Positions 1 through 64,000 of a stretch of 64,000 nt of DNA are shown piece by piece. The position numbers and the translations under genes are program-made. The notes beneath the pieces are model-generated. The model had not been told where the DNA came from, did no database searches, and saw nothing but the letters and a program-made list of their open reading frames with translations. The DNA is from Candidatus Hodarchaeota archaeon (lineage in GTDB: Archaea; Asgardarchaeota; Heimdallarchaeia; Hodarchaeales; Hodarchaeaceae), in assembly GCA_029856365.1 (NCBI GenBank), contig JAHQWW010000001.1:1-64000 (forward strand), read 5' to 3'. How positions within the stretch are numbered: the first letter of the stretch is position 1; each line of letters opens with the position of its first letter.

Positions 1-1260
1 TTTGATCTCGGATTAGAGGCTGGTCATTCACATCGTCGAATTGTACATGCCAAAGATATAACTGGTGCTGAAGTTCACCGTGCTCTTTGTGCAGCATTGA
101 TGCAAAACCCACAAGTTAAAGTTTTTGAACAACACATTGCCATTAACTTGAAAATACGGGCAGGCTGCTGTTTAGGTGCTTATGTTTTAGATAAAAAGCG
201 AGATTTTGTTAAGAATTTCTCCGCAAAAGTTACAGTTCTTGCAACAGGGGGTTTAGGTAAAGCCTTCTTATTCACTAGTAACCCTGATGTGTCCAGTGGC
301 GATGGTATTGCGATGGCATATCGTGCTGGTGCCACGATAATGAATATGGAATTTATTCAATTTCATCCAACATTATTGTACCATCCCTATGCTAAATCCT
401 TCTTGATATCAGAGGCCCTACGCGGTGAAGGTGCACGCTTGATAGACAATGAAGGAAACCAATTCATGAAATCTTATGATTTCCGTCTAGAATTAGCTCC
501 ACGGGATATTGTTGCCCGTGCGATCGATTCTGAACTGAAACGAACAGGACTAGATCATCTATATTTAGATATTTCTTTTAAAGATCCTGATTTCATTAAG
601 ACTCGATTTCCAGGGATATACGATAAATGTCTCGCATTTGGGATTAATATCATAAAAGAACCGATTCCAATTGTACCTGCTGCGCATTATACAATTGGTG
701 GAGTAAGAACCACGATATCAGGAGTAACTAATATTCCAGGTCTTCTAGCCATCGGAGAAACAGCATGTACAGGGTTTCACGGAGCTAATCGTTTAGCTTC
801 TAATTCATTATTGGAAGCTGCCGTTATGGCTCATTTTGCAGCAAAAACCTGTTATGATATTCTACAAAAAGATAAATTAATTCAATCTTTTTCTCCTTGG
901 CACGCAGGAGATGCTGTTGACAGTGATGAGTCTGTTGTTGTCAGTCAAAACTGGATGGAGATTCGCTTAATGATGTGGAACTATGTAGGTATCGTTAGAT
1001 CTGATAAACGCCTTCTAAGGGCGAAGCAACGCATTCAATTACTCCAAAACGAAATTAATCAGTATTATTGGGACTTTAAGATCACATCCGACCTAATTGA
1101 GCTCCGTAACTTAGCTGACGTCGCTCAAATGATTATCGATTGCGCTTTCCATCGTAAAGAGAGTCGAGGCGTACACTTTTCGGTTGATTATCCCCATAAA
1201 CGTCGAACAGTTAAAGATACTCTAATTAGAAAGTCAGTGATGAGTGATGTATTATCTTGA
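1..1260 (+). CDS. nadB: L-aspartate oxidase (N-terminus lies outside the window)
   Basis: Frame is open from base 1 (FDLGLEAGHSHRRIVHAKDITG), upstream of the ORF-track start at 97. Motifs MEFIQFHPT, LISEALRGEGA, ELAPRDIVAR, AHYTIGG, GFHGANRLASNSLLE, ESRGVH. Confidence 0.9.
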   Translation, partial: FDLGLEAGHSHRRIVHAKDITGAEVHRALCAALMQNPQVKVFEQHIAINLKIRAGCCLGAYVLDKKRDFVKNFSAKVTVLATGGLGKAFLFTSNPDVSSGDGIAMAYRAGATIMNMEFIQFHPTLLYHPYAKSFLISEALRGEGARLIDNEGNQFMKSYDFRLELAPRDIVARAIDSELKRTGLDHLYLDISFKDPDFIKTRFPGIYDKCLAFGINIIKEPIPIVPAAHYTIGGVRTTISGVTNIPGLLAIGETACTGFHGANRLASNSLLEAAVMAHFAAKTCYDILQKDKLIQSFSPWHAGDAVDSDESVVVSQNWMEIRLMMWNYVGIVRSDKRLLRAKQRIQLLQNEINQYYWDFKITSDLIELRNLADVAQMIIDCAFHRKESRGVHFSVDYPHKRRTVKDTLIRKSVMSDVLS

Positions 1261-1358
1261 TAATGAACAAAATCATTTTTAACACAAAAACCTAAAGAAT
1301 ATAATTAAATAGAGATGTAAATAGACAAACAGTCGATCTTGAGGCAAATTCATTGTCA

Positions 1359-1523
1359 ATGGAAGAACTTCTCACAAAAGAAAATTATCCAGATTTGTCG
1401 GAACCTTGGGATATTCCGTGTATGATTTGTGACCATTTAGAAAAATGTAATATTGGTCAGGATTTTAATCCAATAGGATGTCCTTGGTTAAACCATTATT
1501 TAATGTTACAAATAAATGACTAA
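1359..1523 (+). CDS. Small Cys4 protein resembling the Rpc34/TFE-beta C-terminal [4Fe-4S] domain (not in ORF track)
   Basis: Manual translation, ATG 1359 to TAA 1521-1523: MEELLTKENYPDLSEPWDIPCMICDHLEKCNIGQDFNPIGCPWLNHYLMLQIND, with P-C-x2-C-x5-C-x7-P-x2-C. Confidence 0.7.
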   Translation: MEELLTKENYPDLSEPWDIPCMICDHLEKCNIGQDFNPIGCPWLNHYLMLQIND

Positions 1524-1631
1524 TGTTTTTTAACTGGTTTCATTCCCCATTTACCAGAAATAAAGCTGGCTATTGTTAATTCGTAACCCTTATCAGAAAT
1601 CATTTAATTAGTCAGATTTCTGTCCCCTTTT

Positions 1632-3080
1632 ATGAAGTTACTTTTAGTAGAACCACCTAAACGGTTTTGGTTTGTGATGGGGGAGTATCTACCACCTCCT
1701 TATAATCTTCTCATTTTAGCAGCAGTTGTAGAAAAGGAGTTACCCGAAATTGAAGTTAAAATTATTGATTGTCAAGCTGAAAAGCTTGATTGGGAGAAGT
1801 TAGGAGAACAAATCCGTAGGGAGAGGCCTGATATCATCGGATCAGGAAGTCATGCCACTTGTAATGTGTATAAAACGGTTCGAACCCTTGATCTTGCAAA
1901 ACAAATAGACCCAGAAATAATTTCGATCACGGGTGGTTCACATTTTACGATGCTTGATGAGGAGACACTCACTCAATATCCACATATTGATATTATTGTG
2001 CGTTATGAAGCAGAGAAGGCTCTTGTGGGTTTATTAAAACATTTTCAGACACATGGCTGTTCTACAGACAAATTGGAGAAAGTCCAAGGAATCGCATTTA
2101 AAAGAAATGATGAATTCCGAAGGACAACTGATTATTCACCCCTAACAAGTGAAGAATTGGAAAATTTACCCTATCCTGCTTATCATCTTCTTCAGGACAT
2201 GAATCAATATCATTTCGCCATGATGAGCGATGTTCCCTATATCCTTCTAGAAGGATCACGTGGTTGTACACATAATTGTACATTTTGTTCTCAAACTACT
2301 TTCTATCGCAGACATTGGAATACGAAATCAGTCAACCGTATTGCTGATGAAATGGAATGGATGTACAATACTTTTGGCAGTCGTTTTTTTTGGTTTACAG
2401 ACGATAATTTCTGTGGTGGGCGTCCTAAATTAATAGAAGAATTGTGTCAAGAGATGTTTTCTCGTGGATTAAATGGGGACGAAATCGAATGGTTTGCCCA
2501 GATGCGCGTAGATAGCATTCTGAAGGTCGGGGATGGATTAGCGACCATGAATCGAGCTGGGAATTATTGGCAACTCGTGGGAGGAGAATCCCCATTTACA
2601 GAAGTTTTAGATTCTTATCAAAAAGGCATTAGAGGGAACCAAACTGTAGACGCAATAGAATTATTGAGAAAAAATAATATTCTTGCTCAGCTAATGATCA
2701 TGCTTGGGCATGAAACTGAAACCCGAGAGTCAATCCAGCAAACCATGGAATGGGCTACAGATGTCGTTAAACCCGATTTTATCATTACAATGTTGGTAAC
2801 TCCTTACCCTGGAACACCAATGTATGAAGACCTCTATACAAAAGGGCACATTATTGATTATAATTGGACAAATTACGATATGATTCACGCTGTTTGTGAT
2901 ATGAAATATCTTACTGCCGCAGAATTACAAGAAGAGTTGTATAAAGCATATCGACATGTTTATGATAGTTGGTCTCGACGATTTAGAGGCATATTTGCCA
3001 AGAATAAGTATAAACGGAGGATTTTTTGGTACTACTTTAAAGCTGGCGTTATAGGCCAGCTTAAACGATTAATTCCATAA
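1632..3080 (+). CDS. Cobalamin-binding radical SAM protein (class B methyltransferase/BchE-like)
   Basis: N-terminal B12-binding-like domain (GGSHFT), SRGCTHNCTFC (CxxxCxxC), FTDDNF, TPYPGT. Confidence 0.85.
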   Translation: MKLLLVEPPKRFWFVMGEYLPPPYNLLILAAVVEKELPEIEVKIIDCQAEKLDWEKLGEQIRRERPDIIGSGSHATCNVYKTVRTLDLAKQIDPEIISITGGSHFTMLDEETLTQYPHIDIIVRYEAEKALVGLLKHFQTHGCSTDKLEKVQGIAFKRNDEFRRTTDYSPLTSEELENLPYPAYHLLQDMNQYHFAMMSDVPYILLEGSRGCTHNCTFCSQTTFYRRHWNTKSVNRIADEMEWMYNTFGSRFFWFTDDNFCGGRPKLIEELCQEMFSRGLNGDEIEWFAQMRVDSILKVGDGLATMNRAGNYWQLVGGESPFTEVLDSYQKGIRGNQTVDAIELLRKNNILAQLMIMLGHETETRESIQQTMEWATDVVKPDFIITMLVTPYPGTPMYEDLYTKGHIIDYNWTNYDMIHAVCDMKYLTAAELQEELYKAYRHVYDSWSRRFRGIFAKNKYKRRIFWYYFKAGVIGQLKRLIP

Positions 3081-3110
3081 ATGGGTAACATAGAGTCTGT
3101 TTTGGATTTT

Positions 3111-3950
3111 CTAATATTCTGCTAGATTTCCTTCTCGTCTTGCTGCTTGAACTGTACGTCGAAAGTACCATATACCAAGAAGAGGGAGCAGAATAGCCGA
3201 AATCACAACAATCGCCAATTCAAACTCAAAGGGTAATAATTCGGGTGCTTCTCCAATCATGACCGTACGAAATAAGTCTACACAGTAGGATAGAGGAATT
3301 AATCGAGAGATAGCTTGAATGAATTCAGGAAGGGCTGAGAATGGGAAAAACATTGCACAAATAACCATGAGAAAAAACTGAAGAAAGTTGGTGAAGGTAT
3401 TCATGGATTCTTTATACTTTAAAGCAAGTCCAGCAAATCCAAATGAGAAACCAAAGCATACAAAAAGGCTGAGAAACAAGATCATGATGCCAAGACCCAA
3501 ATTAGCAAGAGGTAACCTGCCAAAAACGAATGACATGAAGAAAAAAGTGACTATTACATTGAGTCCCGTCCATACAAGGTTTGCAAAAATCCTGGACACC
3601 AAGGTGGAGAAGTAGCTGATAGGGGTCATGAATAATGACTCTAAAGTTCCTTGATATTGTTCCTCTCGTAATGAGTTACCTATATCCCAAAGCGCTGTCG
3701 AAAGAAACATAAAAAGAATGAAGGAATAAAACATTATACCAACACCATAAGCTGCTTTTTCGGGGGGAGTCAAAACCAATGCTGCCACCGTAAAAATGAA
3801 CATAATAAAGAAAATCTGGAAGAAACTAAGGATAAAAGATAATTTATAACGAGTTAATACAGTAAATTCCTTTTTTGTCATTGACCAGAATTGATTCCAC
3901 CACATCTGAAAACCATGTACCTGTTGTTTATTGAGAGTGATTATAGCCAT
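3111..3950 (-). CDS. ABC-2 type exporter permease
   Basis: About six hydrophobic segments; EEQYQGTLESLFMTP and FFPFSALP..ISRLIPLSY are typical of ABC-2 permeases. Confidence 0.85.
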   Translation of the reverse strand: MAIITLNKQQVHGFQMWWNQFWSMTKKEFTVLTRYKLSFILSFFQIFFIMFIFTVAALVLTPPEKAAYGVGIMFYSFILFMFLSTALWDIGNSLREEQYQGTLESLFMTPISYFSTLVSRIFANLVWTGLNVIVTFFFMSFVFGRLPLANLGLGIMILFLSLFVCFGFSFGFAGLALKYKESMNTFTNFLQFFLMVICAMFFPFSALPEFIQAISRLIPLSYCVDLFRTVMIGEAPELLPFEFELAIVVISAILLPLLGIWYFRRTVQAARREGNLAEY

Positions 3951-3961
3951 GATTATTCCTT

Positions 3962-4828
3962 CTAAAATTGTCCTATTCCTTCTGCTCTTTTACTCCTTGC
4001 TTCTGTTTTTGCAAAGAGCCAATATCCAATGAGGGGGCATATGATAGCGAAAGCAAAAAGAACACCTAAATCCAGAAACACATTCCCGAAAAACCACTTT
4101 AAACCGATTAATGCCGCCTGGATGTCATGGGTAAGATAAAAACCTGGGAACATAAAAGCAAAAATCTGTAAAAATATGGGTAAAACAGTAATTGGAAAGA
4201 AAATCCCCGAGATTATTGCTAATGGCCATTGGAACGTGTTGAAAATAGTATTAGCCTGTTTGACTTTCAATACTAACGCGCCAAGAAGAAAAGATAAGCC
4301 ATTAACTGGGATCAAACCAAGTAGAAGAATAAATAGTGCTAAGAGTACTTGTCCCTGAAGTGGATTAACTCCAAAAATAACACAACCTAAGGTATATCCT
4401 AACACAAAGGTAATAAGCGATCTTGCTTCCACATAGAGAGTTAAACCCGCCAAAATGGAAAGCTTGTGAGCAGGAGACATGAAAAGAGATTCTAGAGTTC
4501 CAAGTGTCTGTTCACGACGAATAAAAAGACCAAAGAGCCAGAAGGATGTCGTAATTGAGGAAAAGACATTTGCACCTATTATCATGTACGCAATATAATT
4601 CGCTTCAGTCAAACCAGTGTTTTGCTGAAAGTTTGAAGATGCAGCAGCTGTAGACCCAGCCATAGCTTGGCCTAATAAAATGGGCATAGCAGCCAGAAAC
4701 AGTGGTATAAGAACATCCATAAGCAAAGATCCTTTGTATCGAGAAATTATTTTCACTCGAACAATGAATGTTCCTAAGAGTACCCCTAGATGATCGTTTA
4801 AAGACACATCGGTTGACTGTAATACCAT
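3962..4828 (-). CDS. ABC-2 type exporter permease
   Basis: REQTLGTLESLFMSP, SGIFFPITVLP; paralog of the adjacent permease. Confidence 0.85.
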   Translation of the reverse strand: MVLQSTDVSLNDHLGVLLGTFIVRVKIISRYKGSLLMDVLIPLFLAAMPILLGQAMAGSTAAASSNFQQNTGLTEANYIAYMIIGANVFSSITTSFWLFGLFIRREQTLGTLESLFMSPAHKLSILAGLTLYVEARSLITFVLGYTLGCVIFGVNPLQGQVLLALFILLLGLIPVNGLSFLLGALVLKVKQANTIFNTFQWPLAIISGIFFPITVLPIFLQIFAFMFPGFYLTHDIQAALIGLKWFFGNVFLDLGVLFAFAIICPLIGYWLFAKTEARSKRAEGIGQF

Positions 4829-4844
4829 CTCTGACCCTCATTCA

Positions 4845-5888
4845 TTAATTTGAAGTATCGCTTTGACGAGTGTCATCCATAAGGGAACGACCTGTGATAT
4901 TAACGAATACATCTTCTAAGGTTGTTTCTTGCTTGTCAATATTTCGGATAATAGCTCCTTTAACGTTTAGAGTTGAGATAATAACAGGGAGGATCTGGTG
5001 ACTATCTTCACAGACAACGCTTAGATAGGGTTTCTCCACTGTGGAACCATTATTTGATCGTTTTATAAGAATATTAGCTGATGTAACACCAGGAAGAGAG
5101 TTGACAGCGAGTCTAGCTTCTTCAGGGATAGTACCTTCAATACTAAGAATGTCAGACTGTCGTAATCCGTCTTTGAGTTCTAGAGGATCGTCAAGAGCGA
5201 TAATCTGTCCTTGATCAATGATTGCTATCCGATGACAAAGTTCTTCCGCTTCGTACATCTGATGAGTACAATAGATTATCGTTTTATTTTCACTCTCATT
5301 GTGTTCTTTTACGATTTTTCTGAGTCGTCTCGCTTCTTTAACATCTAGGGTGTTTGTAGGTTCATCTAACATCAGAATAGGAGCATCATTGATCAATGCG
5401 CGTGCAAAAACCATTTTCATTTTCATACCCGAGGAAAAAGTCTCAACAGTTCTATCTATATAATCTTCAAGTTCTAAAAGATCAATCAAATTTTCTATTC
5501 TGTCCTCACACAACTTTTTTGGGACATGATATAAAGCGCCAAAGTATTTGAGATTCTCTCTACCCGTTAGCTTCCAATAAAGCCCGCGCTCTCCCATCAA
5601 CATCGCCCCAATTGACATCTTAATCCCTCTCTCTTGATCTAATGAGAAACCATTTATTCTAACTGTTCCAGAGGTAGGTAAAAGTAGTGTAGTGAGAATT
5701 TTAATCAATGTTGTTTTTCCTGCTCCATTTGGCCCAAGTAATCCAAAAATTTCCCCTTGATTTACATGAAAAGACACATTTTTTAAGGCTTGTACCTTTG
5801 TTTTTTCGCTTTTAATAAGACTTTTCCTTTTTTTAGAATAATAGGTTTTTGATAAATTTGAGACTTCAATTATTCTATCATGATTCAT
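4845..5888 (-). CDS. ABC transporter ATP-binding protein (DrrA-like)
   Basis: Walker A GPNGAGKTT, signature FSSGMK, Walker B ILMLDEPT, H-loop THQ. Confidence 0.92.
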   Translation of the reverse strand: MNHDRIIEVSNLSKTYYSKKRKSLIKSEKTKVQALKNVSFHVNQGEIFGLLGPNGAGKTTLIKILTTLLLPTSGTVRINGFSLDQERGIKMSIGAMLMGERGLYWKLTGRENLKYFGALYHVPKKLCEDRIENLIDLLELEDYIDRTVETFSSGMKMKMVFARALINDAPILMLDEPTNTLDVKEARRLRKIVKEHNESENKTIIYCTHQMYEAEELCHRIAIIDQGQIIALDDPLELKDGLRQSDILSIEGTIPEEARLAVNSLPGVTSANILIKRSNNGSTVEKPYLSVVCEDSHQILPVIISTLNVKGAIIRNIDKQETTLEDVFVNITGRSLMDDTRQSDTSN

Positions 5889-5918
5889 AAGAAGAAACCT
5901 CCATAGACTGTTTCAATT

Positions 5919-5965
5919 TATACACTCGTGTATATGTTTTTTACACTTTACAATTTTGTGTAAAA
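5919..5965. promoter_or_regulatory. Inverted-repeat operator-like sites upstream of the ABC operon
   Basis: TATACAC-tc-GTGTATA (5919-5934) and TTTTACAC...GTGTAAAA (5939-5946/5958-5965), about 30-80 bp upstream of the ATPase start. Confidence 0.45.
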
Positions 5966-6029
5966 GAATTACGGTTTTATTTTAAAAATCATTTATAGTG
6001 GCAAAAATGGGAAATCTCAATATGAAATT

Positions 6030-6473
6030 TCAAAAAGAAAATGTCCCCAATACCATTCCATATTTTTGAATAATCTTCAAAAAAGAATTACGAAGGAAAA
6101 AAACTTCACTATCTGTTGATGTTTCACCTATTAGATCTCGAATAACTTTTACTGTATTTTTATCTTCTACTCTTTTGTATCCTAATGCTCCCTCTCCACG
6201 GTTTAATTGCTTAAAAATGTAATTCAATAATTTTTCTCGATCAGAAATTCCATTTACATACTTTCCAAGACGAATTGATGCAATTACTTCTGCTATTCGT
6301 CCAATTTCTGGAAGATGATTACTCCAATACGAAATAATTACTATATGTTCCTTTTTTGACATTTCTATTAATTTTGCTAAATTAGATGACCTAGGGATGA
6401 ACTCAAATTGAAGATTATTTGTCTTTCCAAAAAGAGGATCTAAAGATCCTAAACTTTTGAAGTAATCTAACAA
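6030..6473 (-). CDS. Hypothetical protein (frame stays open upstream to about 6566 without ATG; start uncertain)
   Basis: ORF track; no recognisable motif. Confidence 0.45.
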   Translation of the reverse strand: MLDYFKSLGSLDPLFGKTNNLQFEFIPRSSNLAKLIEMSKKEHIVIISYWSNHLPEIGRIAEVIASIRLGKYVNGISDREKLLNYIFKQLNRGEGALGYKRVEDKNTVKVIRDLIGETSTDSEVFFLRNSFLKIIQKYGMVLGTFSF

Positions 6474-6616
6474 ATATAATTTAGTAGGAATTTGTCCCTT
6501 ATTTTCTCCAATATCTTTTAGAATTTTAATCTGTACAAAGTCCGAAGCTCTTTCATTTAGTTTAGACTATCTTGGAATTCATTGTTAAGAACTACAGACT
6601 GGATTATATTTGATAT

Positions 6617-6832
6617 CTATTTTTGGAACTTTGGACGGCCCATCACAAACCAAAGGATAGCCCCGATCGGCCCGGTGAACACAATGATGATTGCCCAAAC
6701 TATCCGATCATCTTCCATGTTTTCTGTCCCTAAAAAGCTAATTAACGCAATTATCCAAAGGATAAAGCAAACACCTATAAGAAACACAATACTGACTAGC
6801 GGTAAGAAAACAATATCAAGCTGTTGTACCAT
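6617..6832 (-). CDS. Small membrane protein, PLDc_N-like domain
   Basis: DRIVWAIIIVFTGPIGAILWFVMGR matches the K/R-x-x-W...P-x-x-G-x-x-x-Y/W pattern of PLDc_N. Confidence 0.65.
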   Translation of the reverse strand: MVQQLDIVFLPLVSIVFLIGVCFILWIIALISFLGTENMEDDRIVWAIIIVFTGPIGAILWFVMGRPKFQK

Positions 6833-7074
6833 TCAATCACCAACCTGGTTCACGTTACTACTCTATTTAAATATTAAGATAGCGGAAATTTGCCTAAAAT
6901 CTGTCCATCTGAACGATCTTAAAATTCCAATCTATTAATCGGGTTTAAGAGTGAAATATAAATGAAATTTAAGACTAAATCCACAACATAGAATGAGTCA
7001 GAAGTACTTGAAATCAGAATTACAATTCATTGAAAGACTGAGAAAAATCAGAGGGGGCGATCCTTCGAAAGCTA

Positions 7075-7971
7075 TTAATCTTCAATTTCTTCAATCTCAC
7101 CATAACATTGGGATTTAGCAAAAAGGATACCGATCAAATGACGAGGAGCTAGAATATCATTATTAACTCGAAGATGATAGATAACGTTCTTGAAATCATC
7201 AAGTGAAATATCCTTCTCAATTGTGAGATCCCCATATACAGTTAAGTCAACCAATTGTTCAGTATCAAGGAAATATTCAAAGAAAGAACGAGTAAGATGG
7301 ACATCCGAGTCAAAACTTTTTCGAATAACCCGAGGAAGTCGGTCTCCTTTATATTTCTCAATCTTGGGACAATCTTTAACTTTTTTGACTAAGAGTAAAT
7401 AGAGATGGGAAGGAACCCAAATACGTTCAATATATTCAATTTTTTGGATTTTTTCGAAAGATTCTCGCGTAATATCTGCTCCTAATAAAAGATTCTTAAT
7501 TCCAACGATATTAATGACCTCATCACCAAGATTTCTTAATTCCTCCTCATCTAGTTCCAGAGAATCGATATTACTAATGGTATTACCATTTTCGCTGATA
7601 GAAGTATACCGATATCTGGCTAAAACCCGATTAATTAATTCAGCAACACTAACCCCATTCCTCCTCGCAATTCTACTGATATCTTTATACAACCGAGAAT
7701 CTAACCCACGAATGCCAATGACCTTCTCAGACTTCGAGATCTTAATATCTCGAGGAAGAGGGGGTAACGGAGGAAGAGGAGGAAGAGGAGGCGTAGGGGG
7801 AACACTGGGCCTCCGAGGCCAGTGAGGTTCATCATCAATGTCCTCATCTAGTTCATCATCGTCATCATCAACATCTTCGTGAGACGACCAATTATTTAGA
7901 AAATCTTCTTCGGATTCCCCATCATCAATACTTTTTTTCGATTTTTTACGCGGATCTGTCATCATCATCAT
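7075..7971 (-). CDS. Hypothetical protein with acidic and polyproline N-terminus and a ribbon-helix-helix-like segment
   Basis: Likely start in the ATG run at 7962-7971. D/E-rich tract, PPTPPLPPLPPLPPLP, then IGIRGLDSRLYKDISRIARRNGVSVAELINRVL (RHH-like). Confidence 0.7.
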   Translation of the reverse strand: MMMMTDPRKKSKKSIDDGESEEDFLNNWSSHEDVDDDDDELDEDIDDEPHWPRRPSVPPTPPLPPLPPLPPLPRDIKISKSEKVIGIRGLDSRLYKDISRIARRNGVSVAELINRVLARYRYTSISENGNTISNIDSLELDEEELRNLGDEVINIVGIKNLLLGADITRESFEKIQKIEYIERIWVPSHLYLLLVKKVKDCPKIEKYKGDRLPRVIRKSFDSDVHLTRSFFEYFLDTEQLVDLTVYGDLTIEKDISLDDFKNVIYHLRVNNDILAPRHLIGILFAKSQCYGEIEEIED

Positions 7972-8864
7972 CAAGACACATCTGAGACCTCTCGTGCTCT
8001 TCAATAATTTTTCTGGCCATGGTAATATAGGAAGGAAGATCAAAGTGATTTGAATCCCGTACGCTATTTTTGTCATGTTTCAACAGATAATTACACCCGA
8101 GCGGCCCTCAGAAGGGTTTTTGAATTCTTGTTTTACATAGTTAACTTATGTTATATAAAGTTTTTGATACATAATAGAATAAAACAAAAGTAAACAAAAC
8201 AAATTGTTGTGTCATAGGAAGAAGACTGAGCAACGTTAACACAGGATTGGATCACTGTTTAGGTTAACTGAATGCGAGCTGTATGGGACAGTTGTCTCAC
8301 AGGGAAACCAAAGAGATCGTTCAGAGGTTTTAAAAGAATGACAGTATTATTTTCACGATAACAGAAAATAATAATGAAGATGAGGACTTATCTTTATCGA
8401 TGTCGATTGCATCAGACCAAATTACGAAAATCGCGGTGTATTTCAGTTTTCTCGTGAAAAAATTCTTTGTTTTTGAGTATAAAAAGTGTTTCTATAAATG
8501 AAGGTTAGAAATATCTCGCTTCATCCTTATGTGATGGTCACCCGTGTTGATCCGTGAATTCCTGTGTGTCCTTGAACATGGGTTGATGTCTTTTCCATGT
8601 CAGTTATACACTTCATGAATTGGAGATTCCTATACTGATCAGAGTAAAGGAATTATTGCATTAATCCAAATAATTTAAAAAAAACCCCAATTATTTTCAG
8701 CATCGCATAAACAATTTCAAAAATTATCTTCCTCGTCAAGAAGGTCTGAAAACACGCTTACAGCGTTATATGATATTTTCAGATAATTCTACAAATGCTC
8801 CTAGGTTTAATTTATTCTTTGTTCTCATCAGGTAGAAATAAAGGATAGAAAAGAAGAGATTTCT

Positions 8865-10046
8865 TTGAAAAGTATTAATCGAATACTTGCAGGCTGCTTT
8901 CTGTCTATTTACGTTCTTAGTCTAGCTATAGCACTAGGTGCGTCTATGAATGAAGTAAGATTTCAAACTCATCAAGAGGCCTGGTTACCCTCTTCTTTTC
9001 CTGAAGAACAGGGATTAAACTCGACAAAACTGAATGAAATGCTTGATTTAATCAGTTTGGAACATATCTTGGTTGACTCGATAATCATCGTACGCAATGA
9101 TCATATAATTTTTGAAGAGTACCCCCGTCTCTTCTATAACTCCGAAAAGCGTCACCATCTATTTTCGGTGACGAAGAGTTTCACTTCAGCCCTCATAGGC
9201 ATAGCAATTGATATGGGATTAATTGCTGATGTTGATCAAAAGATTACCGATTTATTCCCTGACAGGACATTTGCCAACCTAGATACGCGGAAACAGGAAA
9301 TAACTCTTGAGCATTTCCTTACAATGACAACAGGTCTCGAATGGGATGATGATATTGATTTCTATGCAATGGAAGCCAGTCAGGATAACATCCAGTACGT
9401 TCTCGATAAACCAATGGTCGCTGAACCTGGAAAGCAATTTAACTATAACTCAGGCGCTTCTCACGTTCTCTCAGCTTTGATAACAGAGGTTACAGGGAAT
9501 TCAACTTTCAATTTTGCCCGTGAACACCTTTTTGAGCCGCTTGAGATAACTAACGTGCGCTGGAACAGAGACGGGGTGGGAATTTATAAGGGTGGAACAC
9601 AGTTATATTTAAAACCAATGGATATGGCAAGATTCGGTTATCTCTACTTGAATAATGGCACTTGGAAAGGTGAGCGGATTGTGCCAGCCGAATGGGTAAC
9701 CAAATCAACTAAAACTCATATCAAGGGGAGGCCTAACCATTTTCCAGGCCGAGAATATGGCTATCAGTGGTGGATTAAATCCACTTACGGATATTATTAC
9801 GCAGATGGGACTCAAGGGCAGAATATTTTCATCATACCACAGTATAACATGGTCGTAACATTTACAGCAACCATCGATTCTGGAGACGTGTGGCCAGTCA
9901 CGCTCTTGCGTGATTACATACTACCTGCTATGGAAGGCTATACCCTACCTTCTCAAGTAGTACCCTGTTTTGAATTTTCTCTAGTTATAGCTATATTGCT
10001 TGCATTACCGATAGTCAAGAGGAAAATGAACGGAAGAGATCTTTAG
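8865..10046 (+). CDS. Exported, C-terminally anchored serine hydrolase (class C beta-lactamase/AmpC-like fold)
   Basis: Signal-like N-terminus, SVTK (SxxK), FNYNSG, YGYQWW; C-terminal PCFEF-TM-KRK sorting-like tail. Confidence 0.85.
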   Translation: MKSINRILAGCFLSIYVLSLAIALGASMNEVRFQTHQEAWLPSSFPEEQGLNSTKLNEMLDLISLEHILVDSIIIVRNDHIIFEEYPRLFYNSEKRHHLFSVTKSFTSALIGIAIDMGLIADVDQKITDLFPDRTFANLDTRKQEITLEHFLTMTTGLEWDDDIDFYAMEASQDNIQYVLDKPMVAEPGKQFNYNSGASHVLSALITEVTGNSTFNFAREHLFEPLEITNVRWNRDGVGIYKGGTQLYLKPMDMARFGYLYLNNGTWKGERIVPAEWVTKSTKTHIKGRPNHFPGREYGYQWWIKSTYGYYYADGTQGQNIFIIPQYNMVVTFTATIDSGDVWPVTLLRDYILPAMEGYTLPSQVVPCFEFSLVIAILLALPIVKRKMNGRDL

Positions 10047-10119
10047 TGCTATATGTGTAACTGTGTTACTGGCAATAGTACCCATCTATATTTAGCTGCT
10101 CTTTATGACATCACAATAA

Positions 10120-10335
10120 TTACTCCGTCACATCGTATTCCCAATAATCGTTTTTAAGGTCGTCATAATCTTCTGTAATGTTGATGTATTCATTGTAGAG
10201 AGCGTCATAATCTTCCTGGAACTTTTGCATGAGAATGTCTTGAGTTTGACTCTTATACACTAATATGAATGTGAGGAAGGTACATTCCACCCGTCTCATG
10301 AGTGAGACAATGGGGACAATGAATCTCCTCCCCAT
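10120..10335 (-). CDS. Short hypothetical protein or gene fragment
   Basis: ORF track only; hydrophobic N-terminus plus heptad-like acidic C-terminus. Confidence 0.3.
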   Translation of the reverse strand: MGRRFIVPIVSLMRRVECTFLTFILVYKSQTQDILMQKFQEDYDALYNEYINITEDYDDLKNDYWEYDVTE

Positions 10336-10410
10336 CGCTAACCAATCAGTTTCCTCTCCTACTTCTGATCATTCTCAATAAGGTATGTATTTTCTTGAAT
10401 AAGGGTTTAT

Positions 10411-11589
10411 TTACCTTTCGATAACCATTGTCAAAGCTTCTCCTCCACCAAGACATATCGTTGCTAGACCACGGTGACCATTTCGGCTTTCGAGTTCATA
10501 GTAGAGAGTCGCCAGAATTCTTGAACCTGAACATCCTAAAGGATGCCCTAAAGCAACGGCACCTCCGTTGACATTGAATTTGTCATCAGGAATGTTTAAA
10601 CTGTTTCGAACCGCACAACTGGCTGAAGCAAATGCTTCATTATGTTCGATAAGATCGAAATTATTAATATTAAAACCAGTTTTTTCGAGTAATTGTTTAA
10701 CACCCGTGACTGGAGCTTCCATAACCCATTCAGGTTTAGTAGCATTAGTACCATAAGATCTAATCTTTGCTAGAATTGGAATGCCCTTCTCCTTTGCTAG
10801 ATCTTCTGACATAACTACAACAGCACTGGCACCATCAGATATTTGAGACGCATTACCGGCAGTTACCTTCCCATCTTTCTTGAAAACCGGTGGTAACTTG
10901 GCTAACCTCTCTAATGAGGTATCTGGACGAATCCCCTCATCCTTGCTGATCGTTACGGTGCCTTTTTTTCGCACGGAAATTTTAACAGGGACAATTTCTT
11001 TCTCAAACTTTCCTTCCTCTGTTGCTTGATGAGCACGTTGATGTGATCGAAGTGCATACGCATCCATTTCCTCACGACTGATATTGAAACGTTCTGAAAT
11101 GATATCACCCGTATTTCCCATAGCCATGTCGTTATAGATATCGTATAACCCATCGTGATACATTGCATCAATTAGTTGATCATTCCCAAAACGGTACCCT
11201 TGACGACCCTTCGAAAGCAAATAGGGAGCCATTGTCATATTTTCTGTCCCTCCAGCCACAATAATGTCCATGTCACCAACCTTAATCATTTGTGCTGCCC
11301 ATATAACAGCAGCCATACCTGAACCACATACTTTGTTAATGGTTATTGCTCCAACTGATACTGGTAATCCAGCATAGATACTTGCTTGTCGTGCTGTATT
11401 TTGAGCACATCCCGCGGAAATAACCTGTCCCATAAGGACGTGATCAACCTCCTTTGGTTCGATTTGAGATCTTTTTACAGCTTCTTTAATAGCTACAGCA
11501 CCTAGTTGCGCTGCAGAAAAATTAGAGAAGGCTCCTAACATTCGACCCATTGGTGTTCTACATATACCTGTTAAAACTGCTGTATTCAT
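10411..11589 (-). CDS. Acetyl-CoA C-acetyltransferase (thiolase)
   Basis: NKVCGSG (catalytic Cys), NEAFA, GHPLG, CLGGG. Confidence 0.93.
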   Translation of the reverse strand: MNTAVLTGICRTPMGRMLGAFSNFSAAQLGAVAIKEAVKRSQIEPKEVDHVLMGQVISAGCAQNTARQASIYAGLPVSVGAITINKVCGSGMAAVIWAAQMIKVGDMDIIVAGGTENMTMAPYLLSKGRQGYRFGNDQLIDAMYHDGLYDIYNDMAMGNTGDIISERFNISREEMDAYALRSHQRAHQATEEGKFEKEIVPVKISVRKKGTVTISKDEGIRPDTSLERLAKLPPVFKKDGKVTAGNASQISDGASAVVVMSEDLAKEKGIPILAKIRSYGTNATKPEWVMEAPVTGVKQLLEKTGFNINNFDLIEHNEAFASASCAVRNSLNIPDDKFNVNGGAVALGHPLGCSGSRILATLYYELESRNGHRGLATICLGGGEALTMVIER

Positions 11590-11927
11590 TGTAAGTACCT
11601 CAATTCAGTACATGACAAATCCTACGGAAATTGTTATTATTTTTTGCTAGTTATTTTCTAATTATTTGATATATAAAATTAAGATTTACAGTAATTTTAG
11701 GATGGATTATTGAATAACAATCCTTAGTTATCTTCAATTAAATTTTTAATTTGATTCTGTTGACTATCTTAAGATTGAATAGCTTTTTCATGTCTATATT
11801 CCTCTAGTTTTGTATTGATTTTTGTAGGGAATCAATATTGAATTGCTAGTCAAATACTATTAACAAGATTAGAAAAATATAACGAATAGCTTATAAAGGT
11901 CTATGAGAGAGGATAACGAGGATAGAT

Positions 11928-11941
11928 TAGTCTATAGACTA
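11928..11941. promoter_or_regulatory. Perfect 14-bp palindrome, possible operator
   Basis: TAGTCTATAGACTA lies about 30 bp downstream of a TTATAAA box (11891-11897) in the divergent thiolase/GTPase gap. Confidence 0.3.
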
Positions 11942-12016
11942 TTTATCAGAATAGTGAAAAAATAGGAGAAAATCAGTTAAAATACAATAAAGGGTTTAGG
12001 GCTAAGGGATTGTGAA

Positions 12017-12709
12017 ATGAAGAAACAAGGCACCTCCCGCGGAACCGCATTAAGGCCTGGTACAAAACTTCGTGCTAAAATCGTCTTAATTGGCGATGGC
12101 GGTGTAGGTAAAACCGCACTTCGCCGCGCGTGGCTTGGGGAAGGGTTCAAAACAGAATATTTAATGACAATCGGCGCTGATTTTGCTAGTCAAGAGATGT
12201 CACTATATTTCACTGAAACCAAATTAACCTATGATTTGAAGTTCCAAATTTGGGATCTAGCAGGTCAACCACGATTTAAAGCTGTTCGAGATCTATATTA
12301 CCGCGGGGCCATCGGAGCTCTCTGTTTCTTTGATATCACGAATCAGGAGTCATATATGAACCTTGTTGAGTGGATACAGTCTTATTGGGCCTTAAATGGA
12401 TATGGAAAGGCACCTCTCCTCATTGTTGGCTCAAAATGTGATCTACGTGACAATCCAGCCTTCCCAACTCAGGTATCTGCTCGATATGGAAAAGAATATG
12501 CAGCAGAACTGACCAAACTCTTGCAACATAAATATGGATTTAGCGTCCACTACATTGAGACATCCGCTAAGGAAGACATTAATGTCGATGTGGCGTTTAA
12601 AACCCTTGCCAAAGAAATTATTAGGAGCACTATTCACCAAGAAAAAGTACGCACTGACCGAAAAACAAGTCAAAAAAAAATGTTGACTGATCAAATTAGA
12701 TCGAAATAG
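12017..12709 (+). CDS. Rab-like small GTPase (Ras superfamily, eukaryotic signature protein)
   Basis: G1 GDGGVGKT, G2 YLMTIG, G3 WDLAGQ, RabF-like RFKAVRDLYYRGA, G4 variant SKCD, G5 ETSAK. Confidence 0.9.
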   Translation: MKKQGTSRGTALRPGTKLRAKIVLIGDGGVGKTALRRAWLGEGFKTEYLMTIGADFASQEMSLYFTETKLTYDLKFQIWDLAGQPRFKAVRDLYYRGAIGALCFFDITNQESYMNLVEWIQSYWALNGYGKAPLLIVGSKCDLRDNPAFPTQVSARYGKEYAAELTKLLQHKYGFSVHYIETSAKEDINVDVAFKTLAKEIIRSTIHQEKVRTDRKTSQKKMLTDQIRSK

Positions 12710-12894
12710 GCTTTTACAGTACATCTTAACCTCTTTTTAGGATAACTTTGAACAATTTTACCGAAATTGGGTAAAAAGGCCCTGTAATTATTTTTTGTAT
12801 AGAACATAACCCCATAAGAATTTTATGAGGATAGTTCTTGTGGTGAACCTAACGGATTAAACAGTCCTTATTATATTTACTTGAGGTACAGTTA

Positions 12895-14121
12895 ATGAAA
12901 CAAATTACAAAGATTTTTAAGACATTCAATTTTTCAAAAGAGGAGCAAGAACAAAATCAGATGATCTTAGACATGGTTTATGAGCTCGCTATGAATGAAA
13001 TCATCGAAAAAGAGCAGGATTGGGACGAAGAAGGAGCACATTTTGACCCAGCAACAAAACAAGTATCTTATCCAAGTGGAATGATGGATCTCTACAAAAA
13101 ATGCCAAGAGAATGATCTCTTCGCGATAATCGTTCCTGAAAAGTATGATGGATTTGGTTTAAGTTACACGTTATGGACAGCCGTCATAGAATTAATGGCA
13201 CGAGCCTCTTTAGCTTTTTCTATGTTCTTTCCAAGTCAGAGTCTCAGTATTGAGATTATAAACAATCATGGAACAGCCCAAGCTAAAGAAAAGTATCTCC
13301 CGTTACTTTCAAGTGGAGATGCCATTGGGGCCATGGCCTTTTCTGAACCTAATGCTGGATCTGATATCTCTGCTGTCACTACGAAGGCTGAATTAGAAGG
13401 CAATTCCTATTATCTCACTGGTAACAAGATTTGGCTATCACACGGAGGCGCTGCTGGAACAAACATTGGACTTGCCGTTACGGATAAATCCAAGGGTCCT
13501 CGAGGGTTAAGTGCTTTTGTGATTGATCCTGAAATTGCTGGAGATGGATATGAAGTAGTCCGAATTGAAGAAAAAATGGGTTTACACGGATCAATAACGG
13601 CTCAAGTGGCCCTAGATCGTGCTGAGGTACCTAAAGAAAATCTTTTAGGTAATGAAAATGAGGGTTTACGCTTGGTATTAGGAAGTTTAGCCTCTAGCCG
13701 AATAGGGATTGCGGCGCAATCAGCAGGTATTGCAGAAACAGCATTACAGGAAAGTATCAATTATGCAAACCAGCGTGTTCAATTTGGTCGGCCTATAGGA
13801 AAACATCAAGCGATTTCATTTATGCTTGCAGACATGGCGACCCAAGTACATCAAGCTCGTCTACTTTATCTCAATACTGCTCGAATGAAGGATAACGGGG
13901 AAAATACTCAAATTGAATCATCTATTGCCAAATATTATGCTACTGAAGCTGCGCAAAAAGTTACTTATGATGCAGTTCAAATTCATGGTGGATATGGATA
14001 TAGCCGAGAATATCGGGTTGAAAGATTGTTTAGAGATGCTAGAGTGCTCACAATTTACGAGGGAACGTCCGAAATGCAGAAAACAATTATTTCTCGTGGA
14101 ACCCAAGCTCGAGCTGAATAA
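12895..14121 (+). CDS. Acyl-CoA dehydrogenase
   Basis: FSEPNAGSD, GNKIWLS, EEKMG, RVQFGRPI, QIHGGYGY, IYEGTSE. Confidence 0.93.
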   Translation: MKQITKIFKTFNFSKEEQEQNQMILDMVYELAMNEIIEKEQDWDEEGAHFDPATKQVSYPSGMMDLYKKCQENDLFAIIVPEKYDGFGLSYTLWTAVIELMARASLAFSMFFPSQSLSIEIINNHGTAQAKEKYLPLLSSGDAIGAMAFSEPNAGSDISAVTTKAELEGNSYYLTGNKIWLSHGGAAGTNIGLAVTDKSKGPRGLSAFVIDPEIAGDGYEVVRIEEKMGLHGSITAQVALDRAEVPKENLLGNENEGLRLVLGSLASSRIGIAAQSAGIAETALQESINYANQRVQFGRPIGKHQAISFMLADMATQVHQARLLYLNTARMKDNGENTQIESSIAKYYATEAAQKVTYDAVQIHGGYGYSREYRVERLFRDARVLTIYEGTSEMQKTIISRGTQARAE

Positions 14122-14143
14122 TTAATCAGGATGGAATGGAAAT

Positions 14144-14944
14144 ATGAATATTATTGTATTTATCAAAGCAACAATAGATAGAAATGCACCCCTAGGGCCT
14201 GATGAAACCTTTCCAGGGGATAGAGACGACAAAGCTGACGTTATGACGAATAATTATGATAAGCACGCCATAGAAGCCGCTCTTCAGATTGTTGAGAAAA
14301 AGGGTGATGGAAAAGTCACTGCAGTGTGTCTAGGTTCTGATATGGCTGATAAGGTTGTCAAAGAAGCAATCGCAATGGGGTGTCATGAAGCCTTTCGAAT
14401 CGAAAACTCAGAAGCACGTGTGATTAATTTCTTTTCTGTTGCTAAAATTCTTGCAGCTGCCATCAAGAAAATTGGAACTTATGATTTAATTCTCTTTGGG
14501 ATGCAAAGCTATGATTATGGTACGGCAACAATGGCTCCCATGGTTTCTGAGTTTCTTGATCTTCCCACTGCCTCTTGGGTTGAAAGAATTTCGTTAAATG
14601 GTGATAAAATTAATGTTGAAAAAGTTATTGAGGGTGGTACTAGAACAATTGAACTCCAATTACCCGCAGTTCTTAGTATTGCTTCCAGTGGTGACTTCGA
14701 AGAACCTCGCTATACTAGTGTCCGTAGAATTATGAAAGCTAGCAGAACTAAAGTTCCTGTCTGGGAAATAGACAAATTAGAAGCTGGAGCTCTTGACACC
14801 AATGTCGAGTTCACCAAAATTGAGCAACCTCCAGCGCGCATGGAAGAGTGTGTTGTTTTTAAAGACGATGATGTACCTGTATTGATAGATAATCTGCTAT
14901 CAGCACTTAAAGACAAAGGGTTAAACCTGGGAGCATACAAATAA
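14144..14944 (+). CDS. etfB: Electron transfer flavoprotein beta subunit
   Basis: NNYDKHAIEAA, AIAMGC, DLILFGMQSYD, EPRY; lies between the acyl-CoA dehydrogenase and etfA. Confidence 0.88.
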   Translation: MNIIVFIKATIDRNAPLGPDETFPGDRDDKADVMTNNYDKHAIEAALQIVEKKGDGKVTAVCLGSDMADKVVKEAIAMGCHEAFRIENSEARVINFFSVAKILAAAIKKIGTYDLILFGMQSYDYGTATMAPMVSEFLDLPTASWVERISLNGDKINVEKVIEGGTRTIELQLPAVLSIASSGDFEEPRYTSVRRIMKASRTKVPVWEIDKLEAGALDTNVEFTKIEQPPARMEECVVFKDDDVPVLIDNLLSALKDKGLNLGAYK

Positions 14945-14957
14945 GAGGTGAAGAGGA

Positions 14958-15926
14958 ATGACAAAGTTAATTGTGGTTATTGAAATTGCCAAAGGAAAAA
15001 TCACAGGGATAACAAAGGAATGTCTTACTGTGGCAAAAAAACTGAGTGAGGATCTGGGTGTAGATATTGAGGGAGTTATGCTAGGTCATGGTATCAATGA
15101 TTTAGCCGTCAACGCGACTAAATATGGTATAAAGAAAATTTACAAGGTTGATGATGCACAATTTGCTGGAATAAACATCCTTTATCATACTCGAACATTA
15201 GAAGAGCTAGTCAAGCAATTTTCACCACCTACTATCATCATGGCAGGAGCAAGTCTTTATGGACAGGAAATAATCCCTCGATTAGCAGCCAGGTTCAACT
15301 CAGCTATATTCGCATCCGTGACATCTTTAGTTCTTGAAGGTGATAATCTTGTTGGAATTCATCCTCTCTTTGAAGAGAAACTTCTCGGGACAATGTCAGC
15401 TGATAAGAATCAAATGAATTTTGTGACAATTTTAGGTGGTAATAATCCTGAAGCTGAAATTGATGAATCATTATCTGGAGAGGTTACGGACTTTGCCCCT
15501 GTAATTTCTGAACGTGATAAACGAGAGACTTTTGTAGAAGAAAAAATCGCCAAGGTATCCGTTGATATTACGAAAGCAAAGCTAATTATTGCAGGTGGCC
15601 GTGGTGTAGGGGGTAAGGAAAAGTTTGGAATCATTCATGAAACAGCTAAAACACTTGGTGGCGAAGTTGGAGCAAGTCGTGCAGCTGTAGACGCAGATTG
15701 GGTACCTTACGATCATGAGATTGGTCAAACAGGGAAAACAATTACACCTGATTTCTACATTGGTTGTGGAATCTCTGGAGCTATTCAACACCTTGTTGGT
15801 ATGAGGAACTCTAAAACAATAATTGCTGTTAATACAGATGAAGAAGCTCCAATGCTTGATGTTGCTCACTATGCAATTATTGCTGATCTTCACGAAGTCC
15901 TTCCCGAACTAATAAAAAAACTCTAA
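14958..15926 (+). CDS. etfA: Electron transfer flavoprotein alpha subunit
   Basis: AGGRG, GASRAAVD, IGQTGK, GISGAIQHLVGM. Confidence 0.93.
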   Translation: MTKLIVVIEIAKGKITGITKECLTVAKKLSEDLGVDIEGVMLGHGINDLAVNATKYGIKKIYKVDDAQFAGINILYHTRTLEELVKQFSPPTIIMAGASLYGQEIIPRLAARFNSAIFASVTSLVLEGDNLVGIHPLFEEKLLGTMSADKNQMNFVTILGGNNPEAEIDESLSGEVTDFAPVISERDKRETFVEEKIAKVSVDITKAKLIIAGGRGVGGKEKFGIIHETAKTLGGEVGASRAAVDADWVPYDHEIGQTGKTITPDFYIGCGISGAIQHLVGMRNSKTIIAVNTDEEAPMLDVAHYAIIADLHEVLPELIKKL

Positions 15927-16069
15927 TTTTAATTATTGGATGAGTATTCCAATAAGAGTTATTTTATTCCTCTTTTTTCTTGAGTTTAAGGACACTTTTT
16001 TTTAATGTAAGAAAACTCTAAAAATGCTTCCTAAATAATTGAAAGCAAATTTCAATCAAGGGCTCAATA

Positions 16070-17032
16070 ATGAAAGAGTATTTTTTAATTATTAATCCTG
16101 TGGCTGCTGGAGGACGTGTTGAAAAGCTTTGGTATGAGCAAATAAAGCCATTAGTAGACAAATATAGATTAGAATACGATTTCGAGTTTACCACGCATTC
16201 ACAACATGCAATTGAAATTGCTCAAACTCGTGTTAATGAGGGGTACATGATAATGTGTTCTGTTGGTGGTGATGGAACTGCAAATGAAGTACTTAATGGT
16301 GTCCTGAGAGCTAAAAGGCCTGGAGTCTTTTCTGCAATTCCTGTCGGCACAGGCGACGACATTCCCACTGTTTATGGGATTCCAGAGGGAGATCTGGAAG
16401 CAGCTGTCCAGTGTTTAGCAGAAGGCCAAAATAAAGCATTTGATGTAGGTTATTGTGAAACTGCTGATCGGTATTTTGCAGGTGTAGCTTCGATGGGATT
16501 TGATGCAGAAGTAGCTGATCGTACCAATAAAGGTTCAAAAAGGTTAAGTGGGACACAAAATTATCAAATAGCTCTTTTGAAGACGTTACTGAAGTTTAAG
16601 CCATACGATCTGGTGATAAGATGTGATGAAAATCCCCTAATCGAAGGTCAAAGAATGTTACTTGCCATAGGAAATGGAAAACGGTATGGGGGAGGTATGC
16701 ACATTTGTCCTTACGCAGAAATAACAGATGGAAAATTTGCGTTAACAACCTTATGTAAGATCAGTCGAATCACCCTTCTTAGAGTTTTTCCCAAGGTCTA
16801 TAATGGCAAGCATGTCAATCATAAAAGTGTAGAAACCTTTGAAGGTTCAACAATACATGTAGACTCTCCAAAAAAGCAATGTTTATATCAGGTTGATGGT
16901 GAAATTATGGGGTATTTACCTGAAACCTTTGTAACTAAATCTAATGCTCTCACGGTAAGAGTTCCCGATCCATGGATCTCATATTCAGAAATTTGGAAAA
17001 GAAAGATGGATCAGGAAAAAAAGAAGAATTAA
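16070..17032 (+). CDS. YegS/DagK-family lipid kinase
   Basis: NPVAAGG, GGDGTANEVLNG, IPVGTGDD, GFDAEV, YGGG, QVDGE. Confidence 0.88.
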   Translation: MKEYFLIINPVAAGGRVEKLWYEQIKPLVDKYRLEYDFEFTTHSQHAIEIAQTRVNEGYMIMCSVGGDGTANEVLNGVLRAKRPGVFSAIPVGTGDDIPTVYGIPEGDLEAAVQCLAEGQNKAFDVGYCETADRYFAGVASMGFDAEVADRTNKGSKRLSGTQNYQIALLKTLLKFKPYDLVIRCDENPLIEGQRMLLAIGNGKRYGGGMHICPYAEITDGKFALTTLCKISRITLLRVFPKVYNGKHVNHKSVETFEGSTIHVDSPKKQCLYQVDGEIMGYLPETFVTKSNALTVRVPDPWISYSEIWKRKMDQEKKKN

Positions 17033-17142
17033 AATGCAATAACATATAAAAGTTTATCAGAAGAGAAAAAAAGAATATTGTAGTGCAAACAATCAAGAAA
17101 ATAATTCATTAACCTTTTTTTCAAATATTAAGGAGATTTAAA

Positions 17143-18414
17143 ATGAAAATCAAAAATATTCATGCAAGAGAAGTGTTTGACTCTCGTGGAAATCCCACTG
17201 TCGAAGTGGATTGCAGACTTGATGATGGTTCGTTTACTCGCGCCATGGTGCCTTCAGGTGCAAGTACTGGTATACATGAAGCTCTTGAATTGAGAGATGG
17301 TGGTACCAGACTCATGGGAAAATCAGTTTCGAAAGCAGTTACGAATGTGAACAATATTGCGTCAAAATTAATTGGTTTGGATCCCAAAAATCAAACTGAA
17401 ATCGACAAACTTCTGCTTGAAATTGATGGAACTGAAAATAAGTCAAAACTAGGAGCCAATGCGATTCTAGGGGTCTCCATGGCAGTATGCAAAGCGGGAG
17501 CTCAAAGCCAAGGTATCCCCCTTTATCATCATCTAGGAAATCTTCGAGGTAATGACCAATTTGTGTTGCCTATTCCGAGTCTAAATGTGATCAACGGTGG
17601 AGAGCATGGTGGAAATGATATTGCTTTCCAAGAATTTATGTTAATGCCCGTAGATGCGCCTACTTTTAAGGAAGCAATGGTTTTAGGTGTCGAAGTGTAT
17701 CATACCTTGAAAAAGATCATTAAAAAGAAACACGGAGTCACCGCTGTTAATGTAGGTGATGAAGGTGGATTTGCTCCTCCTTTAAGCCTAGTTGAAGAGC
17801 CATTGAAGCTTATAATGGAAGCAATCGATGAGGCTGGTCATACAGGGAGATTTCAGCTAGCACTGGATCCTGCAGCATCTGAATTCTACGAAAATGGAAA
17901 ATATATCGTAGATGGCAAAGCGTTAGACAAAGATGCTTTTGTAGAGGTATACGAAGGTTTTATTGAAAAATACCCTATAATTTCTATCGAGGATCCTTTT
18001 GATCAAGATGATTGGGCAACTTTTCAGAAATTTACTCTGAGAAATGGAGATAAAATCCAAATTGTTGGTGATGATTTGTTGGTTACAAATGTCAACCGTA
18101 TTCAAAAAGCCATTGATTCTAAAGCTTGTAATGCACTCTTGTTAAAGGTTAACCAGATTGGATCAGTCACAGAGAGTATTAATGCAGCAAAACTTAGTCA
18201 GGATAATGGTTGGACAGTAATGGTGTCTCACAGATCTGGTGAGACAGAGGATCCTTTCATAGCAGATTTAGTGGTTGGATTAAAAACAGGTCAGATCAAA
18301 ACAGGTGCTCCATGTCGCTCTGAAAGATTAGCAAAATATAACCAGTTAATCCGAATTGAGGAACTGTTGGGTGATCAAGCGACGTATGCAGGTACAAAAT
18401 TCCAGCACCTCTGA
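17143..18414 (+). CDS. eno: Enolase
   Basis: [51 protein letters not shown]. Confidence 0.97.
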
Positions 18415-18434
18415 ACCTCAGTCTTTTCTTTTAC

Positions 18435-18482
18435 GAGAAATATCCTGTTGTACGATAAAAAGGATTTTTCTCTTTCTTTTTT
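18435..18482 (+). terminator. Putative hairpin plus U-rich terminator after eno
   Basis: GAGAAATATCCT (18435-18446) pairs with AGGATTTTTCTC (18461-18472) with one mismatch, followed by TTTCTTTTTT. Confidence 0.45.
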
Positions 18483-18710
18483 CTGATTTGCTTTCTTCTT
18501 TCTTTATTGAAAATCTCTGAACTGGATCAAAAGGACTTCCACTTTTTTAGAGTTTTCATAAGGTCATTATAAATTAAAAACGTAATCCTGTATTAAATTA
18601 AATATATATATTTTTGTTTAAAAGGGTCTACTTGGCGAAATAAACTAAATTCAGAAAGGAATTCGTCTTAATCTATAAATTTTATTACTAATTCATAGAC
18701 GTGTTAAACA

Positions 18711-21155
18711 ATGTCGGAAAATAAAAGCGAAAAGTACGTTATCTGGTTCGATGAGCTCAGGATCGAAGATGTACCGTTAGTTGGAGGAAAGAACGCCTCT
18801 CTAGGTGAAATGTATCATAGTCTCAAGGAAAAGGGAGTTTTAGTCCCTAATGGTTTTGCTATAACTGCAGCTGCTTATCGTCATCTTTTAAAGGACGCTG
18901 GAATTGAAGATGCAGTTAAGGGAGCATTAGAAGGATTAGACACTCATGATATTCGTAACCTTCAGGAACGTGGAAGAAAAGTTAGAGAGATAATTCGATA
19001 CGCCAAACTTCCTGATGATTTGGAAGAGGAGATCCGAAAAGCATACCATCGTCTTTGTGATGAAACAAGTACAGTTGACGTTGATGTTGCAGTCCGTTCC
19101 AGTGCTACTGCAGAGGATCTCCCTGACGCATCTTTTGCGGGCCAACAAGAAACTTATCTCAACATTCGAGGAGAAGAATCTCTTTTATTTGCCTGTCGTT
19201 CATGTTTTGCTAGTCTTTTTACGAATCGGGCGATAAGCTATAGAGAAGACAAGGGTTTTGGGCATTTTGATGTTTATCTTTCAATAGGAGTGCAAGTAAT
19301 GGTACGCTCCGATGCCGCCTCTTCTGGTGTAATATTTTCTATTGATACTGAATCTGGTTTTAAAGACGCGGTATATATTACCGGTGCTTTCGGTCTAGGT
19401 GAAAATGTGGTGCAAGGAGCTGTGAATCCTGATGAATTCTACGTCTTTAAACCGACGTTAAAGGAAGGAAAGCGCCCTATCATTGGAAAACGTCTCGGGA
19501 CCAAAGAAGAAATGATGGTTTACACCTCAGATCAACGTCGGCCAACTAAAAATGTTGACACACCTGAATCTATGCGAAGATCTTTCTGTATTAATGATGA
19601 CGAAGCTATCCAGCTTGCTAAGTGGGCAACAATAATTGAGGATCACTATGGAAAACCCATGGACATAGAATGGGCTAAAAACGGAGATGGAGATTACGAG
19701 GGTGACGGAAAACTCTATATAGTTCAAGCACGACCAGAAACAGTGCATTCTCAAAAAGCATCTAATGTAATTGAGACTTATGTTTTGAGTGAAAAGGGGA
19801 AAGAACTAGTTAGAGGTCAAGCGGTTGGATCTAAAATAGGACAGGGTAAGGTTAATGTCATTGAGAAATCTTCACGAATTCATGAATTTAAGAAAGGCGA
19901 AGTCTTAGTTACTGATATGACGGATCCTGACTGGGAGCCAATTATGAAAATAGCATCTGCAATTATTACAAATCGTGGTGGGCGTACTTGCCACGCAGCT
20001 ATTGTTTCACGAGAGCTCGGGATTCCAGCAGTTATTGGAACAGAAATCTCAACTAAAGTGCTGAAAGATGGAATGGAGGTCACTGCTTCATGCGCAGAAG
20101 GACAAGAGGGTATTATTTACGAGGGTATCCTTCCTTTCAATGTAGAAAGAATATTCTTAGATGAAATGCCTAAAACTCGAACTAAAATTATGATGAATGT
20201 TGGTATTCCTGAAAAAGCATTCGACCAAGGCCAGATACCCAACGATGGGGTTGGATTAGCAAGAGAAGAATTCATCATAAACTCCTATATAGGAATCCAT
20301 CCCCTTGCTTTACATCACTACGATGAGCTCAAAGAAAAAGCTGATATAGATGGTGAAATTCGAGAAATTATTCGTAAAATTGATGAGAAAACTGCAGCAT
20401 ATGAAGATAAAGAAGAGTTCTTTATTGAAAACCTAGCAATGGGAATCGGCCGTATTGCTGCTGGTTTCTATCCTAACGATGTTGTTGTCCGCTTATCAGA
20501 TTTTAAGACAAATGAGTATGCTAATCTAATCGGAGGATCACTTTATGAACCTGATGAATCCAATCCAATGATCGGTTGGCGGGGTGCTTCACGTTATTAT
20601 GATCCAAGCTTCAAACCTGCCTTTATCATGGAATGTAAAGCGATTAAACGCGTTCGAGATGAAATGGGCTTAACTAATGTCATTACCATGATTCCTTTCT
20701 GTCGCACAGTAGAAGAGGGCCGGAAAGTCATTGTGGCTATGGCTGAAGCGGGCTTGAAACAAGGTGAGAATGGATTAGAAGTCTATGTGATGGCTGAGAT
20801 TCCGTCTAACGTGATTGAAGCTGATGGTTTTGCTGAAATATTCGATGGATTTTCCATTGGGAGTAATGACTTGACACAGCTTGCTCTTGGTCTTGATCGT
20901 GATTCCGAATTAGTTGCTCATATTTATGATGAACGCGACACATCAGTGAAACGGCTAGTGAAATCAGTTATTGATACTGCTAAGGAGAAAGGTAAAAAGA
21001 TTGGCATCTGTGGGCAAGCGCCAAGTGATTTTCCAGAGTTTGCTACTTTCCTTGTCGAATGCGGTATTGATTCCATGAGCTTAAATCCTGATACTGTTGT
21101 AAAGACTAAACTTGATATCGCTAAAAAGGAAAAGGAATTAGGCATTCAACCCTAA
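18711..21155 (+). CDS. ppsA: Phosphoenolpyruvate synthase
   Basis: VGGKNASLGEM, VRSSATAEDLPDASFAGQQET, GGRTCHAAIVSRELG (phospho-His), FSIGSNDLTQ, GICGQAPSD. Confidence 0.96.
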   Translation: MSENKSEKYVIWFDELRIEDVPLVGGKNASLGEMYHSLKEKGVLVPNGFAITAAAYRHLLKDAGIEDAVKGALEGLDTHDIRNLQERGRKVREIIRYAKLPDDLEEEIRKAYHRLCDETSTVDVDVAVRSSATAEDLPDASFAGQQETYLNIRGEESLLFACRSCFASLFTNRAISYREDKGFGHFDVYLSIGVQVMVRSDAASSGVIFSIDTESGFKDAVYITGAFGLGENVVQGAVNPDEFYVFKPTLKEGKRPIIGKRLGTKEEMMVYTSDQRRPTKNVDTPESMRRSFCINDDEAIQLAKWATIIEDHYGKPMDIEWAKNGDGDYEGDGKLYIVQARPETVHSQKASNVIETYVLSEKGKELVRGQAVGSKIGQGKVNVIEKSSRIHEFKKGEVLVTDMTDPDWEPIMKIASAIITNRGGRTCHAAIVSRELGIPAVIGTEISTKVLKDGMEVTASCAEGQEGIIYEGILPFNVERIFLDEMPKTRTKIMMNVGIPEKAFDQGQIPNDGVGLAREEFIINSYIGIHPLALHHYDELKEKADIDGEIREIIRKIDEKTAAYEDKEEFFIENLAMGIGRIAAGFYPNDVVVRLSDFKTNEYANLIGGSLYEPDESNPMIGWRGASRYYDPSFKPAFIMECKAIKRVRDEMGLTNVITMIPFCRTVEEGRKVIVAMAEAGLKQGENGLEVYVMAEIPSNVIEADGFAEIFDGFSIGSNDLTQLALGLDRDSELVAHIYDERDTSVKRLVKSVIDTAKEKGKKIGICGQAPSDFPEFATFLVECGIDSMSLNPDTVVKTKLDIAKKEKELGIQP

Positions 21156-21211
21156 TTTCAAATCCCTTCTTTTATTTAAAGATCGTTTTTCTGCAAAATA
21201 AGCTTTTTTTC

Positions 21212-21568
21212 TTATTTTTCACTTTCAATTTTTTTTAATAGAATTAATCTAAGACATTCAAGGCAAGCCTCGCCCAGACAGCGTTTTTCTGAAACTATCA
21301 AGAGCTTTTCAGGAGTCCTCTCAAGAGTAATAGCTGCAACAGGACATACCCCAATTACAGTGTTCTCAAAGTTTTTTAATTGTGTATGAAGATTAATCTG
21401 GTGGGAAATGTTCTGGATAGTATTTTTGTGAGGCGATTTTTTCGTAAATTCCGTAAATTTATTTCGAGAGAAAAAACGGCTCACTAGATATATATTCAAC
21501 GCTAATAAGGTAAGAAGAACAAATACTATCAAAATAAAAAATACAAGTTGTATCTGAGGTGATATCAT
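21212..21568 (-). CDS. Membrane-anchored degenerate ferredoxin-like protein
   Basis: N-terminal TM helix; VCPVAAI...CLGEACLEC supplies four Cys, enough for one [4Fe-4S] cluster. Confidence 0.55.
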   Translation of the reverse strand: MISPQIQLVFFILIVFVLLTLLALNIYLVSRFFSRNKFTEFTKKSPHKNTIQNISHQINLHTQLKNFENTVIGVCPVAAITLERTPEKLLIVSEKRCLGEACLECLRLILLKKIESEK

Positions 21569-21571
21569 TAT

Positions 21572-22711
21572 TTATCCCTCTAAATCATATCCCATTTCAG
21601 GATCGAAAAAGAGTAAAATAATAGGTCTCATAGAGATTGGATAGCTTGAAAGAATTTTTATGAATCCTGTTATATTTGACATTTGGGGGGGAATAAAATT
21701 GAAATAATGGACCATATTATCCGATATATTCACTGTTAAATGACTTTCACCAAGAACAGTTGAAAAAGATGATGTAGCTTCGCCATTCAAAGGTTTAATT
21801 GATGTATCTAAGGATTTGATTGGGAAATTTTTGAGTAATTGAGAAATTCGATTTATTGCTAAAATCAATTCAACATAACCAACTCTTAATACATTCAATA
21901 GATTATTATCAGTCGCATATGCGTACTTGAGAAAAAGCTGTGCTGATTGTCTTGTAGGAACAGAAGACGGTGTAGTTAATGAGGGAATAGCTCCCGAGGC
22001 TCGTGCTATAGGCCCAGTAATCCCTGTAGTTTTTACATTATCTAAAGAAAGAATTTTCGGCTCTGCAAGAGTATTTTCAATCTTTAACTTTCTCTCGATA
22101 TATTTTGCTATCAACCAAGCGTTTTTTTGTTGGAAAAGAATAATATTTTTAATTTCTGGAATTTTCGAAAGAATTAAAGGCTGGATTATGGATGCTGGGC
22201 GAATTAAACCAAATGGAAATCTAACCTGCCATAAAGATTCAAAAATATATTGAAAAGAGGAATAGGATTCAAAAGAGATTATTGCAGTTTTATGTTCCTC
22301 AAAAAAACGGAAAATCCAATAAAATAGGCAAAAATAGATCATTGCTCTTTCTATATTCAGTAGTAACCCCCTATATTGCTTAATGTCATTTGAGACTATT
22401 GTCCCTGTAATTAATTCAATAGTTTCAGATAATTGGACTTGATGTGAGATAGCATTGATGGGTTGTTCTCTTTCAAGGAGGAAAAATAGTTTAGAAAGAG
22501 GAATATCAGTTTTTAATCTCTGCTTATTACGTTTTTTATGCAGATACTTTCTTAAATCATTGATAGTTATTGTTGTCAAAAGTTGTGAGAATATTTCAGG
22601 GAAAAAACGGAAATTATTTATTTTTTTTGTAGTTTTAATCTCAATATTCTCCATTTTGGAAACCTTGTTGTTACTCGGGATTTTACGGACAACTCTTTCA
22701 TAAATCAACAA
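21572..22711 (-). CDS. Highly diverged NuoD/group 4 [NiFe]-hydrogenase large-subunit-like protein lacking metal-binding Cys
   Basis: ER.....SH...IE...G.........R....IER pattern, GITGPIARASG, C-terminal FDPEMG; no CxxC motifs. Confidence 0.55.
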   Translation of the reverse strand: MLIYERVVRKIPSNNKVSKMENIEIKTTKKINNFRFFPEIFSQLLTTITINDLRKYLHKKRNKQRLKTDIPLSKLFFLLEREQPINAISHQVQLSETIELITGTIVSNDIKQYRGLLLNIERAMIYFCLFYWIFRFFEEHKTAIISFESYSSFQYIFESLWQVRFPFGLIRPASIIQPLILSKIPEIKNIILFQQKNAWLIAKYIERKLKIENTLAEPKILSLDNVKTTGITGPIARASGAIPSLTTPSSVPTRQSAQLFLKYAYATDNNLLNVLRVGYVELILAINRISQLLKNFPIKSLDTSIKPLNGEATSSFSTVLGESHLTVNISDNMVHYFNFIPPQMSNITGFIKILSSYPISMRPIILLFFDPEMGYDLEG

Positions 22712-22823
22712 ATTTGTCTTTCTTTCTTTTTTTTTCTCCTTATATTACAATATAAATTTCATCCTTATTTCATAAATTTATCGCGAAATAAATAATAATT
22801 GAAATCCTAAAGTCGAGAATTAA

Positions 22824-24992
22824 TTGCCAAGGACATTCCACGGAGGCGTACGTTTGGGTTTTCGCCCAGAAAAAATGAATATTGCCAAAATCAGAGTTAA
22901 AAAGGAACTAGGAAGGCTGTTCCTTAATGAAATTAATAGGAAATTCGAACTAGAGATTATTGACTTAGTAAAGACAGCCCAGTTTGAACCGTTGTCATTA
23001 TCAGATGTAGAAACAGAAACCATCAACCTATCTGCTGAGTTTGTCCAAATAACAAAAATTTTGGGCAATATGGATTCAAAATACAGCGGAAGCATGAATC
23101 TTGAAAACCTTTCGTTATCTGATCTTAATGATAAAGCACAATCCTTATTAAAATCAACTCAACCTTTAATAAAAGAATTAAAATCTATAAAGAACATTGA
23201 GGAGGAAATTTCTGATTTTAAGAAAACGATCAGTTCATTAAAGGCGATCAAAAACATAGATATCCAAAATATCCAGGATATAGGAGAGGGAAGCCATTTC
23301 TATGCTGTTCTTGGATTTTTAAAGGGAATTCGTCAGTATCGTCTTGAAATGGCGCTTGATCAACTCACCGGGGGAGATTTTATATTTATTCCTTCTCCTT
23401 CCAGAAAAGCTAAGGTGATTTGTCTCGTTGGAGTAATGAAATCATATCAAGCAGCACTGAATCGCTTACTCAGTGGATTAGGTTTTGATGAAGTTAAATT
23501 CCCTAAAGAACTTAAGGGTACTCCTACTGAAGCTATTGAGCAAGCAAAAACGGAATTAACAAAACGTAATAAAGAAATCAAAACTCTGCGACAAAATGTA
23601 AAAGAGATGGTGGAGGAACATGAGCTAGAAATTCGTGCTATGAAAGAACAACTATCTTTAGAAGAAAATAGATTGAGAATTCTCCAACGGACCCAACTAA
23701 GAAAGCAACATTATATTATCTGGGCCTGGCTCCCAGCAAAAGCATCAAAACGATTTCTTAAGAAGATTCAGCAAATAGATCCTTCAATAACAGCTGAGAT
23801 TATTAAACCGAAGCTTGAAAGTAGTGAATTTCCCACCAAAATCCGTAATAATATCTATTCACGTTCATTCGAGGGTCTTGTTTATGGGTTTGGTGTCCCT
23901 GGATATAAAGAATGGGATCCCACCAAATTCTTGAGTATATTAATTCCTATCTTTTTTGGTATAATGTTTGGAGATGTTATTGACGGGTTGATAGTTCTTC
24001 TTATCGGACTTTATGGCTTAACTTTGAATCCTAAGAAGTATTCCAAAAACTCTATGCTTGCTGAACTTCAGAGTTACATTGATAAAGGGGGCCTAATTCT
24101 AATCACAGTTGGTACAACTGCTATGATATTCGGGTTCCTTTTCGGGACTTATCGAGGGTTAGGGGGTCATCATGCCTTAGAAGTTGGCTTACCTGTTCTA
24201 TGGTTTTCCCCAGAAATCGAGGGGGGGCAATTTGCTTTGTTAGAGCTTGCAATCTTTATAGGAGCATTAGTTATTGGATCTGCTTTAGTTATACAGTTTA
24301 TGGGAGCATTGGGTCATAATAAGAGTGAGGCGATATTTCTTCCAGGAATGTTCCTTCTTTTCTACATTGGTTTAGTATTTCTAGTATTCACTTTTGGCCC
24401 AAATCCAACACAATGGTTAACAGCCACAGAGGGAGTATTTGACTTGAAAGCCTTACAAACGATTGCTCAATATCAGCAGGAATTAATGCAACATCATCAC
24501 ATCGACTTCACCAGTCCAATTGGTACTATATTTGAAAGTCTAGGTTCTGCACATTGGGGAATTCCAGTATTTTCTGTCCCTGGAATAAATATAAGTTATC
24601 CACTCGCGTTAATGTTGTTTCCTCTAATCTTATCAGCAATTTATCATTTTAGACATGGAATGGATGGAATCGGTGAATTACTTGACTACCTAATTACAAT
24701 GATCTCAAATACAATTTCATTTGCGCGTATTTTCGCCTACACCATGGTTCATGGCTCTCTTTCTCTAGTTTTCATTCAACTGTTCTCTGGCAATGCACAT
24801 ACTCTTGTTGAATTTCTTCCTGGTATGATTTTAGGAGGGTTTGTAGTAATCCCTCTAGAATTATTAGTATCATTTCTTCAGTCTTTACGTCTTTGTTGGG
24901 TTGAATTTTTTTCAAAAATTCACTTTCAAGGATCAGGTTATTTATTTCAACCATTTATCGAAACACGATTATATACTACGACAGGTAGCTAA
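22824..24992 (+). CDS. atpI: A/V-type ATP synthase subunit I (a)
   Basis: PGYKEWDPT, FFGIMFGD, SNTISFARIFA (conserved Arg), LRLCWVEFFSK. Confidence 0.9.
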   Translation: MPRTFHGGVRLGFRPEKMNIAKIRVKKELGRLFLNEINRKFELEIIDLVKTAQFEPLSLSDVETETINLSAEFVQITKILGNMDSKYSGSMNLENLSLSDLNDKAQSLLKSTQPLIKELKSIKNIEEEISDFKKTISSLKAIKNIDIQNIQDIGEGSHFYAVLGFLKGIRQYRLEMALDQLTGGDFIFIPSPSRKAKVICLVGVMKSYQAALNRLLSGLGFDEVKFPKELKGTPTEAIEQAKTELTKRNKEIKTLRQNVKEMVEEHELEIRAMKEQLSLEENRLRILQRTQLRKQHYIIWAWLPAKASKRFLKKIQQIDPSITAEIIKPKLESSEFPTKIRNNIYSRSFEGLVYGFGVPGYKEWDPTKFLSILIPIFFGIMFGDVIDGLIVLLIGLYGLTLNPKKYSKNSMLAELQSYIDKGGLILITVGTTAMIFGFLFGTYRGLGGHHALEVGLPVLWFSPEIEGGQFALLELAIFIGALVIGSALVIQFMGALGHNKSEAIFLPGMFLLFYIGLVFLVFTFGPNPTQWLTATEGVFDLKALQTIAQYQQELMQHHHIDFTSPIGTIFESLGSAHWGIPVFSVPGINISYPLALMLFPLILSAIYHFRHGMDGIGELLDYLITMISNTISFARIFAYTMVHGSLSLVFIQLFSGNAHTLVEFLPGMILGGFVVIPLELLVSFLQSLRLCWVEFFSKIHFQGSGYLFQPFIETRLYTTTGS

Positions 24993-25015
24993 GAATATGC
25001 ATTGAGCGTATAAAC

Positions 25016-26098
25016 ATGGGATTTGGGCAAATAACTGAAGCAAAGCGGTATTCGTACATAAATACCCGAATTAAGGCCCGGAAAGGACAGCTACTAACTG
25101 CTGCAGATTATGAACGACTGTTATCAAGTACACTGAAAGAAGGTTTGACTTATCTTCAAAACACTCCACGTTATCAAGAGTCATTCTCTACTTTAGATCC
25201 AAACTCTATGAATTTCACCAATGAATTGGAGCGGCTCCTTTATGAAAATGTTTATAATGAAGTATTTAAATTAACTAAAGATGCTCCTGAGAAAGCTCGT
25301 GATGTTATAGAGTTTTATTTAAAAAAATCTTATATTAAAAAATTAAAACGTATAATTCGTCTAATTCATACGAAAGAACTCGTCTCACTATCATTAGAGG
25401 AGTTCTATGCCGTAACTTCAGAAGAAAAAGTCGAATTATCCATTATTTCAAAAACTGAAAGTATTGAAGAATTAATTCAAAGTCTTCAGACTCACTGGGT
25501 TGTAGAAGCCCTGAAATCAGTAATGGTTGAATATAAAGAACAAAAAAATGTATTATTATTAGAAAATGCTCTTGATCACTTTTATTACAAGCAATTATGG
25601 GAAACAATAATACCATATCAAAATAAAAGGGATCTTGAGGTTGCACAAAAGATTATAGGAATGGAAATTGATCTAAATAATATAAATATCATTTTAAGAA
25701 GTAAAATACTTAACTTTCCACCAGAAGAGATTTTCACTCAATTAATACCAATAAATCACCGATTAGGCTCTAATTTGTCTCAAGCAGTTAGGGCTTTCTC
25801 GTTTTCTGATGCTATAGATAGTTTAAAAACCACAGTATATTCTGATCTAGTTCAGGCGATTTATCGTGAGTATAGGGAGAAAAAAAAATCCATCATTAAG
25901 ATTGAACAGCTTCAACAGGAATGGTTTATTCAAGCATTATTTGCAATGTTAGCTCGATATCCATTTCATATCGGTATATTTTTGTCTTATGTTATATTTC
26001 GTTTACAAGAAACAGAGAACTTGCGAATAATCTTTGAAACAAAATGGAAAGGAATAGATCTCAAATTTGCCCGTGAACTGTTAATTTACTTCAAATAA
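25016..26098 (+). CDS. atpC: A/V-type ATP synthase subunit C (d)
   Basis: YSYINTRIKARKGQLL, LENALDHFYY, EIDLNNINIILRSK, ETENLRII. Confidence 0.85.
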   Translation: MGFGQITEAKRYSYINTRIKARKGQLLTAADYERLLSSTLKEGLTYLQNTPRYQESFSTLDPNSMNFTNELERLLYENVYNEVFKLTKDAPEKARDVIEFYLKKSYIKKLKRIIRLIHTKELVSLSLEEFYAVTSEEKVELSIISKTESIEELIQSLQTHWVVEALKSVMVEYKEQKNVLLLENALDHFYYKQLWETIIPYQNKRDLEVAQKIIGMEIDLNNINIILRSKILNFPPEEIFTQLIPINHRLGSNLSQAVRAFSFSDAIDSLKTTVYSDLVQAIYREYREKKKSIIKIEQLQQEWFIQALFAMLARYPFHIGIFLSYVIFRLQETENLRIIFETKWKGIDLKFARELLIYFK

Positions 26099-26165
26099 CA
26101 TCATCTAGCCAATTAAAAAAAAAGAATGAACATAATAACAAAAACTAAATGGTTGTGAAACATGA

Positions 26166-26558
26166 ATGAACATCCAACAGAAGAAGCAAATTATAAAATT
26201 GCAACTCTTTATAGGTCTAATGGCATTAATTCTTCTCAGTCTATTAATAATGGTTAGCTCTGTGGTAGCTAGTCCTGTAACTACTCAAGAACCTCAGGAA
26301 CCAACTCAGGAATTAGATTATGGACAAGCGATCTTCGGATTGGCTATTGGAGCAGGGATAGCCATGGGACTTGCAGGAGTAGGAGCTGCACTTGCTTTGG
26401 GAACTGCCAGCTCTGCTGCTATTGGTGCAATTGCTGAACGTCCAGAAGTATTTGGGCGGACTATTATTTTCATTGCTTTCATAGAAGGTATTGGTGTCTT
26501 TGGTTTCGTTATTGCTTTTATGCTCTACCTAGCTATTGGACAAATAATAGCTCCCTGA
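26166..26558 (+). CDS. atpK: A/V-type ATP synthase proteolipid subunit K (c), single hairpin with N-terminal leader
   Basis: GLAGVGAALALG, AERPEVFGRTIIFIAFIEG (ion-binding Glu). Confidence 0.9.
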   Translation: MNIQQKKQIIKLQLFIGLMALILLSLLIMVSSVVASPVTTQEPQEPTQELDYGQAIFGLAIGAGIAMGLAGVGAALALGTASSAAIGAIAERPEVFGRTIIFIAFIEGIGVFGFVIAFMLYLAIGQIIAP

Positions 26559-26566
26559 TTTTCTTA

Positions 26567-26878
26567 TTAAAGACAGTCCTCTTCTTCCTCCTCCTCTTCT
26601 TCTGCGGTTATTAGCTTGTTTAGACCTGGAAATGAGGATTTCGAAGAAAACCGTTGAAATGGCTGTTTACTTACCGTGTAGTAAAGCTCAACTATTGCTA
26701 TGGCAAAGAATAGGATGGGCATACCAATTATTACAACATCTCGTAATGGAGATTCTTGGTTTGCTGATAAGAGGTACCCAATGATTAATCCTGCAATAAC
26801 CATCACTGGAATGTTGAAGGCGGCCGCAGCGATAGATGCTGAAGTAGGTAATGTTCGTTTTCTCCTTTCTGGTGACAT
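26567..26878 (-). CDS. Small two-TM protein with acidic tail, weak AtpZ/ATPase-gene-1 resemblance
   Basis: IPVMVIAGLIIGYLLS....P..VVIIG hairpin, E8 tail. Confidence 0.5.
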   Translation of the reverse strand: MSPERRKRTLPTSASIAAAAFNIPVMVIAGLIIGYLLSANQESPLRDVVIIGMPILFFAIAIVELYYTVSKQPFQRFSSKSSFPGLNKLITAEEEEEEEEDCL

Positions 26879-26895
26879 CTATGCTTATTCCTGAT

Positions 26896-27834
26896 CTAGT
26901 CAACTTTGCGAATGCAGGTTTTTCCTATAAAAGAATTCGCTTCTTTTGCTACAGGTTCACATTTTGAACGAAAGAGACACCATACTGATTGATCCCAATC
27001 ATATTCAGGAAGAGTTTCATAGTGACCCATCCCTTTTGCAATAATTAAGTCAGTTCTTCTAATGGTTTCACGAAATTCGTCTGAGACTTCATCTAAAAGT
27101 AAACCTACAGAGTTTGTACCTATAGAGATAATTTCTGGACGAGTTGCAAGATCTAATTCCCACCAAAAATCTCGTAAGTCCGATAAAGTAGCATCATTCA
27201 GAATTGGCTTACTTTTTCCTGCAACAGTTACCTTTTTGCCTTGCTCCAGAAGAATGTCAATAACTTTAAAGTCAAATATAGCCTCTCCTGCATTATCTGT
27301 CAAATAAAGAATAGTAGACGCCCCTGCAATTTCAGAAAAAAAAATAGGAAGGAGTTCAATAGAAAATGTATCCCAATCTTTTTCTGCAGAATCAAAGACA
27401 TTTTGAAGATTTTCTTCTAAATTGAATTCATTTTCTTGGCCTAAAAGGTCATACTCGATGATATTTGCTGCAGTAGCTAGTGCTAAAGCTAATTCAAATT
27501 GTTTTTTTGGATTATTGATAGAATTTACCTTTCTTTGAATCATATGCCAAAGTTTGTTAGTTTGCGCTTTCAAATGTGCTTTTTCCTGCTTATAAGTGTC
27601 GTCTACTTGGAAGTAATTTTGTAGAAACCTATCACGTTTAGTACCAATATAGCTGGGACAAAGTCGAAGAGGATGAAGAATTCTTTCAGAAGCATTGGAA
27701 TTCACATGCTCCGAAATAATCTGAATGACACCTACTAGAGCATTGAAACGAAGCTCCTCATCTGTAGTTAACCTTTCAACTTGTTTTTTTGCCCGATAAT
27801 ACAAACAATAAAGGCAATCTGACTTTATTTTCAA
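26896..27834 (-). CDS. DUF89/ARMT1-like damage-control phosphatase
   Basis: N-terminal CxxC, YLTDNAGEAIFD, PILNDAT, IIAKGMGHYETL, KCEPVA. Confidence 0.85.
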   Translation of the reverse strand: MKIKSDCLYCLYYRAKKQVERLTTDEELRFNALVGVIQIISEHVNSNASERILHPLRLCPSYIGTKRDRFLQNYFQVDDTYKQEKAHLKAQTNKLWHMIQRKVNSINNPKKQFELALALATAANIIEYDLLGQENEFNLEENLQNVFDSAEKDWDTFSIELLPIFFSEIAGASTILYLTDNAGEAIFDFKVIDILLEQGKKVTVAGKSKPILNDATLSDLRDFWWELDLATRPEIISIGTNSVGLLLDEVSDEFRETIRRTDLIIAKGMGHYETLPEYDWDQSVWCLFRSKCEPVAKEANSFIGKTCIRKVD

Positions 27835-27903
27835 TTAAATACCAGCAATTTATCTTTATTTCCTAAAAATGACATTCATTGAATAAAGTTTGTATATATT
27901 GGA

Positions 27904-28374
27904 CTATTCTGATGAGATGGAACTAACTGCGAGTATTGAATCAATAATTTGCTTATAGCCAGTACATCGACAAATAATCCCATTCAATAAATGTTCAATC
28001 TCCTTTCTTTCTAGTGGCTTGCCCTGTTTTAAAAGGTAATGGCCCATAAGAAGAAATGCAGATGTACAAAAACCACATTGCACGGCCCCATTGTTAATAA
28101 ATGATTCTTGGAGCTTTGAAACGCTCCCTTCTATTGATAAACCCTCAACTGTTATTACTCTTTTATTATCAGCTTCGTAAGCCAATACTAGGCAAGATTT
28201 AATGGGAACACCTTCAAGGAGAATCGTACATAGTCCGCAATCACCTTGCCAGCAGGCTGCTTTGACAGATGTGATACGTAAGTGGTTACGAAGAATGTCA
28301 AGAAGGGTTTCATTGGATTTTATTAGGATTTCATGAATCTTGTCATTTACTGTAAGTGTTATCTGCTTTTTCAT
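27904..28374 (-). CDS. Molybdenum hydroxylase small [2Fe-2S] subunit (CoxS-like)
   Basis: CWQGDCGLC...SC, QCGFC, CRCTGY. Confidence 0.92.
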   Translation of the reverse strand: MKKQITLTVNDKIHEILIKSNETLLDILRNHLRITSVKAACWQGDCGLCTILLEGVPIKSCLVLAYEADNKRVITVEGLSIEGSVSKLQESFINNGAVQCGFCTSAFLLMGHYLLKQGKPLERKEIEHLLNGIICRCTGYKQIIDSILAVSSISSE

Positions 28375-29234
28375 AAAATTATCTCCTTGAGGATCAATCT
28401 GGTTAAAATTTCAGTAATGTGGATTCGATAATCTCTACTGGAACGGACATCTGTAATTGGGCTAATTTTTGAATCAATTTCTTTCCAAATAGATTGAAAT
28501 ACATTTTCAGATATTTTTTTCTCAATAATAAGATTAGAAATATCTAGAAAGACAGGCGTAGGAGCAACAGCTGTGAAACCTAGGTAAGTGTGCTCCTGAT
28601 TATGTGATCCTGCAGCCCCCACTAGTGCCAAATCTTCTGCTCCTCGTTTCATCTTCATAAAGGCTGATTTAGTATTAATAGTAGGTTTAGGCATATTAAT
28701 CGACACTATGAGCTCATCTGGAGCAAGATCACTCTTTTTTACCCCTTTGAAGAATTTATCAATCGCTATTAATCTACTCCCTTTTGATTTGGACTGAACC
28801 TCGACAACAGCTTGATGAGTATAAAGCGGGCCTGCGGTGTCAGCAGCTGGAGAAGCTGTTGCAATATTTCCCCCTATAGTTGCCCTGTTTCTTAGAATTT
28901 CATCACACATATCATTAAGAGCTTGATATAATGCAGTATAATACGTTTTTATTTGAGACAGTGTCAATACTTCGGAAATAGGTACTGCTGCGCCAATTGT
29001 TAGCTCATTTGGAGTAAATTCAAGCTTCTTTAACTCAGGAATGTTTTTTACATCAATAATCACATTTGGTTGAATCAATCGATGACGAAGGTCCACAAGT
29101 AAATCAGTTCCTCCTGCAAGAGGTTTGCAATTGGTCTGATGAATATGAAGTAAATTTAATGCTTCTTCTAAGGAGTTAGGAACTTCTATTTCGAATTTAG
29201 GTAGGCCTACATATGAAATGGTTTCTGTCATCAT
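28371..29234 (-). CDS. Molybdenum hydroxylase FAD subunit (CoxM-like)
   Basis: AGGTDL, RNRATIGGNI..ASPAAD, DVRSSRDYR. Confidence 0.92.
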   Translation of the reverse strand: MMTETISYVGLPKFEIEVPNSLEEALNLLHIHQTNCKPLAGGTDLLVDLRHRLIQPNVIIDVKNIPELKKLEFTPNELTIGAAVPISEVLTLSQIKTYYTALYQALNDMCDEILRNRATIGGNIATASPAADTAGPLYTHQAVVEVQSKSKGSRLIAIDKFFKGVKKSDLAPDELIVSINMPKPTINTKSAFMKMKRGAEDLALVGAAGSHNQEHTYLGFTAVAPTPVFLDISNLIIEKKISENVFQSIWKEIDSKISPITDVRSSRDYRIHITEILTRLILKEIIL

Positions 29235-31618
29235 TAATCCTCAAATATTTTCTGTTTTAAAGACGCCAACAATTCTGGACGTTGTTGTTGGATTTCTGAC
29301 CATACTTTCTCTGGGGAGAGAGGTAAATCATTAATTTGGACACTTATTGCGTTAAAAATGGCATTCCCTATTGCAGCGGGTACTCCTAGCATTGTTAACT
29401 CCCCTATGCCCCTTGCACCATAAGGCCCATCTTCTTGTGGGTTCTCTATTAGATAGGATACAAATTCTTCTGGAATATCAGCTGCACGAGAGATTACATA
29501 GTCTACTAGATTTGGATTAAGGAGGTTGCCCTCCTCATTGTACTGTAGTTGTTCATTCATTGCAATTGATAATGCCATTACACCTCCTCCTATGATTTGA
29601 CTCTTACACAATTCAGGATTAATTGCTTTCCCAATATCAAACGCAGATACTAAGCGTTTGATGGTAATTTCTCCCGTTAGAGCATTTATCTTTATTTCGA
29701 CCCCTTGAGCTCCAAAAGTTTCAAAAATCGTAGGTTTTCCTGCACCTGTTTCTGGATCTAACATAGTCATTTTTGCTATGTATTTTCCTCTCCCAATAAT
29801 GGGTCCTCCAATTGATTCACCAGTAGGATACATATATCCCATAACTAGTTCAGCCAGACTCAGATGTTTCCATTTTTCGCCTTTTGGGAAGATTAATTCA
29901 TTTTTAAGGATTAAATCTTCTGAAGGGACACGTAAAACTTGACTTGCAATCTCAAAAATTTGTCCTTTTGCATCTTTACAGGCATCTCTGACCGCATTTC
30001 CATCCATGAACAGAGAGCGAGATCCCACAGTTTGCCATGTGTAAGCATCGCGATCAGTGTCACGGTCTCCCATAATTTTAACTTTTTCAATAGGAAGACC
30101 CAGTTCTTCAGCTGCTATTTGGGCAAGACTTGTAATAGTCCCTTGGCCCATCTCTGATGTTCCAACAGAGACTAAAATTCCCCCATCTTCACTAAATTTA
30201 ACATAAGCCGAAGAAGCACTATTTGGAGGTTGAGCAGGACCTTTCATAAAGCCTGCAATTCCAATTCCCCTAAAAAACCATGGTTTTTCAGGAGATGTTT
30301 TAGATAAATTCTCCCTTAGGTCGATCCAAACTTTGTCTAAACATTGATCGATACTTCCTGCATCCTCTCTAAGACGGTCTTGGTTAGCGGTCACTGATTT
30401 ACCAGGTTTTAATGTATTGGACTTCCGAAATACAACTGGATCCATACCAATCTTGTTTGCAGTAAAATCACGTTGTCGTTCAATAACCCAGTGCAATTCC
30501 ATATGGCCAAACCCACGAAATGCGGTCGCATAAGGTTTGTTTGTATAAATAGTGTAAGAATCGGACTTGATATTGTCAATGTCGTAAGGTCCAATAGACA
30601 CATATCCAGCTGCTCGACCTACATTGACAGCATAATCAGCAAATGCTCCCGAATCCCAGATATATTCGATTTCTTCTGCAGTGATTCGACCATCTGACGT
30701 TACACCCGTTTTAATATGAGCCATCATCCCTACGCGAATAGGAGCACTTCTAAAATTTTCTTCACGAGTCAATCGAAGTTTTATTGGTCTATTACCTGCT
30801 TTACGTGAGAGTAAAACTACTAAAGGTTCGAAATTAAGGCCTGCTTTTCCCCCAAATCCTCCACCTATATAAGGAGTATAGACTGTGATATTTGAAATCG
30901 GTACAGCAAATGTCACTCCCAGAAGATATCTTACAGTAAAAGGTGATTGTGCGGATGACCACACTTCAATAGTTCCATCAGAACAATAATGACCAATAGA
31001 AACTATTGGTTCCAAATAGGCATGAGCTACTTGAGGCATTCTGAAAGTATTTTCAATAACTAAGTCAGCTTTAGAAAAACCATCTTTAATATTTCCTTTC
31101 CGTAATTTAAATAGATTTGCTATATTGGTACCAGGAACAGGATTAAAAGCAGACGAGTGTCCATACTCTGCCATCTTCTCGTGGACAAGAATCTCATTTG
31201 AATCTTTAGCAGCCACAGGATCAAGAATTGCTGGAAGTATCTCATATTCGATCTCAATTGCCTCCAATGCTCGTTCAGCAATCTCCTCAGTTTGAGCTGC
31301 GACTGCAACTACTGGTTGACCGATCCAAACTACCTTTTCTACAGCTAAAATGTCACGATCTCCTGCATATAATCCTATTTTTACGGGCCAATCCTTACCT
31401 GTTGCGATTGCTGCGACTCCAGGAATTTTTTCTGCACTTGAAGTATCAATAGAGACAATTCGGGCGTGAGCATGGGGTGAAGTTAGAAATTTACAGAACA
31501 GCATGTCTGGAATATTGTCTATATCAAAAGCATAAACAGCAGCACCTGATACTTTGTCAAAAGCATCTTTTCGAGGAATTGATTTTCCAATGTAATTAGT
31601 CATGAAAATATTCACCAC
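29234..31618 (-). CDS. Xanthine dehydrogenase/aldehyde oxidoreductase family molybdopterin-binding large subunit
   Basis: SPHAHA, GGGFGGK, AFRGFG, EMGQG, TVGSRS, GARGIGE. Confidence 0.92.
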   Translation of the reverse strand: MVNIFMTNYIGKSIPRKDAFDKVSGAAVYAFDIDNIPDMLFCKFLTSPHAHARIVSIDTSSAEKIPGVAAIATGKDWPVKIGLYAGDRDILAVEKVVWIGQPVVAVAAQTEEIAERALEAIEIEYEILPAILDPVAAKDSNEILVHEKMAEYGHSSAFNPVPGTNIANLFKLRKGNIKDGFSKADLVIENTFRMPQVAHAYLEPIVSIGHYCSDGTIEVWSSAQSPFTVRYLLGVTFAVPISNITVYTPYIGGGFGGKAGLNFEPLVVLLSRKAGNRPIKLRLTREENFRSAPIRVGMMAHIKTGVTSDGRITAEEIEYIWDSGAFADYAVNVGRAAGYVSIGPYDIDNIKSDSYTIYTNKPYATAFRGFGHMELHWVIERQRDFTANKIGMDPVVFRKSNTLKPGKSVTANQDRLREDAGSIDQCLDKVWIDLRENLSKTSPEKPWFFRGIGIAGFMKGPAQPPNSASSAYVKFSEDGGILVSVGTSEMGQGTITSLAQIAAEELGLPIEKVKIMGDRDTDRDAYTWQTVGSRSLFMDGNAVRDACKDAKGQIFEIASQVLRVPSEDLILKNELIFPKGEKWKHLSLAELVMGYMYPTGESIGGPIIGRGKYIAKMTMLDPETGAGKPTIFETFGAQGVEIKINALTGEITIKRLVSAFDIGKAINPELCKSQIIGGGVMALSIAMNEQLQYNEEGNLLNPNLVDYVISRAADIPEEFVSYLIENPQEDGPYGARGIGELTMLGVPAAIGNAIFNAISVQINDLPLSPEKVWSEIQQQRPELLASLKQKIFED

Positions 31619-31636
31619 ATTTTTAGATTCTCTTTA

Positions 31637-31939
31637 TCATCCTCCCCCAACAATCTCAAGAAATCCAAGACGATCGACAGTGACACGATCTTTTGTGCTG
31701 AGTCTCAAGTCTAATACAGACTTGGATCTATCAACAATATGGCCATTTACTAAGAGAACAGTGCCGTGGTTCAATTTATTATTCTTAAGAAGCAGTGATT
31801 CAAGCGATGGATCTTTTTGGACTAATGCATGAATAACTTTACGAATTGTAGGTACTTCTAAGAATTCAAATTCGACATTGGATCCCAAATTCGCTCCAAG
31901 TCGTCCGAATAATCTCACTTGTAATTTCATCATAAGCAT
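31637..31939 (-). CDS. MoaD/ThiS/SAMP-family ubiquitin-like sulfur carrier
   Basis: Beta-grasp pattern (VRLFG...VLLVNG) and C-terminal GG; heads the Mo-enzyme operon. Confidence 0.8.
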   Translation of the reverse strand: MLMMKLQVRLFGRLGANLGSNVEFEFLEVPTIRKVIHALVQKDPSLESLLLKNNKLNHGTVLLVNGHIVDRSKSVLDLRLSTKDRVTVDRLGFLEIVGGG

Positions 31940-32021
31940 TGTATCCTGTTCTGAAGATCATTGAAAAGTATTCTTCCACAATCTGTGATGAAGTTTAAAT
32001 AGATGAACAAAGACAAGAAGG

Positions 32022-33419
32022 ATGATGTCCCGACGAGAAGTTAAAAAAGAATTGATGAAGTTTGTGCGAAGAGAGGTGAAAGAGAAAGGTACCGAATGGG
32101 GCGAATTACGTCGCATAAAAAGACAAATTGTCATCAAAAAAGGATTACCAAATGTACCGAGTCTTGTTCTGAAGAGTGATTCAGGATTATCATATATAGC
32201 GCTAATTCATTCCAAAAAAGAGTTGCGATTGTATCTCTTTGATATCGAGGGGAAGATTATTCATGGTCAATCATATTTCCAAGTCCATCATAACCTAGAA
32301 GATGTCTATAAGGATATCTGTGCTAAATCAAAAAAAGTAGCCCGATATCCTCCAGCTGAAAAGTCTGTAACTCGTGCTCAACAAGACTATCAGCTAGATA
32401 GACGTTTTCAACGACTTTGGGTTAAATTAGCAAAAAAGCTAATGATTTCTAAGAGTCACCGTCGAAAACGGCCATTAATAAAAGGAATAAACAAGGAAGC
32501 TAAAGGAATTTTTGGTACTCTACCAGGAAAAGACTTTATTCAAGTTCCTTATCAAAGTCCACATTTGGGAAATATTTTTGCTTATTACTCAATTTATTAT
32601 TTTCTTCCTTCTCCAATTCGACAGAATGAGGATCTAGCAGAAGCACTCGCGTTAAAAATTCTTATATCGTTCAAAAAATATAAAAATACACCAATAATGC
32701 AAAATCGAAATTCATTTGAAATTCTAAACAAATTGGATCCATGGAATACATTGGAGCTCACTGATCTCTTTAATATACTATATAAAGTTTCATTATATTA
32801 TGATTTTCCATGGAAAACACAAGACTTTATTATATTTATTAATCTCCCATTAAATCTTGTTAAGATGTCCTCACGACATTTTTTACCCAATTTATTTGGT
32901 CAATTATTCTCTAATAGCCAGAATATGAATTTTCTTACGTTAGCATGTTTTCTTGGCATCCCTTTTGACCTCAATTACCATATTCCCCCAGAAATCTCAA
33001 ATAAAGTCTCTATTTTGTTATGTAATTGGTTAAAAACGTGGCAATTTTCTAAAATCCTTCCTGTATTGCAGCAAAAACGGATACAATTTTCTCCAGGGCA
33101 AATAAAAGCAATTGAAGAAGCTCTTCATTTTCAGTATTCTAATGTTTTGCATATTGATCTCAATAAAAATGGAGTATTTAAGGTTAAAAATAAATCAGAT
33201 ATTCGTATCATTTTAACATCTGTTGTTGAAATTCTACCAGATGGAATCGAAACCGAAATCACATTTCAACCAGTGACTCTTAATGCAAATTCTACAATCT
33301 CCTTCGATTTAAACTCCTTAAATGTTAAAGATAAATTTCCTTTACGTATCCAATATTCGCTTGTTAATTCACCAGAAGACATTTCACGTCCAATTTTTAT
33401 TGGAACTCTTGTCATTTAG
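32022..33419 (+). CDS. Hypothetical basic protein
   Basis: 465-aa ORF, no recognised motif. Confidence 0.6.
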   Translation: MMSRREVKKELMKFVRREVKEKGTEWGELRRIKRQIVIKKGLPNVPSLVLKSDSGLSYIALIHSKKELRLYLFDIEGKIIHGQSYFQVHHNLEDVYKDICAKSKKVARYPPAEKSVTRAQQDYQLDRRFQRLWVKLAKKLMISKSHRRKRPLIKGINKEAKGIFGTLPGKDFIQVPYQSPHLGNIFAYYSIYYFLPSPIRQNEDLAEALALKILISFKKYKNTPIMQNRNSFEILNKLDPWNTLELTDLFNILYKVSLYYDFPWKTQDFIIFINLPLNLVKMSSRHFLPNLFGQLFSNSQNMNFLTLACFLGIPFDLNYHIPPEISNKVSILLCNWLKTWQFSKILPVLQQKRIQFSPGQIKAIEEALHFQYSNVLHIDLNKNGVFKVKNKSDIRIILTSVVEILPDGIETEITFQPVTLNANSTISFDLNSLNVKDKFPLRIQYSLVNSPEDISRPIFIGTLVI

Positions 33420-33602
33420 GTCAAATTGACACCATCCTAGGAATAAAAATATGTTTATATTTATTCAACGAATTTTAAAGAATATAATTACTTCAACAAA
33501 CGGCTTTTGGAATTTTTTGCGATCTTTTTAACCCCTCTCTTAACGAAACCACTGTTATTTTTCTCATCCCACCACTTTCAGGGTTTAGCTGACAATCTCT
33601 TT

Positions 33603-34121
33603 TTAGGCGAATCGTTTTTCCCATTCTTGTCTAAGAATTATTCTCTTAACATCTGTCAAGTGATCTGTTGCGAGGATGCCCTGTAAGTGATCTGTTTCAT
33701 GTTGAATCAACTCTGACATATCCTTCTCGAACTCCTTCTCCATTCTTTCTCCTTTTTCATCCTGATACTTAATTTTTATTTTCTTATGACGTAAAATTTC
33801 TACAAAAAAAGCGACATCAAAACTGAAACAACTATCCCATACCCAAAATTTTTCTTCACTTTTCAAGGTTATTCTTGGATTTACCATTATAAAGGGTTTT
33901 TCTGGTAAGCCGTAATAAATAACCTTTTTCATATATCCTATTTGAGGAGCAGCTAGAGCTCTACCAATTTCCTTAGTTCCTTGAAGATGTGTAAGAGTAT
34001 CCTTCAAATCTTGTATTATTTTTGTGAGATTTTCTCCAAAATCAGATACATCAGAAGATTGTTCTCTGAGTTTTGGATTTCCAATCATCAAAACCTCTTT
34101 TATTGCCAAATGAACCACCAA
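33603..34121 (-). CDS. Peptide deformylase-like protein with variant motifs
   Basis: GRALAAPQIG, DSCFS (for EGCLS), QHETDHLQG. Confidence 0.85.
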   Translation of the reverse strand: MVVHLAIKEVLMIGNPKLREQSSDVSDFGENLTKIIQDLKDTLTHLQGTKEIGRALAAPQIGYMKKVIYYGLPEKPFIMVNPRITLKSEEKFWVWDSCFSFDVAFFVEILRHKKIKIKYQDEKGERMEKEFEKDMSELIQHETDHLQGILATDHLTDVKRIILRQEWEKRFA

Positions 34122-34152
34122 TCAATACATAATCATGTTTTGAATCCTTTTT

Positions 34153-35016
34153 TTAATTCCTTTTTGAATCTAAGAGCTCCATTAGTTTATCTAGTTTCAC
34201 GTCTCTCAAGTAAAGTGGATCTTTATTTTTTTTATATATTGGTAGATTTTCTTCAAAAGTAAGTTTTGTAGTAGTATAAAAAATACCTAGGGGAATTTTC
34301 CCTTTCTCTGTTGCTCGTTTGAAAGCTTCTACTTTATTATTGGGGTCATATGAGTCTTCTAAGTAGTAAATGTTCTCTTTGAACCATTTCCAAGTGTTTA
34401 TCTTATTAAATGTTACACATGGTTGTAAAATATCAACAAATGAATACCCCTTATGAATAATTGCCGCTTTAATGATTTCTTTTGTTTGTTCTTGATCTCC
34501 TACAAAAACTCTAGCAACAAATGCTGCATCAAGAGCTATTGCTAATGTAATTGGATTAAATGGTTCGTTTGTGACTCCTTGGACTTGAACGGGGGTAATA
34601 AAACCATATTGACTTGTGGGAGAGGCTTGACCTTTAGTAAGACCATAAACCATATTGTCATGTGCAAGGTGGATGATATCAGGATTTCGAAGGATATTGT
34701 GAATGAAGTGGTTACCTCCTTCTCCAAAGGAACATCCGTCTCCAGTTTCGACAATTACTTTAAGATTAGGGTTTACAGCTTTGATTGCAAATGCAGCAGC
34801 TACTGCTCGTCCATGAAGACCATTATATATGTTTGTTCTAAGGTAATGAGGAGTTTTCGCTGCTTGTCCAATACCTGAAACCATTACCAATTCTTCTGGT
34901 TTAATATTCAGCTCTGTTAGTGCTGTTTTTACTATACGTAGAATTCCAAAGTTTCCACATCCAAGACACCATGCAATATCAGTATCTTTAGGCATATCAA
35001 ACAATTCTGTTGTCAT
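34153..35016 (-). CDS. 2-oxoacid:ferredoxin oxidoreductase beta subunit
   Basis: WCLGCG, SGIGQ, LHGR, TPP motif GDG...[19 protein letters not shown]. Confidence 0.92.
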
Positions 35017-35027
35017 TCTACAAACCC

Positions 35028-36746
35028 CTAAATTTTGTCAAGATAAGCTATAACTTCCTCTGCAGAGAAAGGCATACCATTGTATTTGAGAAATTTCTCA
35101 TTTATATCAAGATCAAGTTCTAATTTGAGTACTTTACCAAATTGTGATGTTGCGTTGTTTTCTAAGATAACTGTTTTCTCTGCTTTCTCTAGAAACTCAC
35201 TAATGTTAGAGTTTAATGGATAGACTTGTGAGAAGTGAAGGAATGCAATGTCATCTTTCCCAAGATTTTCGATGGCTTCCTTAATTACACCATATGTAGA
35301 TCCCCACCCAATCACTAGTATTTTATAATCCTTATTTCCTATTAGTTCAGGTTCTAAAATCTCTTTCCTAAGCAAATTGAGTTTTTTGTAGAGTCTTTTT
35401 TCAACCATCTTTGGTCTAGTTTCATGAACATCTTCAGTGATGTGGCCATCTTCATCATGCTCGTCACTGTCAACATTTACGAGTCCATCGCCATAACCTG
35501 GAATACCTCGGGGGGATATTCCGTCATCAGTAAGCCGATAGCGTTTGTAGTCTCGATTTGTTTTCACAATATACTTATCGTTCTTTATGCTGGATAAATC
35601 TAAATCTGGGATGGAATAGTGTGAATCAAGGAAAAATTGGTCTGTTAATATGAAGACTGGGATTTGATATTTATCTGCAAGATTGAATGCTTTTTGTGTT
35701 AAATAGAAAGCATCTTCAGGTGTTCCAGGTGCTAAAATGACTCTTGCAAATTCTCCGTGCCCTGCATTTAAAACATGCTGTAAATCTTCCTGACCAGTTC
35801 TTGTGGGTAATCCTGTTGCTGGGCCAGGGCGTTGGCCGATGTGTAGAACCATAGGTATTTCAAGCATACCCGATAATGACACTCCTTCGGTCATTAATGC
35901 AAAACCTCCTCCAGATGTTGTTATCATTGCCCTTCCACCAGCATACCACGCGGCAATACCTTTATTGATGGCTGCTATTTCATCTTCGGCCTGATCAACT
36001 ACTATGTCAAAATTCTTCGCATAATGAGATAAAAACACAAGAACACTTGTGCTTGGTGACATTGGATACGAACTAATAAAATTACATCCTCCTGCAATCG
36101 CCCCCATTCCAATAGCTTCAGCACCACTCAGAATAATGTCATTAAGTACTGAATTATCCTTCTGGAGTGTATTTCTAAACTTTCTAGAATTAACTAGCTC
36201 ATTCCCGATTGAATATCCTCTTTTACATGCCTGAATATTCTGTTCGACTATTTTACTTCCTTTTAAAGTAAACATTTCAATCAGATATGTTTGTGATATC
36301 TCTTCTTTAACTTCAAAAAATGCTAAAAAGACTCCAACCGCAACAATGTTAGTATAGATAACTCCACCTACTTCTTTCGCAATTTCGGAGAATGGTACTT
36401 TAATTATCTGTTCTCGGTTATCACAATATTGTTCATCTATATTCTTTTCTTCTCCCAGAATAATGGTTTTTGATGTTATTCTGTGTTTAAGGTGTGGTAA
36501 AGCCGAAAAATGAAGAGGAATTAAAATGTCAATGCGATCAACGAATGTAGGGTTAATTCTATTAGACGAAACTCGTATTAAGGTTGAATTTGTGCCTCCT
36601 CGTATTCGTGACATGAATTCACTAGTACTATAACAGTGATATCCAGCCTGTTTCAGAATACCAGTAAGTAAATCTTCTACTGTGGCAATACCTTGGCCTG
36701 CTGCACCACAAATTACAATGGCAATATCATTCAATCTCCTAACCAT
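35028..36746 (-). CDS. 2-oxoacid:ferredoxin oxidoreductase alpha subunit (gamma-alpha fused)
   Basis: [44 protein letters not shown]. Confidence 0.92.
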
Positions 36747-36849
36747 CCAATCACTTATGTAATCATGTTTTTCTCAGCAATTACGTCATTAACTACTACT
36801 AATAATATTTTTTTTTACTTGTTCTTTAATCCTTTAATGGTACGTTTAT

Positions 36850-37151
36850 CGAAATCATTAAAAATTGGTAATCTGATCACATATAATAATATACTCCGAG
36901 ATGACCTTAACATTATTATTTGGATATATTCATTCAATAATGCCAGAATATTACGCTTTTCTTTCTTTACATTTGGTTACAATAAATATATCTCCAAATG
37001 GTCTTAGCTCACCAATAACAAATTTTAGTAAACTAATATTGCCTTTTTTGGATAATAACTTCTCCTGATAATTATTTAATTGAGAATTAAGTGAATTTTT
37101 ATATCTGGAAGATTCTTCGCCAGCAAGAAGGATTATTGCTACTTTTCTCAT
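36850..37151 (-). pseudogene. Decayed MobA/NTP-transferase-like gene
   Basis: MRKVAIILLAGEESSR resembles the ILAGGxSxR motif. The frame is broken by TAA (36951-36953) and by a TGA six codons later, yet reads on as protein-like sequence (YSGIIE*IYPNNNVKVISE). 3' boundary approximate. Confidence 0.55.
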
Positions 37152-37204
37152 TTTATTCTGGCTAAAAAAAACGATTAATACCTTGATTGAAGAAGCTATT
37201 TTTA

Positions 37205-37891
37205 TTAGGAAAATTGATCCAAATACCGCTTAATGAAATGTTTGACATTCTTTTTTCCCTTAGTAATGCCAAAATGACCTTCACATAAGTAATCAGGCTG
37301 TAGATCAAGAATTTTTTCCATGGATTGCCGCCATTGACCAATGTCTGATTTGAATTCTGGCATAAATGGACCATGAATATCCTGACCAAATAAAACACGT
37401 TCTTTAGGAGTAGTTAACAATCCCACAACACTCCCTGGGGTATGTCCTGGCGTTAAAATAATATCAAAGACACCACCTGAAAGTTCAATAGTATAGGTTT
37501 GTGTAATCTTAATGTCAATATCTACAGAATGAAGCTCAGTTCGATACCATTTCGCAGCAGACAATACAGCATCTTCATTTTCGATCACCTTGGCTGCATA
37601 GGCATGAGCAATGATTTTCGCTTGTGGTAAATACCCTTTAATATTTTTTAAGCCACCAACATGATCGATATGAGCATGTGTGACTAAAATGTACTCAACT
37701 TGAGTAGGATTCACAATAGCTTTTATGTTGTCAATAATTGCTTTAATGGACTCTTTACTTCCCGTCCCAGCGTCGACAAGAATAGAAGCATTAAAATCAG
37801 AAACCAAATAAACACAGCAATCATTTGGAAAAGAAAGTCGCTCACTTCCGACCAAATGGATGGTTATTTTATCGAGCTGAATTTTGATCAT
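37205..37891 (-). CDS. Metallo-beta-lactamase-fold hydrolase
   Basis: LVDAG, THAHIDH, TPGHTPGS, LFGQD, EGH. Confidence 0.9.
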   Translation of the reverse strand: MIKIQLDKITIHLVGSERLSFPNDCCVYLVSDFNASILVDAGTGSKESIKAIIDNIKAIVNPTQVEYILVTHAHIDHVGGLKNIKGYLPQAKIIAHAYAAKVIENEDAVLSAAKWYRTELHSVDIDIKITQTYTIELSGGVFDIILTPGHTPGSVVGLLTTPKERVLFGQDIHGPFMPEFKSDIGQWRQSMEKILDLQPDYLCEGHFGITKGKKNVKHFIKRYLDQFS

Positions 37892-37992
37892 CTGATCACA
37901 TCTTTTGACGACAGGAATCTCTTAAATTTGGGAAGATTATTATAATCAATGATTTGACCAATTTGATGTTGAATTTTAGATAAACAAGTAAG

Positions 37993-38394
37993 GTGATTTT
38001 AACCGTGGGAACTCACGCAGTCATCAGTGTTATGGAGGAAACCTTTGGTGGGATAAAATTACCTGGCACCTGCATTTCTCTTGTAGATTCTGATGGTTTG
38101 GTGATTCACAATGAAGGTGAGTGTGATGATTTACTGATACTAGAAAGTCTGAATGCTCACCTAATTACTTCCTTCGAAAATACTTTATCGCAACTAATAT
38201 CTTTAAATCAAATCCTCGACTCTGTTGTGCTTAACACAGGTGAAACTGTTTACTACATTGATGATCTAACTGGGGGAACAGGATTGTATCTCATAATTAG
38301 GACAAGTCACAAATTGATGAACAAGGTGATGCCTTTTTTAAAAAGTATTACTGAAACTATTGAGAAAGCATTACAAGCCATGTCTCAGGGATAG
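37993..38394 (+). CDS. Roadblock/LC7 (MglB)-like protein
   Basis: ISLVDSDGLVIH beta-hairpin, then a helix, three strands and a C-terminal helix; about 120-130 aa. Confidence 0.55.
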   Translation: MILTVGTHAVISVMEETFGGIKLPGTCISLVDSDGLVIHNEGECDDLLILESLNAHLITSFENTLSQLISLNQILDSVVLNTGETVYYIDDLTGGTGLYLIIRTSHKLMNKVMPFLKSITETIEKALQAMSQG

Positions 38395-38627
38395 CCTATT
38401 TTTCATATATTAAAAACCTCAGACATTAATTATTTGTATAAACATTTGTACCATCAACTATCTTCATCTTACTAAATGCTTAGGTTTGTGTTTAAAAAGG
38501 AGTAAAAGATTATTTAAGACTTATCAGGTGTCAAACCAAAAAGTAATTTATTTCCAATGAAGGAGGGTGAGACTGTTTTATAATATGTCTTAAATTGATT
38601 TATCAGTTCCAAAGGAAGATTGATGCT

Positions 38628-39713
38628 ATGAGTAAAATTCGAGTCGCAATTGCAGGTCTGGGTAACTGTGCTTCAGCCTTGATTCAAGGTGTTCATTATT
38701 ATCGCAATGAAAAAGAGGATTCTACTGTCCCTGGATTGATGCATGTTAAATTTGGCGACTACCACGTGCGGGATTTAGAGTTCGTTGCTGCTTTTGAAGT
38801 CAATAAGGATAAAATAGGCAAAAAAATTAGTGATGCGATTTGGGTTCACCCTAACTGTACTCCTAAATTCTCTGATGTTCCTGAAACTGAAAGTATAGTC
38901 TATCCTGGCCCAATCTCTGATGGTGTTCCTCCTCATATGATCAAACCGTTTCATTGTTACGATGAAGCTCAAATGAAACCTATTGATATCATTGAAGTAC
39001 TTCAAGAGACAAAGACTGATATTTTGGTTAATTTTCTTCCTGTTGGAAGCGAAGAGGCTACTAAAATTTATGCAGATGCATGTTTAAAAGCTAATGTGGC
39101 ATTAGCTAATGGAATTCCTACATTTATTGCATCAGACCCCAAGAAAGAGTGGCCGAAGAGATTTGAGGAGAGAGGGATTCCCTGTGCTGGAGATGACATT
39201 AAGTCTCAATTGGGAGCTACAATTTTACATCGGGTATTAGCCCAACTAATGCTTGATCGCGGTATCGAAATTGAAAAAACATTCCAACTCAATGTGGGAG
39301 GTAATACAGACTTCGAGAACATGAAATTCGAATCTCGACTGAAGACTAAACGAATCAGTAAAACTGAAGCAGTAACTAGTATATTGCCTCATGATACGCC
39401 GACTCGGATAGGTCCGTCTGACTTTGTACCCTTTTTAGAGGATCGGAAAATTTGTTATTTATTACTCGAAGGAAGAAAATTTGGTGATCAACCCCTTTCG
39501 ATCGAAGTTAAGTTGAGTGTAATAGACAGTCCAAATTCCGCAGGTGTAATGATAGACGTTATACGTGCACTTAAGACAGCTATAGACCGTAATATTGCTG
39601 GCCCATTAATTTCTATCTCGAGCTACGCGTTTAAGCATCCTCCAGAACAAATTCCTGATTTTGAAGCGCGTGATAGAGTGGAAGCTTTTATTCGTGGTGA
39701 TGTTGATAGATAG
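38628..39713 (+). CDS. ino1: Myo-inositol-1-phosphate synthase
   Basis: GLGNCASALIQG, NFLPVGS, GDDIKSQLGAT, QLNVGGNTDF, DSPNSAG. Confidence 0.93.
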   Translation: MSKIRVAIAGLGNCASALIQGVHYYRNEKEDSTVPGLMHVKFGDYHVRDLEFVAAFEVNKDKIGKKISDAIWVHPNCTPKFSDVPETESIVYPGPISDGVPPHMIKPFHCYDEAQMKPIDIIEVLQETKTDILVNFLPVGSEEATKIYADACLKANVALANGIPTFIASDPKKEWPKRFEERGIPCAGDDIKSQLGATILHRVLAQLMLDRGIEIEKTFQLNVGGNTDFENMKFESRLKTKRISKTEAVTSILPHDTPTRIGPSDFVPFLEDRKICYLLLEGRKFGDQPLSIEVKLSVIDSPNSAGVMIDVIRALKTAIDRNIAGPLISISSYAFKHPPEQIPDFEARDRVEAFIRGDVDR

Positions 39714-39733
39714 TGTTATCATGAGGAGATCAT

Positions 39734-40711
39734 TTGTCTCTAAAAACCTTTTTTCACGATATATATGACCTCACACGATTACCCCTTGGGATCATGGGAG
39801 CTGCGGCTGGGTTAACAGCAGGAATGATTGTAGTATTGGTTCACCATCAAGATCCTTCTAAAAATACCATATTAATTGTTTTGGAGCTTCTTCCAAAGTA
39901 TTGGGAAGTTGCTATTTTAGGCTTAGCAATTCCATTCTTAATAGTTGGAGCTTCAATGGCCATCAACGATTACCACGATTATGAAGCAGATCGGATAAAC
40001 AATCGAATGGATCGCCCTTTGGTTCGAAATCCAGACTTAAAGCCGCAATTCGTTCTGATTTTATCTTTATCGATGATATTGACTGGTATTTTGCTTTCAT
40101 TCGTCCTTTTCAGTGACAATCTTTTGGTAGTCATCGGAGTGACGATCTCCAGTTTTTTAGCTATTTCTTATAATATTTGGACGAAAGAAAAAGGATTAAT
40201 GGGTAATATGACTGTTGCTGCTTGTGATATGGCCCCATTCCTCTTAGCCCTAGTAGCAATGGCAGGAAAAGAAGGAGGAACAGATATTTTTTATTTATTT
40301 ACCGCTGAAATAATAGAAACAACTTTAGTTGTGCTAATTATGACTGCTATAACTTTTTTTGGTGTTGTTGGGCGGGAATTGATTAAAGGGATAATGGACA
40401 TGGAAGGAGATCGTGCTACAAGCTCTCACACTTTTGCTGTGAGATATGGACCAAATCGAGCTGTACAATTGGCTTCGATATTTTTTATGATTGTTATTGT
40501 TTTAGCCCCAATTCCGTTATTCATAAAATTTCAAAATAATGTATTATATGCAACATTTATGCTTGTTTCAATTATTTTACTTTTTTACAGTGTTTTAATC
40601 CTATCTCGTGATCAATCTGTTGCTGCTGGCAAAAAAGGTCGAACTTACACTCGAACTGCTTTATGGTCTGGAGTTCTTTCTTTCTTGGTGGGTGCATTAA
40701 CTATGACATAA
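39734..40711 (+). CDS. UbiA-family prenyltransferase, probably digeranylgeranylglyceryl phosphate synthase
   Basis: INDYHDYEADRIN..DRPL and RELIKGIMDMEGD motifs; multiple TM helices. Confidence 0.82.
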   Translation: MSLKTFFHDIYDLTRLPLGIMGAAAGLTAGMIVVLVHHQDPSKNTILIVLELLPKYWEVAILGLAIPFLIVGASMAINDYHDYEADRINNRMDRPLVRNPDLKPQFVLILSLSMILTGILLSFVLFSDNLLVVIGVTISSFLAISYNIWTKEKGLMGNMTVAACDMAPFLLALVAMAGKEGGTDIFYLFTAEIIETTLVVLIMTAITFFGVVGRELIKGIMDMEGDRATSSHTFAVRYGPNRAVQLASIFFMIVIVLAPIPLFIKFQNNVLYATFMLVSIILLFYSVLILSRDQSVAAGKKGRTYTRTALWSGVLSFLVGALTMT

Positions 40712-40748
40712 TGTAAGCGTAAAGATTAAGTTATTTTAGGTTTTAACT

Positions 40749-42128
40749 ATGTTTGGTGATCCTCAAACCTTTTGTAGATCAATTGCAGAGAAAAGTAACC
40801 TACAGGAAGGTACGAAGGGCGTTGAACGAATAATTTTAGAGATGTACAGACGACAAACCCAAAAAATGACCAATAAAGAGCTTTCAAGGCATGTTCGTAT
40901 CCCTATTCCTGTACTTTCTGCCGTTCGAGGTGAGATGTTAAAGGTAGGATTTCTAGAAACAAAGAGTATTTTATCAAGTACTGCTATTAAATGGATTCAA
41001 AAAAGAATGGGACTGTCTTATTCTTATGAATTTTTTCAGGATTTTAACATAGACTCTTCGTTTAAGGTCTCAAAAAAGTACCTTGAATTTTTTAATCCAG
41101 TAATTGAATATTTAAATCGCCGTCCTCCTCCTGAATATAAATACGATCAGTCTCGCAGTATTCCTGAAACTGTGTTGAAAAGAACACTGTTAATGTTAAG
41201 AAATGGAGATGTGGAGGGGAAAAGGATAGCCATCTTAGGAGATGATGACGGTGTTTCTTTAGCGTTAGGATTTCTCGGATGTGCAAAAGAAATTCTTGTC
41301 ATTGATATCGATTCCCGCATTCTTGAGTTTATTGATTCTTTTGCTCATGAGAAAAACTTGGTAAATGTGTTGAACACGCAACTATGGGATATAAGAACTA
41401 CATTTCCAAAAAAATGGCAGCAACATTTTGATACTTTTGAAACGGATCCACCTTATACCGTTTCGGGTTTCAAACTATTCATTGATCAGGCCCTTACTCT
41501 CCTAGATCCAATGGAAGGTGGGAGAGGTTATGTTTCATTTGGAACTAAGTCACCTCACGATACCTGGGCGTGCCAACAACATCTTCTAGAAGCAGGTTTT
41601 TCGATTGAAGAGTTCTTTCAGGATTTTAATCGTTACCACGGAGCAACAATTTTAGGTAATACTTCTAATCTGTATGTCATAAGTTCTGTTCCTCAAAAAT
41701 TGCGCCTCTTAGAAACAAAACATTCTGAAAAGACAATCTATACTTTTGATGAAAAGAAAGTAAAAGACCTCCCAACTGTGGGTTATCAAATTATTGCTGA
41801 ATTTTATGGAGTTAAACCCACTTATCTGAATGAAGCTAAGAAATTAACCAATATCCTTCAAAGTGGTATCAAAAAAAGTCAGCTCCATATGGAGGAAATG
41901 TTTGTTAAAGAGTATTCTCCATATGGTTTGTCAATTATAGCCATTTTAGTGGAAAGTCATTGTCATTTGCATACATGGCCAGAATGGGATTATCTTTCCC
42001 TCGACATATTTGTATGTGAAGCGAGAGAAAAAGCGGAAAAATTATTTCAATATCTATTAAAAATAATAGATCCATTGGATTATCATAAATTCCAATTTTT
42101 TCGAGGTCGGCCTCCATCAATAGATTAG
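40749..42128 (+). CDS. Fusion of BpsA-like branched-chain polyamine synthase and pyruvoyl SAM decarboxylase (SpeD-like)
   Basis: LGDDDGVSLA, DIDSRI, TDPPYT in the N-terminal part; C-terminal ~115 aa with PYGLS..ILVESHCHLHTWPE..LSLDIFVC. Confidence 0.85.
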   Translation: MFGDPQTFCRSIAEKSNLQEGTKGVERIILEMYRRQTQKMTNKELSRHVRIPIPVLSAVRGEMLKVGFLETKSILSSTAIKWIQKRMGLSYSYEFFQDFNIDSSFKVSKKYLEFFNPVIEYLNRRPPPEYKYDQSRSIPETVLKRTLLMLRNGDVEGKRIAILGDDDGVSLALGFLGCAKEILVIDIDSRILEFIDSFAHEKNLVNVLNTQLWDIRTTFPKKWQQHFDTFETDPPYTVSGFKLFIDQALTLLDPMEGGRGYVSFGTKSPHDTWACQQHLLEAGFSIEEFFQDFNRYHGATILGNTSNLYVISSVPQKLRLLETKHSEKTIYTFDEKKVKDLPTVGYQIIAEFYGVKPTYLNEAKKLTNILQSGIKKSQLHMEEMFVKEYSPYGLSIIAILVESHCHLHTWPEWDYLSLDIFVCEAREKAEKLFQYLLKIIDPLDYHKFQFFRGRPPSID

Positions 42129-42147
42129 ACTCAATAGTGATGTAACA

Positions 42148-42843
42148 ATGGGTGAAACAAAAAAACAGAGTTCTGAAGAATTCAAGTTTCTCAACGAATT
42201 AGGGCGGAAATCTATACATCTCTCTGTTTGGGCGATTCCTTTGGCCTATCACTGGATTTTACCTTGTTTAGGTTTGTCATCCGAAGGTTCCCTTTTTTTT
42301 ATCCAACTCTCTTTACTTGGATTTCTGTGTTTTTTTATTCCCTTGGAAATTTATAGGCTAAAATTTAATCCAAACACTTGGATAAATCATTTTACTCGTG
42401 CTTATGAAAAAGAACGTCCTGCTAATTATATCTTAACAGCTGCGGTCTGGTTAATGTTACTACTAGGTGTAAACTTTTTTTATGAGATGGAAGTAGTAGA
42501 ACTTGTATTAATCACTACAGTGATGGGTGATTCTGCTGCCGCCTTGGTTGGGAAAGGAATAGGTCACAGAAGACTCCCCCTTACAAAGGAAAAAACTGTA
42601 GAAGGATTTATAGCTGGATTATTAACAAATTATTTGATTGGTTTTTGTTTTCTCATGATAGTGTGGAATAATTTATCCTCATCTTACCAGATATGGTTTA
42701 TATTCGTCTTACCACTCATTCCAACGATAGTATGGGGATCACTTGATTTCTTTGAGGATTTACCCTGGTATTTAGCTGACAATCTATTCAATCCTCCACT
42801 TGCTGCGATAATTGTTGCAATGCTAGAGATTATCTTGAATTGA
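42148..42843 (+). CDS. CTP-dependent polyprenol/diacylglycerol kinase (SEC59/DGK1/VTE5 family)
   Basis: ELGRKSIH, GDSAAALVGKGIG, KTVEG, DNL. Confidence 0.8.
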   Translation: MGETKKQSSEEFKFLNELGRKSIHLSVWAIPLAYHWILPCLGLSSEGSLFFIQLSLLGFLCFFIPLEIYRLKFNPNTWINHFTRAYEKERPANYILTAAVWLMLLLGVNFFYEMEVVELVLITTVMGDSAAALVGKGIGHRRLPLTKEKTVEGFIAGLLTNYLIGFCFLMIVWNNLSSSYQIWFIFVLPLIPTIVWGSLDFFEDLPWYLADNLFNPPLAAIIVAMLEIILN

Positions 42844-42851
42844 CTCCTTTA

Positions 42852-43580
42852 TTATTTTATGGGAATCATAGTATTTGAATGGCACACTTCACACCCGTTC
42901 CTTTCTAAGAAGCATTTTTTGCAATAAGGAGTATTACATCCAGGATTCCCACACATCACATCTGCAATGTTTCTACAATTAATACATTTCTTTTTTAGCC
43001 TAAAGAAATTATGAGTACGGCTATATCGTTGTATTCGGAGTACTACAAGAAGAAAGATCACTAGACTTATTAGAAACACGAGGGGTATGAAAAAGGGGAT
43101 ATCAAAGAGTGTTCCAGCGGGTTTACTTGCATCAAGTAAAATTTTTTTAACACGGATTTGGTAGAAGAGATCCTTGCCATAATGTGGATCAGTAACATTG
43201 TTGAATGCTTTTCCACTTGAAAAATCGATATTCCAGTTCTTTTCTTGTCCAGTCTTCATTCCTAAAAGTCCCTCTACAAAACCCAGATTAGGTGGCGCAT
43301 ATACATCTGGAAATTCTTCAATAATTTTGTTCGGAACACCTTCTCTGTCTATTATATCTGGGTCTTCCACATAGATTGTACCTTGTTGCTCATCTACTAT
43401 TAGATTCTCGACCCATAAGGTGTAGTTTACACGTACAACATCATGCATTTCTACTTTCGTATCAGGGGTGACCTCAATCGCTCTACTAGCATTGATAAAA
43501 CTTGGGGAAAAAGCTACTAAGAAGCTTATGAATAGAAACGATGTTAAAACTAGTGATCTATAGAAACTCCTAGGAATCAT
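42852..43580 (-). CDS. Signal peptide + FKBP-like domain + TM + cytoplasmic C8 zinc finger
   Basis: DVVRVNYTL, GFVEGLLGMKTGQEK, GKDLFYQIRVKKI; TM helix; C-x2-C-x7-C-x4-C-x4-C-x2-C-x6-C-x2-C. Confidence 0.7.
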   Translation of the reverse strand: MIPRSFYRSLVLTSFLFISFLVAFSPSFINASRAIEVTPDTKVEMHDVVRVNYTLWVENLIVDEQQGTIYVEDPDIIDREGVPNKIIEEFPDVYAPPNLGFVEGLLGMKTGQEKNWNIDFSSGKAFNNVTDPHYGKDLFYQIRVKKILLDASKPAGTLFDIPFFIPLVFLISLVIFLLVVLRIQRYSRTHNFFRLKKKCINCRNIADVMCGNPGCNTPYCKKCFLERNGCEVCHSNTMIPIK

Positions 43581-43704
43581 TAAGTGTCAACCTATGTTCA
43601 GTTCTCTGTATTGATATTCTAAAGAGTTTTTGGTTTTCATACTAGAGAACAAAGACTTCAAAAAAGTATGAAAGAATCCTCCTCAAGAGCAAAAAAAGAG
43701 ATAG

Positions 43705-44100
43705 ATGACAAGAATGGAAATAAAGAGAGAAAAAAAGGTAAAGATAATCTTAAAGGGCTGGACTTCTAATCAAATATCTCAAACAGAGGGCTTTGCATTT
43801 ATTTCACAAACTCCCAAAGCTGCTCGTGCCCAAATTCTCACTTTTCGTGATCAGACTCCTCGTATATTAATCTGTCCAAGCATTGATTGGTCTTGGTCTG
43901 ATGTAGTTAATGAAGTCGCAGGTGTTGTGACTGATCATGGAACACGAGTCAGTCGTGGATCTGAAGTTTCAGGTATTGTTCAGGTTCCTGCAGTGTTAGG
44001 GACAAAAATAGCTACTCAAGAGATTAAAGAGGGGGATTTCATTGAGATTATTTGTGAAGGAATGGAAGCAGTAGCAAAGGTTTTTTCAGGAAAGAAGTGA
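43705..44100 (+). CDS. Stand-alone PEP-utilising swivelling-domain-like protein without the phospho-His
   Basis: GVVTDHGTRVSRGSEVSGIVQVPAVLGT aligns without gaps to PpsA [28 protein letters not shown]. Confidence 0.7.
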   Translation: MTRMEIKREKKVKIILKGWTSNQISQTEGFAFISQTPKAARAQILTFRDQTPRILICPSIDWSWSDVVNEVAGVVTDHGTRVSRGSEVSGIVQVPAVLGTKIATQEIKEGDFIEIICEGMEAVAKVFSGKK

Positions 44101-44102
44101 TA

Positions 44103-44720
44103 TCATTCAGTCTCGGAATAATCGGCTGGTGCTACAATCTCACGTTCAGCAAGTTTAAGTTTAAGATAGCTATCCCATTCTTCCTGATTTTTTTGAAGTT
44201 TCGCTTCCCAGTCAGCATTTAATTGATTAATTTGACGTGTTAATTCTTCATTAGCACTTTCAAGGCGATTTTCTAGCTCAATAATGGTTGAATTCATTTT
44301 AGAAGCCTGAAGTAGTGTTTCTTCTTTCTCATTTTCGAGGATCTTATTTCGTTGTTCTAAAGATTTAGAATGTGCTTGTAATCCTTCGATTTCTTGTTCT
44401 TTTTTGGCGAGCTGTTGTTTAAACTCTTCAAAGTTGCTTTCCAAAGTTTGAGAGCTTTTTTTACTAGCACTGCGGGCTTTTTTAGCGATTGAAATGGAAT
44501 ATTGATTTAATAAATCTTGATTAATTCGAATTAATCGCTCAGCTATATCTCGAACGAACCTTTCGGCTTGCGCGATTGTCACACTGGATCGAGAGGAGAC
44601 CCTACGAGGCATTTCTTGCAGGAAGGATTTTTGTGATTCATTCAACTGATTTTTTGAATCAGCGATCAGCTCATCAAACAATTTCATAATATATTGGCCT
44701 AGATCTCTATATTCTGCCAT
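44103..44720 (-). CDS. Coiled-coil hypothetical protein
   Basis: Long E/Q/K-rich heptad region. Confidence 0.65.
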   Translation of the reverse strand: MAEYRDLGQYIMKLFDELIADSKNQLNESQKSFLQEMPRRVSSRSSVTIAQAERFVRDIAERLIRINQDLLNQYSISIAKKARSASKKSSQTLESNFEEFKQQLAKKEQEIEGLQAHSKSLEQRNKILENEKEETLLQASKMNSTIIELENRLESANEELTRQINQLNADWEAKLQKNQEEWDSYLKLKLAEREIVAPADYSETE

Positions 44721-44978
44721 AATGGCTCACATCATTCAGAAAGAACAATATTTTCTATATTACTGATTATCCTTTTATTTTATCTCGGAATGAGATCAGT
44801 ATCAACTATAATAAAATCATATTATATAGAGAGGGTACAGCTTGCTATGAACTTAATATTAACTTAGAACACATTAGAATTTTATGCTCATAAATTGTCC
44901 CCAAAAATTTATCTTATTTTTAAAGATCAAAAATAAATACATTATTTGATCGTGTTAATAAAAGGGTTGAATAAGCAA

Positions 44979-45851
44979 ATGCTAGACAAACAGACCGAAA
45001 AACTCGTGTTGCATGCTCAAAAAAATGAAATCACAGAATACCACATTTATAAAAAATTAGCGAAATCAACTAAAGACCCTCATAACCAAAAAATCCTCAA
45101 CCAAATTGCTGAAGATGAGTTAAAGCATTATTCTTTTTGGAATCAATATACTCAACGAGAAGTAAGTCCAAGTAGAAAAAAGTGGTTCTATTACTTTATT
45201 GCAAGAATATTTGGTTTAACATTTGGTATTCGTCTAATGGAGCTCGGTGAAGGACAGGCTCAAGTCTTTTATACCACTATTACTAAGCTTATTCCTGAAG
45301 CACAATCCATCATCGAAGATGAAGAGGCTCATGAAAAAGAACTCATCAGTCTCATCGATGAAGAATTATTAGATTACATAGGATCTGTTGTTCTTGGTTT
45401 AAACGATGCGTTAGTAGAACTCACTGGGGCTCTCGCTGGATTGACATTAGCCTTTCAGAACGCTCAACTAATTGCTCTAGCAGGTTTGATTACAGGAATC
45501 GCTGCCTCCTTGTCCATGGCCGCATCAGAATATCTTGCAACAAAAGAAGAACAAACAACGAAAAATCCTTTAAAAGCGGCAATATACACAGGTATCGCAT
45601 ATGTTGCTACTGTTTTTTTCCTTATTTTACCTTATTTAATCTTTAGTAATCAATCCCCACTTGTATGTCTAGCGATCACCCTTATCAATGCTATCCTTAT
45701 AGTCTTAGTTTTTACATTCTATATTTCCGTGGCCAAGGATCTCTCGTTCAAGAAAAGATTCTCTGAAATTGTCGGAATCAGTTTAGGAGTAGCCAGTTTA
45801 ACTTTCATTATTGGATTAGTTGTACGATCAGTCTTGAACATTGATATATGA
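44979..45851 (+). CDS. VIT1/CCC1 iron transporter with N-terminal ferritin-like domain
   Basis: ExxH motifs (ELKH, EEAH); VLGLNDALVE, SLSMAASEYLA. Confidence 0.88.
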   Translation: MLDKQTEKLVLHAQKNEITEYHIYKKLAKSTKDPHNQKILNQIAEDELKHYSFWNQYTQREVSPSRKKWFYYFIARIFGLTFGIRLMELGEGQAQVFYTTITKLIPEAQSIIEDEEAHEKELISLIDEELLDYIGSVVLGLNDALVELTGALAGLTLAFQNAQLIALAGLITGIAASLSMAASEYLATKEEQTTKNPLKAAIYTGIAYVATVFFLILPYLIFSNQSPLVCLAITLINAILIVLVFTFYISVAKDLSFKKRFSEIVGISLGVASLTFIIGLVVRSVLNIDI

Positions 45852-45960
45852 TCCTCTCATATTAGAGAGTTTTTAATGTATTTGAGCAAGTTCTGGAAAG
45901 AAAACATTCTTAACATTAGTAAAACTGTGATAAAACTATAAAATTGCCGAGGGTATCATC

Positions 45961-47463
45961 ATGAGGATATTGAAATATTTCTCTTGTTCTGTTATTGGTT
46001 TCATTCTCTTATTAGCGATTACACCGATAGGTGGAGTCAAGGGCTGCACTAATGCAGTCAGTGATTACTACTTCTCTGTCCCAGAAGAAATAGTAGAAGT
46101 AAGTATCAACTTAGATGGATCTGCAGATATTGAATACTGGATTACTTTTGTAGTAATAGATGGAGGTGATCCCATTGATATTGTGGATATTGGTTTTCCC
46201 AACAAGTTTTACAAACCCGGAAGTATAATAGCGGATGTTAATGGGACACCAGTGACAGATATTTCGAAATCTGCCGTAATTGACATTGGTGTTGAAATTC
46301 ATTTACACGAATCCACGATTACAGGCACAGGAGTACTACATGTAAAGGGAAACCAACCGTACATGATATTTGAAGATACTGAAGAGGAAGATATGGCTTC
46401 TGTAGAATTCGGAAATACATGGTGGGATTCCACCTATACAACTGGCACTACAAACTTAACTACTCGAATTATATTTCCTACAACTGTAGATGAAACAACA
46501 TATACCAAGTATCACTATTCCGATAAACCAGATCATGAATATTTTTTACTAAATGGACGTAAAGTATTCGAATGGAACGAACCATCCGCTTCTCCCTCAA
46601 GTCAATATACATATGGAGTTTCCTTTCCTAAAGCAGGAGTGACATGGTACACAAGTTATCCTCTCACCATAGAGGAACTTTTAATTATTGTGGGTATTAG
46701 TAGTGTTATACTAATTGCTATTGTGGTTGCTATTGTAAGTTATATAAGGAAACGACGTCGATTGATGGATTATATTCCTCCTTTTGTCTCAGTTCCCACC
46801 GCTGGTCCTAGAATGGATCTCCGTAGAGAAGAAGTAGCCATTGTTTTAGAAAAACCCGTGAATGTCACAATTTCCATGATTATTCTCACATTAATCCAAA
46901 AGGGCCTATTAAAGCAGTTTTCATCTGAGAGTCCCCTCCTTGAGCCCATCAAAGGTGCTTCGAAAAAACACCTCCGAAAATATGAGCAAATAGTTCTGAA
47001 ATCCATTCATACAGACCTCAGTATCGATGAGGATGATTTAGTGAAAGCAGTATCCAGTTTGGTTAAATCCACCCAACGTAGGATTCGAGGATATTCGTAT
47101 GAAAGAACTGTGGAATATTATGAAAGATTAATTCGAGAATCTGTTGCAACAATTAAATCAGAATCCGATCCACGGAATGTTTCTACAGAAGCTTGGTTTT
47201 GGGCAATTCTGGATGAGGAATTCTTACCAGACTTAGAAGTGCAAATAACTGAGCGTGAAGAGTATTACAATTATTACCCATGGTATTATCATTATGGTTA
47301 TCATCGATGGCATTGGATCCCTCGTGGCCGATCCTTCACCCGCCGTGTGACAAGGATCAGTCATCCCATCCCCCGAGGAAGTAGTGGGGGTTCAAGAGGA
47401 GGTGGGGGTTGTGCTTGTGCTTGTGCTGGTTGTGCCTGCGCCTGTGCTGGAGGTGGTCGTTGA
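45961..47463 (+). CDS. Single-pass membrane protein (DUF2207-like ectodomain) with aromatic-rich segment and C-terminal Cys-Ala repeat tail
   Basis: Signal peptide, beta-rich ectodomain, TM followed by RKRRR, YYNYYPWYYHYGYHRWHW, Gly/Ser linker, CACACAGCACACAGGGR. Confidence 0.8.
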   Translation: MRILKYFSCSVIGFILLLAITPIGGVKGCTNAVSDYYFSVPEEIVEVSINLDGSADIEYWITFVVIDGGDPIDIVDIGFPNKFYKPGSIIADVNGTPVTDISKSAVIDIGVEIHLHESTITGTGVLHVKGNQPYMIFEDTEEEDMASVEFGNTWWDSTYTTGTTNLTTRIIFPTTVDETTYTKYHYSDKPDHEYFLLNGRKVFEWNEPSASPSSQYTYGVSFPKAGVTWYTSYPLTIEELLIIVGISSVILIAIVVAIVSYIRKRRRLMDYIPPFVSVPTAGPRMDLRREEVAIVLEKPVNVTISMIILTLIQKGLLKQFSSESPLLEPIKGASKKHLRKYEQIVLKSIHTDLSIDEDDLVKAVSSLVKSTQRRIRGYSYERTVEYYERLIRESVATIKSESDPRNVSTEAWFWAILDEEFLPDLEVQITEREEYYNYYPWYYHYGYHRWHWIPRGRSFTRRVTRISHPIPRGSSGGSRGGGGCACACAGCACACAGGGR

Positions 47464-48789
47464 ATGAAACGGACAGGAAGTGCGGAATTAGTACATTTAA
47501 GAGAAGGGGAGGATGGAGATATTCGATTACATCTCCGTCGTCAAGGTGATAGTGGCCTTTTAATTATCAACGCGTCGAGAATATTGAACCTCAATTCTAC
47601 TGCAACATTCTTTGTGGAAAGGATTCTGAAGGGTAAGACAGATTCAGAGATTATTAAGGAGCTCAAAGGTCTTTATCGTGTCAGTGAACAGCAAGCGAAT
47701 CTAGATCTTCAATCATTGAAAGATATGATTCATACATTATCAACAACAGATGATATTTGTCCCATTCATTCCCTTCAAATGGAAGAATCGGCTTTAACAG
47801 AACTATCACTAACTGCTCCTTTACGAATGGACTTAGCAATCACTTATAGATGTAATAACAAATGTGCACATTGCTATAATCAACCGGAGTCACAAAATGC
47901 AGCTGAATTAGATACAAACACTTGGAAGTCCATTCTAGGACGACTTTGGGAGGTTTCTATTCCTCATGTGACTTTTACAGGAGGTGAACCCACGTTACGC
48001 CACGATCTGCCTGATTTAATTGACCATGCGGAGAATATTGGAATAGTTACTGGACTTATTACAAATGGTCGAAATCTAAAGGATGTAAACTATGTAGATG
48101 GGTTGGTAAATAACGGTCTAGATCATATTCAGATTACATTTGAAAGCGTAGATGAAAGGATTCACAACCAAATGGTGGGAAATGAACATGCGTGGGTAGA
48201 GACAGTTGAAGGTATAAAAAATGCTATAGATACCCCTATCTATACTCTGACGAACACTACATTGACTCGTTTGAATACTCCCAAGATAGAAGAGACCGTT
48301 GAATTCCTTAACAGTCTTGATGTGGAACAATTCGCCTGTAACTCAATTATATATGCCGGAAAAGGGAAAAATGTTTCCAAGATAGCCTTAACAGAGAGTG
48401 AGCTAATTCCGATTCTCGAATCGATTCAGGATATAGCAGATGAATATGGTATGCAGTTTATTTGGTACACACCGACTCGTTACTGTGAACTTGATCCGAA
48501 TAACCTAGGATTAGGAGTGAAGAGATGTTCTGCTTCACATTTAGCAATGGCTATTGAACCCAATGGAACCGTAATTCCATGTCAGAGTTACTATAAAGGA
48601 TTGGGTCATATTCTGAATGATAGTTGGGAGAGTATCTGGAATAATCCTCTATCACAAAAGCTGCGAACTCATGCAAACGTCCCTGATGAGTGTCAAAATT
48701 GTAATCAACTTGATCTCTGTGGTGGCGGTTGTCCTCTGAGTTTCTATCGCGAGGAATATATATGTCCCGAAAGTCAAGCCAACGATTGA
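47464..48789 (+). CDS. PqqD/RRE-fused radical SAM-SPASM protein
   Basis: LNSTATFF...SEIIKELKGLYRVSEQQANLDL (PqqD-like), CNNKCAHC, FTGGEP, SPASM C...IEPNGTVIPC...CQNC...CGGGC. Confidence 0.9.
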   Translation: MKRTGSAELVHLREGEDGDIRLHLRRQGDSGLLIINASRILNLNSTATFFVERILKGKTDSEIIKELKGLYRVSEQQANLDLQSLKDMIHTLSTTDDICPIHSLQMEESALTELSLTAPLRMDLAITYRCNNKCAHCYNQPESQNAAELDTNTWKSILGRLWEVSIPHVTFTGGEPTLRHDLPDLIDHAENIGIVTGLITNGRNLKDVNYVDGLVNNGLDHIQITFESVDERIHNQMVGNEHAWVETVEGIKNAIDTPIYTLTNTTLTRLNTPKIEETVEFLNSLDVEQFACNSIIYAGKGKNVSKIALTESELIPILESIQDIADEYGMQFIWYTPTRYCELDPNNLGLGVKRCSASHLAMAIEPNGTVIPCQSYYKGLGHILNDSWESIWNNPLSQKLRTHANVPDECQNCNQLDLCGGGCPLSFYREEYICPESQAND

Positions 48790-49553
48790 GCTCAAGGGAC
48801 TTATTAACAGTAGAAGATGATGCTAGGTATTTTACTGAGCTCTACCAAGGACAATTAGACTGGACTACTTCAACCAGAAAGCGATTATACAGACAAATGG
48901 ATCTATTCCATGCACAACAGATTTTGGAAGTGGGTTCTGGCACTGGAGTGATTCTACGTGAGATTAAATCCATAAATCCAAGAGCCAGACTCATTGGCCT
49001 TGACCAAAACTTGCTAGCACTAAAATATTCACAAAAAATAGTGGCAAATGATACATTGATTCAAGGAGACGGTGCTGTATTACCCTTCTCTTCCCAAAGC
49101 TTTGATATTGTGTTGTGTCACTATTTTCTTATGTGGGTTGAAAATCCCATTACCACTCTTCGGGAAATGATGAGAGTAACGCGAAATGGAGGATGGATTG
49201 CATGCTTAGCTGAACCAGATTATGGAGGGCGAATGGATTATCCTGATAATGAAATCTGGATGGAACTGCTTCTAAATTCCATCTCTGGAGCAGATCCTTT
49301 CATAGGAAGAAAATTAAGGACATATTTCTATCAAATAGGACTTAAGGCACATGTGGGGCTGCAATCAATTGTTTTGCCTCCTGAAGCTGTAAATAACCTT
49401 TATGAGGCTGAATTAGCAAAATTGAAGCGATTTTGTTCCCCTGAAAATCATCTAAAATTAGATAGATTAACTCAATTGTTCAGATCTCATAAACCTGGAG
49501 AATTATTTAGCTTTATGCCAGTACTTTTTGCTATAGCTCGAAAAACTGCATAA
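48762..49553 (+). CDS. Class I SAM-dependent methyltransferase
   Basis: ILEVGSGTG, LIGLD, LPFSSQSFDIV, EMMRVTRNGG; ATG at 48762 overlaps the rSAM 3' end. Confidence 0.88.
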   Translation: MSRKSSQRLSSRDLLTVEDDARYFTELYQGQLDWTTSTRKRLYRQMDLFHAQQILEVGSGTGVILREIKSINPRARLIGLDQNLLALKYSQKIVANDTLIQGDGAVLPFSSQSFDIVLCHYFLMWVENPITTLREMMRVTRNGGWIACLAEPDYGGRMDYPDNEIWMELLLNSISGADPFIGRKLRTYFYQIGLKAHVGLQSIVLPPEAVNNLYEAELAKLKRFCSPENHLKLDRLTQLFRSHKPGELFSFMPVLFAIARKTA

Positions 49554-49560
49554 ATACTTT

Positions 49561-49803
49561 CTATTCCTTCTCTTCAAGGCCCAGTAGTCTTAAATCTAAC
49601 AATTGATTAACAACACATCTTCGAACGAATTCAGAATAATTATCAGCTATTCCTAATTCAATAGCTTTTTTAATGGAATTATAAAGTGGGTCTGAAACCC
49701 GTAACAAAATTGTCTTAGCTTTCTCTTTCCTTTTAATGTTCGTTTCCCTCTTTTGAGTAGATTTCTCTAAGTTTTGAGATCTTGGCATAATTATTCCCAT
49801 CAT
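49561..49803 (-). CDS. Ribbon-helix-helix DNA-binding protein
   Basis: TILLRVSDPLYNSIKKAIELGIADNYSEFVRRCV (CopG-like). Confidence 0.7.
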   Translation of the reverse strand: MMGIIMPRSQNLEKSTQKRETNIKRKEKAKTILLRVSDPLYNSIKKAIELGIADNYSEFVRRCVVNQLLDLRLLGLEEKE

Positions 49804-49910
49804 TTCTATCTTGATTCTTCAATGTGAATTTTCATTATGTGTAAATTCAGATATGTTTATATACTTATCGTTATCATTTGATAATCAAATATATTCTTAA
49901 TGTGGTCTAT

Positions 49911-50111
49911 ATGGATAATTCTAACTTAATTGATGTTGGAAAAATAACTGCTATTATGACTGGGTCTACGATTTTAGGGATTTTTCTTGGTTCTCGAACA
50001 GGCGGCACCTATATCTTCGAAATTGGGAGCAATTTAATGCTGGTCTTAGTGGTTTTCATGGTACTTGCCTCTAGTTTGGCGATTGCCAGTATATGGATGT
50101 CGAGACAATGA
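49911..50111 (+). CDS. Small two-TM hypothetical protein
   Basis: Hydrophobic hairpin; stop overlaps the next start (ATGA at 50108-50111). Confidence 0.55.
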   Translation: MDNSNLIDVGKITAIMTGSTILGIFLGSRTGGTYIFEIGSNLMLVLVVFMVLASSLAIASIWMSRQ

Positions 50112-50626
50112 CTAATCGCTCTAAAAAACCCCTTGTTGTCCCTATCTCTATGACTCTAATAATTTCCTCCATTGCTTTTCTTACATTTCTCTCTGCTCAA
50201 CAAGTGCGAGTTGAACTTCCTTCTCATCCTGAAATCCACCCCAATCTTTCTCGAAATGGTTCTAGTTTCAGTGGTTTTATTGATGTTACCATTCCCTTTA
50301 ATATTAGTAATCATTCACCTATTGCTTTAAAAAATGGTAAGATATTGGCTTCATTGTCTGTCGTTAGTATTGAGAATTTTGGTCTATTTCCTGATACGAT
50401 ATTAGTGAATATTTCAGAAAAAATTCAGACTATTAACCCAAATGATTATGTACAGATTGATCTTCACGTTAATATCTCTTCTTGGATTCCCATGCTTGCG
50501 ATTGTAGATGCCTATTTGGTTCTGGATATCGATGTCAGTTTGGATTATAAATTTGGCTTTTTGTCCTTCCCCATTCATTTAATTGGACGTTTACAAGACA
50601 CATGGGATGCTCCATTCTCGATTTAA
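50108..50626 (+). CDS. Membrane-anchored beta-rich hypothetical protein (LEA-2-like)
   Basis: N-terminal TM helix; IPFNISNHSPIAL pattern. Confidence 0.55.
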   Translation: MTNRSKKPLVVPISMTLIISSIAFLTFLSAQQVRVELPSHPEIHPNLSRNGSSFSGFIDVTIPFNISNHSPIALKNGKILASLSVVSIENFGLFPDTILVNISEKIQTINPNDYVQIDLHVNISSWIPMLAIVDAYLVLDIDVSLDYKFGFLSFPIHLIGRLQDTWDAPFSI

Positions 50627-50637
50627 TGACCTGACAC

Positions 50638-51867
50638 TCAATTAATGGTTAGTATATCAAATTGTTTGGTCTCTTCATCGTATTTTTCATCCTTACAGAG
50701 AAGAGCTTTAGAATCCTTTAAATTTATTAAACGTGTTTTTGTTAGCTCAAAAGCATATTTTGATGAATCCACTCCTATCCAACGTCTATTTAATTTTTCT
50801 GCTACTGCTAAGGTTGTACCAGATCCACAAAAGAAATCAGCAATAATATCACCCTCCTTGGAAGTCATCTTTATAATTCTTTCGATTAAAGCCTCAGGTT
50901 TTTGAGTCGGATAACCCAAGCGTTCTTTATCGTTAGAAGCGAGAGCTGGAATATCTGTCCATAAGTTTCCAATTTTCCTTCCTAGATATTCATCTGCATA
51001 ACGTTTGTATCGTGGTCTTCCTTTCCCTGTCCAAAAAATAAGATAAGGATTTTTCGTTAATCTTTTATCAAATGTTTCTTGGGTCCAGCGCCAGCCCATC
51101 TTGGTTGTAACTTCTTTGCCATTAATTATTCTTTTCTCTCCAATACTATATGCGTTCGAGCTCTGTTCAAGTTTCTCATGTGTAAATGTTCGTCCTGTTT
51201 CTTTTTCAATATGGGGAAATTTCTCTTTTTTTTCTTTCTCTGTTAACGATTGGTATTGTTGGTGGTATACATAATCAGTAGTTTTACTATACCAAAGGAT
51301 GACATCCGTCATTACATCCATCGTTGAAGATAAGTGGTGTCCTGGGGTTCGTTGCCAAATGATATCAGCTCTGAAGTTTTCATACCCAAAAATCTCATCC
51401 ATTATCACCTTGACATAATGCACTGCATGCCAGTCTAGATGGACAAAAATCGAACCATTATTAGCCAAAAGCTTTGCTATCAGTAACAATCGTTGATACA
51501 TAAAATTCAAATAAGCATCCATACCCCTTATTCCCCAAGTATCCCTAAATCCATTTTCTACAACAAGTGAAGAGTTGCTAGCTGTTTCTTCTTGACTACT
51601 TTCAGTTTGAGTGCTGATTTTGAATGTTGTTCCTGAAGCAAAAGGTGGATCAATATAGATAACGTTAATTTTTCCTGCAAACTCTTTTAGAAGGGACGCA
51701 ATGACAAACTTGTTTTCCCCTAATATGAGTTTATTACTCCAGGCCTCTGAAGTTTTTAGAGGGTTTATAGATTCGACCACTTCAAGTGAGTGAGGTATTT
51801 CTATGCGTCTTCTTTTCACTTCAGATTTTCCCCGCCAAATAAGTTGACAATTCTCAATTACTGTCAT
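50638..51867 (-). CDS. Amino-DNA methyltransferase, beta class (Mod-like), apparently orphan
   Basis: Motif IV YIDPPF precedes motif I DFFCGSGTT; YPTQKPEAL. Confidence 0.9.
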   Translation of the reverse strand: MTVIENCQLIWRGKSEVKRRRIEIPHSLEVVESINPLKTSEAWSNKLILGENKFVIASLLKEFAGKINVIYIDPPFASGTTFKISTQTESSQEETASNSSLVVENGFRDTWGIRGMDAYLNFMYQRLLLIAKLLANNGSIFVHLDWHAVHYVKVIMDEIFGYENFRADIIWQRTPGHHLSSTMDVMTDVILWYSKTTDYVYHQQYQSLTEKEKKEKFPHIEKETGRTFTHEKLEQSSNAYSIGEKRIINGKEVTTKMGWRWTQETFDKRLTKNPYLIFWTGKGRPRYKRYADEYLGRKIGNLWTDIPALASNDKERLGYPTQKPEALIERIIKMTSKEGDIIADFFCGSGTTLAVAEKLNRRWIGVDSSKYAFELTKTRLINLKDSKALLCKDEKYDEETKQFDILTIN

Positions 51868-52136
51868 AATTGTGGTTTCTCCTATGGATAATTCGGACTT
51901 GATTAATTGATGCGTAATATCTTATCGTTTACTCTAGCTTATATCTCATAAATGATTGATATTTACCTTAAATCCATAATTCTTATATGATTTACTTAGT
52001 TTTATATAAATAAAGGAGACTAAGAGTTTTAATGTGTTTTTTCACTGTATTACATTATGCAAACATATATATCAGAACATATAATTACTTCTTTCGTATT
52101 TGTTATTACTATGTAAAGACAAATTGAGGTTTTGAA

Positions 52137-52505
52137 ATGAGCTACCAAGATACAATGAACTCTCTGATTCAAAATGGTTATATTTCTATTGTCACTATTC
52201 TTGACGCTAATGGAGGAACATACTGGACTAACCAACCTGAATGGCAAGTGGATGGTACAGCCGTGTTAACAGCTTGGAGGAATAAGGAACCAGGAGTTAC
52301 CATCGGAGGAACCCGTTTCTCTGCAATAATGAATGAATGGGAAACTGGTTTTTTCGTGGCTCGAAATGTTGGCGGAGCAGGAATAGTCGTGATAGCCCGT
52401 GCCCCGAATGGATATTATTTTTTGACATGGACACCAGGGGATGTACAGATTCCTCCTACAAACATCCACGCTGAAGTGTCTCGGATGGCAGCCTTGTTCA
52501 AATAA
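52137..52505 (+). CDS. Profilin (Asgard-type)
   Basis: 122 aa; MSYQ..., ILDANG..YW, GVTIGGTRF, GGAGIVVIA and C-terminal helix match the profilin pattern. Confidence 0.75.
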   Translation: MSYQDTMNSLIQNGYISIVTILDANGGTYWTNQPEWQVDGTAVLTAWRNKEPGVTIGGTRFSAIMNEWETGFFVARNVGGAGIVVIARAPNGYYFLTWTPGDVQIPPTNIHAEVSRMAALFK

Positions 52506-52536
52506 AATCAGTATTGATACCACAACTTTCACATGA

Positions 52537-52567
52537 GGGTGCTTTTAAAACACCCCATACATTTTTT
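52537..52567 (+). terminator. Putative hairpin terminator after profilin
   Basis: GGGTG (52537-52541) pairs with CACCC (52551-52555), followed by a T-run. Confidence 0.35.
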
Positions 52568-52878
52568 AACAAATGAAAGGAAGTCTAAAGCAATAATAGA
52601 CCTATTATAACCCTATTTTGATCTCCCTAATCACTTATTTTCTGAAAAAACATTCTTCTTGATTTTGAACTAATTAGTTTGAATTTAAACGATTTTCTTG
52701 AGTTATGTGTGAAACAACGGATACCCTCATAAGTCTAATTCGCTATTCTCTTTACAATGAAGTAAGTGCTTCCTGTAGCTTCTTAATAGACCTAATGCAG
52801 AATTGCTTCTGATATAATATGAACTAATTCCTTTCTATCTCCTATAAGCTTCCATGGATATTTGAAGAGTTGTAATTT

Positions 52879-55800
52879 TTGAAATCAAAGATTGAAGAGT
52901 TCTATCCCCTCTATAGAAAAGTGGCAAGGTTTTTACTTCAAAACATAAATGGTATCCATGATAATGAGAGAAAGAAAGAATTTATTAACAATTTTATGAT
53001 ACAAATGTTGATATTCTGGTTTATCCAGAAAAAAGAGTTTTTCAACGATGATAAGAATTACTTTATAACAAAATTTCATGAATTCGACATTAAAAACCCA
53101 TTGCAGGGGAATAATAACTACTTCAACTTTCTTATCTATTTCTTAGAACAAATTAACCTTCATTTAGATGATGGATATATTGAAGACAAGATTGTTGGAA
53201 AACTTGTAATTCCTAGACCAGTTATCTTTCTTAATGTAGATAATAGTGTCAAAAAAATCTCTATCCCCAATAAATGCCTTTACAATGAAGAAAAAACTGA
53301 ACAATTGTTGAATAAGTCGTCTGGGAAAAGAAGTGGTGATTTACCATTATTTAACTTATTTGAAAACGAGATAAACCAATTTAATGGCTTCCTTTTAGGT
53401 GAAATATATGAGAATCTAATTACTCATAAGGACAGGAAGATTTCAGGTTCTTATTATACACCTGAAGCAATTACTTTCTTTTTATGCAAAACCACAATTG
53501 AATCTTATCTTCTTGAAAAAGTGAATCTTAAATTCGATTCTAAGTTCAAAACTATAAACTCAATGATTAAATCTCATGATGTAAGGGTCATAGAATATCT
53601 ATTAATGGAATTACAGCAAATTAAAATCCTTGATCCTGCTGTTGGTACTGCACACCTTCTAGAAAGTGCTGTTAAGATTCTTACAGAGATATATGAAAAA
53701 ATTTGGCGGGTAGCAAGGAAAATAAGCCTCAAGAAAGGTATAGAAGTTATAACAACTGAGAACGACGGGTGTTTAAAGCTCATAAATATCCTAGAAATTA
53801 CTAATGAAGATGATTTTAAATTTTCAGTAATATTATACCATATTCTTCCAATGAATGTTTATGGCGTTGATATAAATCCTGATGTTTTGAAGATTGCAAA
53901 AGCAAGACTCTTCTTAATATCAATTGAGTATTTAAATATTCATAAACACTATTTTAAAAGTCTCCCAGAAGTCTACATCAATTTAAAGGAAGGAAATTCG
54001 CTTCTAGGGTACATACAGTTTGAGAAGGACAAATTGGTTAAACAATCAAAACTTGAGTCATATTTAACAGAAATAACTCCTGTCACTCCTTCGGAATCGA
54101 TAAAAACGGATTTAATTTTGCTAGAATATTTACAAAATGCAGCTATTTCTTTGGATATTAGAGGACATCTAATAAATGAGGTGGAAGACCTTAATTTAAT
54201 TTTAACTCAGAAAGAGATTAATATTATTAACACTCGAAAGGTTTTAAGGACTAAAGAAAAGCTACTCAAAATATTATATGCTTCTATGAATACTCAGTTT
54301 GCAAAACCGTTACAAAACCTTTTAAACAGAATAACAGACCAAATGAACTCAAAATTGGATGAAAAGCTTTCTAATGAATTTAATATTGATTTAGATCAAC
54401 TCAAAAAAGTTAAAACTTTCCATTGGATTTGTGAATTTTCCAACGTATTTTTGAAAGAAGGAGGGTTTGATATTACAATAGTCAATCCCCCTTATTTGGG
54501 TGAAAGTGGGAATAAAGAGCTTTTCAGGGTTTATGCTAAGGCATCACAAGAATATTATGAGGGAAAAATGGATCTGTGGTATTTTTTTCTTCATAGAAGT
54601 ATAGATTTAATGGTTACTCGGGCTTATTCTTCTTTCATTGTATCAAGTTATTGGATCACAGCTTCAGGTGCAGCGAAATTACGTGACAGACTGCTTTCAG
54701 ATACCTTTATTGTGCGATATATCAATTTTGGAGAAAACAGGATTTTTAGTACTGCTCAGGGAGTACATACAAACGTCATAACCTTTAAAAAAACAAGAAA
54801 GTCAAATAATAATATTGAATGTATCCTCTTTGATAAGACATATCCACATGGTACGGATCTTTTTCAAAAGATACCAGTACAACATATTTTCACAGCTGAT
54901 CAGAAGAAACTCATTCTTAAGAATTGGGATCGATATCTTCATTTTTTACCAAAGAATCTAGGAGTAATTATTGAGTGTATTACTGAAAATTCAACAACGC
55001 TGAAATCAAGCGGCTACTATGTAAAAGAGGGCATAGTAACAGGCCTTAATAACATAACAAAGCGACTAATTGGAAAATATAAGTTACCAGATGACTGGGC
55101 GGGGATAGGGGTGTTCATACTAAACAAAGAAAATCCTCAAGATTTGAATGTAATCCAATCACTTTCTGAAGATGAAAAATTCCATTTAAAGAAGTTTTAC
55201 AAGAATTCTGACATATCACGATATTCCACAACAGTTCAAACGACAAAAAATATTCTTTACTTAAACAGACATACTGTTAACTTGAATCAGCTCCCAAAAA
55301 TAAAAATGCACATACAAAAATTCCGGGGAATATTAAAACAATCATTAGATAATCCACCATATATTAACAGGCCTCGGACACAAAACATTTTCACATCCCC
55401 TAAGATAATAACTCCACAAAGAAGTGTTCGAAATACCTTTGCCTACAATTCGTATGATTGGTATGCTGCCCAAGATGTGTACTACATCTTGAATGAGGAG
55501 AACGACAAAGAGAAGCTAAAAAGGCTGTTACTAATCTTAAACTCAAAGTTGGGGTATTTTTGGTTATATTGGATGGGAAAGCGAAAAGGAAAACATCTCG
55601 AACTATTTGGTGAGCCATTAGGATTTTTTCCCATTCCCTCTGATTTGGAAAAATTTTCAGTATTGTCTAATATTTCTGATTACTTTCTCTTCCTCTACAC
55701 GATCAAAAGCAAAGAGATTCGTTTTCAGCAAATTATTAGTTATTTTCAGGAAGAAATTGCAGATATGCTCGTATTTGAGCTTTACTTTATAAAAAAGATC

Positions 55801-56085
55801 CAAGGAAACAAAATTAATCAGTCTGAAAATTCTTCTTTATTAGAATTTTTATCAAAAGAGGTTAAGAACATTGAATATGATCAATGGGTTAAGCTCCACT
55901 ACAAAGAACAGATTGAAAAAGGATTGAGTAAGGAAGAAAAACTTCAGAAATCGACTCTTGAGAATGAAAACTTAGAAATAATTGAAGAATGCTATACATC
56001 ACTTAAAAAGAGTAAACAGGTTTGTAAGCTTATAACCCAAATAAAATCAAATTATTTGGTTATGACAATAGAGGAAAGAACTTAA
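52879..56085 (+). CDS. Large gamma-class N6-adenine DNA methyltransferase (Eco57I/TaqI-like TRD), no obvious nuclease domain
   Basis: GSYYTP, ILDPAVGTAH, YGVDIN, EGNSL, FHW..EF, GFDITIVNPPY, LLILNSKL. Confidence 0.85.
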   Translation: MKSKIEEFYPLYRKVARFLLQNINGIHDNERKKEFINNFMIQMLIFWFIQKKEFFNDDKNYFITKFHEFDIKNPLQGNNNYFNFLIYFLEQINLHLDDGYIEDKIVGKLVIPRPVIFLNVDNSVKKISIPNKCLYNEEKTEQLLNKSSGKRSGDLPLFNLFENEINQFNGFLLGEIYENLITHKDRKISGSYYTPEAITFFLCKTTIESYLLEKVNLKFDSKFKTINSMIKSHDVRVIEYLLMELQQIKILDPAVGTAHLLESAVKILTEIYEKIWRVARKISLKKGIEVITTENDGCLKLINILEITNEDDFKFSVILYHILPMNVYGVDINPDVLKIAKARLFLISIEYLNIHKHYFKSLPEVYINLKEGNSLLGYIQFEKDKLVKQSKLESYLTEITPVTPSESIKTDLILLEYLQNAAISLDIRGHLINEVEDLNLILTQKEINIINTRKVLRTKEKLLKILYASMNTQFAKPLQNLLNRITDQMNSKLDEKLSNEFNIDLDQLKKVKTFHWICEFSNVFLKEGGFDITIVNPPYLGESGNKELFRVYAKASQEYYEGKMDLWYFFLHRSIDLMVTRAYSSFIVSSYWITASGAAKLRDRLLSDTFIVRYINFGENRIFSTAQGVHTNVITFKKTRKSNNNIECILFDKTYPHGTDLFQKIPVQHIFTADQKKLILKNWDRYLHFLPKNLGVIIECITENSTTLKSSGYYVKEGIVTGLNNITKRLIGKYKLPDDWAGIGVFILNKENPQDLNVIQSLSEDEKFHLKKFYKNSDISRYSTTVQTTKNILYLNRHTVNLNQLPKIKMHIQKFRGILKQSLDNPPYINRPRTQNIFTSPKIITPQRSVRNTFAYNSYDWYAAQDVYYILNEENDKEKLKRLLLILNSKLGYFWLYWMGKRKGKHLELFGEPLGFFPIPSDLEKFSVLSNISDYFLFLYTIKSKEIRFQQIISYFQEEIADMLVFELYFIKKIQGNKINQSENSSLLEFLSKEVKNIEYDQWVKLHYKEQIEKGLSKEEKLQKSTLENENLEIIEECYTSLKKSKQVCKLITQIKSNYLVMTIEERT

Positions 56086-56834
56086 CTTAAAGCTTTTATA
56101 TGATCAATAACTAATGGTAAAAATTCACCTGATTTGGCTTCAATACGAACATCTGCCATGGTGTCTAATTCAGTTTTCCCAACGTTAATTATTATGAGAA
56201 AAGCACCTAACCTTTTAGCGATGACAGGAAAACTAGCAGCAGGTACTACACTCAATGTAGATCCAATTGCTAACATGACATCGCACTTTCTGGTATGTTT
56301 CTCTGCTTCCTGCATTTCTTTTTCTGGCATTGGATCATTAAAATTTACTACCGAGGAAATAATCCTACATTCACAATAAGGACATCTCGGTTGATTCGAC
56401 CTTGATTTTTCCGTTCGATATCCCTTTCCATGCAGGTGATCATCCCAACCTATCTCTTGTTTTAAAAATCGAGTATCACAACCAAGGCACTTCATTTTAC
56501 CAGAATTTCCATGCAGTTCAGCAAGGATTTCAGATGGAATTCCTGATTTTAAATGAAGGTTATCAACGTTCTGAGAGATAAGATATTTTAACAAACCAAG
56601 TTTGTAAAGATCTACAATAGCAAAATGGCCAGGATTGGGCTGAACGAGATGCATTGGTTTTCTGGGTAACATTGGTTTAAGTCCTTTTTCGCGGAGTGTC
56701 CAAACCCCTTCTGGACCACGATAATCTGGTAATCCTGATTCTGTAGAGATTCCAGCACCAGTAAAAGCAACCAAATATTTTGAATTTGCTAAAATTTCAG
56801 CCACTTTTTGAACATCATTATTTGAAAATGACAA
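56082..56834 (-). CDS. Sirtuin NAD-dependent deacylase, class IV (SIRT6/7)-like motifs
   Basis: TGAGISTESGLPDYRGPEGVWT, SQNVDNLH, LAELHGN, Zn pairs CLGC/CPYC, GSTLSVVPAA. Confidence 0.9.
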   Translation of the reverse strand: MSFSNNDVQKVAEILANSKYLVAFTGAGISTESGLPDYRGPEGVWTLREKGLKPMLPRKPMHLVQPNPGHFAIVDLYKLGLLKYLISQNVDNLHLKSGIPSEILAELHGNSGKMKCLGCDTRFLKQEIGWDDHLHGKGYRTEKSRSNQPRCPYCECRIISSVVNFNDPMPEKEMQEAEKHTRKCDVMLAIGSTLSVVPAASFPVIAKRLGAFLIIINVGKTELDTMADVRIEAKSGEFLPLVIDHIKALS

Positions 56835-56927
56835 ACTTGGTCAATCCTCAGTTGTGAGATCTTATTTAAAATCAGTTTCTTGAACATATTGACCTCCATA
56901 ATCCATCTGAATGCAATACACTCCTTT

Positions 56928-58604
56928 TCATTGCTCATTTAACATTTTAGCAATACGGATATCAAACAATCTTTTCAAGAAGTGTATTGGTATTCCCCCA
57001 CTGTCCAGAATTGTGTTATGAAAGAATTGATTTGAATATTTGTCCCCTAACCTTTCTCTAACATGATTACGAAGATCAAGCAATAAAAACTTTCCAATAA
57101 GATAACTTAGTTGATAACCTGGGGTAAAAGTATATCGCTTCAATTCCGCAATTACGGCATTCTCATCCATACCAATTTCTTCAATCATTAATTCCTTTGC
57201 TTCATTAAAGGTCATACGTCCAGTGTGCAGTTTGATATCTACAATTATTCGTATTGCTCTCCAAAGCTGATCCAGTAGCTGAATAAACACTTCTTTCTTT
57301 CCCAGAAACCCTTCTTCAGCCATTAATTGCTCACAATAATGAGCCCATCCCTCGACTGTTTCATTTCCTTGCACAATGGTTCGAATGAGATTTGGTTGTA
57401 AATTTGCCGATGTCAGTTGTAAGTGATGTCCAGGATAAGCCTCATGAACAGCAGTATTCTTACAGGAAGCATATGAATGCTCTTTTAACATTTCTTCACG
57501 GCCTTCAATAGGAGTGACAAAATATTGGCCAACCTGATTATCTGAAAATTTTTCTGGAGAACTATAGGCGGCAAACGGGATTATAGGAACAAGGAACGAT
57601 GGTGTAGGGATTACCTGAAGATCTTCACCTTCTGGAATCTTCATTAAGTTTTTCTTGCGAATAAACTCGCGAGCATCTTGAGTAAGTTCACGCACATGCT
57701 CAAGAACCATTTCAAAAGTTGGAGGATGGCTTACTTTGATGATCTCCCTCACTTCCTTCACAGTTTTATCTGGATAGAGATCTTTTGCTAATTCTTCCAG
57801 TTGTTTCTTAGTGTCCTCAAGAGCTTTTTCTCCTAATTGCAGAATTTCATTAGGAGACTTGCCTAGTTTTCTTAATTCAAGTAATCTAGCAAATTTTTGG
57901 CTGCCTATAACCCAATCATGCTGCGCTCTTGGTAATACTTCACTGTTTATCCAATCAATATATTCATTTATCACTTTACTGACAGTTTCAATTTCTTTTG
58001 CTAATTCTTGGAGTTGTTTTGGTTCTATATTTGGTTCTACAGTGTTTTGAATTAACTGTAGAAAACCAATAGTTCTTGGGCCTTCTTCAAGAACAAGGTT
58101 GACCCAAAGTTCAACAGGCCAAATCCAAATTGATTTTGTTTCTTCTAAAAATCGAGGTGCTGCTCTCAAACGACTGATAATTGCTGAAACTCGAGTATCT
58201 AGTGGCGCAAAGTCTCTCGAATAAAGTACATATATTGCCGTTGCTACAGTTCCAATGGGACTTCCGAAGAGAGGATCTATCCCTCCTTTCCAAAGGGCAA
58301 GTTCATTCAATTGAAAATCCTGTGAGTTAAGAAAATACTTTATTAGGTCATAATCTAATTTCCCTTCGTCGGAAAGCTCTTTATAATCGATCTCTGTTTC
58401 TAATTTTCTTTTTTGCTGCAATAAACGTACTATTTCATCTTCTTTGGCATTAATCGATCCATCAGGTAATAAATGATCATATTTTTCATGTTTGTATCCT
58501 AATATTGTCGCTGCTACTGGATTATGATTCATCTCAATTTCAAATTGTGTTTCAAAATATTTTTTCAGTTTTTCATCCTCTTTCATTACACTGAACTCCG
58601 TCAT
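56928..58604 (-). CDS. DUF885 family putative metallopeptidase
   Basis: HEAYPGHHLQ, EGWAHYCE, LWRAIRIIVD..LH, PGYQLSYLIG. Confidence 0.88.
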   Translation of the reverse strand: MTEFSVMKEDEKLKKYFETQFEIEMNHNPVAATILGYKHEKYDHLLPDGSINAKEDEIVRLLQQKRKLETEIDYKELSDEGKLDYDLIKYFLNSQDFQLNELALWKGGIDPLFGSPIGTVATAIYVLYSRDFAPLDTRVSAIISRLRAAPRFLEETKSIWIWPVELWVNLVLEEGPRTIGFLQLIQNTVEPNIEPKQLQELAKEIETVSKVINEYIDWINSEVLPRAQHDWVIGSQKFARLLELRKLGKSPNEILQLGEKALEDTKKQLEELAKDLYPDKTVKEVREIIKVSHPPTFEMVLEHVRELTQDAREFIRKKNLMKIPEGEDLQVIPTPSFLVPIIPFAAYSSPEKFSDNQVGQYFVTPIEGREEMLKEHSYASCKNTAVHEAYPGHHLQLTSANLQPNLIRTIVQGNETVEGWAHYCEQLMAEEGFLGKKEVFIQLLDQLWRAIRIIVDIKLHTGRMTFNEAKELMIEEIGMDENAVIAELKRYTFTPGYQLSYLIGKFLLLDLRNHVRERLGDKYSNQFFHNTILDSGGIPIHFLKRLFDIRIAKMLNEQ

Positions 58605-58711
58605 TGTTGGAAAAAAAGGGGTTTATTGTTTGAATTAATTTTTTTTTATCTCTGAATATTTTTTTCTATAAGTCTAACACAATTGTAGTTATTTCTATTC
58701 ATATCTGAGAA

Positions 58712-60130
58712 TTATAAGTTCTTCCAAATTGTACCAATTGCTTTATCCTCAAGAATAATCCCAAGTTCAGAAAGATTAGTGCGAATTTTATCCGAGATTA
58801 CATACATTTCGGCTTGTCGTAACTCTTCTCTGATATCAATAAGTAAATCAACCAAAGAAGATACTAATTCGTCCTGATCTCTCTTTAAAGGTGTTTTATC
58901 AAAGTTAATACCAAGAATTCCCAGTAATTCAACAATTTTTTCCTTTGCTTCCAATAAGATAAATTTCTGATTGGAAAAAGAAGAATTTACTTTGCGGATA
59001 AATCGCATAATGCTCTGGATCGCTGCAACAGTATTGAGATCATCATCCATTGCTTTAATGAATTCTTTTTCAACTTTATCAATCTCTTCCTGTAAATTAG
59101 ATTCCTTTCCACTTGGAGTTTGATTAATAAGTTTAAAAGTATCTTTAATTCGATTGAATAGACTTTGACTTTGAACAAAGGCATCTTCATTAAAATCAAG
59201 GTTCTTTCGATAATGACTATTGACCAAAAAGAAACGAATGGTCATTGGATCATATTTTTTCAACAGATCACGAACAAGTATATAATTTCCTAGTGATTTA
59301 CTCATTTTGACTCCATTTACAATGAGGTGATTGGCATGAATCCAATATTTGACAAATTTTTTCCCTGTTCGAGCTTCGGATTGAGCAATCTCATTGGGAT
59401 GATGTAACATCAAGTGTTCAATACCTCCAGAGTGAATGTCAAGTGTTTCTCCTAGGTACTTTTGCGACATCACAGAGCACTCAAGGTGCCACCCAGGATA
59501 ACCAAGACCCCAAGGAGATGGCCACTTCATAAGATAATTTTCAGGTGCCTTAATCCACAACGCAAAGTCGCGAGGGTTTCGTTTCTCTGGATTTACTGCT
59601 AAACGTACTCCCGCTGATTCTTCAGAGAAACTAGAAGGACTAAGTTCCCCATAGGATAAAAATTTTATCACATCAAAGTAAATAGAGCCATTAACCTCAT
59701 AAGCATAACCTTTGTCAAGTAAATCTTTGATGAATTCAATCATTTCAGGAATGTGCCCTGTTGCACGGGGATAGATGTCAGCTCGTTGAATGTTCAACAC
59801 ATCGATATCTTCAAAGAAACGTTTAATTTGTGATTCAACAAGAACCATCGGTTCTAGATTTTTGTCCCTAGCTGTTTTTACAATTCTATCTTCTCCAGAG
59901 TCAGCGTCGTCAGTTAAATGTCCAACATCTGTAATATTTTGAACCCAGAAAACATCATATCCCCGCCACCTCAGGTACCGTACTAAAACATCCCAATATG
60001 AATAAGTACGAGCATTCCCTAGATGGAGATCAAGGTAAATTGTCTGTCCACATGAATAGAAGCGAACTTTTTTGCCTTCTAACGGTTTAAATTCTTCCTT
60101 TTGTCTGGTTAAAGAGTTAAATAATTCCAT
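58712..60130 (-). CDS. cysS: Cysteinyl-tRNA synthetase
   Basis: CGQT..HLGN (HIGH), NITDVGH, DFALW, PGWHLECS, HHPNE, KMSKSLGN. Confidence 0.96.
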   Translation of the reverse strand: MELFNSLTRQKEEFKPLEGKKVRFYSCGQTIYLDLHLGNARTYSYWDVLVRYLRWRGYDVFWVQNITDVGHLTDDADSGEDRIVKTARDKNLEPMVLVESQIKRFFEDIDVLNIQRADIYPRATGHIPEMIEFIKDLLDKGYAYEVNGSIYFDVIKFLSYGELSPSSFSEESAGVRLAVNPEKRNPRDFALWIKAPENYLMKWPSPWGLGYPGWHLECSVMSQKYLGETLDIHSGGIEHLMLHHPNEIAQSEARTGKKFVKYWIHANHLIVNGVKMSKSLGNYILVRDLLKKYDPMTIRFFLVNSHYRKNLDFNEDAFVQSQSLFNRIKDTFKLINQTPSGKESNLQEEIDKVEKEFIKAMDDDLNTVAAIQSIMRFIRKVNSSFSNQKFILLEAKEKIVELLGILGINFDKTPLKRDQDELVSSLVDLLIDIREELRQAEMYVISDKIRTNLSELGIILEDKAIGTIWKNL

Positions 60131-60449
60131 AAGTTTTTTACCTCATATCATCAAGCCATTATTTCTCACACCGCCAGAAGAATACAATAGAAGGGCAAAA
60201 ATTCAGTCAATCAGGTGCCCACCGTAGACTCCTGGCTGGATGAAAGAATTAACAACAACTGCAGTATTTAATACCAGGAATCTGAGTGGTCAAAGTTATC
60301 GTTTCATGATAACTTTGTATCTTTTTTATAATTTTTCTTCTAGGTATGATGATTTACTAGAATAGGGCAGTTCTTACCTCAAAATTAAATTTTAAAAGGG
60401 TAACATAATAATTAGTAGCATAAGTAAAATAAAACCGCTGGTTGTTATC

Positions 60450-61706
60450 ATGAGGACGCGAAAACTGTCTTTTGTAAGTCTTAGTATCCTTATTTTTGCT
60501 TTTTCCTCCTCTGGGTTATTAATAACCTTATCTACTAGTAATTCTCCATATTTTCAACTACAGAATGAGTTTGGTGTTAATTCTGAATCAGATACTAAAT
60601 CTCGAGACTATTGGCCAACTTCAAGATGGTTAAATTCGACCCCTAAAAAGCAGAATATGGATTCTTCGATATTAAATGACATGCTAGCTCATATTTATGA
60701 ACAAGATTACAACTTTGACTCAATAATTATTGTTCGTAATGGCTATATGGTTTTAGAGGAATATCCTAATCCTGGGTATGATTCAGATGATCTCCACATC
60801 CTTTATTCTGTTACAAAAAGTATTACTTCCTGTTTGATTGGGATTGCAATTGATTATGGATTTATAGATAATATCTCTCAAAGAGTTATTGATTTCTTTC
60901 CCAACAAAGCTATCGCAAATTTAGATGCTCGTAAATAAAGAATAACATTAGAGCATTTATTAACTATGACCGCTGGTTTCGAATGGGAAGGTCCAGATGA
61001 TATGTATCATTCATGGGGAGACGCGGTATGGAGTGGAAACCCAGTAGAGCATGTTCTTAATCAATCCATGCAATATGAACCAGGAACAAACTGGTACTAC
61101 AACGGGGGTTGCTCACATCTCCTTTCTGCTATTCTTACACGAACTACTGGTAATTCGACTCTTAATTTTGCTAAAAAATATCTTTTTGAACCAGTAAATG
61201 TTACTAAAGTTTATTGGCCCATAGATCCTCAAAGAATTTACTACGGAGGGCAGGATATCCGATTAATACCCCCTGATATGGCAAAACTCGGTTATCTGTT
61301 TCTGAATAATGGCACCTGGAATGGTGAACAAGTTGTTTCTAAGGAATGGGTACAGAATTCTACTCAAACCTCATTTTCGTTTAATGCAAATGAGGGTTAT
61401 GGTTATCAGTGGTGGACATATAAACTACTTAATGCTTACTTCGCTTGGGGAAATTTTGAGCAAAGAATTATTATATTACCTGATCCAGATTTAGTCGTTG
61501 TATTTACAGCTGAAATTGATGATATCAGTATAGAACCCGATTTACTCTTTAATTATATATTACCAGCTGTTCTAGACAAGGAATATACAACGGTAGTAAC
61601 CCATAATACCAGTGCAAGTACTCTTCTAAACGCTTTGATCAGTTTCTTTGGGGTAATACTCGTATCCTCTTGGTTTACAAAACAAAAAAGAAGAAAACGA
61701 ATATAG
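60450..61706 (+). pseudogene. Second AmpC-like serine hydrolase interrupted by one in-frame TAA (60936-60938)
   Basis: Both ORF-track pieces are in the same frame; LDARK*RITLEHLLTMT aligns with paralog LDTRKQEITLEHFLTMT; SVTK and YYNG motifs intact. Confidence 0.8.
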
Positions 61707-61820
61707 CGGCTAAAATATTGATAAAATTGTATTAAAGCTGATTATTCCTTGAAAATATTGCTAACTCATTAGTTGATCGTGATTTTATTATGATATTTTT
61801 AGTGGTATAAAATTGATACT

Positions 61821-62936
61821 TCAGAATGTCACTTTATATACTGCAGACTCACGAAACCCTGTTATTACTCTAACATAACCACTCAAGAGTTGGTTGATTT
61901 CATTATCTCCTGTATCAACTAGAAAAGGTTTTCCATAAAGGGAATTGATCTTTTCTCTTGTTGATACAACTATTAAGTTTTCTTTTCCTGCTTGTTTGAT
62001 AATATCAGGACTCATTTGTTGGTTTCCCCTTCCAAACAAGTACCCTTGACCTCCGATTGGTGTTACAATTAATTTTACTTTCTCTCCCTTAATGCATTCT
62101 AACAAATCTTTTTCATTAAGGTCTTTTCCAACAAGTTTTCTTTTGTAGATAAGATCAACACCTAATAATGTATAATCTAAGTTCAGCTTCTCCATGATAG
62201 AACGTGTTGTAGTACCTGGACCGACAACATAGTAGTAATCATCAGTCATATTTTCTATAATCTCTTCAGCAATCGCTTCTTGAGAATACCTTTCACTAGG
62301 TGTTGTTCCAGATTTCATCCCTTGGACATGTCTTTTTTCAAATGGAATCTTCAAGTACCCATATAATTTGGCCGAGATAATGCCATCTCTGAAGCTTTCC
62401 TCATCAATATCCATTACTTCAGCTTCTCTTATTTCTTGGATCTTTTCTTGAAAATATAACGCAGCTAAATCTCCTGCTCTCATTGGGTTCCAAGCATAGA
62501 CAGCTGAATGCATTTTTACCCCTGTGGGAATACCAAGAACCACTATCTCTCCTTTGACAGCCTTATATATGTCCCTGGCTGTCCCGTCTCCTCCAGCGAA
62601 AAGTAAGAGATCAACTTCAAGATTTTTTAGGTCTTTAGAAGCTCTTTGTGTATCATTACTAGTTGTTTCACCTTTTCTTATAGACCCTATTACTTTTGGT
62701 TTGAATCCACATCGTTGAGATACATCTTCCCCCATTTCAGTGGGATATGTGATTATTTCTATTTCATCTTTGAGGTGTACAAGTCTTTTCATCGCTTCTG
62801 TTGCACGTTTTGGAGATTCTGCTTCTGCTCCCATACGTTTAGCTTTTTCTAGAATATCTGCTCCATTTGTTCCTTTTAATCCTACTCTACCCCCCATTCC
62901 AGCAATGGGATTGATTATTAGTCCAAGTTTTCTCAA
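61821..62936 (-). CDS. ATP-NAD/AcoX kinase-family protein
   Basis: [48 protein letters not shown]. Confidence 0.85.
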
Positions 62937-62945
62937 TTTAACTCA

Positions 62946-63998
62946 TTACTTTTTCCATTTTTTCAAGTAAGCTCTCCAAGTAATTGCCCATCTGGTTGGA
63001 TCGTCAAGCGATTCTGTTTTGATTTTGTGGACAACACTGTTATGAGGTGCGTTTTTCACTATTTTAGGATTATTATAAGCTTCTTCAACTACTTTTTTTA
63101 ATCCCGCAATATACTCGTCAATTTCAGATTTGGAGTAAGATTCAGTAGGTTCAAGTGTCATAGGTTGTTGCACAATGAACGGGTGGTGGGAAGACCACAT
63201 GTGGAAACCAAAATCAATCATGCGGTTGGTAATGTCTTCTGTTGTGACTCCTGTTTCATTCGTAAGATCTTCCCAGCTGTAGCGAACTTGTTCAATACGA
63301 TGTCGACCTTTTGCATAAGGTGCACTGGCACCACGAATCTGTAAAATTTTGTATAATAGATAATTATTGTTAAGTACTGCTATACGGGAAGCTTCTTTCA
63401 ATCCCTCGCTCCCTAAACTCATGATCCATGCATATGCTCTCAATACTGCTGGTATTACGCCGTAATATCCTCTAACTTTCCCAATACTGTTTGGTACGTT
63501 ATAATTCAGATAATATGTGTTTTCATTGAAGTCTACTAATGGAACTGGGAGATAATCTTTGAGTTTTTTTGTTACTCCTAAAGCACCAGTAGCTGGTCCA
63601 CCACATCCATGAGGAGAGGAGAATGTCTTATGGAGATTAAAGAAGCACATATCGAATCCAGCCTCCTTTGCTCTTGCAATACCTAATATGCCATTTGCAT
63701 TCGCTTGATCGTAACCACAAATTCCTCCAGCATCATGAATCGTTTGGGTAAAATTAACAATTTCTGCATTAAAAATGCCTGTATCCTCTGGATTTGTGAT
63801 CAGTAATCCAGCAGTGCGCTCAGATACCGCTGTTCGCAGAGCTTCAAGATCAGGTAAACCATCTTCATTTGGATAGATGGTTATAATTTTGAATCCCTTT
63901 ACAGCTGCCGCAGCTGCATCTGATGGGTGGGAAAATATCGTTGTGATTATTTCATCCTTTTTTACAGATTCCTCGTTGAAATCATGATACGCTCGAAT
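62946..63998 (-). CDS. gcvPB: Glycine dehydrogenase (decarboxylating) subunit 2-like; N-terminus lies outside the window
   Basis: Frame continues upstream of 63650 (ITNPEDTG, YDQANANG); PLP-Lys motif NLHKTFSSPHGCGGP; EPTES. Confidence 0.88.
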   Translation of the reverse strand: MRAYHDFNEESVKKDEIITTIFSHPSDAAAAAVKGFKIITIYPNEDGLPDLEALRTAVSERTAGLLITNPEDTGIFNAEIVNFTQTIHDAGGICGYDQANANGILGIARAKEAGFDMCFFNLHKTFSSPHGCGGPATGALGVTKKLKDYLPVPLVDFNENTYYLNYNVPNSIGKVRGYYGVIPAVLRAYAWIMSLGSEGLKEASRIAVLNNNYLLYKILQIRGASAPYAKGRHRIEQVRYSWEDLTNETGVTTEDITNRMIDFGFHMWSSHHPFIVQQPMTLEPTESYSKSEIDEYIAGLKKVVEEAYNNPKIVKNAPHNSVVHKIKTESLDDPTRWAITWRAYLKKWKK

Positions 63999-64000
63999 TA

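What the first reader, a model, noticed from the sequence alone, without database searches (positions are those of the whole stretch)
45961..49553. Candidate RiPP-like modification system acting on the Cys-rich tail of a membrane protein (substrate + RRE-rSAM-SPASM + methyltransferase)
Seen: three genes with no spacing (TGA directly followed by ATG, then a 28-nt overlap). Gene 1 is a 500-aa signal-peptide/ectodomain/TM protein whose predicted cytoplasmic end (RKRRR after the TM) carries a Gly/Ser linker and six Cys in CACACAGCACACAGGGR. Gene 2 has an N-terminal PqqD/RRE-like domain, CxxxCxxC and a SPASM domain. Gene 3 is a class I methyltransferase. Established: RRE-rSAM-SPASM enzymes (SCIFF/ranthipeptide, sactipeptide and PqqE types) modify short, often Cys-rich precursor peptides encoded beside them. 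Inference: I found no short precursor ORF here, so the substrate may be the tail of the large membrane protein. That would mean thioether cross-linking and possibly methylation of a receptor-like protein, or release of a modified peptide by proteolysis.
Basis: partly seen in the sequence, partly recalled or inferred. Interest (0 to 1): 0.88.

Follow-up and report, generated by a model that had tools for sequence, protein, structure and literature searches.

The report
Radical-SAM system for membrane-protein tail
An Asgard archaeon carries a three-gene unit, shared with many anaerobic bacteria, in which a 500-residue membrane protein ending in an unchanging Cys-Ala repeat is inherited together with its own peptide-modifying radical-SAM enzyme and methyltransferase, which points to an untested enzyme-made modification on a whole membrane protein instead of a short secreted peptide.

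Summary
Observation confirmed. The last 17 residues are identical in 116 of 120 homologues at ~35% body identity, with only synonymous DNA variation. The RRE-rSAM-SPASM clade and the methyltransferase track it: in 251 Chloroflexota genomes the same 21 hold all three; in this genus 11 of 21 hold all and 10 none. A sister subtype with a (Cys-His-Ser-Ala)n tail has its own rSAM clade and no methyltransferase. Canonical DUF2207 proteins have Cys-free Gly tails and do not track the enzyme. No short precursor or conserved protease was found. Co-folding gives weak support (0.56 vs 0.00). Best reading (about 0.65): the enzyme cross-links the tail in place, probably Cys-to-Ala/Gly thioethers; the chemistry is untested. 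Nine Asgard MAGs hold the enzyme without a detectable gene 1. Closest precedent: CrpC/CrpA (2026), a different enzyme family with a soluble substrate. The scan has noted this system before on several other genomes. No paper describing it was found.

The parts
45961..47463 (+). Gene 1: 500-aa single-pass membrane protein, divergent DUF2207 superfamily; proposed substrate
45961..46044 (+). N-terminal hydrophobic signal peptide (about residues 1-28)
   Evidence: hydropathy; AF2 helix 2-20
46057..46644 (+). Extracellular beta-sandwich (residues 33-228), ribophorin I/Ost1 and aminopeptidase-N N-domain-like fold
   Evidence: 6c26_1 Z 14.6, rmsd 3.0, 178 aligned; 6s7o_E Z 13.8
46669..46758 (+). Single TM helix (237-266) running into the RKRRR positive-inside motif (263-267)
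46816..47313 (+). Cytoplasmic helical domain (286-451), GOLPH3/Vps74-like and DUF2207_C-like fold
   Evidence: 3kn1 Z 8.1, rmsd 3.5, 157 aligned; 2zih Z 6.5; next hit 3.2. DUF2207_C clusters TM 0.57-0.63
47377..47409 (+). Variable Gly/Ser linker (473-483), disordered in the model
47410..47460 (+). Invariant core (CA)3G(CA)3GGGR, residues 484-500
47464..48789 (+). Gene 2: RRE-radical SAM-SPASM enzyme of a dedicated clade outside named NCBIfam equivalogs
47566..47718 (+). PqqD/RRE domain (residues 35-85)
   Evidence: above Pfam cut-off
47851..47874 (+). CxxxCxxC SAM-cluster motif (C130, C134, C137), 65/65 conserved
48484..48765 (+). SPASM domain: seven invariant Cys (341, 355, 373, 410, 413, 419, 423); the eighth (434) is variable
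48762..49553 (+). Gene 3: class I SAM methyltransferase of a clade that tracks the Cys-Ala-type cassette

Best explanation
Gene 1 is the substrate of gene 2. After membrane insertion its C-terminal ~235 residues face the cytoplasm (inferred from one signal peptide, one TM helix and RKRRR). The rSAM docks through its RRE on the cytoplasmic part and threads the flexible Gly-linked (Cys-Ala)n end into its active site. It abstracts H from small residues (Ala/Gly) and most likely joins Cys sulfurs to them as thioethers (-2 Da each); S-to-C-alpha (sactionine-like) is somewhat more likely than S-to-Ala-C-beta. The methyltransferase then acts on the same tail (terminal carboxylate, Arg or free thiols), and the modified tail stays on the protein. 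Shown: anatomy, invariance, exclusive co-inheritance, pairing of tail type with enzyme clade, absence of a short precursor. Inferred: topology, binding, all chemistry, retention of the tail, function.
For: Tail identical in 116/120 homologues, selected at protein level. All 80 GTDB loci carry the tail; 66 hold a catalytic orthologue, 58 of them directly downstream; 5/5 orphan genomes hold it elsewhere at 45-52% identity. In 251 Chloroflexota genomes the same 21 carry gene 1 and the catalytic rSAM, and all 21 carry the methyltransferase. In 300 Asgard genomes 103 have both, 8 gene 1 only, 15 rSAM only, 174 neither; in this genus 11 have all three genes and 10 none. Trees share 35 of 66 splits against 0.16 for shuffled labels (kin share history). 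A (Cys-His-Ser-Ala)n-tailed subtype sits beside its own rSAM clade at 30-35% identity, and one Chloroflexota genome (G319) holds both subtypes, each with its own enzyme. Canonical DUF2207 proteins end in Cys-free tails (20/20 read) and do not track the enzyme (4 of 39 genomes, p 0.75). RRE above cut-off. The seven-Cys SPASM pattern matches CrpC, for which an open auxiliary Fe site for the substrate Cys is proposed (PMC13692751). Co-folding: weak support, 0.56 vs best control 0.00; runs agree in at least 45% of contacts, partner pLDDT at least 70; the mark was reached by 58/80 solved and 2/110 mismatched pairs, but at 0.60 or under by only 7 of those 80 and by both mismatches. Active-site-proximal residues Y/T/T/T/(T,S)/A are nearer SkfB (Y/T/S/S/T/P, read) than CteB (F/F/T/S/H/Q, PMC10288494).
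Against: No biochemical data. In Asgard family f17, 9 of 19 MAGs (72-89% complete) have the rSAM but gene 1 or its tail was not found. In that family gene 1 lies at a separate locus and repeatedly breaks contigs at a skewed linker, so loss and assembly failure cannot be told apart. The tail has none of the Asp/Glu/Thr acceptors used by known ranthisynthases. Many orthologues have an eighth Cys (C434 or the conserved C99), so the open Fe site is not certain. Full-length similarity does not predict rSAM chemistry (PMC10288494). Methyltransferase homologues also occur without the cassette (13 f14 genomes, G306). Co-inheritance alone cannot separate substrate from binding partner.
Confidence: 0.65

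Rival explanations
1. The tail is not modified. It is a thiolate-rich metal or Fe-S ligand, or a docking tether that holds the rSAM and methyltransferase at the membrane, where they act on another substrate such as a lipid or cofactor.
For: The sister subtype is Cys/His-rich, as metal-binding tails are. A 2-TM zinc-ribbon gene precedes gene 1 in 63 of 80 loci. The top PDB profile hits of the methyltransferase include phosphoethanolamine N-methyltransferases. The cytoplasmic domain resembles the phosphoinositide-binding GOLPH3 fold. rSAM without gene 1 in some MAGs.
Against: An RRE on a SPASM enzyme is the established mark of peptide substrates. Invariance of every Ala, Gly and the terminal Arg exceeds what metal ligation needs. 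Each tail type has its own enzyme clade. No other candidate substrate gene is conserved in the loci.
Confidence: 0.13
2. The rSAM modifies the tail but not by thioether formation: for example epimerisation of alternating residues (YydG/EpeE-like, no mass change), or C-C/C-O cross-links, with the Cys left free for metal binding.
For: The strictly alternating small residues would suit a D/L-alternating backbone (own knowledge of polytheonamide-type products). The nearest families by sequence are mixed in chemistry: SkfB, PqqE, SuiB, NirJ/AhbD.
Against: YydG is only a marginal hit (E 5e-4). Cys-rich cores beside RRE-SPASM enzymes give thioethers in the characterised cases (SCIFF, CrpA, QhpC). The CxxxC spacing of the sister subtype resembles SCIFF cores (own knowledge).
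Confidence: 0.1
3. Gene 1 is an oversized RiPP precursor: the modified tail is cut off and acts as a small peptide, and the membrane protein serves as carrier, sensor or leader.
For: The core is at the C-terminus behind a flexible Gly-rich linker. A methyl ester on the terminus (LahSB-like; best single-sequence PDB hit, E 1e-10) would suit a free peptide.
Against: No protease or exporter is conserved in 81 loci. The ecto- and cytoplasmic domains are conserved folded domains of a family that also exists without any Cys tail. The LahSB ranking is not upheld by the profile search.
Confidence: 0.09
4. The genes are merely neighbours and the true substrate is a short peptide encoded elsewhere.
For: The genome is 84% complete; f17 MAGs with the rSAM but no gene 1.
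Against: Exclusive co-occurrence across two domains of life; no conserved small ORF; no stand-alone tail peptide in the protein database.
Confidence: 0.03

Closest known systems
CrpC/CrpA of Methanococcus voltae (TIGR04463; PMC13692751, 2026)
   Same: Archaeal RRE-rSAM-SPASM with seven SPASM Cys acting on the Cys-rich C-terminal region of an adjacent protein rather than a short peptide; one modified CrpA motif contains CAG.
   Different: CrpA is a 28.8-kDa protein with an N-terminal leader and ten 17-residue C-x-x-Q/D repeats, with no membrane anchor described. Gene 2 was not among the TIGR04463 matches in this genome. Here the substrate is a 500-aa type I membrane protein with under 2% Cys, which that paper's 5-10% Cys filter would miss, and a dedicated methyltransferase is present.
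TIGR04222 membrane proteins with MNIO (DUF692) enzymes (PMC12452194)
   Same: Membrane proteins with Gly/Ser-rich C-termini containing Cys, proposed as substrates of an adjacent RiPP-type enzyme. Six of 36 family members hit TIGR04222 (best E 1e-6).
   Different: Different enzyme class; multi-TM proteins with tails predicted periplasmic; loose association (a third of genomes lack MNIO); variable tails; also untested. Gene 1 itself does not hit the model.
QhpD/QhpC (quinohaemoprotein amine dehydrogenase gamma subunit)
   Same: An RRE-rSAM-SPASM installs thioethers in a polypeptide that stays part of a protein complex (as described in PMC13692751).
   Different: QhpC is a small subunit with an N-terminal leader and Asp/Glu acceptors; none of the Qhp genes is present here.
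Sactipeptide and ranthipeptide RiPPs (SkfB, AlbA, CteB/SCIFF, PapB)
   Same: Domain order RRE-rSAM-SPASM; Cys-rich core. SkfB is the best PDB sequence match (E 7e-30).
   Different: No short precursor, protease or exporter; all family models are far below cut-off.
DUF2207 family (e.g. S. mutans SMU.243, PMC10457818)
   Same: Signal peptide, same ectodomain and C-terminal domain folds, Gly-rich C-terminus.
   Different: Canonical members have Cys-free tails and no linked rSAM; gene 1 scores below the Pfam cut-off. The function of DUF2207 is unknown (its mutant has stress and biofilm defects).

Membership tests
RRE-dependent radical SAM/SPASM peptide maturase (gene 2) | CxxxCxxC motif in a Radical_SAM domain | tested here: met
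   (65/65)
RRE-dependent radical SAM/SPASM peptide maturase (gene 2) | SPASM domain with 7-8 Cys | tested here: met
   PF13186 and TIGR04085 above cut-off; seven invariant Cys
RRE-dependent radical SAM/SPASM peptide maturase (gene 2) | N-terminal RRE/PqqD domain | tested here: met
   PF05402 25.8 bits vs cut-off 23.4; most orthologues carry it
RRE-dependent radical SAM/SPASM peptide maturase (gene 2) | RRE binds the substrate | tested here: inconclusive
   co-fold weak support 0.56 vs 0.00, no interface given
Sactipeptide/ranthipeptide RiPP | short precursor with leader and core beside the enzyme | tested here: not met
Sactipeptide/ranthipeptide RiPP | thioether cross-links installed by the rSAM | not testable with these tools
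   needs LC-MS/MS; only active-site-proximal residues were compared
Sactipeptide/ranthipeptide RiPP | protease or exporter in the cluster | tested here: not met
   none conserved in 81 loci
CrpC family (TIGR04463) | score above the curated cut-off of 525 bits | tested here: not met
   no match over cut-off in the genome and gene 2 not among the matches; absent from its 25 best NCBIfam hits
TIGR04222/MNIO systems | TIGR04222 domain above cut-off and an MNIO gene nearby | tested here: not met
   gene 1 has no hit; relatives best E 1e-6; conserved neighbours are rSAM, methyltransferase and zinc ribbon
DUF2207 family (gene 1) | PF09972/PF20990 above cut-off | tested here: not met
   no hit for gene 1; the sister-subtype protein in L110 passes PF09972
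DUF2207 family (gene 1) | same architecture and folds | tested here: met
   the gene-1 profile retrieves a canonical DUF2207 protein (L105)
GOLPH3/GPP34 fold (cytoplasmic domain) | structural match over most of the domain | tested here: inconclusive
   Z 8.1 and 6.5, well above the next hit (3.2), but modest for a helical domain; Foldseek found nothing; lipid-binding residues not tested
C-terminal carboxyl methyltransferase (LahSB-like, gene 3) | specific similarity to LahSB | tested here: inconclusive
   top single-sequence hit but tied with unrelated methyltransferases in the profile search

The most novel reading that the evidence does not exclude
A widespread, ancient post-translational modification system in Asgard archaea and anaerobic bacteria in which a radical-SAM enzyme and a methyltransferase build a cross-linked, methylated cage on the cytoplasmic end of a receptor-like membrane protein (ribophorin-like ectodomain, GOLPH3-like cytoplasmic domain). 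It would serve as a retained signalling, metal/redox-sensing or trafficking tag, with at least two tail 'codes' each read by its own enzyme clade.
Probability: 0.35. Interest if true: 0.88.

Novelty: new variant of a known kind. Interest (0 to 1): 0.72.

Why it matters
Enzyme-made thioether links on large proteins are validated in very few cases (QhpC, CrpA), and I found none reported on an integral membrane protein. This system defines an unnamed rSAM clade with a clear, short, synthesisable candidate substrate made only of Cys, Ala, Gly and Arg, so it is directly testable and may show new chemistry. It would also give a first mechanistic handle on the DUF2207 superfamily, whose Gly-rich tails appear to have recruited different RiPP enzymes (rSAM here, MNIO proposed for TIGR04222). 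Precursor-mining pipelines that look for short ORFs or high overall Cys content miss it.

Tried and rejected
Short precursor: none in the locus or in the genome (Cys-rich ends of short spurious frames were treated as noise), none conserved among 3,469 small ORFs in 81 loci, and 118/120 short tail-bearing proteins match the carrier body, the two checked being a contig-edge piece and a frameshifted long-read gene. DNA-level repeat or RNA structure as cause of the tail: rejected, 71 distinct synonymous codings. Upstream VIT1/rubrerythrin-like gene (44946-45851) and downstream small gene (49561-49803): neighbours only in close Hodarchaeales relatives, not counted as parts. The 2-TM zinc-ribbon partner and the pseudo-rSAM were not found in this 84%-complete genome. 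Foldseek found no match for the cytoplasmic domain. Literature searches for the motif, for DUF2207 with radical SAM, and for Asgard with RiPP/SPASM returned nothing; the library lacks most subscription papers. No RNA holder was listed. The supplement with active-site residue tables was not held. The careful IQ-TREE run did not finish; quick and FastTree trees were used, leaving out frameshifted, partial, paralog-ambiguous and very long rows (L034, L048, L064, L069, L083, L102). No donor or transfer direction is claimed.
Full report
Observation. The three ORFs are at the stated coordinates and are translationally coupled: TGA directly followed by ATG at 47463/47464, and a 28-nt overlap at 48762-48789. 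Gene 2 has PqqD (above cut-off), Radical_SAM and SPASM domains and gene 3 is a class I methyltransferase. Neither reaches any named NCBIfam equivalog. The nearest relatives are Hodarchaeales proteins, so the window is from an Asgard archaeon.

Gene 1. It has no Pfam or NCBIfam hit but at least 4,258 homologues. An AlphaFold model shows a signal helix, a confident beta-sandwich (33-228) that matches ribophorin I/Ost1 and aminopeptidase-N N-domains (Z 14.6, rmsd 3.0, 178 aligned), and one TM helix running into RKRRR. A helical domain (286-451) follows, then a disordered end. Folded alone (pTM 0.83), the helical domain matches GOLPH3 (Z 8.1, rmsd 3.5, 157 aligned) and Vps74 (Z 6.5), with the next hit at 3.2. 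This is a modest score for a helical domain and shows no function. The same model matches DUF2207_C clusters. The family profile retrieves a canonical DUF2207 protein (L105), and family members hit DUF2207_C and TIGR04222 weakly. Gene 1 is therefore a divergent DUF2207-superfamily protein. The Cys tail lies about 217 residues after the TM helix, on the cytoplasmic side if the one-TM topology is right (inference).

The tail. 116 of 120 homologues end in the identical 17 residues, (CA)3G(CA)3GGGR, although most are only 30-38% identical to gene 1; the number of leading Cys-Ala units varies. All 80 GTDB loci carry the tail or a close variant. In 71 loci the identical peptide is encoded by 71 different DNA sequences, so selection acts on the protein.

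Linkage. Of 80 loci from Asgard archaea, Chloroflexota, Acidobacteriota, Zixibacteria, Deltaproteobacteria and others, 66 hold a catalytic orthologue of gene 2, 58 directly downstream. Most of the remainder are cut by contig ends or hold only the inactive paralogue. Five of the six loci with ample flank and no rSAM were checked, and each genome has the orthologue elsewhere at 45-52% identity. In an even sample of 251 genomes of the phylum of G001 (Chloroflexota by record title), exactly the same 21 have gene 1 and the catalytic rSAM, and all 21 have the methyltransferase clade; two further genomes have a methyltransferase match alone. In 300 Asgard genomes, 103 have both gene 1 and the rSAM, 8 gene 1 only, 15 the rSAM only, 174 neither. 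Within this genus 11 genomes have all three genes and 10 have none. The trees of the two proteins share 35 of 66 splits (shuffled mean 0.16; Spearman 0.82). Kin are not independent, so this shows joint inheritance, not physical contact. Control: canonical DUF2207 proteins in the same 251 genomes end in Cys-free, mostly Gly/Ser tails (20 of 20 readable) and do not track the enzyme (4 of 39, p 0.75).

A second code. It lies beside a distant rSAM at 30-35% identity, and none of 76 f11 genomes has the methyltransferase clade. One Chloroflexota genome, G319, holds both subtypes, each beside its own rSAM (L110, L113). Three loci have two tandem carrier genes with the same tail. The pairing of tail sequence with enzyme clade is the strongest genomic argument that the tail is what the enzyme reads.

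Other partners. A 120-aa two-TM zinc-ribbon protein precedes gene 1 in 63 of 80 loci. A paralogous pseudo-rSAM that keeps an RRE-like region but lacks CxxxCxxC occurs in about 29 loci. Neither was found in this genome (84% complete). No protease, exporter or short ORF is conserved. Short database proteins with the tail are fragments of the same carrier.

Enzyme. CxxxCxxC and seven SPASM Cys are invariant in 65 orthologues. The eighth SPASM Cys is variable, and a Cys-Pro after the RRE is 59/65 conserved. A seven-Cys SPASM with an open auxiliary Fe site is proposed for CrpC (PMC13692751). The best PDB sequence matches are SkfB, PqqE and SuiB. The six active-site-proximal positions defined in PMC10288494, assigned here by motif adjacency, read Y/T/T/T/(T,S)/A. 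These are closer to SkfB than to CteB, a weak pointer to S-C-alpha chemistry. Co-folding of the rSAM with residues 263-500 gave weak support: 0.56 against a best control of 0.00, runs agreeing in at least 45% of contacts, partner pLDDT at least 70. The mark was reached by 58 of 80 solved and 2 of 110 mismatched pairs, but at 0.60 or under by only 7 of those 80 and by both mismatches; no interface was returned.

Against. In Asgard family f17 all 19 MAGs have the rSAM, but gene 1 was found in only 10. Targeted protein searches of the other nine (72-89% complete) were empty, as were tail-pattern searches of four of them. In f17 gene 1 lies apart from the rSAM, and three genomes break contigs inside its skewed linker, so this may be assembly loss, but it is unresolved. 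There is no expression or biochemical evidence.

Mechanism and rivals. Most likely (0.65): the rSAM covalently modifies the tail in place, probably as Cys-to-Ala/Gly thioethers, the methyltransferase caps or methylates the same region, and the product stays on the membrane protein. Rivals: an unmodified metal-binding or tethering tail with another substrate (0.13); non-thioether radical chemistry such as epimerisation (0.10); release of the tail as a peptide (0.09); coincidence (0.03).

Comparison and verdict. It works like CrpC/CrpA and QhpD/QhpC (an RRE-SPASM enzyme on a protein substrate) and parallels the untested TIGR04222/MNIO proposal (PMC12452194). It is a member of none of them: gene 2 is not TIGR04463, there is no MNIO, and the short-precursor criterion of sacti- and ranthipeptides is not met. 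No paper describing it was found. Earlier notes of this scan describe the same cassette and the Cys-His subtype on other genomes. They gave me the CrpC paper, which I read; the rest was tested here independently. Verdict: real, conserved, uncharacterised; a new variant of a known kind; interest 0.72.

Noticed in passing
L006-L080, e.g. L011:7574-7945: A conserved ~120-aa protein with two TM helices and a C-terminal zinc ribbon ending in a Trp-terminated motif precedes gene 1 in 63 of 80 loci and in several Asgard families, but was not found in this genome.
   Followed up: partly
L068:14513-15694, L033:3368-4666, L099:1-1231: Catalytically dead rSAM paralogues (RRE kept, CxxxCxxC lost; one type keeps four SPASM Cys) accompany the cassette in about 29 loci; L099 (Asgard f28) has a second paralogue cut by the contig end.
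   Followed up: partly
L089-L094, L102, L110, L120-L150: Sister subtype with a (Cys-His-Ser-Ala)n tail and its own rSAM clade; in f11 it is often followed by a metallophosphoesterase, and a D-serine dehydratase/alanine racemase-like gene lies next to the rSAM.
   Followed up: partly
L114-L119: In Asgard family f17 the 3' part of gene 1 has extreme strand skew (C-rich, G-poor) and breaks assemblies at the same place in three genomes.
   Followed up: partly
L034, L039, L069: Two tandem carrier genes with the same shifted tail, (CA)3G(CA)4GGGR, share one cassette.
   Followed up: no
window 44946-45851: Rubrerythrin/ferritin-like plus VIT1 protein (MbfA-like iron exporter) directly upstream on the same strand, also in L001, L004 and L108; a short hairpin and T-run follow its stop and a TATA-like box precedes gene 1.
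   Followed up: partly
window 52137-52505: 122-aa ORF that looks like an Asgard profilin (from memory, not tested).
   Followed up: no
window 40749-42128: 459-aa protein that appears to fuse a branched-chain polyamine synthase-like domain to a SAM decarboxylase-like domain (from sequence motifs, not tested).
   Followed up: no
G000:C160:134085-135548, C173:6449-7636, C204:27291-27524: Three further SPASM-type rSAM genes in this genome, unrelated to the cassette clade (about 22% identity for the two that align).
   Followed up: no
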